A stretch of 64,000 nt of DNA from Polyangiales bacterium. Lineage in GTDB: Bacteria; Myxococcota_A; Polyangia; Polyangiales; JADJQN01. The notes under the pieces were generated by a model. The model was not told the DNA's origin and did no database searches. It saw nothing but the letters and a program-made list of their open reading frames with translations. A program made the translations under genes and the position numbers. The stretch is taken from positions 608,001 through 672,000 of the forward strand of contig CAXNJO010000002.1 of NCBI GenBank assembly GCA_964202905.1, given 5' to 3'. Positions 1 to 64,000 of this stretch are shown one piece after another; within the stretch, counting starts at the first letter, position 1, and each line of letters starts with the position of its first letter.

Positions 1-83
1 TCGCGATCGTCCTCGTCCCGCCAGGCGCGCTCTGCCTGCTCGCGGGCCTCGCGCTCGTCACCCGCGCGGCGCACCGCCGCTGA
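1..83 (+). CDS. 3' end of a membrane protein running in from the window edge
   Basis: Frame from position 3 reads AIVLVPPGALCLLAGLALVTRAAHRR* (hydrophobic helix plus basic tail), stop TGA at 81-83. Confidence 0.4.
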   Translation, partial: AIVLVPPGALCLLAGLALVTRAAHRR

Positions 84-846
84 ACACCGCGATCGCCGCG
101 AGGTGTCGCCCCGACGCCGCCCCGTCGCGGCGGAACGAGTAGAAGCGCGCCGCCTCACACCGCGTGCAGCCGCCCGTGTCGTCGCGGTGTGCGGCCTCGA
201 CGCCGAGCGCGTGAAGCTGCGCGGCGACCACGGCCGCGAGGTCCACGTGCGGCGTGCCGCGCGCGCCACCGGCTGCGACGAACGAGGCGCCCTCCGCGAC
301 GCGCTCGAGCGCCGCGACGACCTCCTCGCCCACCTCGAAACAGCAAGGGCGGATGTGCGGCCCGATCGCGGCTCGCAGATCATCCGGATGGCTCCCGCCT
401 GCGACGAGCGCCTCCACCGCACGCGCGACGATCGACGCCGCGACCCCGCGCCACCCGCCATGCACGGCCGCGACCGCCCCCGTCCGCACGTCCGCGAGCA
501 ACAGCGGGAGACAATCGGCCACGCGCACGCCGACGACCGCCCCGGACACCGCGGAGACGAGCGCGTCGGCCGGCTCCGCGCGCACGGCGTCGGGCGCATC
601 CCCGGACCTGACGACGCGCACGGCCACACCGTGGACCTGCGTGACCTCGAAGAGGCGACCCGCCGGATAGCCGACCGACGCCGCGAACCGCCGGTGGTTC
701 TCCTCAACGTTCACAGAATCGTCACCAAGCCCGCGACCAAGGTTCAGCGACGCGAAACCGCCCGCGCTCGCGCCCCCTGTACGCAGCGAGAATCCGTGCG
801 TGAAACCGGCGTTTTCGAGCATCGGCGAGCGCAGCGCGAGAGGCAC
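58..846 (-). CDS. pgeF: Peptidoglycan editing factor / polyphenol-oxidase-like protein (YfiH/PgeF family)
   Basis: C-terminal part of ORF 58..2910 has HGFS.R.GG, SLNLG, QVHG, ADAL, ADCLP, HGGWRG, IGPHIRPCCFEVG and YSFRR motifs; start GTG 846 (or ATG 822). Confidence 0.9.
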   Translation of the reverse strand: MPLALRSPMLENAGFTHGFSLRTGGASAGGFASLNLGRGLGDDSVNVEENHRRFAASVGYPAGRLFEVTQVHGVAVRVVRSGDAPDAVRAEPADALVSAVSGAVVGVRVADCLPLLLADVRTGAVAAVHGGWRGVAASIVARAVEALVAGGSHPDDLRAAIGPHIRPCCFEVGEEVVAALERVAEGASFVAAGGARGTPHVDLAAVVAAQLHALGVEAAHRDDTGGCTRCEAARFYSFRRDGAASGRHLAAIAVFSGGAPRG

Positions 847-975
847 CGGCGGAGCCTGCCACGGGCCGCGCCCCGCCGGGAAGTCGCGGTTCCACACGGG
901 TGGCCGCGCCCGGATTCGCTGTCTATCCTCGCCGCGGTTTTCGGCCAGTTCGGCACACCCCGAGGGATCCGCGCC

Positions 976-2445
976 ATGTTCGAAGCCCTCACCGTCGATC
1001 CGCTCACGCCGCTCGCCACGGCGTTTCTCGTCGTGGCGCTGCTCGTCGCGTGCGGTTTCGAGTTCGTCAACGGATTCCACGACACCGCCAACGCGGTCGC
1101 GACGGTCATCTACACGAACGCCCTGCGCCCGTGGCGCGCGGTCGTGCTCTCCGGCTTCTTCAACTTCGTCGGCGTGCTCGCGGGCGGCGTCAGCGTCGCG
1201 ATGGGCATCATCAAGCTGCTGCCGACCGAGCTGCTCGTGGCGCAGGGCTCCGGCGTCGCGCTCGCGATGGTCATGGCGCTCCTCGGCGGCGCCATCCTCT
1301 GGAATCTCGGCACCTGGTACCTCGGGCTGCCCGCGTCGTCCTCCCACACGCTCATCGGCGCGATCATCGGCGTCGGACTGGCCAACTCGCTCACGCCGGG
1401 CCACCAGCTCGGCGAGGGCGTCAACTGGTCGAAGGCCGGCGACATCGGCCTCGCGCTGCTGCTCTCCCCGCTCTTCGGCTTCACGGTCGCCGCGCTCCTG
1501 CTGGTGCTGCTCCGCAACTTCGTGCGCGACGCGCGGCTCTTCAAGCCCCCTGCAGGCCACGCCCCGCCGCCGCTCTGGATCCGATCGCTGCTCATCGCCA
1601 CGTGCAGCGGCGTCTCCTTCGCGCACGGCCAGAACGACGGCCAGAAGGGCGTCGGTCTCATCATGCTCATCCTCGTCGGCATCGCGCCGGGCGGTTTCGC
1701 GCTCGACCTCGAAGCGGACGCGGCGCGGGTGCGCGCGGCGCGGGTCGCCGTGCACGAGATCGACGAGCTGCTCGTGCACGCCGAGATCCTCGCCGACGGG
1801 GACGAGGCCGCGCGCCTCGACGCGTCGATCCCCGCCGACGCGCAGCGCATCGACGACCCGCGCGCCGGCGCGCTCGTCGCGCTGCACCGCCTCGAGCGGC
1901 TGCTCGACGACCGGGCGCGCGTGCAAGACATCCCACGCGAGGAGCGCTTCCGCGTGCGGCAGGCGGTGCTGCTGCTCGACGACGCGCTGAAGTCGCTCGG
2001 CAAGGCGGACGCCCTCGCTGCCCTCACCGGCGCCCAGAAGAAGGCGCTCGACGCGCACCGCGACGAGATCAAGGGGCTCACCGACTACGCGCCGCGCTGG
2101 GTGCTGCTCGCCGTGGCGCTCTCGCTCGGCATCGGCACGATGTTCGGCTGGAAGCGCATCGTCGTGACGATCGGCGAGAAGATCGGCAAGGCGCACCTCA
2201 CGTACGCGCAGGGCGCGGCCGCCGAGCTCGTCGCGGCGAGCACCATCTACGTCTCGGGCCAGCTCGGCCTGCCCGTGAGCACCACGCACGTGCTCTCGTC
2301 GGGCATCGCCGGCACGATGGTCGCGCAGAAGTCCGGCCTGCAGCGCGCCACGGTGCGCAACATCCTGCTCGCGTGGCTCCTGACGCTGCCCGCCTCGATG
2401 CTGCTGTCGGGCGGCCTCTTCCTGCTCTTCCGCCTCTTCGTGTAG
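976..2445 (+). CDS. Inorganic phosphate transporter, PiT family
   Basis: NGFHDTANAVAT, GLPASSSH, HGQNDGQK and GLPVSTTH signatures; many TM helices; ATG 976. Confidence 0.93.
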   Translation: MFEALTVDPLTPLATAFLVVALLVACGFEFVNGFHDTANAVATVIYTNALRPWRAVVLSGFFNFVGVLAGGVSVAMGIIKLLPTELLVAQGSGVALAMVMALLGGAILWNLGTWYLGLPASSSHTLIGAIIGVGLANSLTPGHQLGEGVNWSKAGDIGLALLLSPLFGFTVAALLLVLLRNFVRDARLFKPPAGHAPPPLWIRSLLIATCSGVSFAHGQNDGQKGVGLIMLILVGIAPGGFALDLEADAARVRAARVAVHEIDELLVHAEILADGDEAARLDASIPADAQRIDDPRAGALVALHRLERLLDDRARVQDIPREERFRVRQAVLLLDDALKSLGKADALAALTGAQKKALDAHRDEIKGLTDYAPRWVLLAVALSLGIGTMFGWKRIVVTIGEKIGKAHLTYAQGAAAELVAASTIYVSGQLGLPVSTTHVLSSGIAGTMVAQKSGLQRATVRNILLAWLLTLPASMLLSGGLFLLFRLFV

Positions 2446-2496
2446 CCCCGTGCGCCCGTTGCCGCGCGCCGCGCGGCGGCGTACAAGGCGGCCTCG

Positions 2497-2922
2497 ATGG
2501 CACACACATTCCCGTCCCCCGAATGGACCGCGGCCTACAAGGACGCCGTCAACGGCAACGCCGCCTACCGCGAAGCCGGCAAGACGTGGACGCACGGCGC
2601 CGTCGCGTTCGTCGTCGAGAAGGACGCCGCGCTCGGCCTCCCGGACGACTGCGCGATGGTCCTCGACGTGAACGCGGGCGAGTGCCGCGAGACGCACTGG
2701 GTCGCGCGCGCGGTCGCCGAAGCCGAGGCGCCGTTCGTGATCGTCGGCCGCTACGATCGCTGGCGCGACGTGATCACCGGCAAGGACGACCCGATCAAGT
2801 CGATGATGCAGAACAAGTTGCGGCTCGTGAAGGGCCACCTCCCCACGATCATCCGGTACGTCGAGTCTTCCCGGCAACTCGTGAAGAGCGCGTCCGCCGT
2901 CGACAGCCACTGGCTCGCGTGA
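2497..2922 (+). CDS. SCP2 sterol-binding-domain protein
   Basis: FPSPEW N-terminus, W..VITGK.DPIKSMMQNKLRL..G pattern typical of SCP2. Confidence 0.75.
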   Translation: MAHTFPSPEWTAAYKDAVNGNAAYREAGKTWTHGAVAFVVEKDAALGLPDDCAMVLDVNAGECRETHWVARAVAEAEAPFVIVGRYDRWRDVITGKDDPIKSMMQNKLRLVKGHLPTIIRYVESSRQLVKSASAVDSHWLA

Positions 2923-3350
2923 TGACCGAGGTCATCGAGCTCGCGCCCGGCGCCTCCGAGAACGGCCTCGCGACCATGCTCGCGGACCTGCTCCGGCAAA
3001 ACCTCGCCGACAAACCGCACAAGCGCGCCGACTTCGCGCGACTCGCAGGCCGCGTCGCCATCGTCGCCGAGGACGCCGGCGTCGCGCTCACGCTCGAGTT
3101 CGATCGCGGGCGTCTCGTCGTGCACGACGGGATCGTCGGCATCCCGGACGTCACCGTGCGCGCACCGAGCGACGACGTGATGGCGATGTCGCTCGTCGAA
3201 CTCACGCCCCGTCGCGCACTCCCGGACCCGCGCGGCGAGACCATGCGCAAGCTCTGGCAGGGCATGCGCGGCGATCGCATCCACATCCACGGCGCCCTGC
3301 TCCACGCGCCGCTCATGCTGCGCCTCACCCGTGTGATGAGCGTCCACTGA
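2922..3350 (+). CDS. Second SCP2-like protein
   Basis: ATG overlaps upstream TGA; LTLEFDRGRLVV..G..PDVTV and G.IHIHG resemble SCP2 fold proteins. Confidence 0.6.
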   Translation: MTEVIELAPGASENGLATMLADLLRQNLADKPHKRADFARLAGRVAIVAEDAGVALTLEFDRGRLVVHDGIVGIPDVTVRAPSDDVMAMSLVELTPRRALPDPRGETMRKLWQGMRGDRIHIHGALLHAPLMLRLTRVMSVH

Positions 3351-3393
3351 CCGAGTCCGCGGGGATCGGACGCCGGGAACCGCCGGTTCGTGC

Positions 3394-3421
3394 TTGACGC
3401 CCTCGGGCCGTTTGCTAAAAG
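3394..3421 (+). promoter_or_regulatory. sigma70-type promoter of tRNA-Leu
   Basis: TTGACG (3394-3399), 16 nt, TAAAAG (3416-3421) preceded by TGn, just upstream of the tRNA. Confidence 0.5.
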
Positions 3422-3439
3422 GCTCCTCCTGTTGGCAGA

Positions 3440-3526
3440 GCGGATGTGGCGGAATTGGCATACGCGCCAGACTAAGGATCTGGTGGGGTAACTCCCGTGA
3501 AGGTTCAAGTCCTTTCGTCCGCACCA
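3440..3526 (+). tRNA. tRNA-Leu, anticodon reads AAG (long variable arm, encoded CCA)
   Basis: GCGGATG acceptor stem pairing with CGTCCGC, discriminator A, then CCA; anticodon arm CCAGA-CTAAGGA-TCTGG; T loop GTTCAAGTC; 87 nt. Confidence 0.93.
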
Positions 3527-3591
3527 CGGTAGGTTGAGTCAGAGAGTCGTTCGAGCGCGGCGCGCACCCCCGGGTGGGCGCCGTTTCTCGT

Positions 3592-3639
3592 CCGTCTGGC
3601 AGGAGGGCCGTCGGGCAGGAGGGCCGTCTGGCGGGAGGG
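3592..3639. repeat. 3 x 16 bp tandem repeat CCGTC(T/G)GGC(A/G)GGAGGG
   Basis: Units at 3592, 3608 and 3624, each with at most one mismatch to the consensus. Confidence 0.85.
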
Positions 3640-3811
3640 GTGTCCGGCTGCAGTGTTCGCTGACTGCGGGGGTTTTCGGGCCGCAGCGTCCCCCGGCTGG
3701 GGCAGCCTCCAACTGGCTGCATCGCCGAAGACGAACGCAGTTCTTGACCCGCACGCCCCGCCGTGCGGGAATCCCCCTCCGCTGGGGGCCATGTCGGCTC
3801 GGGAGGCGCGC

Positions 3812-4171
3812 ATGTTCCGCGAAGCGCTGCAACAGGTCGTCGACGGTACGGAGGGCGCCATCGCCGCCATCCTGATGGGCTACGACGGCATCCCCGTGGA
3901 GCAATACCTCGCGGGCGATACCTCGCTGAACGTCGAGACCATCGGCATGGAGTTCAGCGTCGTGCTCTCGCAGATCCGCAAGGCCGCCGAGATGCTCGAG
4001 GCGGGCGCGGCGCGCGAGGTCACGATCCAGGCGGAGCAGATGACGACCGTCATCCGCCTGCTCAACGACGAGTACTTCGTCGCGGTCGCGGTCGCGCCGA
4101 GCGGCAACACGGGCAAGGCCCGCTACCTGCTGCGCACCGGCGCCGGCAAGCTGCTCGACGCCCTCGGCTGA
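3812..4171 (+). CDS. mglC: Roadblock/LC7 protein, MglC-like polarity regulator
   Basis: MFREALQQVV..EGA....MGYDGI...YF......GNTGKARY.LR resembles recalled myxobacterial MglC; position upstream of accBC-sgmX fits. Confidence 0.75.
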   Translation: MFREALQQVVDGTEGAIAAILMGYDGIPVEQYLAGDTSLNVETIGMEFSVVLSQIRKAAEMLEAGAAREVTIQAEQMTTVIRLLNDEYFVAVAVAPSGNTGKARYLLRTGAGKLLDALG

Positions 4172-4186
4172 CCCGCGCAGCCGGCG

Positions 4187-4687
4187 ATGCGCGTCCTCGT
4201 CCTGCACGGCCCGAACCTGAACCTGCTCGGGCGCCGCGAGCCGCAGATCTACGGCCGCGAGCCGCTCTCCGCGATCGACACCCGACTCCGTGCCCTCGCC
4301 GACGAGCTCGGCGTCTCGCTCGACATCCACCAGTCGAACCTCGAGGGCGAGCTCGTCACGCGCGTGCAGCGGGCGCTCGGCGTCGCCGACGGAATCCTCC
4401 TGAACCCGGCGGCCTACACGCACACGTCGATCGCGTTGCGCGACGCGCTCGCAGCCGTCGCGCTTCCCGCGGTCGAGGTGCACCTCTCGAACATCCACGC
4501 GCGCGAAGAGTTTCGGCAGCGGTCGCTCACGGCGGCCGCGTGCCTCGGTGTGGTCGGCGGATTCGGCGCCGAGAGCTACCTGCTCGGGCTGCGCGCGCTG
4601 GTCGGACACCTCCGCGCGGCAGGCCCCACCCCGGCGCCCGCCGCCCGGGCCGTCCGCGCCCCTCGTCGCGCGCGGCGCCCGCACTGA
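4187..4687 (+). CDS. aroQ: Type II 3-dehydroquinate dehydratase
   Basis: [32 protein letters not shown] and [14 protein letters not shown] motifs. Confidence 0.97.
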
Positions 4688-4782
4688 CGCGTTGCGTCGC
4701 GACAGACGCGCACGGAGCCGCTATAAGCGGCCGCGGCCCGAATGGGCCCGGGACCCACGCACGCCAAGGAGCCGCCTCTTCG

Positions 4783-5259
4783 ATGGACATCGACCTCAAG
4801 CAGCTGCGCGAGCTGATGCGCGCCCTCAAGCAGTTCGACATCCGTGAGCTCGCCATCGAGAAGGGCGACGAGAAGATCAAACTCGTCCGCGAGGGCGGTG
4901 CGCCTGCGGGCGGCCCGTTGTCCTACGTCGCCTCGCACGGTTACTCGATGGCGCCGCCCCCCGCGCAGGCCGCGGTCGTGGCGAACACCGCGCCCGTGCT
5001 CGCGGTCGACGACCCCAGCCTCGTCTACGTCACGTCCCCCTTCGTCGGGACGTTCTACCGCTCGCCCTCGCCCGACTCGCCATCGTTCGTCGAGGTCGGC
5101 AGCACGATCCGGCCCGGACAAGTGCTCTGCATCGTCGAAGCGATGAAGCTCATGAACGAGATCGAGGCCGAGATCGCCGGCACGGTGGTGGACCTCCTCA
5201 TCGAGAACGGCAAGCCCGTCGAGTACGGCGACAAGCTCTTCCGCGTCCGCAAGGTCTGA
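4783..5259 (+). CDS. accB: Acetyl-CoA carboxylase biotin carboxyl carrier protein
   Basis: [13 protein letters not shown] and EAMKLMNEI biotinylation motif; ATG 4783. Confidence 0.96.
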
Positions 5260-5272
5260 GACGAGCGCCGCC

Positions 5273-6619
5273 GTGTTCAAGAAGATCCTGATCGCGAACC
5301 GCGGCGAGATCGCGCTGCGCATCATCCGCGCCTGCCGCGAGCTCGGCATCGCCACGGTCGCGGTGCACAGCGAGGTCGACGCGCAGGCGCTCCACGTGCG
5401 GTTCGCGGACGAGGCCGTGTGCATCGGCCCGGCGCCGGCGCGGCAGAGCTACCTGCACGTGCCGGCCATCATCGCCGCCGCCGAGATCACCGGCGCCGAC
5501 GCCGTACACCCCGGCTACGGCTTCCTCTCCGAGAACGCCGAGTTCGCCTCGATCTGCGCGCAGTGCGGGCTCGATTTCATCGGCCCGACCCCGGAGGACA
5601 TGCGGCGCTGGGGAGACAAGGTCTCCGCGCGCGAAGCCGCGCGGGAGTACGGGCTCCCGCTGCTCCCCGGCACCGAGGTCCTGCTCGACGCGGATCACGC
5701 GGCGTCCGAGGCCACGCGCATCGGCCTCCCCGTGATGCTCAAGGCCGCAGGCGGTGGCGGCGGCCGCGGGATGAAGATCATCCGCAGCGCCGAGGAGATG
5801 CGGCGCCTGTTCCCGCAGGCCCAGCAGGAGGCGATCGCCGGCTTCAAGAACGGGAACCTCTACTGCGAGCGCTTCGTCGAGGAGCCGCGCCACATCGAGT
5901 TCCAGGTGCTCTGCGACGGCGCGGGCGCCGCGTACGTGCTCGGCGAGCGCGAGTGCTCGATCCAGCGACGCCACCAGAAACTCCTCGAAGAAGCGCCGAG
6001 CGTCGCGGTGTCGGCGGAACTCCGCGCGACCATGACGCAGGTCATCGCGAACGCGATGCGACGCAGCGGCTACCGCTCGCTCGGCACGCTCGAGTTCCTG
6101 ATGGCCGAGGACGGCTCGCTCTCCTTCATGGAGATGAACACCCGCGTGCAGGTCGAGCACCCCGTCACCGAGATGGTCACGGGCATCGACCTCGTCGCCG
6201 AGCAGATCCGCATGGCGGCCGGCGAGGCGCCGAGCTTCGCCGACACGCTCGGCGCCGACGCGCCGATCCTCCCGCGGGGCCACTCGATCGAGTGCCGCAT
6301 CAACGCCGAAGACCCGGTGACCTACGCGCCCTGGCCCGGGCTCATCACCGAGTACCACCCGCCCGGCGGCGCGGGCGTCCGCGTCGACAGCGGCGTGTAC
6401 GGCGGGTTCCGCGTGCCGAGCCACTACGACTCGATGATCGCCAAGGTCATCACGCAGGGCCGCACGCGCGCCGAGGCGATCGCTCGGATGCGCCGCGCGC
6501 TCTCGGAGATGATCGTCACGGGGATCCGCACGAACATCTCCCTCCACCAGCGCATCCTCGAGCACCCGGACTTCGTGTCCGGCAAGCTCTCCACGCGCTT
6601 CCTCGAGCGGCTGGGGTGA
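5273..6619 (+). CDS. accC: Acetyl-CoA carboxylase, biotin carboxylase subunit
   Basis: [33 protein letters not shown] and [14 protein letters not shown]; follows accB. Confidence 0.96.
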
Positions 6620-6626
6620 CGCGCGC

Positions 6627-6653
6627 AAAATCCCTCGGATTCGCAGGGTTTTT
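6627..6653. terminator. Putative intrinsic terminator after accC
   Basis: AAAATCCCT-9 nt-AGGGTTTTT hairpin with a T tail. Confidence 0.5.
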
Positions 6654-6679
6654 CGAGCATCGCGCGCGGCTCGTGGCGC

Positions 6680-6709
6680 TTGACCCCGGAGCCGCCGCGG
6701 ACCTATCCT
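6680..6709 (+). promoter_or_regulatory. sigma70-type promoter of the sgmX-like gene
   Basis: TTGACC-18 nt-TATCCT about 55 nt upstream of the GTG start. Confidence 0.45.
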
Positions 6710-6764
6710 CGTCGCTCCGGCTTGGGACGCTCGCCCGAGTCCCCCTCGCCCGCCGGGAGCCAGC

Positions 6765-9581
6765 GTGAGCCTCGACCGCACCAAGATCCTCGATCAGGCC
6801 CAGAAGCACCTTCAAAGGGGCGCTCTGGACAAAGCGATCATCGAGTACCAGAAGCTCGTCAAAGACGACCCGCAGGACGTCCGGACGTGGCTGAAGATTG
6901 GCGACCTGTACACGCGTACGGGCTCGACGCGGGACGCCGTCGACACGTACGGGCGGGTCGCCGAGACCTACGCGCAGCAGGGCTTCTTCTTGAAGGCGGT
7001 CGCCGTCTACAAGCAGATTCTCAAGCTCGATCCGCAATCGCTCGACACGCAGCTGCGGCTAGCGGGCATGTACGAGCACCTCGCGCTCGTCTCCGACGCG
7101 CTCGCGACGTACGAGCAGGTCGCCGCGGTGTTCGCGCGCGAAGGGCAGCTCGAGCGCGGCTTGCAGACGATGGCGCGGATGGTTGAGCTCGACCCCGAGA
7201 ACATCCCCGTGCGCATCAAGCTCGCGGAGTCGCTCTCGAAGGCCGGCAAGACGGCCGAGGCCGCGACCGAGTTCGAGGCGGGCGCACGGCTCCTGCGCGA
7301 GCAGGGCCGCATCGATGACTTCATCAAGGTCGGCGAGCGCCTTCTCTTCCACCGCCCCGACGACGTGAAGCTCGCGCGCGACCTCGCGACGCTCTACCTC
7401 GAGCGCAACGACGCGAAGCGCGCGCTTGCCAAGCTGCAGTCCTGCTTCAAGGCCGACCCGAAGGACGTCGTCACGCTCGAGTTGCTCGGGCAGGCGTTTC
7501 TCGGGCTGCAACAGCAGCAGAAGACCATCAGCGTCTTCAAGGAGATCGCCCGCATCCACCAGGACGCAGGCCGTACGGACCAGCGCGCGCGCATCCTGCA
7601 CAGGATCCTCGAGCTCGATCCGGGCGACGCCGACGCGCGGCAAGCGCTCGCCGGCAGCGCGACCCCCGCCAAGGGCACGCAGCGAGGCTCGATCGACGCG
7701 CCGCCTCCGGCATCGGTGGTACAGCCGGGCGCGCCCCGCGACGCCGCGAACACCTCCCCTGCCGCGCCGCGCGGCCGCCCCGGAAGCCGCGACGTCGAGG
7801 ACTCCGACGAGGAGATCCTCATCGAGGACGAGGGCTCGCAAGCCGCGGCGGCGCCGCGCGGCGCAAAGCCCGATCCCGCCCGTGAAGCGCAGATCGCGCG
7901 ATTGCTCAACGAGTGCGCGGTCTTTCAGCGCTACGGCCTCAAGCAGAAGGTCATCGAGCAGCTCGAGCGGGTGCTCACGCTCGACCCGGGCCACGTCGAA
8001 GCGCGGGACCGCCTGAAGAGCGCGTACCTCGAGGCGAACCGCGTCGGGGACGCGATCAGCCAGCTGCGCATGCTGGTCGATCTGCTCCTCGACGATCACC
8101 CCGACCTGGCCGTCACCGCGCTGCGCGAGTTGATCGCGCTCGCTCCCGACGACGAGGACGCCCGTCAAAAGCTCGCGATCCTCGACGACGAGCCGCCATT
8201 CGACGGCGAGACGCACGTCGGGGACGACACGCTCGGCGGCGGGGCCGTCGAGGCTGCCAGCCCCGTGCCGGAGGACGACGACGCCGTGATGTTCGTCGAT
8301 GACGACGCCGCCGAGAGCACGGCCACCGTCGACGCCTTCGACGACGCGACCCACGCCGGGCCCCCGCTCGACGCGACGTACGACGACGCTCGCCCCGCAC
8401 ACGTGTCGCCGCCTCTCGAGACGGTGCAAGACGGGATGTCCATCGGTCCCGCGACCGTGCACGAGCATCGCCTCGCGGACGAGACCTCCGAGGAGTCCCG
8501 CGACGCATCCCGGGGTGCTGGGACCTCTGGGGGCGACGACCTGACGACGATCCCCGGATCGGCGCTTCCCGGTCTGGGCGCAGAGGCGTTCGCGTCTCCC
8601 GGTGGAGACGCAGACGCGTTCGAGGCCCCCGCTGCCGAGGCGGCGCCCGTCGTCCCGGACGCGGCGCGCCCGGGCCCCCGCGCCGCGCCAAGCCCCGCTG
8701 AGATCGAGGAGATCCTCGACGAGGTGGAGTTCTACCTCGCGCAGGGGCTGGTCGATGAGGCGCGCGAGACGCTCACCGACACCCTCGCCTCGCACCCCGG
8801 ACACCCGCTCATCCTCGAGAAGCTCGCCGACCTCGACGGGGACGGGCACGCCGGGGACCCCGCGCTCGAGTCCGAACCGGAGATCGAAGCGGAGTTCGAG
8901 CCCGAGCCGGAGATCGAAGCCGAGGCCCTCCTCGGGAGCGACGTGCGACTCGAGGACGACGCACCGTTCGAGTCGGTCGCCGGCGACGGGGACGACGCGT
9001 TCCTGCTCGCTGAGCGGCTCGCGGCCGACGTCGAGCCGATGGACGAGCCCGTCGGCACTGCGCCGGCCGTCGACGTCGACCAGGTCTTCGCCCAGTTCAA
9101 GAAGGGCGTCGAGGAGCAGATCGGCCTCGAGGACACCGACACGCACTTCGATCTCGGCATCGCGTACAAGGAGATGGGCCTCCTCGATGACGCCATCGGC
9201 GAGTTCAAACTCTCCATGGCGAATCCCGTGAAGGAGTGCCTCGCCCACACCATGATCGGCCTCTGCTTCGTCGAGAAGGGCGCGATCGCCGACGCCATCG
9301 GGCACTTCAAGAAGGGCCTCTACTGCGACACGAAGAGCGAGCGCGAGGAGCTCGGGCTCTACTTCGAGCTCGGCGCCGCCTACGAGCTGCTGCACGACCC
9401 GAAGGAGGCGCTGTATTACTTCCAGAAGGTGCAGAAGCGCGACGCGGGCTTCCGCAACGCCGCTGCACGGGTCCGCGCGCTCGCCCAGCCGCGTCCCGCA
9501 CCGCCGCCGCCCGCGCCGAGCGCGACCGACGACGTCGATCGTGCCTTCGACGACCTGATGGGCGGCGGTGATGAGGGCTGA
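6765..9581 (+). CDS. sgmX: Multi-TPR protein, SgmX-like (MglA effector / type IV pilus activator)
   Basis: N-terminal TPRs (DKAIIEYQK, GFFLKAVAVYKQILKL), acidic linker, C-terminal TPRs (DTHFDLGIAYKEMGLLDDAI); downstream of accC as recalled for M. xanthus. Confidence 0.75.
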   Translation: MSLDRTKILDQAQKHLQRGALDKAIIEYQKLVKDDPQDVRTWLKIGDLYTRTGSTRDAVDTYGRVAETYAQQGFFLKAVAVYKQILKLDPQSLDTQLRLAGMYEHLALVSDALATYEQVAAVFAREGQLERGLQTMARMVELDPENIPVRIKLAESLSKAGKTAEAATEFEAGARLLREQGRIDDFIKVGERLLFHRPDDVKLARDLATLYLERNDAKRALAKLQSCFKADPKDVVTLELLGQAFLGLQQQQKTISVFKEIARIHQDAGRTDQRARILHRILELDPGDADARQALAGSATPAKGTQRGSIDAPPPASVVQPGAPRDAANTSPAAPRGRPGSRDVEDSDEEILIEDEGSQAAAAPRGAKPDPAREAQIARLLNECAVFQRYGLKQKVIEQLERVLTLDPGHVEARDRLKSAYLEANRVGDAISQLRMLVDLLLDDHPDLAVTALRELIALAPDDEDARQKLAILDDEPPFDGETHVGDDTLGGGAVEAASPVPEDDDAVMFVDDDAAESTATVDAFDDATHAGPPLDATYDDARPAHVSPPLETVQDGMSIGPATVHEHRLADETSEESRDASRGAGTSGGDDLTTIPGSALPGLGAEAFASPGGDADAFEAPAAEAAPVVPDAARPGPRAAPSPAEIEEILDEVEFYLAQGLVDEARETLTDTLASHPGHPLILEKLADLDGDGHAGDPALESEPEIEAEFEPEPEIEAEALLGSDVRLEDDAPFESVAGDGDDAFLLAERLAADVEPMDEPVGTAPAVDVDQVFAQFKKGVEEQIGLEDTDTHFDLGIAYKEMGLLDDAIGEFKLSMANPVKECLAHTMIGLCFVEKGAIADAIGHFKKGLYCDTKSEREELGLYFELGAAYELLHDPKEALYYFQKVQKRDAGFRNAAARVRALAQPRPAPPPPAPSATDDVDRAFDDLMGGGDEG

Positions 9582-9676
9582 CTGACACGCCGGCTGAGCG
9601 CCACGAGGGCTGACGGCGAATCCGAATCTGGCACCCTGCGAGCGTTGGCAGCGCGTGGCTGCGGGAGGTGCACGAT

Positions 9677-9894
9677 GGGTCTCCCTGACATGTTCGGCGT
9701 CCGGGGAGGCAGCCTCTCGATCCAGCTCGCGAGCGAGCATGCGCTCGCGTCTGGGCGGAGTGTGGCGTTCGCGGGGGTCGACCGGGACGACCCGCGCCTC
9801 GGGGCGCCCAGCTGAGTACAGCCCAACCAAGCTATCCCCGCTGACGCGGGCTTGCACAGGCACAGGCCCCGTCGGGGCGGCATGAACGGGGCCC
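9677..9894 (+). ncRNA. ssrS: Probable 6S RNA
   Basis: 5' TCTCCCTGACATGTTCG and 3' GCGGCATG..GGGGCCC can pair to close a long rod and resemble the E. coli 6S ends; internal GAGTGTGGCG resembles the E. coli central segment; about 200 nt intergenic. Confidence 0.6.
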
Positions 9895-9993
9895 GCCACG
9901 CGAAGGCGCCGCGAATCACATGCCGCGGATGAGGCACCGGCGTAGGGCGCCAAGGCCCGACGTTCGGGAGCAGCCTCGGGAGTGCAAGACGAA

Positions 9994-10069
<76 letters not shown>

Positions 10070-10081
10070 AGAGCGACGGCG

Positions 10082-10110
10082 GTTCTAGCGAGGTTGTCCG
10101 GGACAGTCAA
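10082..10110 (-). promoter_or_regulatory. sigma70-type promoter of tRNA-Gly
   Basis: Minus strand TTGACT-17 nt-TAGAAC, 12 nt upstream of the tRNA. Confidence 0.65.
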
Positions 10111-10378
10111 GCTTCGGAACGCTTGCCTCGGGGAGGTGCGGGGGTTGTGGAAGCGGGGGGGCGTGCGCAAGATGGCCGCGTCGTGAACGGCCCCTCCCCC
10201 CAGCCTCCAGCGCGCACGCGGCCCCAACGCCGGTGCCGCGCAGCGTCTCTGAGGCCGGGGCGCCCCCCTCCCCCCGACGCGCTCTGCCCGCACCCGAGCC
10301 CTACGGCTGGGCCACCGCGTCGCACCAACGCGCCTCGCCGCGCCATCCTCCTCACCCTCCAGACGTACTGAGGTCCCG

Positions 10379-10642
10379 ATGAACCACGAGCCCATCTCGT
10401 CCCGCATCCTGCAACTCCTCTCGTCGCAATCGCTCACGCAAGCCGCGCTCGCGCGCCGCGCCGGCATGGACACCGCGCTCCTCAACCGGAAACTCAAGGG
10501 ACACCGCCGCTTCCGGCGCGTCGAGCTCGAGTGGATCGCCGGCGCGCTCGGGCTGACGCTGGCCACCATCGTCAGCGGGACGGACTTCGACGAGCCGCGT
10601 GACGTCTCCGCGCCGACGCGCGCGGACGACACCGCTATCTGA
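10379..10642 (+). CDS. XRE/Cro-type helix-turn-helix protein
   Basis: LTQAALARRAGM..ALLNRKLKG.R......LEWIAGALG pattern; 87 aa. Confidence 0.75.
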   Translation: MNHEPISSRILQLLSSQSLTQAALARRAGMDTALLNRKLKGHRRFRRVELEWIAGALGLTLATIVSGTDFDEPRDVSAPTRADDTAI

Positions 10643-11786
10643 CGGTCGACGGACCGGCCAGCCGCCACACACCGAACCCGGACCCGCCCGAGTCCGTCTC
10701 CCAGCGACGGGCGCCGTCCACGTCCGGCGGCGCGAGGCGCAACACCGTGCCCTCCACGGGCGGGAGCGCGTCGCCGACCCTCTGAACGAGACCGTCCCGC
10801 GCGCCGCCCGGGACGGTCAGCCGCCCGCGCACACCGCCCGAGTCGATCTCGACGTCGGTGACGAGCAGGCCTCCCTCCCAGCGCGTGGCCACGCTGCGCG
10901 CCACGCCGCGGATCCCGGCGTCCGCACGCGCGGTCGTCGCGGTCGGGCCAGCCCAGGGCGCAGCGATCAGGAATCCGAGCACGACGAGCGCCCGGCGCGC
11001 GGTGCGCCTGCGCGAGGACATCGCGAGCCCCAGGACCAGGAGCGCGAAGAGCGCCGCGGGGAGGCGCGTGCGTGCGCGCCACGACGCGCGTGCGCCGCCA
11101 CCGGAGACGCCACAACCCGCGCCGGTCGCGAACGGCGCGTCGAGCATCTCGTCCGCGTAGATCGCGCGGACACCCGCCTCGTCGTCGGCCGCGATCGTCC
11201 GGGCCGCCGTCTCCCCGAGCGCGAGGCGCGGCCACATGGTGGCCGCCGGATCGTCCATCGACTCCCCGAGCCCGAGCACGTGCCCGGACTCGTGCGTGAG
11301 CAGCGAGGCGAGATCGTAGCGGCGACGGTCGCGCCCGGCGGGCGGCTCGGCGATCAGCTGCACGTTGCGCGAATCCTCGACGAGGATGTCGGCGTCGAGG
11401 AGGACGCCGTCGTCCTGCCGGTACGTGCTGACGGTCACCGCGAGCGCCGTGCCACCGATCGGCAGGCGCGCGACGCGGTAGGCGCCATTCTCGTTGGTGC
11501 CCGCCGGCGCATACCCCGGCGCGCGTTGCGTCTCGCCCTCGAGCGCGAGGACGGGGACGCCCTCGATGCCGCCCCACGCGCCGAAGGCGATGCGACCTGC
11601 CTCCAGCGACTCCGCGGCGTTTCCGCCGAGCGTGGGGTCGACGCGCATCGGGACTTGCGCGATCGACCAGCGCACCGGCAAACCGCCCACCGTGAAACGC
11701 TGTGTGTAGGCGCGCGTCGGGGCGGGCGCGACGCCCAGCACGACCCACGCGAGCGCGGCAGCGACGACGAGTCGACGGAGCGTCAT
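10635..11786 (-). CDS. Matrixin (M10)-like secreted metalloprotease with an internal MYXO-CTERM-like segment and an extra C-terminal domain
   Basis: Signal peptide, DADI motif, HESGHVLGLGE, Met-turn ATMWP, then GAGC...TM...RRR followed by about 100 further residues. Confidence 0.75.
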   Translation of the reverse strand: MTLRRLVVAAALAWVVLGVAPAPTRAYTQRFTVGGLPVRWSIAQVPMRVDPTLGGNAAESLEAGRIAFGAWGGIEGVPVLALEGETQRAPGYAPAGTNENGAYRVARLPIGGTALAVTVSTYRQDDGVLLDADILVEDSRNVQLIAEPPAGRDRRRYDLASLLTHESGHVLGLGESMDDPAATMWPRLALGETAARTIAADDEAGVRAIYADEMLDAPFATGAGCGVSGGGARASWRARTRLPAALFALLVLGLAMSSRRRTARRALVVLGFLIAAPWAGPTATTARADAGIRGVARSVATRWEGGLLVTDVEIDSGGVRGRLTVPGGARDGLVQRVGDALPPVEGTVLRLAPPDVDGARRWETDSGGSGFGVWRLAGPSTVR

Positions 11787-11871
11787 CACGTTGCACATAC
11801 GGTAGCCCAACACCCCGACTTGCGGTGGACGAACTCCTGCGGCTACGAAATCGCGTCTGGTATGGTCGCGC

Positions 11872-12799
11872 ATGGCCCTCGAAGCGCCCCGCTCCCGCGC
11901 CTCCCGCACCGTCCACCGCAAGCGCGCGATGTCCGAGGACGGTACGCACCTCTCGTACGAGGTCATCGGCGAGGGCCCGCGCACCCTGCTGCTCGCCAAC
12001 GGGCTCGGCGGGCGCCTCTACGCCTGGGACCCGCTGATCGACGCGCTCGCCGACGAATATCGGTTTGATCACCTGGGATTATCGGGGCCTCTTCGACTCG
12101 GGCACGCCGGCCTCGCGGCGCCGCCTCTCGCTCGTCGATCACGTCGGCGACGCGCGCGCGATCCTCCGCGCCGAGGCCTGCGAACGCGCGGTCTTCGTGG
12201 GCTGGAGCATGGGCGTGCAGGTCTCGCTCGACCTCGCCGCGACGCACCCCGAGCTCTGCGCGGGGCTCGTGCTCCTCAACGGCACCTACGGCCACACCCT
12301 CTCGAGCGGCTTCCAACCTTTCGTCTCGCTGCCCGGGCTGCCACGCCTCATGCACTTCGCCATCGAGGCCGCGCACGGACAGCCGGCGCTCCTCGGTTGG
12401 CTCGCGCAGCTCGCGCGGCTCGGCGAGCTCCCCGCGACGGCGCTCTTCGCGATCACGGCGGGCGCGCGCAGCCTCGCGCTGCGCCCCGTCCTGCGCCGCT
12501 ACATGGACGACGTGCTCGGCGCGAGCTTCGACAATTACCTACGCCTCTTCCAGGAGCTCGACGCGCACAGCGTCTACCACCTGCTCCCCGAGATCACGGC
12601 CCCCACGCTGGTCGTGAGCGGCCTGCTCGACCTGCTCACGCCCGCGCGCCAGTCGTGGGAGATCCACCTCCGCCTGCACGACTCACGGCACCTCGCGCTC
12701 GTGCGTGCGTCGCACTTCGCGCTGCTCGAGCGCCCGGACGTCGTCGTCCCCGCGCTGCGCACCTTCCTCGCGGAACGTGCGCAGTTCGACGCGCGCTGA
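11872..12799 (+). CDS. Alpha/beta hydrolase, frameshifted near 12064
   Basis: SEDGTHLSYEVIGEG..ANGLGG in one frame; ITWDYRG, GWSMG nucleophile elbow and SHF in the next; one extra T in CGGTTTGATC. Confidence 0.85.
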
Positions 12800-12815
12800 C
12801 GGCCTCCGCGCGCGC

Positions 12816-15293
<2,478 letters not shown>

Positions 15294-15349
15294 CGCGCGC
15301 GACCATAGCAGCCCGCGGTGACCGTGCGCGGCGTGCTAAGGCTCGGCCC

Positions 15350-16131
<782 letters not shown>

Positions 16132-16135
<4 letters not shown>

Positions 16136-16878
16136 GCACGCGCGCGACGCTGCGGGAGTGGCTGGCCGCGGGGCCGTACACGCTCGCGATGTCGAGCGGC
16201 TTCTTCGGGTTCTACGCGCACGCGGGCGTGGTGTCGGTGCTCGAAGAGGAGCGACTCCTGCCTGCGCGCGTGAGCGGCTCGAGCGCGGGCGCCCTCGTCG
16301 GAGGCGCGCACGCCGCCGGGCTCTCGAGCGCACGACTCGGCGACGCGCTGTTCTCGCTGCGGCGCGAAGATTTCTGGGATCCGGCGCCCGGCGCGGGGCT
16401 GCTGCGCGGGCGGCTCTTCCGCGCGCGCCTCGAGTCGCTGCTCCCAGCGCGCGACTTCGCCGAGTGCGCCGTCCCGCTCCACGTCAGCGTCTTCTCCGTC
16501 CTCTCGCGGCAGACGCGCGTGCTCGGCGGCGCCGGCCCGCTCGCCGCGGCGATCCACGCGTCGTGCGCGGTGCCCTTCATGTTCCAGCCCGTGTGGATCG
16601 GCGGGCGACCGTACGTCGATGGCGGCGTGGCCGATCGACCGGGCCTCGCGGGCACCGCCCACGGCGACCGCGTGCTCTACCACCACCTCTCGAGCCGCTC
16701 GCCCTGGCGCCGCCCAGGGAGTCCGTCGCTGCGCGTCCCGGCGCGCGATGGGCTCGTGCCCCTCGTGCTCGCGGGCCTCCCGCGCGTCGGGCCGTTCCGC
16801 CTCCACGAAGGGCCGCGCGCCTTCGACGTCGCGCGCCGCGCCACGCGCGCCGCCCTCGACGCGCCGCACGCACGCTGA
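16132..16878 (+). CDS. Patatin-like phospholipase
   Basis: Variant oxyanion loop SSGFFG, GSSAG nucleophile, ASCAVP and DGG; GTGA overlap with xth. Confidence 0.85.
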
Positions 16879-16940
16879 ACGTCTGGTCTTTCCGCGGCGA
16901 CGCGTGGGACACTCGCGTCCCTCACCGGGAGACCCAGCCC

Positions 16941-18893
16941 ATGTCGCAGCCGTCGATCGAGAGCGTGTCGCGCGAGTCGCGCGTGTTCGCACCGCAAGAG
17001 GCCTTCGCCCGCGCCGCGCGCGTCCCCTCTCGGGAGGCGTACGAGGCGATGTACCGGAGGAGCGTCGAGCAGCCCGACGCCTTCTGGCTCGAGCTCGCGC
17101 AGGAGCTGCACTGGTTCCGCGCGCCGACGAAGGGCCTCGATTGGAGCCGCGCGCCGCACGCGACGTGGTTCGAGGACGGCACCACGAACCTCGCCTTCAA
17201 CTGCCTCGATCGCCACCTCGACGGGCCGCGCCGCAACAAGGCCGCGATCCTCTTCGAGGGCGAGCCCGGCGACGTCCGCACGCTCACGTACCAGCAGTTG
17301 CACCGCGAGGTCTGCCGCTTCGCGAACGTGCTCGAGAAGCTCGGCGTGGCCTCCGGCGATCGCGTCGCGATCTACATGGGCATGGTCCCCGAGGCCGTGA
17401 TCGCGATGCTCGCCTGCGCGCGCATCGGCGCGATCCACACGGTGATCTTCGGCGGCTTCGCGGCCGAAGCCGTGCGCGATCGCGTCAACGACGCGCAGGC
17501 GAAGCTTGTCATCACACAAGATGGTGCCTGGCGCCGCGGCAGCGTCGTGCCGCTCAAGGAGAACGTCGATCGCGCGCTCGCCGAGACGCCGAGCGTCACG
17601 CACACGGTCGTGCTGCGCCGCACGGGTCACGACATCGCGATGAGCCCGGGGCGCGATCATTGGTGGCACGACATCGTCGAGGCCGTCACCGCGAAGCACG
17701 AGGCGCCCGCGCTCCCCGCCGAGCACCCGCTCTTCATCCTCTACACCTCGGGCACGACGGGGAAGCCGAAGGGCGTCCTGCACACGACGGGCGGCTACAT
17801 GGTCGGCGCGTACGCGACGAGCCGCTACGTCTTCGACCTGCGGGACGACGACACGTACTGGTGCACCGCCGACGTCGGCTGGGTCACGGGCCACAGCTAC
17901 ATCACGTACGGCCCGCTCGCGAACGGCGCGACGTGCGTGCTCTACGAGGGCGCGCCGAACCAGCCGGATCCCGGGCGTTTCTGGTCGATCATCGAGCGCT
18001 GGGGCGTGACGATCCTCTACACCGCGCCGACCGCGATCCGCGCGTTCGTGAAGTGGGGCGACCAATACCCGCTCAAGCACGATCTCCGCTCGCTGCGGCT
18101 CCTCGGCACGGTCGGCGAGCCCATCAACCCCGAGGCGTGGATGTGGTACCGCAGCGTCGTCGGCGGCGACCGCTGCCCCATCGTCGACACGTGGTGGCAG
18201 ACGGAAACGGGCGCGATCATGATGACGCCGCTCCCCGGCGCGGTGCCCACGAAGCCCGGCAGCTGCACGGTCCCCTTCTTCGGCGTGGTGCCGAAGGTGC
18301 TCCGCGAGGACGGCAGCGAGGCCGGCCCGAACGAGGGCGGCCTCCTCGTGGTCGAGCGGCCGTGGCCCTCGATGATGCGGACGATCTGGGGTGACGACGC
18401 GCGCTTCAAGGACACGTATTTCTCGCGTTTTCCGGGCATTTACTTCACCGGAGACGGCGCGCGCCGCGACGACGACGGCTACTTCTGGGTGATGGGTCGC
18501 GTCGACGACGTGGTGAACGTCGCGGGGCATCGGCTCGGCACCGCCGAGATCGAGAGCGCGCTCGTCTCGCACCGCAGCGTCGCGGAGGCGGCCGTCGTCG
18601 GGCGGCCCGACGCGATGAAGGGACAGGCGCTCGTCGCGTTCGTCACGGTGAAGTCGGGCGAGCAGCCCACGGCCGAGTTGAAGGCGAAACTCCTCGACCA
18701 CGTCGCGCAGGAGATCGGCAAGTTCGCGCGCCCCGACGACATCCGCTTCACCGACACGCTGCCGAAGACGCGCAGCGGCAAGATCATGCGGCGGCTGTTG
18801 AAGGAGATCGCGAGCGGCGGCGAGGTGACGGGCGACATGACGACCCTCGAGGACCTCTCCGTGCTCGCGCGGCTGCGCGCCGACGACGCGTGA
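16941..18893 (+). CDS. acs: Acetate--CoA ligase
   Basis: [30 protein letters not shown] and [11 protein letters not shown]. Confidence 0.96.
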
Positions 18894-19029
18894 GCGCCGA
18901 CGACGCGTGAGCGCCGTGCGCGCGGAGGGGGGCGGCGTGATGTCCGCGCGCATCCCCCGACGCGCAGCGACACGACACGCAGCGACGCGACACGCAGCGC
19001 CGCGCCCCCCCGAGGAGGGCGCGGCGCCT

Positions 19030-21111
19030 TCAATCGAGCCAGCGCGCGGCCGCGACGAGCGGCGCGAGCGCCGTGCGCACCACCGCGCGGCGCGCGTCGT
19101 CGTCGCGCACCCACGCGGCGAGCGCAGGCCCGACGGCGTAGTAGGCCCGCACGAGCGCGCGCCCCGGAGCGTTCGTCAAGAGGTGGCGATCGCGCAGGCG
19201 GCGCAGCGCGCGGATCTCCGGCGCGAACGGCGTGCCGTGCGCGGCGGTCGCGACGAAACACGGAGAGACGACGGTGAACGAGATCGGCGTCGTCGTGACC
19301 TCGCCCACCGCGATAGGCGACGCCTCGCCGCACGCGTCGAGCGCGCGTACGCCCACGACGTAACGCGTCTGCGGTTCGAGCCCGCCGAGGTCGAAGGTGA
19401 TCGCCTCGCCCGGCGCGGCCGTGATCGGCACGCGCAGCGCGACGCTGTCCGTGACGGGTGCCTTGGCCGGCAGCGCGCGCAAAAACGACGCGAGGTCGGT
19501 GATCGGCGCCGTGCCGACGCGCACCTCGTAGGCCGTCACGCCGACGTCGTCCGCCGGCGCGACGAACCACGCGCGCGCGAACCGGTGCGAGTCGCGATCG
19601 TCCGGGTGCGTCTCCACGACCAGCCCCGTGAGCGCGCCCGGCGGCGCGTTGCCCGCGGCGCACTGGCAGATGATCCCGCTGGTGCACGGCGAGGGCGGCG
19701 GCGCACACGCGGGCCGCGGATCGCCCGGCACGCAGGGCTCTGCGCACGCCGGCCGCGCGTCGCCCGCCACGCACGGTTCCGCGCACGCTGGCCGCGCGTC
19801 GCCCGCCACGCACGGCGCCGCGCACTCCGGCCGCGCGTCGCCCGCCACGCACGGCGCCGCGCACTCCGGCCGCGCGTCGCCCGCCACGCACGGCGCCGCG
19901 CACTCCGGCCGCGCGTCGCCCTCGACGCACGGGAGCGGCCCGCCGGGATCCGCGCCGCGCGGACCGACGTACGTGACGCGCAGCCGGTGCCCGTGATCGC
20001 CGAGCAGGAGGCGGTCGGCGCCGCTGCCCGGTGCGCCCGCGGGATCGTCCGTGATCGCCGGGCCGATCGGCGTCAGGTCACCGCCCGCGTCGCCCTGTCC
20101 GCTGAGGCTGCCTGCGCCGTACGGCGCGCTCACCGTCCGCTCGCCCACCCAGCCGACGCGCACCGGCGCGGCGTACACGATCGACGGCTGCCCACGGTAC
20201 GGGTAGCCGAAGGTCATCGCCCAGTAGTCCCACATGGCCGCGGGCGCGCTCGGCGTCGGGTAGGCCGCGTCGTCGAAGGACACGTTGTAGTCACCCTCGA
20301 CGTGGACCTCGACGAAGACGACGTAGTCGCCATCGGGCACGCCGTCGGGCACGGTGTAAACGAAGGTCTGCGGCTCCCCGCCTGCCGCGGTCGCCATCGA
20401 CACCGCGTCGATCTCGGGCATGGCGGCGCGCGCATCGGCTGCGAAACCGAGGACGTCGCGGTGATCCGCGCAGCCGCTCCCGGTGCAGGCGGTGACGTCG
20501 CGGCGCGGCGGATAGGGCGAGTCGAGCGAGAGCGGCGCCATGCGCGCGGCCGGGTCCGCCTGCGGCTCCGCGTAGCCCGCAGTGACGTCGGCCTCGGTGA
20601 CGTAGCGGCCCTTGTCGCTGTTGAACAAGCTCGCGCACGCGACGGCGTCGAGCGCGTCGCGGCGGGTCGTCGCGTCGTTGAACGAGAGACAGAAATACGC
20701 GTCCGGCGTCGCGTCGTTGCTCGTACGCGACGCGAAGCCCTCCGACTCGCGGTCCTGAAAGATCACGCGACGGAAGGGCGCGGCCCCGGACGCGACGCGC
20801 CGGTGCGCCCAGACCGGGAGCACGCCCTCGCGGCGCCCATAAGGCCAGCGGAATCCACTGTTCATCTGCGAGGCGCCGGGGCGATTGCCGATGCCGCGCA
20901 GCGCCACCGCCTCGGTGAGACGCAGCGTGCGCACGAAGGTGCCGTCGCTGCGCTCGAGCCAGATGGCGACCTGCGCGCGCGACGTCGGGACGTAGTCGAT
21001 TTCGAGCAACCGCGGTGTCGCATCGCCCGGTCCCCCTGCCCGCGCGCGGGACGCAGGCACGAGGAGGGCGAACGTCGCGAGGGCGCAGAGCAGCGGGGCG
21101 CGGCGGAGCAT
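19030..21111 (-). CDS. Secreted protein with DUF2271-like N-terminus, Cys-rich tandem repeats, FN3-like domain and CFI-box-CTERM
   Basis: Signal peptide; QVAIWLERSDGTFVRTL; FN3-like GLEPQTRYVVGVRALD; C-terminal CFVATAAHG..LRRLRD...YYAVGP. Confidence 0.75.
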   Translation of the reverse strand: MLRRAPLLCALATFALLVPASRARAGGPGDATPRLLEIDYVPTSRAQVAIWLERSDGTFVRTLRLTEAVALRGIGNRPGASQMNSGFRWPYGRREGVLPVWAHRRVASGAAPFRRVIFQDRESEGFASRTSNDATPDAYFCLSFNDATTRRDALDAVACASLFNSDKGRYVTEADVTAGYAEPQADPAARMAPLSLDSPYPPRRDVTACTGSGCADHRDVLGFAADARAAMPEIDAVSMATAAGGEPQTFVYTVPDGVPDGDYVVFVEVHVEGDYNVSFDDAAYPTPSAPAAMWDYWAMTFGYPYRGQPSIVYAAPVRVGWVGERTVSAPYGAGSLSGQGDAGGDLTPIGPAITDDPAGAPGSGADRLLLGDHGHRLRVTYVGPRGADPGGPLPCVEGDARPECAAPCVAGDARPECAAPCVAGDARPECAAPCVAGDARPACAEPCVAGDARPACAEPCVPGDPRPACAPPPSPCTSGIICQCAAGNAPPGALTGLVVETHPDDRDSHRFARAWFVAPADDVGVTAYEVRVGTAPITDLASFLRALPAKAPVTDSVALRVPITAAPGEAITFDLGGLEPQTRYVVGVRALDACGEASPIAVGEVTTTPISFTVVSPCFVATAAHGTPFAPEIRALRRLRDRHLLTNAPGRALVRAYYAVGPALAAWVRDDDARRAVVRTALAPLVAAARWLD
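19701..19934 (-). repeat. 6 x 39 bp coding tandem repeat (PCVAGDARP(E/A)CA(A/E))
   Basis: Six in-frame 13 aa units, some identical at DNA level, with no spacers. Confidence 0.9.
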
Positions 21112-21247
21112 GGCGACCCGGATGCTAGCGCCGCGCGCGCCCGAGCAGAAGCGGACTGCGCGCGGCACTCGGCCGCTTCGAAACGCCGACGCCCCCGCTC
21201 ACGCCAGGTGGCGCGGACGGGGGCGCTGGAGAACGGCCTCTTGCGAC

Positions 21248-22600
21248 TCAGTAGCGGTAGTACTCGGGCTTGAACGGGCCCTGCGCCGGGACGCCGAGGT
21301 ACTCGGACTGCTTCGACGAGAGCGCCGTGAGCTTGGCGCCGAGCTTGCCGAGGTGCAGGCGCGCGACCTTCTCGTCGAGCGCCTTCGGAAGCACGTAGAC
21401 CTTGCCCGTCTCGTACTTCGCGGTCTCGGTGAAGAGCGTGATCTGCGCGAGCACCTGGTTCGAGAAGCTCGTCGACATGACGAAGCTCGGGTGCCCCGTG
21501 GCGCAACCGAGGTTCACGAGGCGGCCGCTCGCGAGCACGATGAGCTTCTTGCCGTCCGGGAACACGAAGTGGTCGACCTGCGGCTTGATGTTCTCGAGGC
21601 GCACGCCGTTCTTCGGGTCGTTCAGCGACGCGATCTCGATCTCGCTGTCGAAGTGGCCGATGTTGCAGAGGATCGCCTCGTTCTTCATCGCGGCCATGTG
21701 CGCGAACGTCACGACGTCGCAGCAGCCCGTCGCGGTGACGACGATGTCCGCGTTCGGCGCGGCCTCGTCCATCGTGACGACCTCGTAGCCCTCCATCGCC
21801 GCCTGCAGCGCGCAGATCGGATCGACCTCCGTGATCTGCACGCGCGCGCCGTAGCTGCGGAGCGAGGTCGCGCAGCCTTTGCCCACGTCGCCGTAGCCGC
21901 AGACCACGACGACCTTGCCCGCGAGCATGACGTCCGTCGCGCGCTTGATGCCGTCGACGAGCGACTCGCGGCAGCCGTAGAGGTTGTCGAACTTCGACTT
22001 CGTGACCGAGTCGTTGACGTTGATGGACGGGCAGAGGAGCTTGCCCTGCTTCGCCATGTCGTAGAGGCGGTGGACGCCCGTCGTCGTCTCTTCGCTGATG
22101 CCGCGGATGCCGTCGGGGCCCGCGAACATCTCGGGGTACTTGTTGTGGATGAGGACGGTGAGGTCACCGCCGTCGTCGAGGATCATGTTCGGCGCGCGGC
22201 CGTCCTTGAACGCTTTGAGCTGCTGCTCGAGGCACCACTCGTACTCGGCCTCGGTCTCACCCTTCCACGCGAACACGGGCACGCCGGTGGCCGCGGTCGC
22301 CGCCGCCGCCTGGTCCTGCGTCGAGAAGATGTTGCAGGAGGTCCAGGTGACCTCGGCGCCGAGCTCGACGAGCGTCTCGATGAGGACCGCGGTCTGGATC
22401 GTCATGTGGAGGCAGCCCGCGACGCGCGCGCCACGGAGCGGCTGCGCGTCCTTGAACTCCGCGCGGATCGCCATGAGGCCGGGCATCTCGGTCTCGGCGA
22501 TCGCGATCTCCTTGCGACCCCAGTCGGCGAGGGTGATGTCCGCGACCTTGTACTTGCCGACGACTGCGTTCTTCGATTCGGTGGCCATCTTCGTCTCCAT
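21248..22600 (-). CDS. ahcY: S-adenosyl-L-homocysteine hydrolase
   Basis: [46 protein letters not shown] and [11 protein letters not shown]. Confidence 0.98.
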
Positions 22601-22684
22601 CGTGAGTGGGCGCGACGGGCGTCGCGCGGGGGCTTCGGGTCGGTGGGGGCCGTGCGCGGCGAGCGCGCGCGGGTTCGGCGCGCC

Positions 22685-23758
22685 TCAGCGGCGCGCGGAC
22701 GTCTTGCGGGAAGCAGCGCGGCGCGGCGCAGCCTCGGGGGCGGCCTCCGCCGCAGGGCGCGCGGCCACGAGGACCTGCCACGCGAGGTGCTTGTCGGGAC
22801 CCTGGCCGTTGCGCGCCGAGGGGATGGCCGTGATCGACGGCGCGACGAGGCCCGCGGCCTGCGCGAGGCGCGCGAGCTCGGCGGGCGTGAAGCCGAGCCA
22901 CACATCCGCCTGCTCGGCGCGCAGCCGCTCGTCGTCGTGCGTGGCGTAATCGATCACGACGACGTGACCGCCCGGCCGCGCGAGCGACGCGAGGGCCTTC
23001 ATCGCGACGCCCGGCTTCGGCGCGTGGTGCAGCACCCGCGACGCGAAGACGACGTCGGCGCCGCCCGCCGCGCCCGCGAGGCGTCGCACCGCCGCGCGCA
23101 CCTCGCTGCCGTCGAGCGCACCGCGCACGAGCGTGACGTTCTCGTAGCCGCGACGCGCGACGCGCTCCTGCGCGCGGGCGAGCTGCGCCTCTTCGCGATC
23201 GACGGCGACGACGCGCGCGAAGACCGGCGCGAGCACGTCGAGCAGGCTGCCGTCGCCGGTGCCCGCGTCGAGCGCGAGGGCGCGCCGCGGGATGAGTGGC
23301 GCGAGCGCCGTGAGGTACGCGGGCAGCTCCGGCGGGAGCTGGGCGAGGGCCGCAGCGTCCCGCGGGCGCGCGAAATGCTCGCGCGTCGCGAGCTCACGCG
23401 CGCCGACGACCTCCGCGACCCGCGCGAGCGAGCCGTCCTCCTCCGCGAGCGCGCGCCCCTCGCGCAGGGCGTCCGCGACGACCGCGTCGCCGCGCGCCGC
23501 CTCGGGCAGGAACACGAACACCCGCGTCCCCTGCTTGCGCTCCGCGAGCAGGCCGGCCTTGCGCATCGTGCCGACTTGCCGCGACACGTTGGGCTGCGGC
23601 TCGCCGAGCAGCTCCGCGAGTTCCCCGATGGCGAGCTCCTCCGCGGCCGCGAGCGCGAGCAGGCGCAGTCGGACGGGCTCTCCGAGGAGGCGGTAGAGCT
23701 CCCAACGCGCGCCCGTGCCGCTCGCCGCGCTCGCCGTGCCGGGGGTGCCGCCGTCCAT
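22685..23758 (-). CDS. sahR: ArsR-HTH/SAM-methyltransferase fusion regulator (SahR type)
   Basis: ArsR HTH (RLRLLALA..EELAIGELA..LG.PQPNVSRQ) plus LDAGTGDG, VLHH and ADVWLGF; directly upstream of ahcY. Confidence 0.8.
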   Translation of the reverse strand: MDGGTPGTASAASGTGARWELYRLLGEPVRLRLLALAAAEELAIGELAELLGEPQPNVSRQVGTMRKAGLLAERKQGTRVFVFLPEAARGDAVVADALREGRALAEEDGSLARVAEVVGARELATREHFARPRDAAALAQLPPELPAYLTALAPLIPRRALALDAGTGDGSLLDVLAPVFARVVAVDREEAQLARAQERVARRGYENVTLVRGALDGSEVRAAVRRLAGAAGGADVVFASRVLHHAPKPGVAMKALASLARPGGHVVVIDYATHDDERLRAEQADVWLGFTPAELARLAQAAGLVAPSITAIPSARNGQGPDKHLAWQVLVAARPAAEAAPEAAPRRAASRKTSARR

Positions 23759-23768
23759 TGGGCCCTGG

Positions 23769-23790
23769 TCTATGCGAACATGCGCATAGA
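23769..23790. promoter_or_regulatory. Palindromic operator upstream of sahR-ahcY
   Basis: TCTATGCG-aacatg-CGCATAGA, a perfect 8 bp inverted repeat 10 nt before the sahR ATG. Confidence 0.65.
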
Positions 23791-23822
23791 CGCAAGGACG
23801 GCTGCGACGCCGGCGTGCGTCG

Positions 23823-25212
23823 TCACACGATCGACGCGTCCGCCGGCCCCGCGGGGAAGCGCGCGAGCGCGTCGGGCCAGCCCGCGCGGCCCCGCAGCGA
23901 CGCGAGGTCTTCGTCGCCCGCGACGTGCGCCCGCGTGAGCCCGCCGACACCCGCGGCGCGCGCGAGCCAGCCGAACGCGTCGTCCGCGCGGCCGGTGCGC
24001 GCGAGCGAACACGCGACGTTGAAGGCGTCGCGCGCCGTGCCCGTGCGCCCGAAGAGCCGCTCGCCGAGCACGGCCGCCGCATCGAAGCCGCCCTCCCCGT
24101 GCGTCTCTGCGACGAGCGCGGCGTAGGCCGAATCGGGCAGCAGCGCCTCGACGCGCGGGTCGGTCATCGCCGCGAGGAGCCGGTCCCACCAGCGGCCCCG
24201 CGCGAGCGCCTCGCACAAGCGCGCGGCGACCTCGGGCGCGGGGCGCGCCGCGAGCTCCCGCGTGAAGGCGGCGGCCGCGTGCTCGTAGTGCCCGTGCTCG
24301 AAGTCGACGATGCCACCGAGGAGCGGATCCGCCTCGAAGCCTTCGGGCAGCGACGCGAGCAGCTGCGCGGCGCGCCCGTGGTCGTGCGCGGCGACCGCGA
24401 TCCACGCGAGCAGCTCGAGCGCGCTCGCCGTCACGACCGGCGTCCGCGCCTCGGCCCGCACGCCCTCGCCGAGCACACGCGCGCGCTCCAGGTCGCCCGC
24501 ATCGAGCACCGCACGCGCCGCGGCGAGCCGCTCGAGGAGGCGCGCCTCCGCACCGCGCTTCCCCTCCGCGCGGAGGCCCATCACGGCCTGGAACACGAAG
24601 AACGCGGCCATCGCAGCGCCGATGGGCGCGCGCGAGCGCCGCCGCACACACGAGCGCGCCGACGAGGATCGTCACGCGGAGCGCCCAGAGGCGGCCCCGG
24701 CCGGGCAGCACGAGATCGAAGAGCGACGCGACCACCTGCCCGCCGTCGAGCGGATAGACGGGGATGAGGTTCAGCAGCCCCCAGCCCGCGTTCACCCACA
24801 CGATCGAGGCGACGAGGTACTCGGCGAGCGAGAGGCGCATCTGGATCCCGTCGAACGAGAGGCCCAACGCGAGGCCGAGGAACAGCGTCCCGACCCCGAA
24901 CGAGATCCCGGCGACCGGCCCGGCCAACGACACGAGCAGCCGCTTGCCCGCCGACGGCGCGCCCCCCTGCGGCGCCCACGCGGTGAGCCCACCCATGCCG
25001 TACAGCTCGATCGAGGGCGCGAACCCGAACGCGCGGATGACGAGCGCGTGGCCGAGCTCGTGCAGCAAGACGCCGCTGAAGACGACGGCCAGCCAGACGG
25101 CCAGCCGCATGGGGCGCGCGAGCTCCGAGAGCTGCAGGAAGAGCGAGAGAAACCAGAAGCTCGGGCTCACGGCGACGGGGATGCCGAAGAGCCGAAATCG
25201 CAGCGCGCCCAT
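23823..25212 (-). CDS. Site-2 protease (M50) with C-terminal TPR-like region, frameshifted near 24630
   Basis: FRLFGIPV, LLHELGH, SLAGP and NLIPVYPLDGG; reading continues in ORF 23823..24647 (helical repeats, FNVACSLAR). Confidence 0.8.
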
Positions 25213-25329
25213 CGCGTACCCTAGCAGTCGGCGCGCGCCCGCGAGCACGCGTGTGAGGGTGGGATCGAAGTGATGGACCGCACGGTGGACGTCGCGAGCG
25301 GGGGCGCGCTCCGGTAGTCTCGCCGCCCC

Positions 25330-26970
<1,641 letters not shown>

Positions 26971-27128
26971 GCGGCACCGCGTGTGCGCCGCGTGCGCACC
27001 GCGCCGACAGACACGCCGCAGCCGGTGAGAACGATCACGCGCGGCACCGCGGAGGGGCCTGCTCGTGAGCGCCCGCACGAGGCATCGCGCGCGCCGCACC
27101 TATCCTCGCGACCTCAAGAGGCCATTTC

Positions 27129-28556
27129 ATGTCGCTGACTGACTCCATCCCGAACAACGTCGATCTCGCCTCCGATCCGAAGCTCCTCCGCGCCCTCGAG
27201 AAGTGGCAGCCGAGCTTCCTCTCCTGGTGGCGCGACATGGGCCCCGAGGGCTTCCAGGCGGACCGCGTGTGGCTTCGCACCGCGACCAGCGTCGATCCCG
27301 ACGGCTGGGCCCACTACGACTTCGTGAAGATGCCCGAGTACCGCTGGGGCATCTTCCTCACGCCCCAGCGCGGTAATGGCGTGATCAAGTTCGGAGACAA
27401 CGCCGGCAAGCCGACGTGGGATCAGGTCCCCGGCGAGCTGCGCGGCATCCTCCGCCGCATCATCGTCACGCAGGCCGACACCGAGCCCGCGAGCGTCGAG
27501 CAGCAGCGGCTGCTCGGCAAGTGCGCGCCATCCCTCTACGACCTGCGCAACCTCTTCCAGGTGAACGTCGAGGAGGGCCGCCACCTCTGGGCGATGGTGC
27601 ACCTGCTGCATCAGTACTTCGGCAAGGATGGGCGCGAAGAGGCCGAGGGGCTCCTCGAGCGTCGCTCGGGCGACAAGGACAAGCCGCGCATCTTGAGCAC
27701 GTTCAACGAGACCACCGAGGAGTGGCTCTCGTTCTTCATGTTCACGATGTTCACGGACCGCGACGGCAAGTACCAGCTCGCCTCGCTCGCGGAGTCGGGC
27801 TTCGATCCGCTCGCCCGCGCGACGCAGTTCATGCTCACCGAGGAGAGCTTCCACCTCTTCACGGGCGAGACGGGTATCGACCGCATCGTGAAGCGCTCCG
27901 CCGAGCTCACGAAGCAGGACCCGAACGGCGACGCGCGCGCGCAGGGCGGCATCGATCTGCCGACTGTGCAGAAGTGGATCAACTTCTGGTTCTCGAGCGC
28001 CGTCGAACTCTTCGGCGGCGAGATCTCCTCGAACGCCGCGGACTACTTCGCGACGGGTCTCAAGGGCCGCTACAAGGAAGACCAGTACGCCGATCACCGG
28101 GCACTCGAGGAAATCTACGCGATCGAAGCGCTCGAGAACGGCCGCATCACGAAGCGGGAGGTGCCGCTCCGCAACGCGCTCAACGAGGTGCTCCGCGACG
28201 AGTACGTCGCCGACTGCGAGCGCGCGGTGCGCAAGTGGAACCGCACGATCGCGGCCGCCGGACTCGCGTACGAACTGACGCTGCCGAGCCGTCGCTTCAA
28301 CCGCTCGATGGGCATGTACGCGGGGATGCACTTCTCGCTGACGGGTGAGCCGATCAGCGCGGAGGAGTTCGAGGCGCGCCGCGACGCGTGGCTCCCGACG
28401 CCCGAGGACCGCGCCTTCGTGAAGTCGCTGATGGTCCCGGTCTACGAGCCGGGCCGCTTCGCGAACTGGATCGCGCCGCCCGCGCACGGCGTGAAGGGCA
28501 CGCCTGTCGAGTACGAGTACGTGAAGTTCAACGGCGCGGGCGCCGACGCCGAGTGA
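27129..28556 (+). CDS. boxB: Benzoyl-CoA 2,3-epoxidase, di-iron subunit
   Basis: IPNNV.L, WWRDMGP.GFQ, QADTEPASVEQQR, NVEEGRHLWAM and MLTEE..H. Confidence 0.95.
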   Translation: MSLTDSIPNNVDLASDPKLLRALEKWQPSFLSWWRDMGPEGFQADRVWLRTATSVDPDGWAHYDFVKMPEYRWGIFLTPQRGNGVIKFGDNAGKPTWDQVPGELRGILRRIIVTQADTEPASVEQQRLLGKCAPSLYDLRNLFQVNVEEGRHLWAMVHLLHQYFGKDGREEAEGLLERRSGDKDKPRILSTFNETTEEWLSFFMFTMFTDRDGKYQLASLAESGFDPLARATQFMLTEESFHLFTGETGIDRIVKRSAELTKQDPNGDARAQGGIDLPTVQKWINFWFSSAVELFGGEISSNAADYFATGLKGRYKEDQYADHRALEEIYAIEALENGRITKREVPLRNALNEVLRDEYVADCERAVRKWNRTIAAAGLAYELTLPSRRFNRSMGMYAGMHFSLTGEPISAEEFEARRDAWLPTPEDRAFVKSLMVPVYEPGRFANWIAPPAHGVKGTPVEYEYVKFNGAGADAE

Positions 28557-28644
28557 ACGGCCATTCAGCGCACTTGCACGGCGCGCGTCTCGCGCCGCGA
28601 TCGTCACGCACCTCGCCGCTCGCGTGCGTGCGCGCGCGGTTACG

Positions 28645-28953
28645 ATGCGCGGGGTGAACGACCCGAGCGAGACGCGCGCCGACGACGATGTGCTCTCCGT
28701 CCACTTCGGACGCAGCGCCAACTGCTCGTCGATCGGCAGCGTGGTCGACGTGCTCTTCGTGAGCGGTGTCGTGGGGACGGCGATGCTCGCCTCGGTCGCG
28801 GTGCTGCTCGGCGGCGCGCGCGAGGCGGACGCCGACGCCGATCCCGACGCGGGCGCGACGCCCGAGGCGCGCGGCGACGCGCATCGCGCCACCTCGGGTG
28901 ACGTCGCGAACGACGCCGCGGCGCGCGGGCGCGACGGGGACGCACCGCCGTGA
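28645..28953 (+). CDS. Small single-TM protein, candidate substrate/precursor of the adjacent rSAM enzyme
   Basis: About 100 aa: motif VLSVHFGRSANCSSIGS, hydrophobic helix VVDVLF..VAVLLGG, acidic tail; stop overlaps the rSAM start (GTGA); start ATG 28645 or GTG 28654. Confidence 0.7.
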   Translation: MRGVNDPSETRADDDVLSVHFGRSANCSSIGSVVDVLFVSGVVGTAMLASVAVLLGGAREADADADPDAGATPEARGDAHRATSGDVANDAAARGRDGDAPP

Positions 28954-30224
28954 AGGTCCTCCGCGCGCGCCCGGAGCGCTTCGGCGCGATCGTCGCGACC
29001 GAAGCGCCACCCGCGCTGGTGTCGGTGGGGCGTGCCCTCGCGCGCACGCTCGGCGTCGAGGGCGGCGCGCTCTGGGACGGGCCGTCGCCGGGCCTCGCGG
29101 TCGAGGCGCTGACAGGCCCGACGGAGGTGCACGTCGCGGTGACCGAGCGCTGCCCCGCGGGCTGCACCAGCTGCTACGCGGACGCGACGCCGACGGGCTT
29201 CGAGCCGCCGTTTGCGGAGGTGCGCGCGCGCCTCGACGCGCTCGCCGCCGTAGGCGCGTTCTCGGTGGCCTTCGGCGGGGGCGAGGCCGCGCTGCGCGAC
29301 GATCTGCCGGAGCTCGCCGCGCACGCACGCGCGCTCGGCCTCGTGCCCACCGTGACGACGAGCGGCCTCGGCATGACGGCGGCGCGCGCGGCGCGCTTCC
29401 GCGTCTTCGCGCAGGTCAACGTGAGCCACGACGGCGCGGCGGAGATCTACCGCGGCGTGCGGGGCTACGACGGCGCGCCGATCGCCGAGCGCGCGATCGC
29501 GTTGCTCCGCGAGGCCGGCGTGCCCGTCGGCGCCAACACGGTGCTGACGCGCGCGAGTTTCCCGCACCTCGAGGCGACGGCCGCGCACCTCGAGTCGCTC
29601 GGGTGCGTGGAGCTTCAATTGTTGCGGCTCAAACCTTCCGGCCGCGGCCGCCTCGACTACCTCGCGAAGCGCCTCGATGCGGGGCAGATCGCGGCCTTCG
29701 GCGCGACGCTCGCGCGGCTCTCGACGACACACCGCCTCGCGGTGCGGATCGACTGCGCGCTCCTCCCCTTCCTCGCCGGCTCGGGTACGACGACGCCCGC
29801 GGACGTGCTTGCGTACGGCGTGATGGGCTGCGAGGCCGGGCGCTCGCTCCTCGCGGTGCGCGCCGACGGCCGCGCCGCGCCCTGCAGTTTCTGGGAGAGC
29901 GACGCGCGCGCCGTCGGGCGCGAGGCCAACGCCGGCGATGCCGCCGCGCCGACGACGCCGGACGACGCCCTCCCGCGCGCGTGGCGCGAGGACGCGACGC
30001 TCGGCGCCTTCCGCGGCTACCAGCAGTCGCTGCCCGAGCCGTGCGCGTCCTGCGAATTCCGCGCGAGCTGCCGCGGCGGCTGCCGTATCGTCGCCGGCGC
30101 GCTCGGCGCGTCCCCCTGGGCGCCCGACCCCGAGTGCCCGCGCGTGCGGGCGCACGCCCGACCCGATCTCGATGCGCGGCCTCGACCGCGCCCGATCCAC
30201 AGCGACGGAGAACCCACGACATGA
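28950..30224 (+). CDS. Radical SAM/SPASM-domain protein
   Basis: CPAGCTSC (CxxxCxxC), GGGE, SPASM cysteines GCEAG..PCSF..CASC...SCRGGC..DPECP. Confidence 0.92.
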   Translation: MKVLRARPERFGAIVATEAPPALVSVGRALARTLGVEGGALWDGPSPGLAVEALTGPTEVHVAVTERCPAGCTSCYADATPTGFEPPFAEVRARLDALAAVGAFSVAFGGGEAALRDDLPELAAHARALGLVPTVTTSGLGMTAARAARFRVFAQVNVSHDGAAEIYRGVRGYDGAPIAERAIALLREAGVPVGANTVLTRASFPHLEATAAHLESLGCVELQLLRLKPSGRGRLDYLAKRLDAGQIAAFGATLARLSTTHRLAVRIDCALLPFLAGSGTTTPADVLAYGVMGCEAGRSLLAVRADGRAAPCSFWESDARAVGREANAGDAAAPTTPDDALPRAWREDATLGAFRGYQQSLPEPCASCEFRASCRGGCRIVAGALGASPWAPDPECPRVRAHARPDLDARPRPRPIHSDGEPTT

Positions 30225-30904
30225 GCGGACAGACGATCACGTTCCAGACCGCCTCGGGCCACGCGACCCCTGGCTACCTCGCGACCCCCGCCTCGGGCAC
30301 CGGCCCCGCCGTGCTGGTGCTGCAAGAGTGGTGGGGCCTCGTCCCCCACATCATGAGCGTCGCCGATCGCTTCGCAGCCGCGGGGTTCTTCGCGCTCGCG
30401 CCGGACCTCTACCACGGCGAATCGACGACCCACCCCGACGAGGCGGGCCGCCGCATGATGGCGCTCGACATCGCGCGCACCGGCGAGGATCTCCGCGCGG
30501 CCGCCGAGTACCTGCGCGCGCTGCCGGGCGTGTCGCCGAAGAAGGTCGGCGCGGTCGGCTTCTGCATGGGCGGCCAGCTCGCGCTTTACGGCTCTTGCGC
30601 GCACCCCGACATCATCGGCGCGCCGGTCGACTTCTACGGCGTGCACCCGAGCGTCACGCCCGCCGTAGAGAACCTCGCCGGCCCGGTGCTCGCGCACTTC
30701 GGTCGCACGGACGGCTTCGTGAACGAGCAGGTCGCGACCGAGCTCGTCGCGCGGATCCAGGCCGCCGGCAAGCAGATCGACGCGCACTTCTACGACGCGG
30801 GTCACGCCTTCTTCAACGACTCGCGGCCCGAGGCCTTCCACGCCGAGAGCGCGGCGCTCGCCTGGGATCGCACGATCGCCTTCCTTCACGCGCAGCTCGC
30901 CTGA
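30221..30904 (+). CDS. Dienelactone hydrolase family protein
   Basis: QEWWGL, APDLYHG, GFCMGG and GHAFFN; ATGA overlap with the rSAM gene. Confidence 0.92.
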   Translation: MSGQTITFQTASGHATPGYLATPASGTGPAVLVLQEWWGLVPHIMSVADRFAAAGFFALAPDLYHGESTTHPDEAGRRMMALDIARTGEDLRAAAEYLRALPGVSPKKVGAVGFCMGGQLALYGSCAHPDIIGAPVDFYGVHPSVTPAVENLAGPVLAHFGRTDGFVNEQVATELVARIQAAGKQIDAHFYDAGHAFFNDSRPEAFHAESAALAWDRTIAFLHAQLA

Positions 30905-30990
30905 AGGCGACGCGCACGCCGGTTCGCGCAGACGCGCGCGGGGGGTCGTGGCAGTGCGCCGCGGCCCTTTCGCGCGCGCGGCTTTCTCGC

Positions 30991-31054
30991 TTGACGCAGT
31001 GCGGCGAGCGGCACTAGCTTCCCACTGAATCGCGGTTCATTGACCATCGGTCAA
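30991..31054 (+). promoter_or_regulatory. Promoter plus two adjacent palindromes upstream of the acyl-CoA dehydrogenase
   Basis: TTGACG-18 nt-TAGCTT, then TGAATCGCGGTTCA (31026-31039) and TTGACC-atc-GGTCAA (31040-31054). Confidence 0.55.
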
Positions 31055-31085
31055 CGAGCCCGCCGCCCCCAGCGAGGAGGATCCC

Positions 31086-32924
31086 GTGCCGCAGCCGCTC
31101 AATCGCTACAAGGCCGATCTCCGTGAGATCAAGTTCGTCCTCTTCGAGCAGCTGAAGCTCGGAGAGTTGCTCGAGGGCCGCTACGGCGACTGGGACGAGG
31201 AGACGACCAGCACGGTCATCGACGAAGTCTACCGCTTCGCGTGCGAGGTCAGCGGCCCGTACAGCGCGATCGGCGACCACGAGGGTTGCCGCCTCGAGGA
31301 CGGCGAGGTCAAGACGCCCACCGGCTTCAAGGCTGCGTGGGACAAGCTCTACGCCGCCGGCTGGAAGTCGCTCTCGGTGCCCGACGAGTTCGGCGGACAG
31401 GGCGCGCCGCGCGTGATCGCCGCCGCGGTCGAAGAGTTCCTCAGCGGCTCGAACACCGCGTGGAACATGTATCCCGGCCTCACCGTCGGCGCGGCCGAGG
31501 TCATCGCGCACTTCGGCACCGACCGTCAGAAGAAGCTCTTCGCCGCGCGCATGCTCGCGGGCGAGATTGCCGGCACGATGTGCCTCTCGGAGCCGCAGGC
31601 CGGCTCGGACGTCGGCGCCTCGACGACGACGGCGTACAAGCAGGCCGACGGCACCTACAAGATCAAGGGCACCAAGTGCTGGATCTCCGGCGGTGATCAC
31701 GACCTCGCGAACAACGTCGCCCACCTCGTGCTCGCGCGCATCGAGGGCGCGATGGCCGGCACGAAGGGCCTCTCGCTCTTCATCGTGCCGAAGCACCGCG
31801 TGAACGACGACGGCAGCCTCGGCCAGCGCAACGACGTCACCGTCGCGAGCATCGAGCACAAGATGGGGCTCAACGGCTCGGCGACGTGCGTGCTGCAGTT
31901 CGGGGACGAAGACGGCTGCCTCGGCGAGCTCGTCGGCGGCGCCGAGCACCAGGGCATGCGCCAGATGTTCGTGATGATGAACTTCGCGCGCATCGGCGTC
32001 GGCATCCAGGGCCTCGCGATCGCGTCGAGCGCGTACCTCAACGCGCTCGAGTACGCGCGCGAGCGCAAGCAGGGCTCGTCGATCAAGAACTTCAAGGATC
32101 CCTCGGCCCCGCGTGTGGCGATCCTCGAGCACGCGGACGTGCGCCGCATGCTCCTCGACATGAAGGCCCGCGTGGAGGGCATCCGCGCGCTCATCCTGAA
32201 GCTCGCGATCCACCAGGACCGCGCCGAGTCGCTCCAGGGCAAGGACGACGCGGGCGCCGCGTACCACGCCTCGCAGATCGACCTCCTGACGCCGCTCGTG
32301 AAGGCGTACAGCTCCGACCAGTCGTTCCGCGTCTGCGAGACGGCCATCCAGGTCTTCGGCGGCTCGGGCTACACGCGCGACTACCCGGTCGAGCAGTACG
32401 CCCGCGACTCGAAGGTCTTCTCGATCTACGAGGGCACGAACCACATCCAGTCGCTCGACCTCGTCGCGCGCAAGCTCGGCCAGAACGGCGGCGCGGGCAC
32501 GCAGGCCTTCCTCGGCGACATCGCGAAGTTCTGCGCGGCCCACAAGGACCACGCGGCGCTCGGCCCGGCGGTCGCCGACCTCTCGGCCGCACACGAGGCG
32601 GTCGCGAGCACCGCGATGCAGTTCCTCATGTGGTTCCAGAGCGGGCAGATGCAGCGCGTGCCGCTCGTCGCCAACCGCTTCCTCGAGATGATGAGCGAGC
32701 TCGCGATCGGCTGGCTCCTCCTCGAGGGCGCGTCCATCGCGTGCGAGAAGACGGAGACGCTCCCGGCCGGCCACCCCGACGTCGCGTTCTACGCCGGCAA
32801 GAAGGCCGCCGCGATCTACTTCGCGCGCAACGTCCTGCCTGGCGTCGTGAACAACGCGCGCGTGATCGACGCCGGCGACACGAGCCCGATCGACATCCCC
32901 AACGCCGCGTTCGCGTCGATCTGA
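31086..32924 (+). CDS. Acyl-CoA dehydrogenase (long, about 600 aa subfamily)
   Basis: GTMCLSEPQAGSD, IEHKMG, YARERKQG, IQVFGGSGY and IYEGTNHIQ. Confidence 0.95.
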   Translation: MPQPLNRYKADLREIKFVLFEQLKLGELLEGRYGDWDEETTSTVIDEVYRFACEVSGPYSAIGDHEGCRLEDGEVKTPTGFKAAWDKLYAAGWKSLSVPDEFGGQGAPRVIAAAVEEFLSGSNTAWNMYPGLTVGAAEVIAHFGTDRQKKLFAARMLAGEIAGTMCLSEPQAGSDVGASTTTAYKQADGTYKIKGTKCWISGGDHDLANNVAHLVLARIEGAMAGTKGLSLFIVPKHRVNDDGSLGQRNDVTVASIEHKMGLNGSATCVLQFGDEDGCLGELVGGAEHQGMRQMFVMMNFARIGVGIQGLAIASSAYLNALEYARERKQGSSIKNFKDPSAPRVAILEHADVRRMLLDMKARVEGIRALILKLAIHQDRAESLQGKDDAGAAYHASQIDLLTPLVKAYSSDQSFRVCETAIQVFGGSGYTRDYPVEQYARDSKVFSIYEGTNHIQSLDLVARKLGQNGGAGTQAFLGDIAKFCAAHKDHAALGPAVADLSAAHEAVASTAMQFLMWFQSGQMQRVPLVANRFLEMMSELAIGWLLLEGASIACEKTETLPAGHPDVAFYAGKKAAAIYFARNVLPGVVNNARVIDAGDTSPIDIPNAAFASI

Positions 32925-33135
32925 GCGCAGCACCTCCCCCCGAGCGCGCGGCCCGACGTCACCGTCGGCGCCGCGCGTTTCGCGTTGGGGCGCGCTGCGT
33001 CGCATCGGGCGGCGCAGCCGCGACGGCGCGCGCTCCGCCTCGCCCGCGCGGCAGGGCCCGTCGCACGAGGCGGCGTGTCGCCGCGCCGCGATCGTGCTGG
33101 ACCCCGCGGCCGCGCTCCGGTACGCCTCGCGCACC

Positions 33136-34857
33136 ATGCGGCTCGAACGATTCCTCGACGATCTCGGCAGGCAGGCCCTCCACGACGCGCTCGGCGTCGA
33201 CGCGCCACCGGTCGTCCGCCCGACCTCCGACGCGAAGCACGGCGACTTCCAGCTCAACGGCGTGTTGCCGCTCGCCAAGCAACGCAAGCAGCCGCCGCGT
33301 GACCTCGCCGGGCCCGTCGCCGAGGCCCTCGCGCGGAGCGAGGCGGTGCTCGCCGCGGAGGTCGCGGGGCCGGGCTTCGTGAACCTCACGCTGCGCCCCG
33401 CGTGGCTCGCGGCGCGCCTCGACGAGGACCTGCGTGACCTCGCGCGCGACGGCGTGCCCGCGGTCGCGCAGGCGCAGCGCATCGTGGTCGACTACTCGAG
33501 CCCCAACATCGCCAAGCAGATGCACGTCGGGCACCTGCGCTCGACCATCCTCGGCGCGGCGATCGTCGCGCTCGCGCGCTACGTCGGGCACGACGTCCTC
33601 GGCGACAACCACCTCGGCGATTGGGGCACGCAGTTCGGCATGCTCATCGCGGGCATGCGCCACTTCGGCGACGAGGCCGCGCTCGCCGTCGACGCGATCA
33701 GCGAGCTCGAGCGCATCTACAAGCTCGCGACCGAGCGCGCGAAGTCGGACGAAGCCTTCGCCGACGAGGCGCGCGCCGAGCTCGCGAAATTGCAGGCGGG
33801 CGATCCGGTCAACCGCGCGCTCTGGGAGCGCTTCGTCGCCGCGACGCGCGTCGCGCTCGATCGCGTCTACGCGCGGCTCGGCGTGACGTTCGACGAGTGG
33901 CTCGGCGAGAGCGCGTACGACGCGATGCTGCCCGGCGTCGTCGACGACCTGCTCGCCCGCGGGCTCGCGCGCGAGGATGGCGGCGCGGTGTGCGTCTTCT
34001 TCGAGGACGTGCCGGAGCTCGCGAAGATCGAGACGCCGTTCATCGTGCGCAAGAAGGACGGCGCCTTCCTCTACGCGACGACCGACCTCGCGACGATCCT
34101 GCACCGGCGCGATCACTTCCACGCCGAGCGCAGCATCTACGTCGTCGACATGCGGCAGTCGTTGCACTTCAAACAATTGTTCGCGCTCGCGCGGAAGCTC
34201 GGCGTGTCGATGCGTCTCGAGCACGTCGGCTTCGGCACCGTGCTCGGCGAGGACGGCAAGCCGCTGAAGGCGCGCGAGGGCAAGGCCGTGACGCTCGCCT
34301 CGCTGCTCGACGAGGCCGAGTCGCGCGCGGCCGCGCGCATCCGCGAAGAGGGCCTCGACGTGCCCGAGGAGGAGCTCGCCGCGGTGGCGCGGGCCGTCGG
34401 CATCGGGGCCGTCAAGTACTCGGATCTACGACAGAATCGGCTGAGCGACTACCAGTTCGACTGGGACAAGATGATCTCGTTCAAGGGCAACGCGGGGCCG
34501 TACCTGCAGTACGCCTACGCGCGCATCGGCAGCCTCTTCCGCAAGGGCGCGATCGACCCGGCGGCGGCGAGCGGGCCGCTCGTGCTCGACGCGCCCGAAG
34601 AGCTCGCGCTCGCGCGGCAGCTCGCGCGCTTCGGCGACGTGGTGCACGACGCGGCGGAGAGCTGCGAGCCGCACCGCGTGTGCGATCACCTCTTCGCGAT
34701 CGCGCGGCTCTTCAGTGGCTTCTACGAGGCGTGCCCCGTGCTCCGCGCCGACGACGCGGCGACGCGGGCCTCGCGCGTCGCGCTCTGCTGGCTCACGCAG
34801 CGCCAGCTCGCGCGCGGTCTCGCGCTGCTCGGCCTCGCGACGATCGAACGGATGTAG
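33136..34857 (+). CDS. argS: Arginine--tRNA ligase
   Basis: DYSSPNIAKQMHVGHLRSTI, NHLGDWGTQFG, YATTDLA, YLQYAYARI and terminal ERM. Confidence 0.97.
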   Translation: MRLERFLDDLGRQALHDALGVDAPPVVRPTSDAKHGDFQLNGVLPLAKQRKQPPRDLAGPVAEALARSEAVLAAEVAGPGFVNLTLRPAWLAARLDEDLRDLARDGVPAVAQAQRIVVDYSSPNIAKQMHVGHLRSTILGAAIVALARYVGHDVLGDNHLGDWGTQFGMLIAGMRHFGDEAALAVDAISELERIYKLATERAKSDEAFADEARAELAKLQAGDPVNRALWERFVAATRVALDRVYARLGVTFDEWLGESAYDAMLPGVVDDLLARGLAREDGGAVCVFFEDVPELAKIETPFIVRKKDGAFLYATTDLATILHRRDHFHAERSIYVVDMRQSLHFKQLFALARKLGVSMRLEHVGFGTVLGEDGKPLKAREGKAVTLASLLDEAESRAAARIREEGLDVPEEELAAVARAVGIGAVKYSDLRQNRLSDYQFDWDKMISFKGNAGPYLQYAYARIGSLFRKGAIDPAAASGPLVLDAPEELALARQLARFGDVVHDAAESCEPHRVCDHLFAIARLFSGFYEACPVLRADDAATRASRVALCWLTQRQLARGLALLGLATIERM

Positions 34858-34946
34858 GGCGAACGGATGTAGGGCGAGCGCTCGTCGGCGCGCGACGGGC
34901 TCGCGCGGCGCACCGGTCGCGGCGAGATGACGTCGCGGCGCGCGGG

Positions 34947-35536
34947 TCAGGGCGCGCGCGGGGTCGTCTCGCTCTCGATGCGGTCCCCCGCGGGGGCGCC
35001 GGCGATCGCCGCCGCGGCGACCGCGGGGATCGGAAGCACGAGCTCGACGTTCTGGTTCTCCGGCGCGGTCGCGGAGGAAGCCGTCCACCGTCGCCGAGAG
35101 CACGAGGCCGGGCGAGCCGCCCGTCTCGTCGCTCGTGTCGAGCGCGATCACGCGAAGCCGGCCGGGAATGGCGTCGTACGCGCAGTTCGCGCCAAGCGCG
35201 GTGTCGGGCGTGCCCGTGTAGCCGTGCCCCGGCGGGCCGGGCTCCGCGCGTGTCGGCGAGGAGCGTCGCGACGAGCTGGTCGCGAGCGACGAGCGCACGC
35301 TCCGGACCGCAGGGGACGGCGCCGCGCGCGACGGGCGCGTGCCAGCGCTCGCAATCGCGGGTTCCGCTGCTCGCGCGCGTGCCGGTCGTCGCCGCACGCT
35401 TCGTGTCGGCGTCGGGGGCGGCCGCGTCAGGCGGCCCGGCATCAGGGGCCGGCGCGTCCTCGCCGCACGCGGGACCCAGCGCGACGCGGAGCACGGCAGC
35501 GGCGGACGCGGACACGAGCACGCGACGCAGGGCCAT
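34947..35536 (-). pseudogene. Internally deleted, frameshifted lipoprotein, possibly a metallophosphoesterase remnant
   Basis: Lipobox-like N-terminus (GPAC.EDAPAPDAG), then GHGY..RVIALDT..GG in a second frame, then NQNVEL.. to stop in another frame. Confidence 0.4.
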
Positions 35537-35652
35537 GCGGCGACGGTGTCGTGCGCTTGTCTCGCGCGTGACGACATTCGCCCGCCACGTCCGTGCGGCG
35601 CCGGTGCTATCCTGCGCGCTCCCGTTTGAAAGCCCGCCGCGGAAGGACGCTC

Positions 35653-36477
35653 ATGCCCCGGAAAGTCGCCCCCAAGACCGCGTCGAAAGCGCCCGGCAAG
35701 CAGCCGAGCCCCGACGACGCGCGCGCGACGGAGGCCCCGGTGCGCGCCGAGGTCGACACGCCCGCCAGCGCGGCACCCCTTGCCAGCGCCACCCCGGCCG
35801 ACAGCGCGGTCCAATCCGACAACACTGCACAGGCCGACGAAACGGCACAGGCCGGCGGCACGACACCGCCCGCGGCGCGGCCCACCTCCGGCGCGAGCGC
35901 CGTGGCCGAGGCGCTCGTGGCCGAGCCGCAGCCCACACAGATCGCGGCCCTCGGTGTGCAGCTCGTCGATGAGCGCGCGGCGACCTCGACGCAGGCGGCG
36001 CGCGTGCTCGAAGAGGTCCTCGCCCGCAAGCCCGAGCTGCTCGTGCCGCTGATCGATCGCTTCGTGGTCGGCGTCCTCGGGCAAAACGCGCGCGTCGTGC
36101 AGACGTGCGCGGCCGCGCTCCCCCCGATGGCCCGCCTCGCACCCGCACGCGTCGCGCGGCACCTGCAATCGCTGACCGACTCCTTCCTCGCGGCGACGCC
36201 CGCGGGGCGCGATGGGCTCGTGCGCACGTTCGCGGCGCTCTGCTCGGCCTCGGTCGCGTACCAGAAGCGCCTCGAGCCCGTGCTCGATCTCGCGCTCGGG
36301 CAGGCGGACGCACGCACGCTGGTCCGCTGGACGGAGATCGTGCTCCCCGCGCTGAAGGGCGAGCCGCATGCGCGCGCCCGCGCGGTGGTCGAAGGTCGCA
36401 TCGGCGAGCTGCCGCGCCCGGTCGCCCAAAAACTCGCTGATTTTCTCGGGATCAAGCTGCGTCGCCTCGCCACCTGA
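35653..36477 (+). CDS. Hypothetical protein with helical (HEAT-like) C-terminal domain
   Basis: GGAAGGA RBS; low-complexity N-terminus and amphipathic helical repeats. Confidence 0.6.
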   Translation: MPRKVAPKTASKAPGKQPSPDDARATEAPVRAEVDTPASAAPLASATPADSAVQSDNTAQADETAQAGGTTPPAARPTSGASAVAEALVAEPQPTQIAALGVQLVDERAATSTQAARVLEEVLARKPELLVPLIDRFVVGVLGQNARVVQTCAAALPPMARLAPARVARHLQSLTDSFLAATPAGRDGLVRTFAALCSASVAYQKRLEPVLDLALGQADARTLVRWTEIVLPALKGEPHARARAVVEGRIGELPRPVAQKLADFLGIKLRRLAT

Positions 36478-36539
36478 GCGCGCCGACCGCGCGCCGGGGC
36501 CCTCGCCTGCATCGCCGCGAGCGGTTACACCCGCGGGGC

Positions 36540-37718
36540 ATGCACGCGTCGCTTTCTTCCCCGCGTTCGTCGGCGCCACGTCTCCGCCACGCGGCGCACG
36601 GCGCACTCGCGGCGCTGCTCGCCCTCACCGTCGCGGGTTGCGGCGCCGGTGCGGGGCGCGCGCGCGGGGGGGCGCGAGAGCCGCTGCCCGAGGGCTGGCC
36701 CGACACGCTGCTCGTCGCCGACGGGCGCGGCCCCGCGCTTTTTCTCGGCCCAGCGGAGGGCGCGGCCGCGATCGGCTACGTGGCCGCCGGCGTGCGCGTC
36801 CGGCTCGCGGGGGCGATCACGGGGGCGCGCGTCCCCGTTCGCATCGACGGGCCCTTCGAGGTGCGCGCGTGGCTCGCCGTGTCGCGGCTCGCGGGCCGTG
36901 TGCAGCAGCGCGGACGGCTGCGCGGGGCGCCGCTCACGCTCGGCGTGAACGAGCTCGTCGGCGTGCGCGGCGCGGACGACGAGGGCCGCATGCGCCTCGA
37001 AGCGAGTCCGCGCTTCGGCCGGACGCCCGACCCGGAGATCGGCCCATTTTCCGGCACTTTTCCGCCCTCGGCCGTGGGGCCGGACCGGATCACGGAAGCG
37101 GACGCTGACGCGGGACGTCGCGCGGACGAGGCCTCGCCGGGCGCGACCGAGGCGCGGGGGGGCAGGCGCGCACGGCTCCCCGCGGGACGCGCCGTCGAGC
37201 TCTACGATCGCCCGCGCGGCCGCGTGGTGGCGACCCTCCCGCCGCTCGCGCGCGGCCTCGGGGTCGAGGTCGCACGGCGGCGCGGCGAGTGGTCGGCGGT
37301 GCGCGTCGGCACGGGGCCCCGGCTCGTCGGCTGGTTCCACGGCGCGCTCGAGGCGCCCGACCCGAACGACGTCCCTGCGGCGCCCGCCGCAGCGCCCGTG
37401 GCGGAACGGCGAACGGGCCTCCCCCGCGCGCTCGCGCACGACGCGACGCTCCCGCTCTGGCGCGTGCGGGCACGGACGCGCGTGCGCTTCGACGGCCGCG
37501 TCGTCGCGCGCCTCGCCGATCGCGGGTGGGCGCGCGAGCTGCGGCGCACGCCCGACGGGATGGTCGACGTCTTCCTCGCGGTCGACGACGACGTGGCGCT
37601 GCGCGGGCTCGTCCGGGCGCGCGATCTCGAGCCCGTCGAGCCGGGCGCGCTGCCCTCCGAGACGGAGTCCGGCGCGACGGCGCAGCCGCCCGCCGACGCA
37701 CCGCTCGGCACACGCTGA
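36540..37718 (+). CDS. Hypothetical lipoprotein with SH3b-like beta modules
   Basis: Lipobox VAGC; repeated beta-rich segments (..RGEWSAVRV...VGW). Confidence 0.55.
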   Translation: MHASLSSPRSSAPRLRHAAHGALAALLALTVAGCGAGAGRARGGAREPLPEGWPDTLLVADGRGPALFLGPAEGAAAIGYVAAGVRVRLAGAITGARVPVRIDGPFEVRAWLAVSRLAGRVQQRGRLRGAPLTLGVNELVGVRGADDEGRMRLEASPRFGRTPDPEIGPFSGTFPPSAVGPDRITEADADAGRRADEASPGATEARGGRRARLPAGRAVELYDRPRGRVVATLPPLARGLGVEVARRRGEWSAVRVGTGPRLVGWFHGALEAPDPNDVPAAPAAAPVAERRTGLPRALAHDATLPLWRVRARTRVRFDGRVVARLADRGWARELRRTPDGMVDVFLAVDDDVALRGLVRARDLEPVEPGALPSETESGATAQPPADAPLGTR

Positions 37719-37791
37719 CGGCGCACGTCCCGCCCGCCCGGCGCGCTCCGCCGACCGACAGCGGAGACGTCGCCGTCACGGCGCCACGCGC

Positions 37792-39417
37792 TCAGCGGAA
37801 GAGCTCGGCCACCGGCACGACGCGGATGCGCTCGGCCGGGATGCCGATGCGGTACGGCACGATCTCGCGGTCTTCGGCGAGCACCGCCTCCGACGGCGGC
37901 GCCTGGTAGGTGATCGGCGAGGGCCGCTCGCTCGCGAGGGCCTCGCGCAACGCCGCGCCATCGCGCGTGACGACCGCGATCTCGAGGTGTGCGGGGTCGA
38001 GGTGCCGCGCGAGCGCGGCGTTCACGTCCGCGACGGTGAGCCGCGACCAGGCCGCCCGAATGCGTGCGAGCCACGCGTCCTCCTGCGCGTAGAAGCGGTC
38101 GTCGATCGCGAAGCCGAGGCGGCGCGAGTCGGTCTGCTCGTAGAGCCCGAGGTACTGCGACGCGAACTCGCGGATGCGCGCGAAGTCCTCGTCAGTGAGG
38201 CCGCGCGCGACGAGGTCGCGCAGCTCGCGCACGGCCATGCGGATCGCGAAGTGCGCCTTCTCGTGAGGCACCGGGCGCAGCCACATCGAGAAGTACTGCT
38301 GGCGTCGCGCGATGTTCGGGCGCGGGTACCGCGACCAGCCGTCCTGCGCGAAGTGCTCGACGTACGCGTAGTCGCCATAGTTGAGGCCGCGATCGCCGCG
38401 CATCTTCTGCATCAGGCGCCCAGCGAACTGGCGATGTTGGCCGAAGTACACGGACGCGAGCAGCAGCGCTGGGTAGTCGGGGTGCGCGCGCGTGACACCG
38501 AGCGGCATCCCCATCGACACGGCGGTCGAGGCCGCCTCGGGCTTCTCGACGATCCACACGCGCGCCTCGCGGGCCGCCGGCTCGGGCAACACCGTGCGTC
38601 CCTCGCACATCCCCTCGCCGATCGCCGCGAGACGCCCCGCGAATCCGCCGCCCGCGGTGGACGCCTGCGTGAACGGCGCACCTCCGAACCCGACCGTCGC
38701 GCGCGCCCCGCAGAAGACGCGCGCGCGTTGCGCGACGATGTCATCACGCGTGATGGCAGAGAGCCCGCGCTCGGTGCCGAGCTCCGGGTGCCCGTACGGG
38801 TGCGCCTCGTAGATCATCGCGGCGAGCGCTTCCTTGCCGAGCGCCTCGTCGTCGCTGCCGCGCAGGCCGACCGTGAGCGCGCTCTGCTGCTGCGCACGGA
38901 CGCGCGCGAGATCGGCGTCACGCAGCTGCGGGCGCGCGAGAACATCGAGCAGGAGCTCGAGGTAGCGCGCGGCGTGATCGCGGTGAACGCGCCCGACGAA
39001 GGCCGTCTGATCGCGATCGACCTGCACGTCGATCGCGGCCGCCATCGGGAAGAGCGCGGCCTCGCGCTCGGCGTAGCTGAGGTCGCCCGCTGCGCCCTCG
39101 GCCATCAGCTGCGCGGTGAGGCGCGTGAGCCCTTCGCGGCCCGGCGGATCGTCGGCGGAGCCCGCGTCGAACACGACGCGCACTTCCACGATCGGCGAGC
39201 CGGAGCGCATCTCCACCGCGCGCAGCCCCGGCAGCGCCTCGCGCTGCACCGGCGCCGACGCAGCCGACGCAGGCGCGACCGCGGGTGTCGCGACGACGCC
39301 CTGCGACGCGGCGCCACCGCATCCCGTCGCGGCGAAGAAGAGCGCGAGCGCGCAGGCCCCCGCGCCGCCCGCGCGCGACGACGAGCGCCGCGCGTCGACC
39401 ACTGAATGGCGGTTCAT
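37792..39417 (-). CDS. M16 (pitrilysin-family) peptidase, non-catalytic partner, lipoprotein
   Basis: GSADDPPG.EGL, HPYG and RL...MRGDRGLNYG; lacks HxxEH; lipobox ATGC. Confidence 0.85.
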   Translation of the reverse strand: MNRHSVVDARRSSSRAGGAGACALALFFAATGCGGAASQGVVATPAVAPASAASAPVQREALPGLRAVEMRSGSPIVEVRVVFDAGSADDPPGREGLTRLTAQLMAEGAAGDLSYAEREAALFPMAAAIDVQVDRDQTAFVGRVHRDHAARYLELLLDVLARPQLRDADLARVRAQQQSALTVGLRGSDDEALGKEALAAMIYEAHPYGHPELGTERGLSAITRDDIVAQRARVFCGARATVGFGGAPFTQASTAGGGFAGRLAAIGEGMCEGRTVLPEPAAREARVWIVEKPEAASTAVSMGMPLGVTRAHPDYPALLLASVYFGQHRQFAGRLMQKMRGDRGLNYGDYAYVEHFAQDGWSRYPRPNIARRQQYFSMWLRPVPHEKAHFAIRMAVRELRDLVARGLTDEDFARIREFASQYLGLYEQTDSRRLGFAIDDRFYAQEDAWLARIRAAWSRLTVADVNAALARHLDPAHLEIAVVTRDGAALREALASERPSPITYQAPPSEAVLAEDREIVPYRIGIPAERIRVVPVAELFR

Positions 39418-41018
39418 CGCGCACCTCCCACGGCAGCCCCGGCGGGTGCGGCCGCGCCCCGCGGTGTGAGGACCGCGACGAAGCGTCGCCCCTCGGTGAG
39501 ATAGCGGCCAGCGACCCGCGCGACGTCTTCGGGCGTCACGGCCGAGAGCGCCGCGAGGTAGTCGTCGAGGCGCGCGAGGTCGCCGCCGACCGCGATCGTG
39601 CTCGCGACGAGGTTGGCCACGTCGTCCGGCGTCTCGAGCTCGAGGATGCGTGCGTAGCGGAGGCGCGACTGCACGTCGCGGATGCGCTCGGCCGGGGTGC
39701 GCCCCGCGGCGATCCCGGCGAGCTCGGTCTGGATCGCGCCGACCAGCGCGCCGAGCGGGCTACCCGCGAGCGCGTCCCCCCCCGCCGCGACGGTCGCGGG
39801 CGCGCTCGTCTCGGGCGCGGTCGCGTCGATCACGAAGAGGCCGGGATCGCGGCTCCACGTGCTGCTCGGGTAGCTCTTCAGCTCGAGGAGTCGGCGCTCG
39901 TCGACGACCAGCCGCTGGTAGAGCGGCGACGAGGTGCTGAACGCGAGCGCGTGCACGATTTGCAACGCCGCCGCCTCACGCAGCGCCGCGGCGCGGCCCG
40001 CGACGTCGCGCGGCGCCGTGCCCGCGAGGCCGCCGTCGAACGCGGGGGTGCGGTAGCCGATCATCACACGCGGCGGGGAGGCACCGTCCCAGGGCACGGC
40101 CCGCGAGGCGCCCGCGCGCGGCTCGGGCTCGACCGGGATGCGCGGCTGATCGCGGCGCCCCCGCCATCCACCGTACTGCGCGGTGACGAGCGCGACGGCC
40201 TGGGCGTGATCGACGTCGCCCGCGACGACGATCGTCGAGGCGTCGGGCGTGTAGAAGCGACGAAAGAAGGCCTGCGAATACTCGAAATAGCCCGGCATCG
40301 CCTGCACGTCGCGGAGGTAACCGAGCGTGGTGTGTCCGTACGTGTGCCGCGTGAAGGCGAGCTCCATGAGCGTCTCTTCGAGCCGCAGATCCGGGCTCGA
40401 CGCGCTCTTGTTGTACTCGCCGAGCACGGCGCCCGTCTCGGTGCGGAACTGCGCCTCGTCGTAGCGCAGGTGCTGGAAGCGGTCGGCCTCGAGCTCGACG
40501 ACGCGCGCGAGCGCCGACGCGGGCGCGGTCACCGTGTAACAGGTGTAGTCGTTGGTCGTGTACGCGTTGTTGTCCGCGCCGAGCGACTGGATCGTGCGCT
40601 CGTAGACGTCCTCCGGGAAGCGCTCGGTCCCGCGGAACATCATGTGCTCGAACAGGTGCGCGAAACCCGAGTGACCGGGCTCGACCTCGTCGCGCGAGCC
40701 GACGCGCACGAGGGTGTAGTAGGCGAGGATCCCGGGCGTGTCGCGGCGCACGGTGACGACCGTGAGGCCGTTCGGCAGGCGCGTGATCGCGGGCGGTGCG
40801 GCGCCCCACACGGGGTGCGCGGGCTCGGGCTGCTCGTCCACGGCGCGCCCGCTCTGGGCGTGCGTGGGCGACGGCGCGAGGAGCAGCGGCGCGAGGAAGA
40901 GCGGCGCAGCGCAGAGTGGCGCAGCGAGCCGCGCGCAGACGCGGGACCACGCGCGCTGCGCGGCGCGTCGGCGGGCGTCTCGAGAAGAACACGCGGAAGG
41001 CATCGGGGTCGGGCGCAT
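39414..41018 (-). CDS. M16 (pitrilysin-family) zinc peptidase, catalytic subunit
   Basis: LPNGL, GSRDE..G.SGFAHLFEHMMFRGT (HxxEH), NAYTT.D.T and FYTP. Confidence 0.92.
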   Translation of the reverse strand: MRPTPMPSACSSRDARRRAAQRAWSRVCARLAAPLCAAPLFLAPLLLAPSPTHAQSGRAVDEQPEPAHPVWGAAPPAITRLPNGLTVVTVRRDTPGILAYYTLVRVGSRDEVEPGHSGFAHLFEHMMFRGTERFPEDVYERTIQSLGADNNAYTTNDYTCYTVTAPASALARVVELEADRFQHLRYDEAQFRTETGAVLGEYNKSASSPDLRLEETLMELAFTRHTYGHTTLGYLRDVQAMPGYFEYSQAFFRRFYTPDASTIVVAGDVDHAQAVALVTAQYGGWRGRRDQPRIPVEPEPRAGASRAVPWDGASPPRVMIGYRTPAFDGGLAGTAPRDVAGRAAALREAAALQIVHALAFSTSSPLYQRLVVDERRLLELKSYPSSTWSRDPGLFVIDATAPETSAPATVAAGGDALAGSPLGALVGAIQTELAGIAAGRTPAERIRDVQSRLRYARILELETPDDVANLVASTIAVGGDLARLDDYLAALSAVTPEDVARVAGRYLTEGRRFVAVLTPRGAAAPAGAAVGGAR

Positions 41019-41065
41019 CGGCGCCGACCGTACCAGAGCCGCGGCCGCGGCGGCGCGCAGCGCGG

Positions 41066-42735
41066 CTAGAGCGCGAGCAGCGAGGGCGCGTAGTCGTCGG
41101 GCGCCTCGAAGCCGAGCAGCGCGAGCGTGGTCGCCGCGACGTTCGCGAGGCCGGGCGCGGGCACGTCGTCGCGCAGCGCGAGCCCGGGCACGCCGGGCGC
41201 GTAGACGTGCAGCGGCACGGCGTTCAGCGAGTGCGAGGTCTTCGGCTTCGGGCGGCCCTGCGCGTCGCGCTGCGGCGCGCCGGTCTTCTTCTCGAGCTCG
41301 AACATCTCGTCGGCGTTGCCGTGATCGGCCGTGACGACGAGCGCGCCGCCGAGCCGGGCGACGACGGGGAGCAGCCGCGAGAGCTGCAGGTCCACCGCCT
41401 CGACGGCGAGGATGGACGATTCGAGCACGCCCGTGTGTCCGACCATGTCGCCGTTGGCGATAGTTGATGCGCGCCCGCGCGAAAGCGACCGGTCGACGAG
41501 CGCGTCGATCGTCGCGTCGCAGACCTCGGCCGCCTTCATCCAGGGGCGCTCGCTCGAAGGGCCGCAGTGTCGCTCGGCACCTCGACGTACGTCTCGCGCG
41601 CGGGGTCGAACGCGCCCGAGCGGTTGCCGTTCCAGAAGTACGTGACGTGCCCGAATTTCTGCGTCTCGCTGCACGGCGAACTGGGGGACGCCGGCGTGCG
41701 CGAGGTACTCGCCCGAGGTCCGCGCGATGGCCGGCGGCGAGACGAGGAAATGCCGTGGCAGCCCGAGATCGCCGTCGTACTGCATCATCCCCGCGTAGGC
41801 GACGTCGGGGCGCGCGCCCCGATCGAAATGGGGGAAATCCGCGTCCTCGAAGGCGCGCGTGATCTCGATCGCGCGATCACCGCGGAAGTTGCAGAAGACC
41901 ACCGATGAACCGTCGCGGATCGGGCCGACGGGATGACCATCTTCCATGATGACGAAGCCGGAGAGGTTCTGGTCGCCGATGCCCGGGCTCTCGTCGCGCA
42001 GCGCAGCGACGGCCTCGCCGCGCGCTCGAGAAGCCCACGCCCGCGGCCCTCGCACGTGCGTCGCGCCAGCCGCGCTCGACCATCGCCCAGTCGGCGCCGT
42101 AGCGGTCCATCGTGAGGTGCATGCGGCCGCCGCCCGACGCGATCCGGTAGTCGCGGTCGCCGCGCGCGTTCTGTTCGGCGAGCACCGCCTCGAGCGCGTC
42201 GAGGTAGCGCGGCTCGCTGATCGCGGGCACGTCGCGCCCGTCGAGCAGCGCGTGCACGCGGACGCGGCGCACGCCCTCGGCGCTCGCGCGGCGGACCATC
42301 GCGTGCAGGTGCGCGTCGTGGCTGTGCACGTTGCCGTCCGAGAGGAGGCCGAGGAAGTGCAGCGGCTCGCCGCTCTGCCGCACGCGGTCGACGAGGCGAC
42401 GCCACGCGGGGCCCTCGAAGAGCGCGCCCGTCGCGATCGCCTCGGTTGACGAGCTTCGCGCCCTGATCGAAGATGCGCCCCGCGCCGAGCGCGTTGTGCC
42501 CGACCTCGCTGTTGCCCATGTCGTCGTCGCTCGGCAGGCCGACCGCCGTGCCATGCGCGCGCAGGCGCGCCGTCGGCGCGTGCGCGGCGAGGAAGTCGAG
42601 CGTCGGCTTGCGCGCGAGCCACACGGCGTCGCCGGCGTCGCGGCGCCCGAGGCCCACCCCATCCATCACGACGACGAGCACGGGCCCGGGCACGCCCGGA
42701 AAACGCGGATGACGACGCAGGGAGAGCGGGGACAT
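41066..42735 (-). CDS. gpmI: 2,3-bisphosphoglycerate-independent phosphoglycerate mutase with multiple frameshifts
   Basis: [55 protein letters not shown] and TADHGN spread over three frames. Confidence 0.9.
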
Positions 42736-42893
42736 CCCGGCGTTCTAGCAGGGCGCCGAACACGCGCCGTGCCCGCATGCCTCACGCCCCGTGTGCCGTG
42801 CCCGTGACGAAGCTCACGGGGATCGCCCCGCGCGCCACGCCCCGAGCGAAGCGTCGCTTGTGACGCGCGCGTTGCGCGTAAGACACTGCACCG

Positions 42894-44864
42894 ATGTCCG
42901 CACCCGCTGTCGAACCTGCCCTCCGCTTCTCGGGACGCATCCTCTACCTCACGGAGGACGTGGACCTGCTGCGGCGCCAGCTCGGTGGCGAGGACCTCCC
43001 GTTCGACCCGGCGCGCAAGCTCATCGACAACATCTCCACCGACGAGATCACGCCCGGCTGGGTCTGTTTCTACTACGACGAGACGCTCGGCCGCTTCTCG
43101 CTGGTGGGCCTGCGCGGTGGGCTCTTCGGGAAGGACACGCTGAAGGCCGGCGGCTTCGACGTCATCGTGAGCGGCCTCTCGAAAGGCTGCGGCTCCTCGC
43201 GCGAGACCGCGCCGTACAGCGAGCTGGTCGCGGGCGCGAAGCTCGTGATCGCGCAGAGCATCGAGAAGATCTACGGGCAGAACTCGCAGAACATCGGCCT
43301 GCTGACGAGCACGGACTTCGGCCTGATCCCGCGGATCGTGCGCGGCGAGGCCATCCCGATGCGCGAGTTCACCGAGGGGCTCGACCGCATCAGCGCCGAC
43401 ATCGTCCGCGCGGGCGGGCTCTTCGAGTACAACAAGCTCCGGCTGCGCGGCGAGGTCGCGCCGCCCGCGATCGAGACCGGCGCGCGGCCCATGACGATGG
43501 TCGAGAAGATCATCGCCGCGCACGCGATCGTCGACGCCCGCGAGGGCCGCGTGGGCGTGCCCTTCGTGAAGCCCGGCGACGCGCTCTTCGTGCGGACGGA
43601 TGTGCGCTTCTCGCACGAGTACGTGACGCCGATGGCCGACTCGCTCTTCCGCGCGGGCTTCGGCGAGGGCGCGACGGTGAGCGAGCCCGAGTCGGTGTTC
43701 ACCTTCCGCGATCACCTCACCTACCTCGCGGACGTGATGCCCGAGGAGAAGCGGAAGATGGGCCTCCTCGAGAACGCGAACGGCCTCGCGACGACGCAGC
43801 GCGCCTTCTCCGAGCGGCACCAGCTGAAGCTCTATGGCGAGAACGAGCGCGGCGGCTCGGAGGCGATCTGCCACAACGCCGTCATCGAGGACCTCGCCCT
43901 GCCCGGCCAGGTCGTCGCCGGCACCGACTCGCACACCTGCATGGCGGGCGCGCTCGGCTGCTTCGCCTTCGGCGTGGGCAGCACGGACATGGCGAACGCG
44001 TGGTTCACGCGCGACGTGCGCGTCCGCGTGCCGGAGTCCGTGCGCTTCGTGCTCGGTGGGCGGATGCGCCCGGGCGTCGCGGCCAAGGACGTCATGCTGC
44101 ACCTGCTCGCGCAGCCGTTCTTCCGCACCAGCAAGGGCATCGGGCGCGTCCTCGAGTTCGTCGGCGAGGGCGTCCGCGCGATGCCGCTCGACGAGCGCGC
44201 GACGTTGACGAACATGGCCGTCGAGGCCGGCGGTTTCACGGGGATCCTCGAGGCGGACGACCTCGTGCTCGACTACCTCATGTCGATGCGCAGCGGCCTC
44301 GACCGCGCGCAGCTCGCCGAGCGCCTCGTGCGCAGCGACGCGGGCGCGGAATACCTCGAGACCTTCGAGGTCGATCTCGGCGCCGTCGCCCCGATGGTCG
44401 CGACGCCGGGCGACCCGCGCAATGGAGTGCCGCTCGCCGAGATCCCCGGCGACGTCGCCATCGACATCGCCTACGGCGGCTCGTGCACCGGCGGCAAGAA
44501 GGCCGACATGGACATGTACGCGGAGGTCCTCGCCGCTGCGACCGCGCGCGGCCTGCGCGTCGCGCCAGGCGTGAGCGCGTTCATCCAGTTCGGCTCGCAG
44601 GAGATCCGTCGCTACGCGGAGAAGCGCGGTTACGTCGAGATGTTCACGAAGGCGGGCGTGGAACTCATCAACCCCTCGTGCGGCGCGTGCATCAACGCCG
44701 GGCCGGGCGCATCGACGGTGAAGGAGCAGGTCACCGTCAGCGCGATCAACCGCAATTTCCCGGGGCGGAGTGGCCCGGGCAAGGTCTACCTCGCGTCGCC
44801 CTACACCGTCGCGGCGAGCGCGATCGCGGGCCGCGTCGTCGGCCCCGAGCAACTGCTCGGCTGA
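42894..44864 (+). CDS. Aconitase-family dehydratase with LeuD-like swivel domain fused N-terminal to a LeuC-like domain
   Basis: DNISTDEITP and GCGSSRETAP first, then GTDSHT, GSCTGG, CGAC and NRNFPGRSG. Confidence 0.88.
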   Translation: MSAPAVEPALRFSGRILYLTEDVDLLRRQLGGEDLPFDPARKLIDNISTDEITPGWVCFYYDETLGRFSLVGLRGGLFGKDTLKAGGFDVIVSGLSKGCGSSRETAPYSELVAGAKLVIAQSIEKIYGQNSQNIGLLTSTDFGLIPRIVRGEAIPMREFTEGLDRISADIVRAGGLFEYNKLRLRGEVAPPAIETGARPMTMVEKIIAAHAIVDAREGRVGVPFVKPGDALFVRTDVRFSHEYVTPMADSLFRAGFGEGATVSEPESVFTFRDHLTYLADVMPEEKRKMGLLENANGLATTQRAFSERHQLKLYGENERGGSEAICHNAVIEDLALPGQVVAGTDSHTCMAGALGCFAFGVGSTDMANAWFTRDVRVRVPESVRFVLGGRMRPGVAAKDVMLHLLAQPFFRTSKGIGRVLEFVGEGVRAMPLDERATLTNMAVEAGGFTGILEADDLVLDYLMSMRSGLDRAQLAERLVRSDAGAEYLETFEVDLGAVAPMVATPGDPRNGVPLAEIPGDVAIDIAYGGSCTGGKKADMDMYAEVLAAATARGLRVAPGVSAFIQFGSQEIRRYAEKRGYVEMFTKAGVELINPSCGACINAGPGASTVKEQVTVSAINRNFPGRSGPGKVYLASPYTVAASAIAGRVVGPEQLLG

Positions 44865-44923
44865 GCGCGGCGCGCGCGCACTCACGCGTTGCATTCACCG
44901 CGCGGCTCTGCTGTTCTCTCCGC

Positions 44924-45199
44924 ATGCCCCAACAGAAGGTCCTTCGTGCGGTCGTGGAGCGGCTGGAGAAGAGCGCCGTGGTGCTCGAGGTCGGCGGCCG
45001 CGAGGTGACGTTCCCGCGTGCGTCGCTGCCGACGCCACTCACCGAGGGCGACACGCTCGCCATCACCATCACGCTCGATGGTGACAGCGCCGCGCGCGAA
45101 GAAGTGGCGGCGAGCCTCGACAGCGCGACGGGCAAGGCCGGCCCGGGGCGCAAGCGCGGCAACCCGCGCACCGCGTCCGCCCGCACCAACAGGAAGTGA
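44924..45199 (+). CDS. Small DUF3006-like protein
   Basis: AVVERLEKSAVVLE....FPRASLP....EGDTL pattern; 91 aa. Confidence 0.55.
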   Translation: MPQQKVLRAVVERLEKSAVVLEVGGREVTFPRASLPTPLTEGDTLAITITLDGDSAAREEVAASLDSATGKAGPGRKRGNPRTASARTNRK

Positions 45200-45216
45200 T
45201 CCCCGGAGTGTCCGCC

Positions 45217-46743
45217 ATGTTCACGAAGGTGCTGGTCGCGAACCGCGGCGAGATCGCGGTGCGCATCCTGCGGACGCTCCGCGAGCTCGGCCTGCGGACG
45301 GTGGCCGTCTACAGCGACGCCGATCGCAGCGCGCCGCACGTGCGCCTCGCCGACGAGGCGGTGCACATCGGCCCCGCGCCGAGCGCGCAGAGCTATCTGC
45401 TCACCGAGCGCATCCTCGACGCCTGCCGCCGCACGGGCGCGCAGGCGGTGCACCCGGGCTACGGCTTCCTCAGCGAAAAGCCACAGTTCGCGCAGGCGTG
45501 CAAGGACGCGGGGATCGTCTTCATCGGACCCGATCCGAGCGCCATGATCGCCATGGGCAGCAAGACGGCCGCGCGCGAGCGGATGATCGCCGCGGGCGTG
45601 CCCGTCGTGCCGGGCGTGCAATCGGCGGGTTCGGTCGAAGAGCTCGCACGCGAGGCCGAGCGCGTCGGATACCCGGTGATGCTCAAGGCCGCGAACGGCG
45701 GCGGCGGCAAGGGCATGCGCCTCGTCGAGCACGCGGGCGATTTCGCGGCGGCGTACGAGCGCGCGCGCAGCGAGGCGAAGAGCGCCTTCGGCGACGAGGC
45801 CGTCTACCTCGAAAAGGCCGTGATCCGGCCGCGCCACGTCGAGATCCAGGTGCTCGGCGACCAGCACGGCCACACCGTCCACTACTTCGAGCGCGACTGC
45901 TCGATCCAGCGCCGCCACCAGAAGGTCGTCGAGGAGACGCCGACGCCCGCAGGCATCGCGACGCCCGAGCTCATCGCGCGCATGGGCGAGGTCGCGGTGC
46001 GCGCGGCGAAGGCCGTGAACTACCACTCGGCGGGCACGTGCGAGTTCCTGCTCTCGGAGACGGGCGACTTCTACTTCCTCGAGATGAACACGCGCCTGCA
46101 GGTCGAGCACCCGGTGACGGAGCTCATCACGCAGACCGATCTCGTCGCCGAGATGGTGCGCATCGCGCAGGGCGAGCCGCTCGGCTACGGGCAGGCCGAC
46201 GTGCGCCGGCACGGACACGCCATCCAGTGCCGCGTCTACGCGGAAGACCCGGCCGCGAACTTCATGCCGAGCCCCGGCCGCATCGAGACGCTGCGCGTGC
46301 CCGCGGGCCCGGGCGTGCGCGACGACTCCGGCGCGTACGAGGGCTACGAGGTCTCGAGCTTCTACGACCCGCTCATCAGCAAGCTCTGCGTGTGGGCGCC
46401 CGATCGGCCGCGCGCGCTCGCGAAGATGCGCCGCGCGCTCTCGGAGTACGTCGTCACCGGCATCAAGACCAACCTGCCCTTCCACCTCGCGCTCTTCGAG
46501 CAGCCGGACTTCGTGCGCGGCGCGTACGACACCGGCTTCATCGATCGCCACAAAGAGGCCCTGCTCGTCGGCGGACACGTGGACGGCGACGCCGAGGACG
46601 CGCTCACGATCGGCGCGGCGGTCGCGCAGGCGCTCCGCGATCACCACGCCGCGCGGGGCGCGGGGCCGGCCGGTGCGCCCGTCTCGGGCCCACCGCAGGG
46701 GCCGAGCCCCTGGCGCATCGGCGCGCTCGCGCAGCTCCGCTGA
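45217..46743 (+). CDS. Acyl-CoA carboxylase biotin carboxylase subunit (PccA/MccA-like, no fused BCCP)
   Basis: [27 protein letters not shown] and [14 protein letters not shown]; no EAMK motif. Confidence 0.92.
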   Translation: MFTKVLVANRGEIAVRILRTLRELGLRTVAVYSDADRSAPHVRLADEAVHIGPAPSAQSYLLTERILDACRRTGAQAVHPGYGFLSEKPQFAQACKDAGIVFIGPDPSAMIAMGSKTAARERMIAAGVPVVPGVQSAGSVEELAREAERVGYPVMLKAANGGGGKGMRLVEHAGDFAAAYERARSEAKSAFGDEAVYLEKAVIRPRHVEIQVLGDQHGHTVHYFERDCSIQRRHQKVVEETPTPAGIATPELIARMGEVAVRAAKAVNYHSAGTCEFLLSETGDFYFLEMNTRLQVEHPVTELITQTDLVAEMVRIAQGEPLGYGQADVRRHGHAIQCRVYAEDPAANFMPSPGRIETLRVPAGPGVRDDSGAYEGYEVSSFYDPLISKLCVWAPDRPRALAKMRRALSEYVVTGIKTNLPFHLALFEQPDFVRGAYDTGFIDRHKEALLVGGHVDGDAEDALTIGAAVAQALRDHHAARGAGPAGAPVSGPPQGPSPWRIGALAQLR

Positions 46744-46875
46744 ATCGCGCGTCGGCGGCGCCCCGCGCGGCGCCACTGAATCGCCATTCAGCGCGCGCAA
46801 GGGCGGGAGCGTCACGGTGCGCCGCGTCCCTCGGCTGCGCGTCGCGCCGCGTCCTCGGCGCGCGCAGCACGCGCT

Positions 46876-47388
46876 TCAGGGCGTCGCGCCCATGGCCTCG
46901 AGGCGGGCCCGAGCGTGGGCGCGGCACGACGACGAACAACCGCGCTGACCGGGTCGCGGTCGCTCCGAATAGGTGTACGCGAGGGCATCGTCGGAGATGG
47001 CACCGCGCAGACGCTGATCGGTCGTCCAGACGCAGCCGTCCGAGAAATCGAACTCGGTGTTCAGCGCGAGGTCGACCTGCCCGCTCTCGATACGCCCGAG
47101 AAACAACGCGTTTCCGAAGCTCGCCTTCGCCCAGCCGTTCCCCGTGCACGGATAGCGCAGCGCGCCGGGCACCCGCGTCACGCGTTCGTCGATGAAGCAG
47201 CCCGCGGCGCCCTCGGTGCGCGCGACGACGAGCCGCTTCGTGCAGATGGGCTCGGCGCCCGTCGGCGGCGGGCGCTCCGGCAGCCGCACGCGGAGCTCAC
47301 GGATCTCGGCGCGCGCGACCGCGGCCACCGCGAGCGACGCGGTGATCGCAGCGACGAGCGCCCCCCGCCTCGCGTCGCGCCCGATCAT
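46876..47388 (-). CDS. Secreted Cys-containing hypothetical protein
   Basis: Signal peptide ending ARA; six Cys; ATGA overlap with the upstream vWA lipoprotein. Confidence 0.65.
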   Translation of the reverse strand: MIGRDARRGALVAAITASLAVAAVARAEIRELRVRLPERPPPTGAEPICTKRLVVARTEGAAGCFIDERVTRVPGALRYPCTGNGWAKASFGNALFLGRIESGQVDLALNTEFDFSDGCVWTTDQRLRGAISDDALAYTYSERPRPGQRGCSSSCRAHARARLEAMGATP

Positions 47389-49712
47389 GCACCGCGACGC
47401 GGAACGACGATGATGACGGGCTTCTCGTCGAGCACCGTCACGCCGTCGCCGATCACCTGGAGGCGCACGGTGAAGACCTGATCGACGTCGGTCTGCGCGA
47501 CGCTGTCGTTGTAGGCCGTGACGGTGAAGGTCACGACGGTGCCCGGCGTCACGTTGACGAACGAGTCGAACACGGTGTCGCCGTCGAGGTCCGCGACGGT
47601 CGGCGAAGGCGCGCCCGCGGGGGGACGCGCGCTGCGCGGGATGGTGGCCTTCACGAAGCCGTTGGGGTCGTCGAGCACGCGGATGGAGACCGTGTCGAGC
47701 TCGATGCCGGTGACGAGCGTGTTGACCGCGTCGACGAGCGTCGCGGAGAGACCCGAGCCGTTCGACCGCGCGTCGAAGACGAGCGGGCACGTCGGCATTC
47801 CGTCGGAGCCCGTGATGGGCCGCACGTCACGACCGTCGACGCCCGTCGTGCAGAAGCCGCGCGCGTCCGGCGGCGTCACGGCCCCCGTCGCGACCGCGAG
47901 GTCCTCGAGCGGCGCGCGCGCGACCGTGCGCGAGGCGACACCGATGAGGCGCGCACGGATGCCCGTGAGCGCGGTGACGACGTCGTCGCGCGAGTGCGCC
48001 CCCGTGATGCGCCCGGCCTCGTACTCGGCCGGCGCGTGCGGCACGTCGTCGGTCACGAAGATCACGATGGGCAGCGCGCCGTCGCGGAAACCGACACCGC
48101 CGATCGTGCCGGCGCCGGGCGTGGAGGCGTCGGAGGTGAAGGCGGGCACGGAACCGCCCGGCCACGTCACGCCATCGCCCGCCGCGATCTGGAAGAGCGC
48201 CTCGAAGATCGACTCGGGGAGGTCGCCGCCGCAGCCGAGCGGCATGTCGAGGCGGTTGAGCGCGGTCTGCACGCGCGCGTCGGCCGTCGTGATCTGCTGC
48301 AGGAGGCGGAAGGGCCGGTCGGGTGTGCCGCCGCAGTCGTTGTTGCCGAAGGGCGCGATCGGGAAGTCCTCGAACTCGTTGACGCCGAAGGCGCTGTCGG
48401 CGATGACGGCGCGGACGCCGGGGATGATCGTCGAGCCGAGCGAGGCTTGGAGGTTGTTGATCTCCTCGCCCATCGAGCCCGTCGTGTCGACGCTGATCAT
48501 CACGTCGGCGACACGGATGTTGGTGTCGAAGGTGAGCGTGTTCGCGGCCTCGCCGCCCGGGTCGTCGGTCGGGAGCACGAAGTAGAACTCGGGGATCCGC
48601 GAGGCGGGGTCACAGGGGTTGGTGCCCGCGGTCGTCTCGGCGAGGTCGCTCTGGCCGTCCCCGTCGGTGTCCGCGCGCGTGCGGTCGAGGCAGGCGCGCA
48701 TCGCCTCGTCGCGGTCCGAGAGGCCGTCGTTGTCGGAGTCGAGGTCGCGGAAGTCCGCGCGCCCGTCGCGGTCGCTGTCGACCGGCGTCGTGCCCGCGTC
48801 GGTGTCGCCGGCCTCGAGGCGATCGAGCACGCCGTCGCCGTCCGCGTCGTCGTCGCGGAAGTCGGGGCGCCCGTCGCCATCGGTGTCGGGCGCACCGCCC
48901 GGGGCGTCGCGTCCCTCGTCGAGGTCCGCGATGCCGTCGCCGTCCGCGTCGGTCAGGTCACGTACGGGGATGCACGCCGAGGCGCGGCACACGCTGCCCG
49001 CCGCGCACGCTGCGCCGCAGGTGCCGCAGTTCTCGGTGTTGGTCGTGGTGTCGACGCACGCCGACGAGCAGTTGGTCGTGCCGGGCGGACACTCGAGCGC
49101 GCAACGCCCTGCGGCGCAGACCTCGCCCGCCTCGCAGGAGACGCCGCAGCCGCCGCAGTTCCGCGGGTCGACGCCCGTGTCGAAGCAGGCGTCGCCGCAG
49201 CGCGCGAGCGGCGACGGGCAGGTGTCCGTGCACACGCCGCCGCTGCAGAAGCCCGTGGCCCCGCACGCGCTGTCGCAGGCGCCGCACGCGACCGGGCTGC
49301 TCGCGAGGTCGACGCAGAGCTCGCCGCACACCGCGAGCGGACACGTCGGCGTGCACGCGCCCTCGCTGCAGAACTCGCGGTCACCGCAGCGCGTCCCGCA
49401 CACGCCGCAGTTCTCGCGGTCGCTGCGACGATCGACACAGGCGCCGCCGCACTCGGTGAGCGCGCCCGCGCAGTTCACGCTCCCGTCCGGCGCCGGACCG
49501 CCGTCGCGCGGCACGTCGCCGTCGGCGGGGACGTCGCCGTCCACCGGCGCGTCGCCATCGGCCGGCACGTCGCCGTCGGTGCGCGGCCGGACCGACGCGT
49601 CGAAGTCGAAGTCTTCGCGGGTCGGACCGCGGGCGCCGAAGCAGCCGGCGAGGCACAGCGCTGCGAGCGCGGGCGCGAAGAACAGACGCGAGAGCGGGAC
49701 GCGTGACGACAT
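47385..49712 (-). CDS. Cys-rich lipoprotein with Ca-binding DxDxDG repeats and an integrin-beta-like vWA domain (CglD-like architecture)
   Basis: Lipobox LAGC; CVD...D..NCG.CG..C repeats; DADGDG/DSDNDG repeats; MIDAS DTTGSM and GGDLPES. Confidence 0.75.
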   Translation of the reverse strand: MSSRVPLSRLFFAPALAALCLAGCFGARGPTREDFDFDASVRPRTDGDVPADGDAPVDGDVPADGDVPRDGGPAPDGSVNCAGALTECGGACVDRRSDRENCGVCGTRCGDREFCSEGACTPTCPLAVCGELCVDLASSPVACGACDSACGATGFCSGGVCTDTCPSPLARCGDACFDTGVDPRNCGGCGVSCEAGEVCAAGRCALECPPGTTNCSSACVDTTTNTENCGTCGAACAAGSVCRASACIPVRDLTDADGDGIADLDEGRDAPGGAPDTDGDGRPDFRDDDADGDGVLDRLEAGDTDAGTTPVDSDRDGRADFRDLDSDNDGLSDRDEAMRACLDRTRADTDGDGQSDLAETTAGTNPCDPASRIPEFYFVLPTDDPGGEAANTLTFDTNIRVADVMISVDTTGSMGEEINNLQASLGSTIIPGVRAVIADSAFGVNEFEDFPIAPFGNNDCGGTPDRPFRLLQQITTADARVQTALNRLDMPLGCGGDLPESIFEALFQIAAGDGVTWPGGSVPAFTSDASTPGAGTIGGVGFRDGALPIVIFVTDDVPHAPAEYEAGRITGAHSRDDVVTALTGIRARLIGVASRTVARAPLEDLAVATGAVTPPDARGFCTTGVDGRDVRPITGSDGMPTCPLVFDARSNGSGLSATLVDAVNTLVTGIELDTVSIRVLDDPNGFVKATIPRSARPPAGAPSPTVADLDGDTVFDSFVNVTPGTVVTFTVTAYNDSVAQTDVDQVFTVRLQVIGDGVTVLDEKPVIIVVPRRGA

Positions 49713-49796
49713 GCGCGCAGCCTACACGAATCGCCCCCCGCGCCGCACGCAGAGGTGGCTTGTGCCGCGGCTCTCCGCCGCGCAGCGCGGGCCGCT

Positions 49797-50129
49797 TCAG
49801 CGCGGCGCGCGCCAGCGGAGGATGCGCGCGGGCCAGGGCGCGCACGCCTCGCCGCGGCAGTCCTTCGCGAGGGCGACGAGGAAGCGCCGCGCCTGCGCGA
49901 GGAGCCAGGCCGACGGCGCGCCGGGCACCTCGAGCGCGACGGCCGCCTCCGGGCCGAGCGACGGATCGAGCGCGATCGCGGCGCGCGCGCGGCACACCGC
50001 GTGGGGTTCGGCGAGCGCGACCTCGTAGTGCGCGTGCGACCCGTCGACGTCTCGCAGCACGAGCAACACGCGGCCGCCGTGCGCCGGACGCAACGCGGCG
50101 TCGTCGTCCGAGGCGCCGCCGTAGCTCAC
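49797..50129 (-). CDS. Hypothetical protein
   Basis: GTG 50129 after a G-rich RBS-like stretch; 110 aa. Confidence 0.45.
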   Translation of the reverse strand: MSYGGASDDDAALRPAHGGRVLLVLRDVDGSHAHYEVALAEPHAVCRARAAIALDPSLGPEAAVALEVPGAPSAWLLAQARRFLVALAKDCRGEACAPWPARILRWRAPR

Positions 50130-50154
50130 GCTGCCCCCGCGACTGAATGGTCGT

Positions 50155-52309
50155 TCATCGCGTCGTCCCCCACGCGCCCGCGTCGACGACGGGCAGCGGC
50201 ACGCCGCCATCGCCCGCGAACGCGCCACCGTCGTCGGGCACGCCGCCATCGGGCGGCGCGAGCGTCGTCGGCACGAGCTGGTCGCCGCGGACGAGCACCG
50301 CGCCGCCATCGGGCAGCACATAGCCCCCGCGCACCTCGTCGAATTTCGGGATCGGGAAGGTGATCGGCGATCGCGACGCTGCCGCGCACGCGCCCCTCGA
50401 GCACCTCGACACGCACCGGGCGCTCAAGCGCGAACACGTAGCCGCCCTCGTTCACCTCGAGGCGGTACGTCTCGCCCTCGTGCTCCATGTCGCGCGAGAA
50501 GTTGACGCGCTGCATGCCGACGCGGCGGTGGTGCCGGTGCGCGAGCACGAAGCTCATGAGCCGCACGGCGATGTGGTTGTGGAGGCGGTGACACCCGTGG
50601 GAGTGGCGCCGCATGATGCTCATGTAGTCGACCGAGCCGTGCGAGCGGATGCCCTCGTCGCCGTAGATGCGGAGCGCGCCGTCGCCCGTCTCGCGGAAGG
50701 TGTGGTGATAGGCGGCGACGAGCCCGTACGCCGACGCGTAGCTCGGCCCCGTCTCGTGCACGTCGACGACGAAGGGCTTCTCGCTCGTGCTTCGGCGGTG
50801 CGGGTTGCGGTCGAGCAGATCGCGGGGCGGCGTCGTCTCCGGCGGGAGCCACACGGGCGCCGCGACGATCTCCGTCCAGACGACGGGACCGAAGGGAGAA
50901 CCCTTGTATTTCCACCACACCTGGCCATCGATGAACTCGCTGCGCCAACCGCCGATCGTCGTGCCGAAGCGCGCGAGCGGGATGCGCTCGTCGCGGTACG
51001 TCGTGAAGATCGTCGTGTGCGGGCGGCGCTCGATCGACTGCGCGCGCTCGGCGCCGAGGTCGTCGTAGGGGAACTCGTACCAGACGTCGCCGCGGTCGAT
51101 CTCGACCGAGAGCTCCATGTCGCCGTCGTAGTACTCGGGCAGCGGCGGCCGCGCGAAGGCGACGAGCTTCTCGCCGTCGGCCGGGAGATCACCGAGCCCC
51201 TCGACGAAGGCGAGCGCCCGCTCGGGCGTCTCGAGACCGAAGGCCGCGACGAGCGCGTCGCGCAGGGCCGCCTCGAGGTTGGGCACCGGGTGCTGCGCCC
51301 CATCGCGACCGCGGAAGGTGCGCGGCGTCCCGTCCGGCTTCGTCGAGGTGCTGCCGTCCTCGATGACGCCCGCGGCGTGCATCGCGCGCTCGCTCAGCAC
51401 GCGGACGAGATCGTCGCGCTCCGTCTCGAGCGGGCTGCGGCGCGCCGCCGCGAGCGTCAGCGGGCCGAGGAAGCCCCAACCGTAGACGCGGTGCCGCTTC
51501 TCGAACTTCGCGAGGGCCTCGTGCGTCGGCAGATCGAGCGCGCCCGGTACGTGTCGGCCGAGCCCGCGGTAGAAGCCCTCGCATTGCAGGCGCTGCTGCA
51601 GCGCGCGGATCGCCCGCGCCCGCGGGAGGCGCTCCACGAACTGGTCGAGCGCGCCGCGCTCGCGATCGGAGAGCGGCGCGCGATCGAGCAGCGCGGGCTC
51701 CGCGACGCGCTGCCGCTCGAGCAGGCGGCGCACCTCGCGCTCGAGCGCGTCGAAGCGCGACGCGTCACGGCGGCTCTCCTCGTTGCCGCGGAAGGGGATC
51801 GTCCCCTCGAACGCCTCGAGGCCGGCGAGATCGACGTCCCGCGCGCACGCGAGGCCGCTCGTCGTGCGCATGCGGGCGCGGAGCAGCGAGACCGAGGGCG
51901 CGATGCCGTAGAGCTCGAGGTACTCGTCGGTGCGGGCGCGCTCGCCGTGGAGGTCGTCGCCGAAGTCGCCGCGCGCAAGCGCGAGGTAGGTGCGGCGGTA
52001 GGAGTTCGGGACGACGGGCTCGGCCTCGTTGCCCCGCTCTCCGAAGAGGTAGGGTGCCCAGCCGTCCCCGAGATCGAGGACCACGAAGCCCTCCTCGCGG
52101 GCACGCGCGGCGTCGACCTGACGCACGACGCGGCCGGCCTCCCAGAGCGGCACCGGGCGCGCGAGCGGGGGCGGGCGGCTGTCGGTGTCGTGCGGGGGCG
52201 CGGGGGCCTCGGGCGCAGGCGGCGTCGGCGCGACGGGTGCGGGCGGCGCGGTCGCGGGCGGCGCGTCGCCTCCGCTGCAGGCGACGAGCGCGGCGGCCGT
52301 GAGGAACAT
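50155..52309 (-). CDS. L,D-transpeptidase (YkuD-like) lipoprotein with peptidoglycan-binding domain, frameshift near 50370
   Basis: Lipobox LVAC; LQQRLQCEGF..T..AL..FE PG-binding pattern; P.WLPP; HGS...SHGCHRL catalytic motif. Confidence 0.78.
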
Positions 52310-52549
52310 CGGGGCGCAGCGGGAGAGACGCACGGCGGGCGACCTTTCGACGAATGGGACGGCCGCGCAAGCGCTGCGGCCGACGGGCGCGCAGGGCCCC
52401 GGTGCGCGGCCTCGATGCGCGCGGCGTGCCACGGGCCGACCCCGCGGATCTCCCTGCAACATGGGCGTCCCGGGACGCGCAGGCGTGGCTCCCGGGACGC
52501 ACGCGCGCGGCCCCCCGGCCACGGCGCGGCGCCCCGCGGGAGCGCCCGG

Positions 52550-53314
52550 TCAGAGCCCGCCGCCGCCGTCCACGTCGATCGTGCGCGCGTTGAAGTAGTC
52601 GCACTCGAGCACGAACTTCACGGCGACCCAGAGATCCTCGGGCAGGCCGATGCGGCCGACGGGGATCGTCGCCACGATCGCGTCGCGCGCCTTCTGGTTC
52701 ATGCCCTGCGTCATCGGCGTCTCGACCATGCCCGGGGCGACCGCGCCGACGCGGATACCGAAGGACGCGAACTCCTTGGCCCAGGTGACGGTGTTCGCGG
52801 CGAGCGCGGCCTTGGCCGCAGCGTAGTTGGACTGGCCGCGGTTCCCGTGGCGCGCGATGGAGGACATGTTGACGATGACGCCGGGCTTCGCGCCCGTCTC
52901 GACCATCTTCGCGGCGACCTCGCGCACCATCATCACGGCGCCGGTGAGGTTCACGTCGAGGACGGCGAGGAACTGTTCGCGCGACATCTTCTTGATCTCG
53001 CCGGTCTCGCGGTCCTTCTTCACGAGGAGACCATCACGAAGGATGCCAGCGTTGTTGATGAGCCCGTTGAGCCCGCCCATCGCCTCGTGCGCCCAGGCGA
53101 CGAAGGCGATGCAGTCCGCCTCGCTCGCGACATCGAGCTTGCGCGCGTGGATGCGGCCGGGGCCGCTGACGCTCTGCGCGACCTCGGCGAGCAGGTCCTC
53201 CTTCACGTCGCCGATCGCGACCTGCGCGCCGGCCTCGGCGAGCCGCCGGGCGAAGTGCGCGCCCATGCCCTGGGCGCCGCCGGTGACGATGATCTTCAGG
53301 TCCTCGAGCTTCAT
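52550..53314 (-). CDS. Short-chain dehydrogenase/reductase (FabG-like)
   Basis: TGGAQGMG, NNAGILRDG and YAAAK; ATG 53314 after GGAGG. Confidence 0.93.
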   Translation of the reverse strand: MKLEDLKIIVTGGAQGMGAHFARRLAEAGAQVAIGDVKEDLLAEVAQSVSGPGRIHARKLDVASEADCIAFVAWAHEAMGGLNGLINNAGILRDGLLVKKDRETGEIKKMSREQFLAVLDVNLTGAVMMVREVAAKMVETGAKPGVIVNMSSIARHGNRGQSNYAAAKAALAANTVTWAKEFASFGIRVGAVAPGMVETPMTQGMNQKARDAIVATIPVGRIGLPEDLWVAVKFVLECDYFNARTIDVDGGGGL

Positions 53315-53483
53315 GTCGTTGGCCTCCGCGCGCCGCACCCGTCCAACCCGGACGGCGGGCGCGGGCAGCGGATACCACGAACGGCCGCGTGCGTCAGCCG
53401 CGTCCCACGCGCCGCGACGCGGACCGCGCCCGGCACCGCGGCGCTCTTGCGACGCGGGCGCGACTGCGCTTTGCTGCGCGCCG

Positions 53484-55908
53484 ATGACGCTTCCGCCGCA
53501 GCGCGCCCCCGAGGGCGCCGCGCCCGCCCCAGACACCGCGACCGCCCGCGGCGGGGACACGCGCGCGGCGGCCTCGCGCAGCGGCGCGTCGCCCCGCGGC
53601 ACGATGCAGATGTGGGCCGCGCTCGGCGACTCGATCGGGCGCGGGAGCGGGAGCGGCGGCGCCGGGCTCGACGAGACGGTCGCGTCGGTGCTGCACGCGC
53701 GCGCATTTCGCCACTTCGCGGAAGGGGCGCGGCAATATCTCGCGCTGCGACTCGGGAGCGCGGAGGCCGCGGACGTCGCGCTCCGCCGGCTGCGGATCAT
53801 CGCGGGGGAGTGGCCCGCGACCGAGCTCATCGCGCCCCCGGGCCCGCGCGCGCGTCTCTATCGCAAGGCGCGCGAGCTCGCGGCGGCGCAGCGCGGCGCA
53901 GGCGGCGGGCCTGGCGCGAGTTCGGGGGCGGCGCTCCCCTGGCGTCCCCCGGCGCACGACACCCCGGCGGCGTATCGGCGCGCGCTTGGCGAGGTGCGGG
54001 CGCTGCCGACACACCTCGCGGAGGTGCTCGAACTCCGTTTCGCGCGGGAGCTCGGCGAGGCGGAGATCGCCTTCGTGCTCGCGGCGGACGGCGCGCAGGT
54101 CGAGGCGATGCTCGGCGAGGCGACGCGGCGTGCGGAGGCCCTGCTCGGACCGAGCCCGCCGAGCGTGATCCCGGGCCTCGCGGGCGCGCTCATCGAGGCG
54201 TTTTCCCTCGAGCCGCCCGGCACCGCGACGGCCAGCGTGCGCGCGTCCGAGGAGCCCGGCGGCATCGAGCTCGGCACCGTGCTCGGCGGGCGCTACCGGC
54301 TCGAGAAGCGCGTCGGCGCGGGCGCTTTCGGCGAGGTGTACAAGGCCGCCGACACCGAGGTGCCCGGTCACGTCGTCGCGCTGAAGCTGCTGCACCAGCC
54401 GGCGCTCAGCGAGAACGCGCGCGCGAACGCGCTGCGCGAGCTGAACCTCATCGCGTCCGTGTTCCATCCGTCGATCGTGCAGTTCAAGGATCACGGCTGG
54501 TTCGCGGGCCGGCTGTGGTTCGTGATGCCCTGGTACGACGGCGAGCCGCTCGAGAAGCGCATCGCGCGCGAGCCGCTCACGCGTGCCGAGGCGCGCACGT
54601 TCTTCGAACCCATCGCGCGGGCGCTCGCGACGATGCACGCGTCGGGGCTGCGCCATCAGGACATCAAGCCCGACAACATCTTCCTCGCGCGCCTGAAGAC
54701 GAGCGCGCACACGACCGCGGGCGACGTGCTCCCGGTGCTGCTCGATCTCGGCGTCGCCGCGAAGGACACGGAGGCGATGCTCGGCGGCACGCCGCTCTAC
54801 TTCCCGCCCGAGATCGCCGCGCAGTTCGCGGACGTCGCGAGCCCCTACCCCGTCACGCTGGCCGCGGATGTGTTCTCGCTCGCGCTCACGCTGCGCAACG
54901 CGCTCGAGCCCTCGACGCAGGAAGACGTGCCCGGCGGCGCGGTCGAGGCGTTCATCGCGCACCGCGCAGCGCACGTGCCGCGGGCCCCGGTCGGCACCGA
55001 CCTGCGCTACCTCGCGCCGCACTTCGAGCGCTGGCTGAACCCGGACCCGGCGCGCCGTCCGACCGCCGACGCCTTCGCCGACGAGCTCGCCGCGCTCACC
55101 GCGCCCGAAGAGCGCCGCGCCCGCCGCGCGCGCACGCTGCGCTGGCTCGCGCCGCTCCTCGCCGCGCTCGGGGTCGATCAGCGGCGCCTCGTTCTACGCG
55201 CTCCGCAAGGACGCGCAGCTGAGCGCGCTGCTGGCCTCGCAGGCGCAGGCCGACGCCTCGAACGCCCGCGCGGAAACCACGGAAATCAAGGCGGATCTGG
55301 CGATCACGCAGGCGCGGGAGCAGGCCCTCAGCGACGACAACGGCTCGCTGCAGGACGCCATCCGCCGCAACCACCTGTCGCAGGAGCAGCTCGTGCGCGA
55401 GCTCGCGACGACGCAGGCGCAGGTGCAGCGCCTCGGCGAGGCCGTCGAGCGCAACAGCGAGCGCGCCGCGTCCCTGGCGGGTGCGCTCGAAGCCGCCGAA
55501 ACACGGGGCGCGCAGCTCACGACCGAGCTCGCGCAGATGCGCAGCACGCGCGAGGCCGCGGAGCAGCGCGGCGCGCAGCTCACCACGGAACTCAGCGGCG
55601 CGCGGCAATCGCTCGCAGCACGCGAAGGTGAGCTCGCGACGGCGCGTCAGTCGCTCGCGGCGCGCGAGGGCGAACTCGCACAGGTGCGCGCGGACGAAGA
55701 GCGCCTCACGCGCGAGCTGACGCAGGCCCGCGCCGACGCCGAACGACTCACGCGCGAGCTCGCGGAAGCGCGCAGCGACGCGGCGGGCGCGGCCGCGCAG
55801 ATCGCCGCCGCCGACGCGCGCCGCGCCGAGGCCGAGCGCGACGTGAGCGAGCTGCGCCGCGAGCTCGAGCGGCTGCGCAACGCCGAGCCTGCGCCCGCGG
55901 GGCCCTGA
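53484..55908 (+). CDS. Ser/Thr protein kinase with N-terminal ECF-sigma-like region, TM helix and C-terminal coiled coil, frameshift near 55171
   Basis: GAGAFGEVY, VALK, HQDIKPDN, DLG and GTPLYFPPE; extra G in GGGG at 55170-55173; heptad repeats to 55908; start uncertain (53484 or 53604). Confidence 0.8.
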
Positions 55909-56093
55909 GCCGCGCGGCGCGCTCGCTCGCGCGTCAATAGCCCCGATACGCGGGCCCGGCTTCCTTGCGGAGCGACATCACCGCGATCGAGATCCGCGCG
56001 AGTCCTTCGCGAGGTAGTGACGCGGAATCATCGGTTGGTGCAGCAACTTGCCGAGCCGCGTGAGGGAGAAGGTGCCGAGCACGGGATTCGACG
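55644..56093. repeat. Direct repeat, copy 1 (450 bp)
   Basis: Matches 59583-59994 with substitutions and indels; spans the kinase 3' end and the 3' end of a convergent ORF. Confidence 0.92.
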
Positions 56094-56127
56094 CACCGAG
56101 CCCGAGCGATTCCCAGCGCGCGAGCCG

Positions 56128-56947
56128 CAAGAGCACGCTCGGGCGCGTGGTGCTGCGGCTCATCGAGCCGACGAGCGGCACCATCCGCTTCGATGGTCAG
56201 GACATCACGCACGTGCCGCAGCGCGCGCTCCGCCCGCTGCGCCGCTCGATGCAGATCATCTTCCAGGACCCGTACAGCTCGCTGAACCCGCGCATGACCG
56301 TGCGGCAGACGGTGGGCGAGGCGATGCGCATCCACGGGCTCGTCACTTCGGGCAAGGACGAAGAGGAGAAGGTCGCGCAGCTCCTCGTGCGCGTCGGCCT
56401 GCGCGCCGATCAGATGACGCGCTATCCGCACGAGTTCTCGGGCGGGCAGAGGCAGCGCATCGGCAGCGCGCGCGCGCTCGCCGTACAGCCCCGCTTCATC
56501 GTCGCTGACGAGCCGATCAGCGCGCTCGACGTCTCGATTCAGGCGCAGATCGTCAATCTGCTCAAAGACCTTCAAGAAGAACTCGGGCTCTCGTATCTGT
56601 TCATCGCCTGCGAGCTGAAGGTCGTCGAATACATGAGTCACCGCGTCGCGGTCATGTATCTCGGGCGCGTCGTCGAAATCGCGCCCTCCGCGCGGATCTA
56701 CGACGTCCCCAAACACCCGTATACGCCCGCGCTGCTCTCGGCGATTCCCGTCCCCGATCCGACGAAGAAGCGCGTGCGCATCCTGCTCGAGGGCGATGTG
56801 CCGAGCCCGCTCGACCCGCCGTCCGGCTGCACCTTCTACCCGCGCTGCCCGATCGTCGAGCGCGGCCTCTGCGACGTGAAACCCCCGCCGCTCCGCACCG
56901 TCGCCCCCGGCCACGAAATCGCGTGTCACAAGGCCGAAGAGGGGTGA
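56128..56947 (+). pseudogene. 5'-truncated OppF/DppF-type peptide ABC ATPase
   Basis: Begins mid Walker A (KSTLGR); [34 protein letters not shown] and C-terminal C..RC..C..CH; no start region or permease genes. Confidence 0.85.
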
Positions 56948-57142
56948 AGCGCGGCAGGCGCCGCGTGCCGTGTCGACACGAAGGGGGGGTCGCATGGCCC
57001 GAGTGCGTCAAGGGCAATCGCGTCCACGTCGCGCGTGAAACAGGTATTTCCCGTTTCCATGTGCGGATGGGGAATGCCTCGACGGGTGGCTGGCGAGGTT
57101 GGGAGAATGGGATTCTCCGCCACCCGATGATTGCCCCCGAAT

Positions 57143-58708
57143 TCAGCGCGCAGCCGCGCTCGGGGAGAATGGCGGAGACATCGCGACACCGAACCACGGG
57201 ATGGGCGGGCGGTCCTGCGGCGGGATGCGGCGCAGGAGCGGCTGTGTGCTGACGATGGCGCGGAGCGGCCCGAGCCGAGACCAGGGGCCTTCGAAACAGG
57301 CCAGCGAGTTGGCCGCGTTCGTCCAGAACCCACTTCGTTCTTCGCCAGGCACGGTCCAGCCGGTCGGCGTGTCAGGCGCGTCGGCGACGACGCAGACGAG
57401 CCGTCCGCGCGCGTCGACGAGGTAGACCGAGAACGTGTCGAGCGGCATCGGTGCCTCGCCCCGGCGCAATGCGACTTCGAGGACGCCCGACGCGCTCACG
57501 GAGGCCTCCACGGTGACCGAGTGCGTCGGCACGAAGCGGCCGCGTGTCGTGTAGAGGCCGTCGTCGGCGAGCGTCACCGGCTCACCCACGAGCTCGGCGA
57601 TCGCCAACGTGATCACATCGACCGCGCCCGCGCGCGCGAAGGCCGCGTGCAGTGACGTGTCGAGCGCGCGGAACGGCAGTGGCTCACCGCTCTCTCCGAG
57701 CGGCAGCGCCAGCGTGGTCTCGTCGCGGGTGAGCGCGTCGAGCAGCGCCACGGCGCCGCGCCCCGCCCGTCGAGCGAGCGTGAGCGGCGCGCCGGTCTGC
57801 ACGACGTGCTGCGCGCCAAGGCCGCCCTCGAGGACGAGATCGGGGCGGAGCGTCGCGCCGCTGCGAAGGTCGAACTCACGGAGCACCGTCCGGACGTTGG
57901 AGCCCGTGAGGACCACGAGGCGTTCGTCGCTCACCTCGGCGCGGAGGAGGCCATCCTCGCGATCGCTCTCGCGGGAGGGTGCGCGCCAGAGCGACGCACC
58001 CGTGGTGCCCGCGTGGAGGGCGAGGGCGCCGTCCTCGCTCGATTGCACGAGGATGCCGGCGTCGGTGGCGAGCGCGACGCCGCCCTGATGCTGCGCACGG
58101 ACGGACCAGCGCCGCGCGCATGTCGCAGGGTCGTGGACGTCATGGCGGGTCACGCCGTCCGTCGCGCTCTCGCCCTCGTGGACGGTGATGACCAGGGCGT
58201 CGCCGGCGAGCGCGACGTTCGCCGCCCTGCCGCCGGCCACGGGGATCGTGCAGCGCTGGGTGCCCGTGGCGAGATCCGCAACGAATACGGACTCGCCGTA
58301 AGGTCCGCCCCCGTCCGATGTCTGCCCGGCGACCCACGCCACCCGCCCTGCCGCGCTCGTGGGGCAGTGGCGGTCGGCGGGCGCCTCCCAGAGCACGGCG
58401 CCATCGCTGCGTCGTCGGACCGAGAGCGGAACCGCGAGCCCATCCCAGGGATCGACGCCGCCGGGCAGGAGGACGACGCCGCCCTCGACGTGCGGGGCGC
58501 AGAGATCGTCGGCGCGTGCGGCCGTCCATGAGGACTCGACGCCGCGGACGAACATCGCCTCCACCGCCGACGGGGCGTTCGCCACGGCTGCGGAGTGCAC
58601 GGCCGCGCGGGGCGGCCCGCCGCATGCGCTCAGCACGAGGGCGACGAGCGCGATGCGCGCGCTCGGGGCTGGCGCGTGGCAAGGCCGAAGGGTGCGGGCA
58701 GCGTGCAT
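57143..58708 (-). CDS. PQQ-like beta-propeller repeat lipoprotein
   Basis: Lipobox LSAC; repeated A.D..TG...W motifs (DLATGTQR, AGTTGASLW, DLRSG). Confidence 0.7.
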   Translation of the reverse strand: MHAARTLRPCHAPAPSARIALVALVLSACGGPPRAAVHSAAVANAPSAVEAMFVRGVESSWTAARADDLCAPHVEGGVVLLPGGVDPWDGLAVPLSVRRRSDGAVLWEAPADRHCPTSAAGRVAWVAGQTSDGGGPYGESVFVADLATGTQRCTIPVAGGRAANVALAGDALVITVHEGESATDGVTRHDVHDPATCARRWSVRAQHQGGVALATDAGILVQSSEDGALALHAGTTGASLWRAPSRESDREDGLLRAEVSDERLVVLTGSNVRTVLREFDLRSGATLRPDLVLEGGLGAQHVVQTGAPLTLARRAGRGAVALLDALTRDETTLALPLGESGEPLPFRALDTSLHAAFARAGAVDVITLAIAELVGEPVTLADDGLYTTRGRFVPTHSVTVEASVSASGVLEVALRRGEAPMPLDTFSVYLVDARGRLVCVVADAPDTPTGWTVPGEERSGFWTNAANSLACFEGPWSRLGPLRAIVSTQPLLRRIPPQDRPPIPWFGVAMSPPFSPSAAAR

Positions 58709-58788
58709 GGCGTCGGCTCCTCGAGAGAGCGCCCGTATAGCTCCCCGCCATTGCGGCGCCATGGGAAGCGTCGTGCGTGGGTGCGCGC

Positions 58789-59322
58789 ATGGTCGAGCTC
58801 GGCAACGAGGAGCGCGCGCGCCTGTACGAGCGGTTCGGGCGCTCGTACGCCGGCGCGTCGGACATTCGAACCCCTGATCTGCGCCCGCTCCATGCACGGA
58901 GGAACGCTACGCGGCTCAGTTGCCCCCCACCGGAGCCCGCGCCCGTTTGCCCGCCGGCGCCGATCTGCCCGCCCGAGCGACCGACCGCACCCGTCTTTCG
59001 CGAATGCGACCACCTTCAGCATTGCGTCGAGACGATCCGCCACGGACACCCCGTCGGCGAAGGCTGACCCATGCCGCTCGACGACAACTACGCCCGCTGC
59101 GGTATCGCCACCGCACGCGTCGAAACGCCTGTCGAATGCGCCAACCTCGGAAGCTGCATCTTGTCCGTCCGCGGCGGCCTCAAGCCCGGACTCGGTTGCC
59201 CACACGAAGGCTCCGCCCTCTACGAAGAGTGCGGCCGCTGGCAGCCGCCTCGACCTCGCGCCGCACGACGCGGGAGACGAGCGGCGTCGCGCCAGACGAC
59301 TCCGCCTACGGACGCGCGCTAG
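58789..59322 (+). pseudogene. Cys-rich two-repeat protein interrupted by an in-frame TGA (59065-59067)
   Basis: ORFs 58777..59067 and 59071..59322 share a frame; two 34 aa repeats align without gaps. Confidence 0.5.
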
Positions 59323-59369
59323 AGCCTCAACCGTTCAAGCCCGTAGTCTTCGCGCCGCGGGCTTTCGGC

Positions 59370-59490
59370 ATTCGTGCCGCGCCGGCACCTCGGGGAGCAC
59401 GTCGTCGAACAGGTGCGCGGCCAGTGCGCGCGCAACACGCGATGCAGCACAGTGTCCTCCGGACGCCGCCGCGCATAGCCGTCCGCACGA
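59370..59490 (-). mobile_element. Internally deleted IS91-family transposase remnant
   Basis: YARRRPEDTVLHRVLRAHW fused out of frame to AAHLFDDVLPEVP; both resemble recalled IS91-type transposase N-terminal segments. Confidence 0.6.
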
Positions 59491-59582
59491 GGTGCGTGAG
59501 CAAGAGCAGAACAAGCAGCGGCAACGGCAGACACCGCCGCTCATCGGCGCATCATCTGGCGCAGTGCTCAGCGTGCTCGGCG

Positions 59583-59994
59583 GCGTCAGTCGCTCGCGGC
59601 GCGCGAGGGCGAGCTCGGACGGGTGCGCGCGGACGAAGAGCGCCTCACGCGCGAGCTCGCGGAAGCGCGCAGCGACGCGGCGAGTGCGGCCGCGCAGATC
59701 GCCGCCGCCGACGCGCGCCGCGCCGACGCCGAGCGCGACGTGAGCGAGCTGCGCCGCGAGCTCGAGCGGCTGCGCAACGCCGAGCCTGCGCCCGCGCCCG
59801 CGGGGCCCTGAGCCGCGCGGCGCGCTCGCTCGCGCGTCAATAGCCCCGATACGCGGGCCCGGCTTCCTTGCGGAGCGACATCACCGAAATCAGCTCCGCG
59901 CGGTCCTGCGCGAGGTAGTGACGCGGAATCATCTGTTGGTGCAGCAACTTGCCGAGCCGCGTGAGGGAGAAGGTGCCGAGCACGGGATTCGACG
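59583..59994. repeat. Direct repeat, copy 2 (412 bp)
   Basis: Copy of 55644-56093 lacking one 42 bp coiled-coil unit, with a 6 bp PA duplication and net 2 bp shorter in the convergent ORF. Confidence 0.92.
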
Positions 59995-60015
59995 TGCCGG
60001 CAAAAGACAAACGCG

Positions 60016-60459
60016 CTAACGGCGGCCCCACCACCACGATGCGTGCACGACCGCCTGATGGCGCGGCTCGGGGAGAAAGTCGACCGTGCCGATGGCGCCC
60101 AAACCGAAGCTCCCGGACGACGTTTCGAGGAGCGGCAAGTCGACGCCCATCGCGAACTGCACGACGAAGGTATCGGCGAATGTCGTCGGGCGATCTTCGT
60201 ACGACGAGCAGCCGGTGCGACGTGAACATGACGTCATACGCACTTCATCGAGACCTGAAAAACGCGCGTTGACCGCTCGGTAGCCGACGAGCGTCGAGAG
60301 ATGCAGGACGATCGGGCCGATCTCCACAGCAGCGCTCGGCCCCGCCGCGATCTGAGAGGCGAGTCGGCCTTCGGGCCCGGCTTCGACGAAGTTCGGTGCG
60401 ACCGCCCCATCGCGCTCAAACCAACCGACTCCAAACGAAAAACGCCCGGAGGCGCGCGC
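60016..60459 (-). pseudogene. 5'-truncated beta-strand-rich (outer-membrane barrel-like) protein
   Basis: Open frame ARASGRFSFGVGWFERD...VVHASWWWGRR* with no start region; alternating hydrophobic strands; lower GC. Confidence 0.4.
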
Positions 60460-60463
60460 CTAC

Positions 60464-61168
60464 GTGTCCGAGGCGCGCGCGGACGTGCTCGGCGTGCAGG
60501 GCGAGCTCGTCGACGCGCAGGTCGAGCTCGGCGCCGCGCTCGGCAGCGCGGACGTCGAGCGGCTCGCGACGAGCGGCGCGCTCCCGGTGCCGTCACTCCC
60601 CGCTGCAGAGGAGATCGAGCGCGCGCTGCGGGACGTCGCGGGCGTGCCGGAGATCGTCGCCGCGCGGCTGCGGGTCACGGCGAGCCGTGCGCGCGAGGCG
60701 GAGGTCGCGGCGGCCCGCGGGACGCGCTTCGACGCGGACGCGATCGTCTATCGCGAGTCGCCCGCGGGGCTGCTGCTCTTCGGGCAGGTCGGCGTGTCGA
60801 TGCCGCTCGCGGACCTCGCGGCGCGCGAGCGGGCGCTGGTGCGCGAGGAGACGGAGCTGCGCGAGGGTCAGGCGGAAGAGGCGGCCCTCGCCTGGCAGCG
60901 CGAAGCGCACCGCGTCGCGCACGAGGTCGAGCACACGGCGGCCGTCGCCGGGAGCTTTCGGCAGGAGCGCGTGCCGGCGCTCGAGGCGCTGCTTACCGCG
61001 CGGGAACGGCAGCTCGTGACGGGGGAGTCGACGGTGCTCCCGGTGCTCGAGGCGACGCGGCGCCTCGTCGAGGCGCGGGCCGCGCTGACGCGGGCCGACA
61101 CCGAGCACGCCTGGGCCGCGGTGCGCGCGTGGCTGTTGCTCGCGCTGAGGGAGTCGCATGCGGAGTGA
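60464..61168 (+). pseudogene. 5'-truncated TolC/CzcC-type outer membrane factor
   Basis: Only the C-terminal 234 aa (QVGVSMPL, GESTVLPVLEATR); no signal peptide; upstream of MFP and RND genes. Confidence 0.7.
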
Positions 61169-62246
61169 GCGTCGTGGTGCCGCGCGGTGCTGCGCAGGCC
61201 TATGTTTGGTGATCTTTTCACTGATCGGCTGCGGCAGCCCCACGGCGCCCGGCGCGGCGCAAGCCGAGGCGGCCGAGCGCGACACCCGCGAGCCGCGCTG
61301 GTCGGTCGTGTCCGCGCCCTCCGACCTCGCGCTCCTCGAGGCGCCCGCGCGGGTCGTTCCGGCGCCGGGCTCCGAGGCCCACGTCGCGCCCTCCCACGCG
61401 GCGCGCGTGCTGCGCGTGCACGTGCGCGCGGGGGACCGCGTCGAGGCGGGCGCGCCCATCGCCGACGTCGTCTGTCGAGTGCTCGAGGCCGCGGCGCGCT
61501 GGGCGTCGGTCGCGCCGCGTCGCAGCCTGCGCGCGCAGCGCCGCACCGAGCTCGAGGCGCTGCAGCAGGAGGGCCTCGTCGATCGCGCGCGCGTGCTCGA
61601 GCAGGACACCGAGCTCGCTTCGCTCGACGCGGAGCAGGCGCAGGCGCTCGCGACGCTGCGCGCGGCCTCGCTCTCGACCGCGGATGGCGCGCGGGTGCTG
61701 CGTCAGGGCCAAGTGACGCTCGCGGCGCCGATCGCGGGCACGGTGCGCGAGGTCTCGGCGAAGATCGGCGAGGTGCGTGAGCCGCAGGGCGAGCCGCTCG
61801 CGACGGTCGTGGCGCTCGCGCCGGCACGCGTCGAGGCCCGGCTCGCGCAGCCGCTGCCGGACGGCGCGGCGCTCGCCTTCGTGGGGCTCGACGGCTCGCA
61901 GACGGCGCTCGATGCGCGCGCGCTCACCGACACCATCGACCCGCACGACGGCCTGCGCGTGGTGTGGCTCGCCGCGGCGGAGGGCGCGGCGCCGCTCGTC
62001 GGCGGGCTGCACGGGCGCGTGCGGGCGACCGTGGCCGGCGCGGGCGTCGTCGAGGTCGACGCGCAGGCGCTCGCGCTCGAGGGCGGGCGCGTCTTCGTCG
62101 AGAAGCGCAGTCGCGAAGGCGCCCCGGAGCGCGTCGAGGTCGCCGTGCTGACGTCGTCGGCGACGCGCGCCATCGTGCGCGGGCCGCTCGCGCAGGGGGA
62201 TCGCGTCTCGCTCGATCCGGCGCGCGTGATGGGGGAAGAGGAGTGA
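61158..62246 (+). CDS. RND efflux membrane fusion protein (CzcB/CusB-like)
   Basis: Lipobox LIGC, lipoyl half motifs (VRAGDRVEAG, LAAPIAGTV), helical hairpin and GPLAQGDRV. Confidence 0.85.
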   Translation: MRSERRGAARCCAGLCLVIFSLIGCGSPTAPGAAQAEAAERDTREPRWSVVSAPSDLALLEAPARVVPAPGSEAHVAPSHAARVLRVHVRAGDRVEAGAPIADVVCRVLEAAARWASVAPRRSLRAQRRTELEALQQEGLVDRARVLEQDTELASLDAEQAQALATLRAASLSTADGARVLRQGQVTLAAPIAGTVREVSAKIGEVREPQGEPLATVVALAPARVEARLAQPLPDGAALAFVGLDGSQTALDARALTDTIDPHDGLRVVWLAAAEGAAPLVGGLHGRVRATVAGAGVVEVDAQALALEGGRVFVEKRSREGAPERVEVAVLTSSATRAIVRGPLAQGDRVSLDPARVMGEEE

Positions 62247-64000
62247 TCGAGCGCCTCGCGCGGGCCTCGGTCGAGCATCGCGTCGCCGTGCTCGTCACGA
62301 CGCTCGTACTCGCCGTCGCTGCGGCCATCGTGGGTCGCGCGCTGCGCTTCGACGCGCTCCCCGACGTCACGGGCGCGCAGGTCGTCGTGCTCACGCGCGC
62401 GCCGGGCCTCACGCCCGAGGAGGTCGAGCAGCGCGTCACGCGGCCGGTCGAGGTCGGGCTCGGTGGCCTGCCGGGCGCGACCTCGCAGCGCAGCCTCTCG
62501 CGCTACGGCATCTCGGCCGTGACGGTGGTGTTCGAGCGCGACACGGATCTCGTGCGCGCGCGGCAGCTCGTCGGCGAGCGGCTCGCGACCGTCGGCGAGC
62601 AGCTCCCGCCCGGCGTCGACGCGCCGGAGCTCGGCCCGATGAGCGGCGGTCTCGGCGAGATCTTCCAGTTCGTCGTCGCCTCGCCCACGCGCCCGCCCAC
62701 CGAGCTGCTCGAGCTCGTCGAGCAGCGCCTCACCCCGGCTGCGCGCGGTCGGCGGCGTCGTCGAGGTCAACCCGTGGGGTGGCGCGCGGCGCACGCTCGA
62801 CGTGGTCGGCGACCCGCACGCGATGGCCCGCCGCGGCGTCACCCTCGCCGCGCTCGCCACCGCGACCGAGCGCGCCGTCGGGACCGCGCCGGGCGCGAGC
62901 CTCCCCGCCGGGCCGAGCCACGTGCTGCTCCGCGGCCGCGCGCAGCCCGTCCGCCCCGCCGAGCTCGGCGCCGCGCTCGTGCGTGGTCGCGACGGCGCGT
63001 GGCTGCGCCTGTCGGAGGTCGCGCGCGTCGAGGAGGGCGCCCTGCCGCGCATCGGCGCGGGCACCTCGAACGCGCGCGGCGAGGTCGTCTACGTGATGTG
63101 CCAGATGCTCACCGGCGCGAACGCGCTCGAGGTGATGGAGGGCATCCACGCCGCGCTCCCCGCGGTGCGTCGCCTGCTCCCCGCGGACGTCACGCTCGAC
63201 GCCACCTACGACCGCAGCGACCTCGTCCACGCGACGCTGCGCACCGTGGGCATGAGCCTGCTCGAGGGCGGCGTCCTCGTGGCGCTCGTGCTCTTCGCGA
63301 TGCTCGGCAGCGTCCGCGCGGGCAGCCTCGTCGCGAGCGTCATCCCGCTCTCGATGCTCGGCGCGGTCGTGTGGATGGTCGCGTTCGACGTGCCCGGCAA
63401 CCTGATGAGCCTCGGCGCGCTCGACTTCGGCCTGCTCGTCGATGGCGCGGTCGTCGTCGTCGAGACGACCTTCCACGCGCTCGCGCACCGCCGCGCGCAC
63501 GGCGAGCGGCCGGGTCCGGCGGACGTGCGCGACATCCTCGCGCGCACCACGGCGCAGGTCGCGCGGCCCGTGTTCTACGCGGTCGCGATCATCGGGCTCG
63601 TGTACGTGCCCGTCGTCACGCTCGGCGGCGTCGAGGGCGTGATGTTCCGCCCGATGGCGCTCACCGTGCTCTTCGCGCTGTCGACGGCGCTGCTCCTCAG
63701 CCTCACTTTCGTGCCCGCGGCGCTCGCCGTCTTCGTGCGCTTCGAGGACGTGCCCGAGCGCGATCCGCTCCCCGTGCGCCTCTCCGACGCGCTCTACCTC
63801 CGCGTCCTGCCGCGCACGCAGCGCCACCCGTGGGTGCTGATCGCGCTCGTGCTCGCGGGGCTCGCGGGCGGCGCGCTGCTCTACGTGCGCGCCGGCACCG
63901 AGTTCATCCCCACCCTCGATGAGGGTGATCTCGTCGTGCAAACGACCAGCCACGCCGACGTCTCGCTCGACGCCCAGATCGCGCGCGCCGAGGGCATCGA
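62243..64000 (+). CDS. CusA/CzcA heavy-metal RND transporter, partial at window end, frameshift near 62737
   Basis: DALPDVT, APGLTPEEVE..VT.PVE and GLGEIFQF, then in the next frame NLMSLGALDFGLLVDGAVVVVE, EG.MFRPMA and EFIPTLDEG. Confidence 0.92.

Follow-up and report, generated by a model that had tools for sequence, protein, structure and literature searches.

A radical SAM/SPASM enzyme in Myxococcota and its very probable substrate, a small membrane-anchored protein

In the genome of a Polyangiales bacterium, a small single-pass membrane protein is encoded directly before a radical SAM (rSAM)/SPASM enzyme, and it is very probably the substrate of that enzyme. Overall, it seems reasonably likely that the enzyme is a dedicated maturase whose product stays as a subunit of a membrane complex; taken separately, covalent modification of the small protein is quite likely to occur, and the modified product is probably a retained subunit. 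Comparative data cover the coupling of the pair, the operon, the motif and its loss, and structural models cover the fold and the contact between the helix and the TPR-membrane protein.

To our knowledge, a reaction has been assigned to only a minority of SPASM enzymes, and those that have been characterized mostly make soluble peptides. Here not only the enzyme, its very probable substrate, and the likely site are identified but also naturally occurring fusions and genomes with natural loss of function, so co-expression of just two genes could reveal the chemistry directly. Novel chemistry is possible, since either Cys or Ser can occupy the site without the signal that marks anSME substrates. 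The pair also draws attention to a membrane module that lacks annotation, comprises up to seven genes, is present in a fifth of the Myxococcota-phylum genomes sampled, and has a testable link to phosphate acquisition.

The locus

The window (the whole stretch of 64,000 nucleotides that was analyzed) contains three ORFs joined by GTGA and ATGA overlaps, as an earlier note made from the sequence alone had described; we confirmed both the positions and the overlaps. The features are as follows.

28641..28646, + strand: TACGAT, candidate -10 element of a putative leaderless promoter, 7 nt before GTG 28654
28654..28953, + strand: small ORF, 99 aa, likely rSAM substrate and single-pass membrane protein
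28690..28707, + strand: leader-like beta-strand, residues 13-18 of the small protein (the equivalent stretch is a strand in the natural-fusion model)
28708..28737, + strand: conserved core G-x3-N-[C/S]-S-[S/A]-x-G, proposed modification site (from alignments; eroded where the enzyme is lacking)
28723-28725, + strand: Cys24 codon of the small ORF
28741..28812, + strand: transmembrane helix, predicted N-out/C-in (from hydropathy, charge bias, and interface orientation)
28950..30224, + strand: radical SAM/SPASM enzyme, 424 aa
30221..30904, + strand: dienelactone-hydrolase-family gene, 227 aa, coupled here and not a conserved part of the system

The database gene call for the small ORF starts at ATG 28645 and gives 102 aa. 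Third-position GC is 0.92-0.93 in each of the three ORFs (boxB is alike), and the locus is flanked by boxC-boxB on one side and an acyl-CoA dehydrogenase gene on the other. A link to these upstream box genes was considered and rejected, being confined to close relatives. Genes were called with a simple codon model, which misses genes in lower-GC loci.

The earlier proposal that the small ORF has its own, possibly leaderless, transcript stands in part: TACGAT does lie 7 nt before GTG 28654, and a sigma-70 scan found no full promoter. Among 14 loci examined, TAnnnT occurs 7 nt before the start in seven (the window and six close relatives, with varying middle bases), 8 nt before it in one, and is absent in six; its frequency on the + strand of the window is 0.3 per kb. 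Because the loci that have the element are close kin, the predicted leaderless promoter is only plausible.

The small protein and its conserved core

The motif, hydrophobic helix, and acidic Ala/Asp-rich tail that had been described for the small ORF are all present, and the best 19-residue Kyte-Doolittle mean of the helix is 2.29. A phmmer search gave 42 homologues, and a small-protein profile matches 458 clusters at 50% identity. The protein has no family in the Pfam or NCBIfam libraries and no consistent NCBIfam match, and an Atlas search with it returned no usable match. It was rightly said to be unlike the known precursor classes, in that no precursor or maturase model was matched in NCBIfam or Pfam.

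Among 128 distinct partners, collected with a pattern that demanded both Gly and the middle Ser of the core, the variable position is Cys in 103 and Ser in 25. The link between NSSS-type small ORFs and rSAM genes that the note had mentioned holds inside this family (N-S-S-S in 25 of 128). The core Asn is kept in 126 partners and is replaced by Ser in the other two of the 128. As a partial check, in the Cys branch [N/S]-C-S-S-x-G is found in all 183 protein-search matches, including four outside the collecting pattern. Phe, formerly counted as part of the core, must be removed from it, as it stands at that position in just 19 of the 128.

Co-occurrence and fusion of the pair

Across 61 related genomes, the enzyme (E<=1e-40) occurs in 23, and the small-protein profile finds the same 23, seven of which were absent from the profile, plus one off-frame artefact. 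This 24th match (G030, 2e-4) lies off-frame over another gene, presumably phosphofructokinase-like, and was dropped. The pair is adjacent or fused in 18 of the 23 genomes and lies 2.5-5 kb apart or on other contigs in five. In a phylum-wide sample the enzyme is present in 50 of 251 genomes; a wider small-protein profile finds the same 50 together with G209, where the match is to the helix only. It should be noted that 24 of the 50 fed the search profile (26 did not), and that the sampled genomes are kin, so the counts overstate independence. Carriage of the enzyme is mixed within several families (9/18, 2/17, and 4/10), and one Planctomycetota contig also carries the small ORF and enzyme.

In-frame fusions of the small protein to the enzyme account for 12 of the 128 distinct partners. 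A quick enzyme tree with 72 members shows that the motif type goes with the clade of the enzyme, including Ser-type groups; one clade consists of 11 fusions (SH-aLRT 99) and another of 48 ANCSS enzymes (SH-aLRT 99). Inside the ANCSS clade, G051 carries a fusion and its sister G219 carries none, which, with the 11-fusion clade, implies at least two fusion events.

Operon partners

The third gene does belong to the dienelactone-hydrolase family, as had been said (Pfam DLH, 3e-48), and it drops out as a third member of the system, being found in one of 28 loci (its own locus only), two of 80 metagenome loci, and none of 25 phylum loci. Hydrolase homologues (E<=1e-30) occur in 12 of 23 enzyme-positive versus 10 of 38 enzyme-negative genomes. 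The recurrent gene order is TPR-membrane protein, small ORF, rSAM enzyme, memA, memB. In the 80 metagenome loci, many of which are short, we found the TPR-membrane gene in 61, the enzyme in 60, memA in 37, memB in 10, and the phosphatase in four. In many distant families the operon also has a neighbour that encodes a purple-acid-phosphatase-family protein (PAP), frequently accompanied by a porin-like gene. Here the partner genes are found apart from the pair, in an operon of their own on contig C8 (about 97892-102694: porin, PAP, TPR-membrane, memA, and memB). The picture of a self-contained three-gene RiPP-like unit is not supported: the conserved partners (the TPR-membrane protein, two small membrane proteins, and the phosphatase) are encoded elsewhere in this genome.

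The TPR-membrane gene is present in 43 of the 50 enzyme genomes, and memB is strongly matched in 32, weakly in seven, and not found in 11. TPR-membrane copy number follows that of the small protein in G070, G156, G075, and G100; G075 and G100 have one enzyme each, two small proteins, and two TPR-membrane genes. A ResA-like thioredoxin gene lies between the small ORF and PAP in G070, G075, and G100. The memB protein has four helices, with His10 and His87, on helices 1 and 3, invariant in 143 sequences, and it is plausible that it holds a heme b site, as predicted from this placement. Its best membrane match is CydA (Z 11.8, rmsd 2.9, 139 aligned), which ranks below generic bundles. No Pfam/NCBIfam family and no significant PDB sequence or Foldseek match was found for memB, and its Atlas look-alikes are unnamed save for an automatic DUF2231 label.

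Natural loss of the enzyme

Four genomes are without an enzyme orthologue: G052 (100% complete), G150 (99%), G209 (98%), and G015 (91%, fragmented). Their best enzyme-profile matches, at 1e-34 to 1e-45 (positive control, 1.9e-155), begin past the N-terminal domain. In all four, a helix-bearing ORF is kept between the TPR-membrane gene and memA, with the motif eroded and helix hydropathy at 1.6-2.7. Since G150 and G209 belong to one family and both retain an NGSS remnant, three losses are probable. Of two further genomes, G274 has an enzyme remnant only and G225 has an assembly gap at that place. Erosion of the motif and retention of the helix in genomes that lack the enzyme argue that the motif depends on the enzyme and that the helix goes with the membrane module. 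Also, family f61 includes four genomes with PAP and TPR-membrane genes in which neither small ORF nor enzyme was found; the membrane module can thus work or persist without these two.

Fold of the enzyme

Domain matches uphold the initial description of a radical SAM plus SPASM enzyme (Pfam Radical_SAM, 7.6e-12; TIGR04085 SPASM, 34 bits against a cut-off of 27), with the Pfam SPASM score (18 bits) slightly below its cut-off of 21.5. The CX3CX2C motif comprises C68, C72, and C75 (PF04055 above cut-off), and eight further Cys are conserved (269, 294, 312, 365, 368, 374, 378, and 396); the eight SPASM-region Cys are kept in 120-121 of 121 sequences. Ser313, directly after the AuxI Cys, is invariant in the family and stands at what we take to be the site of the catalytic Asp in anSME. 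A putative RRE-like domain occupies about residues 1-55. The nearest named relative comes from a Sandaracinaceae assembly (76% identity). No NCBIfam equivalog cut-off was reached (best 88 bits versus 525), and a search of a phage collection for the enzyme found nothing.

A natural fusion (443 aa) modeled with AlphaFold (pLDDT 92.1, pTM 0.92) has an ordered leader with a strand at residues 5-10 (pLDDT about 89), a motif loop of low confidence (54-60), a helix (82-88), and then a domain of three strands plus a helix. On this model, the leader strand of the small protein is expected to bind the N-terminal domain of the enzyme, presumably by sheet pairing. The top structural match is SuiB (Z 27.9, rmsd 3.7, 375 aligned), with the alignment spanning 42-434 of the fusion model on 1-439 of SuiB, including the SuiB N-terminus; further matches are SkfB (Z 27.2), CteB (26.3), anSME (24.4), and PqqE (22.9). 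The N-terminal strands and helices align with the N-termini of SuiB and SkfB in these whole-model alignments, and one of 14 N-terminal fragments of the enzyme gives a weak MftB match (E 0.077).

Membrane topology and the fate of the small protein

Modeled as a complex, the small protein and this genome's TPR-membrane protein scored 0.61, versus 0.00 for the best of three controls. Runs of the model gave 0.61, 0.42, and 0.63, with at least 68% of contacts common to runs and partner pLDDT at least 58; the 0.61 mark is reached by 116 of 157 solved versus two of 215 mismatched pairs, a calibration that is rough for alignments made here. The models support the predicted binding of the two proteins. 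In the model, the helix of the small protein lies parallel to helix 3 of the TPR-membrane protein and antiparallel to helix 4, and loop charges in 75 homologues put the loops that follow helices 1 and 3 on the inside; together these predict that the small protein is N-out/C-in. The motif would then be next to the TPR domain in the periplasm, with a fused enzyme on the other, cytoplasmic, face of the membrane, so that modification would have to precede insertion.

This geometry bears on whether the small protein might be unmodified, serving instead as the anchor or adaptor by which the enzyme is kept at the TPR/memA/memB complex to act on another target (the memB heme, a lipid, or the phosphatase), which we consider rather unlikely. 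The predicted topology turns the motif, once inserted, away from the enzyme in the cytoplasm, which suits a pre-insertion substrate better than an anchor, even though repeated fusion implies the 1:1 stoichiometry expected of one. The invariant His10 and His87 of memB, on helices 1 and 3, and the presence of NirJ/Ahb heme enzymes among the sub-threshold NCBIfam matches would suit a heme target, but 11 of the 50 genomes with the enzyme yielded no memB. Moreover, the fusion model gives the motif loop low confidence, and the fold is closest to RRE-bearing peptide maturases.

That fold raises the possibility of a conventional RiPP, in which the core would be cut out or exported as a diffusible peptide and tailored by the hydrolase or a peptidase. 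A leader strand, a Cys/Ser core, and an RRE-bearing maturase do follow RiPP logic, but the helix survives loss of the enzyme and, as modeled, packs against the TPR-membrane protein, so we regard this outcome as improbable. An M14 peptidase gene lies directly before the small ORF in three genomes (G001, G002, and G007), but an M14 profile finds nothing in this genome, no protease or exporter recurs across families, and the hydrolase is unlinked. Thus, of the earlier claim that the segment is the modified core of a membrane-tethered RiPP-like product, the first half fares well (coupling and erosion make the partner a likely rSAM substrate) and the second does not, as the protein looks like a retained subunit.

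A link to phosphate

We put the chance that the membrane module is linked to phosphate at about even. The PAP match by profile has an E of 3.8e-34, and the GD, GNH, and GHxH motifs are present; the Tyr of GDxxY is missing from the PAP copies inspected, so the protein is a PAP-like metallophosphoesterase, probably not purple. The porin gives a weak phosphate-porin match, and PhoD is present in G052. A PhoB/PhoR-like pair (scoring below NCBIfam cut-offs) lies directly before memA/memB or nearby in G007, G016, G025, and G033. In this genome, 11-bp GTCAY repeats precede the porin, PAP, and the PhoB-like/pstS/phoU operon, and among 16 regions picked by hand upstream of porin or phosphatase genes, six have a Pho-box-like repeat, whose position is doubtful in two. 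Genome-wide, such repeats precede 45 of 4110 genes, no more than at spacings 10 or 13; among 20 repeat-carrying genes scanned, the sole phosphate-related one by family is the PhoB-like regulator; and the repeat is not enriched before the small ORF (1/130) or the enzyme (0/104).

It is very improbable that the modification is real and its function unrelated to phosphate (e.g., envelope redox sensing or electron transfer), with the phosphatase genes as fellow travellers, since the phosphatase adjoins the operon in many distant families and these loci further contain PhoD, the PhoB/PhoR-like pair, and Pho-box-like repeats, even though a redox-type gene recurs by the small ORF (memB in many lineages; the ResA-like thioredoxin in G070, G075, and G100), the operon adjoins ccoNOQPG or a multiheme cytochrome in single genomes, and the phosphatase is present in just four of the 80 mostly short metagenome loci.

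Proposed mechanism and chemistry

With the enzyme as a dedicated maturase, its RRE-like N-terminal domain would take hold of the small protein by its beta-strand, and the enzyme would then act by radical chemistry on the N-[C/S]-S-S-x-G loop in the cytoplasm, before or during membrane insertion. Sulfatases matured by anSME are likewise modified before insertion. The small protein would be inserted with the modified loop toward the periplasm and its helix packed on the TPR-membrane protein, within an inner-membrane complex that would often include memA as well as memB, a protein with His residues in a heme b-like arrangement. This complex would be genetically tied to the periplasmic PAP-family protein, and phosphate scavenging would be its probable role.

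Exchange of Cys and Ser at one position recalls anSME, and by that analogy C-beta oxidation of Cys/Ser to formylglycine is the leading, still tentative, candidate; against it stand the lack of a [C/S]xPxR signal and the presence of Ser313 at the presumed catalytic Asp site. A thioether or ether cross-link within the motif loop, as made by NxxcB and TqqB, would fit the exchange too, and we hold it to be conceivable if doubtful. Epimerisation, backbone cleavage, or dehydrogenation is unlikely, and it is distinctly unlikely that the small protein is not modified at all. The constant middle Ser of the motif could equally be the target. At its most speculative, and at long odds in our view, the periplasmic loop would bear formylglycine or a new Ser/Asn-derived catalytic or redox group and, with the TPR-membrane scaffold, the heme-bearing partner, and the tyrosine-less PAP homologue, would form a new membrane phosphate-capture complex, with fused enzymes modifying their own N-terminus in cis, once, before insertion.

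Comparison with known systems

A literature search covering titles and the start of abstracts, with subscription journals and supplements outside its scope, returned no description of the system. By sequence, the closest solved structure is PqqE (6c8v, E 4.9e-34), and the PqqE and MftC models are the top sub-threshold NCBIfam matches of the enzyme, at 85.8 bits versus a cut-off of 381 (TIGR02109) and 86.7 bits versus 265 (TIGR03962), respectively. Precursors in these pathways carry a Glu/Tyr motif (PqqA) or a C-terminal Val-Tyr (MftA); these motifs and the other pathway genes are absent here, and no pqq genes were seen among the scanned neighbours. For NirJ/AhbC/AhbD the scores are at most 78.6 bits against cut-offs of 500-650.

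The best structural matches are SuiB, SkfB, and CteB, with the N-terminal RRE region covered for SuiB and SkfB; they differ in that identity is about 20% and the partners here have no Lys-Trp motif and no conserved aromatic residue. Because Ser replaces Cys in 25 of the 128 partners, a universal thioether is excluded. The obligatory donor Cys of sactipeptides and ranthipeptides is lacking, the aligned Ser-type partners having no other conserved Cys, and the conserved core aromatic residue of triceptides and cyclophanes is likewise missing (Phe in 19/128).

According to PMC10114670, anSME oxidises either Ser or Cys to formylglycine, NxxcB and TqqB make thioether or ether cross-links, and QhpD, an rSAM/SPASM enzyme, matures a small enzyme subunit. 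The system described here is like anSME/AtsB in its Cys-or-Ser site, its eight SPASM-region Cys, and its SPASM fold (Z 24.4, rmsd 3.2, 313 aligned). It differs in having a putative RRE-like domain, which anSME is without; also, the [C/S]xPxR signal of anSME substrates is absent from the partners, and no sulfatase is among the recurring neighbours. As with QhpD and QhpC, an rSAM/SPASM enzyme would here mature a small subunit of a larger complex. QhpD differs in forming several Cys-Asp/Glu thioethers in a soluble subunit, whereas the partner here has at most one Cys and a membrane helix, and its genomic context is without dehydrogenase subunits. The pair falls outside each named family by the tests above and would work like QhpD/QhpC or anSME, with the architecture of an RRE-type RiPP maturase. 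It is an uncharacterized rSAM/SPASM family with a dedicated membrane-anchored partner.

Genes upstream of the small ORF

Several close relatives carry a gene for an M14 zinc peptidase immediately 5' of the small ORF, which encodes the likely substrate of the adjacent rSAM/SPASM enzyme, as in these loci:

L001:2002-3729, L060:3317-4831 and L063:5674-7368, M14 zinc peptidase gene directly before the small ORF

The M14 peptidase profile gave zero matches in the source genome of the window (G000). The gene may have been lost in that genome, leaving the candidate leaderless promoter (-10 element TACGAT) behind. Upstream genes in the window and in other loci include the following:

Window 25330-28556, boxC and boxB, both above NCBIfam cut-offs
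L124:1766-3598 and L128:2887-4974, two lipoprotein-like families recurrent upstream of the operon

No boxA-like ORF adjoins boxC and boxB in the immediate neighborhood, based on the ORF list of the window. The lipoprotein-like families recur in 13 and 6 loci, respectively, from related lineages, and both had zero matches to Pfam and NCBIfam. Redox-type neighbors also occur: of L061 (G042) and L054 (G024), one has ccoNOQPG ahead of the operon and the other a multiheme cytochrome gene (product of 1090 aa).

Partial operons and possibly phosphate-related surroundings

At L221 (G274), the enzyme gene is reduced to a C-terminal remnant (around 5497-5679) followed by memA-memB, the genes for two small membrane proteins, and the small ORF was not found. 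Neither small ORF nor enzyme was found in the four loci of family f61 (L264-L267), where the purple-acid-phosphatase-family (PAP) gene precedes the TPR-membrane gene, followed in three of them by what we take, from its motif, to be a HAD-like gene. More distant memB-like genes lie apart from the operon in L075, L076 and L077 (G018, G043 and G034), one of them adjoined by polyphosphate kinase; memB look-alike clusters in the Atlas include Kaiseribacteriota members. Two further regions lie in the source genome:

G000 C8:97892-102694 (L069:6893-11692), porin-like, PAP, TPR-membrane, memA and memB operon
G000 C1:549220-555117, PhoB-like regulator at the head of a pstS/phoU region

None of the five C8 genes has an NCBIfam family, and a 5'-nucleotidase gene lies just 3' of them. 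In L073, L081 and L083 (G025, G016 and G033), memA-memB is flanked by a PhoB/PhoR-like pair on one side and a TonB-C-fused, TonB-dependent receptor on the other. Upstream of the C1 PhoB-like regulator are three GTCAC-like 11-bp repeats, a candidate Pho box of the source lineage.
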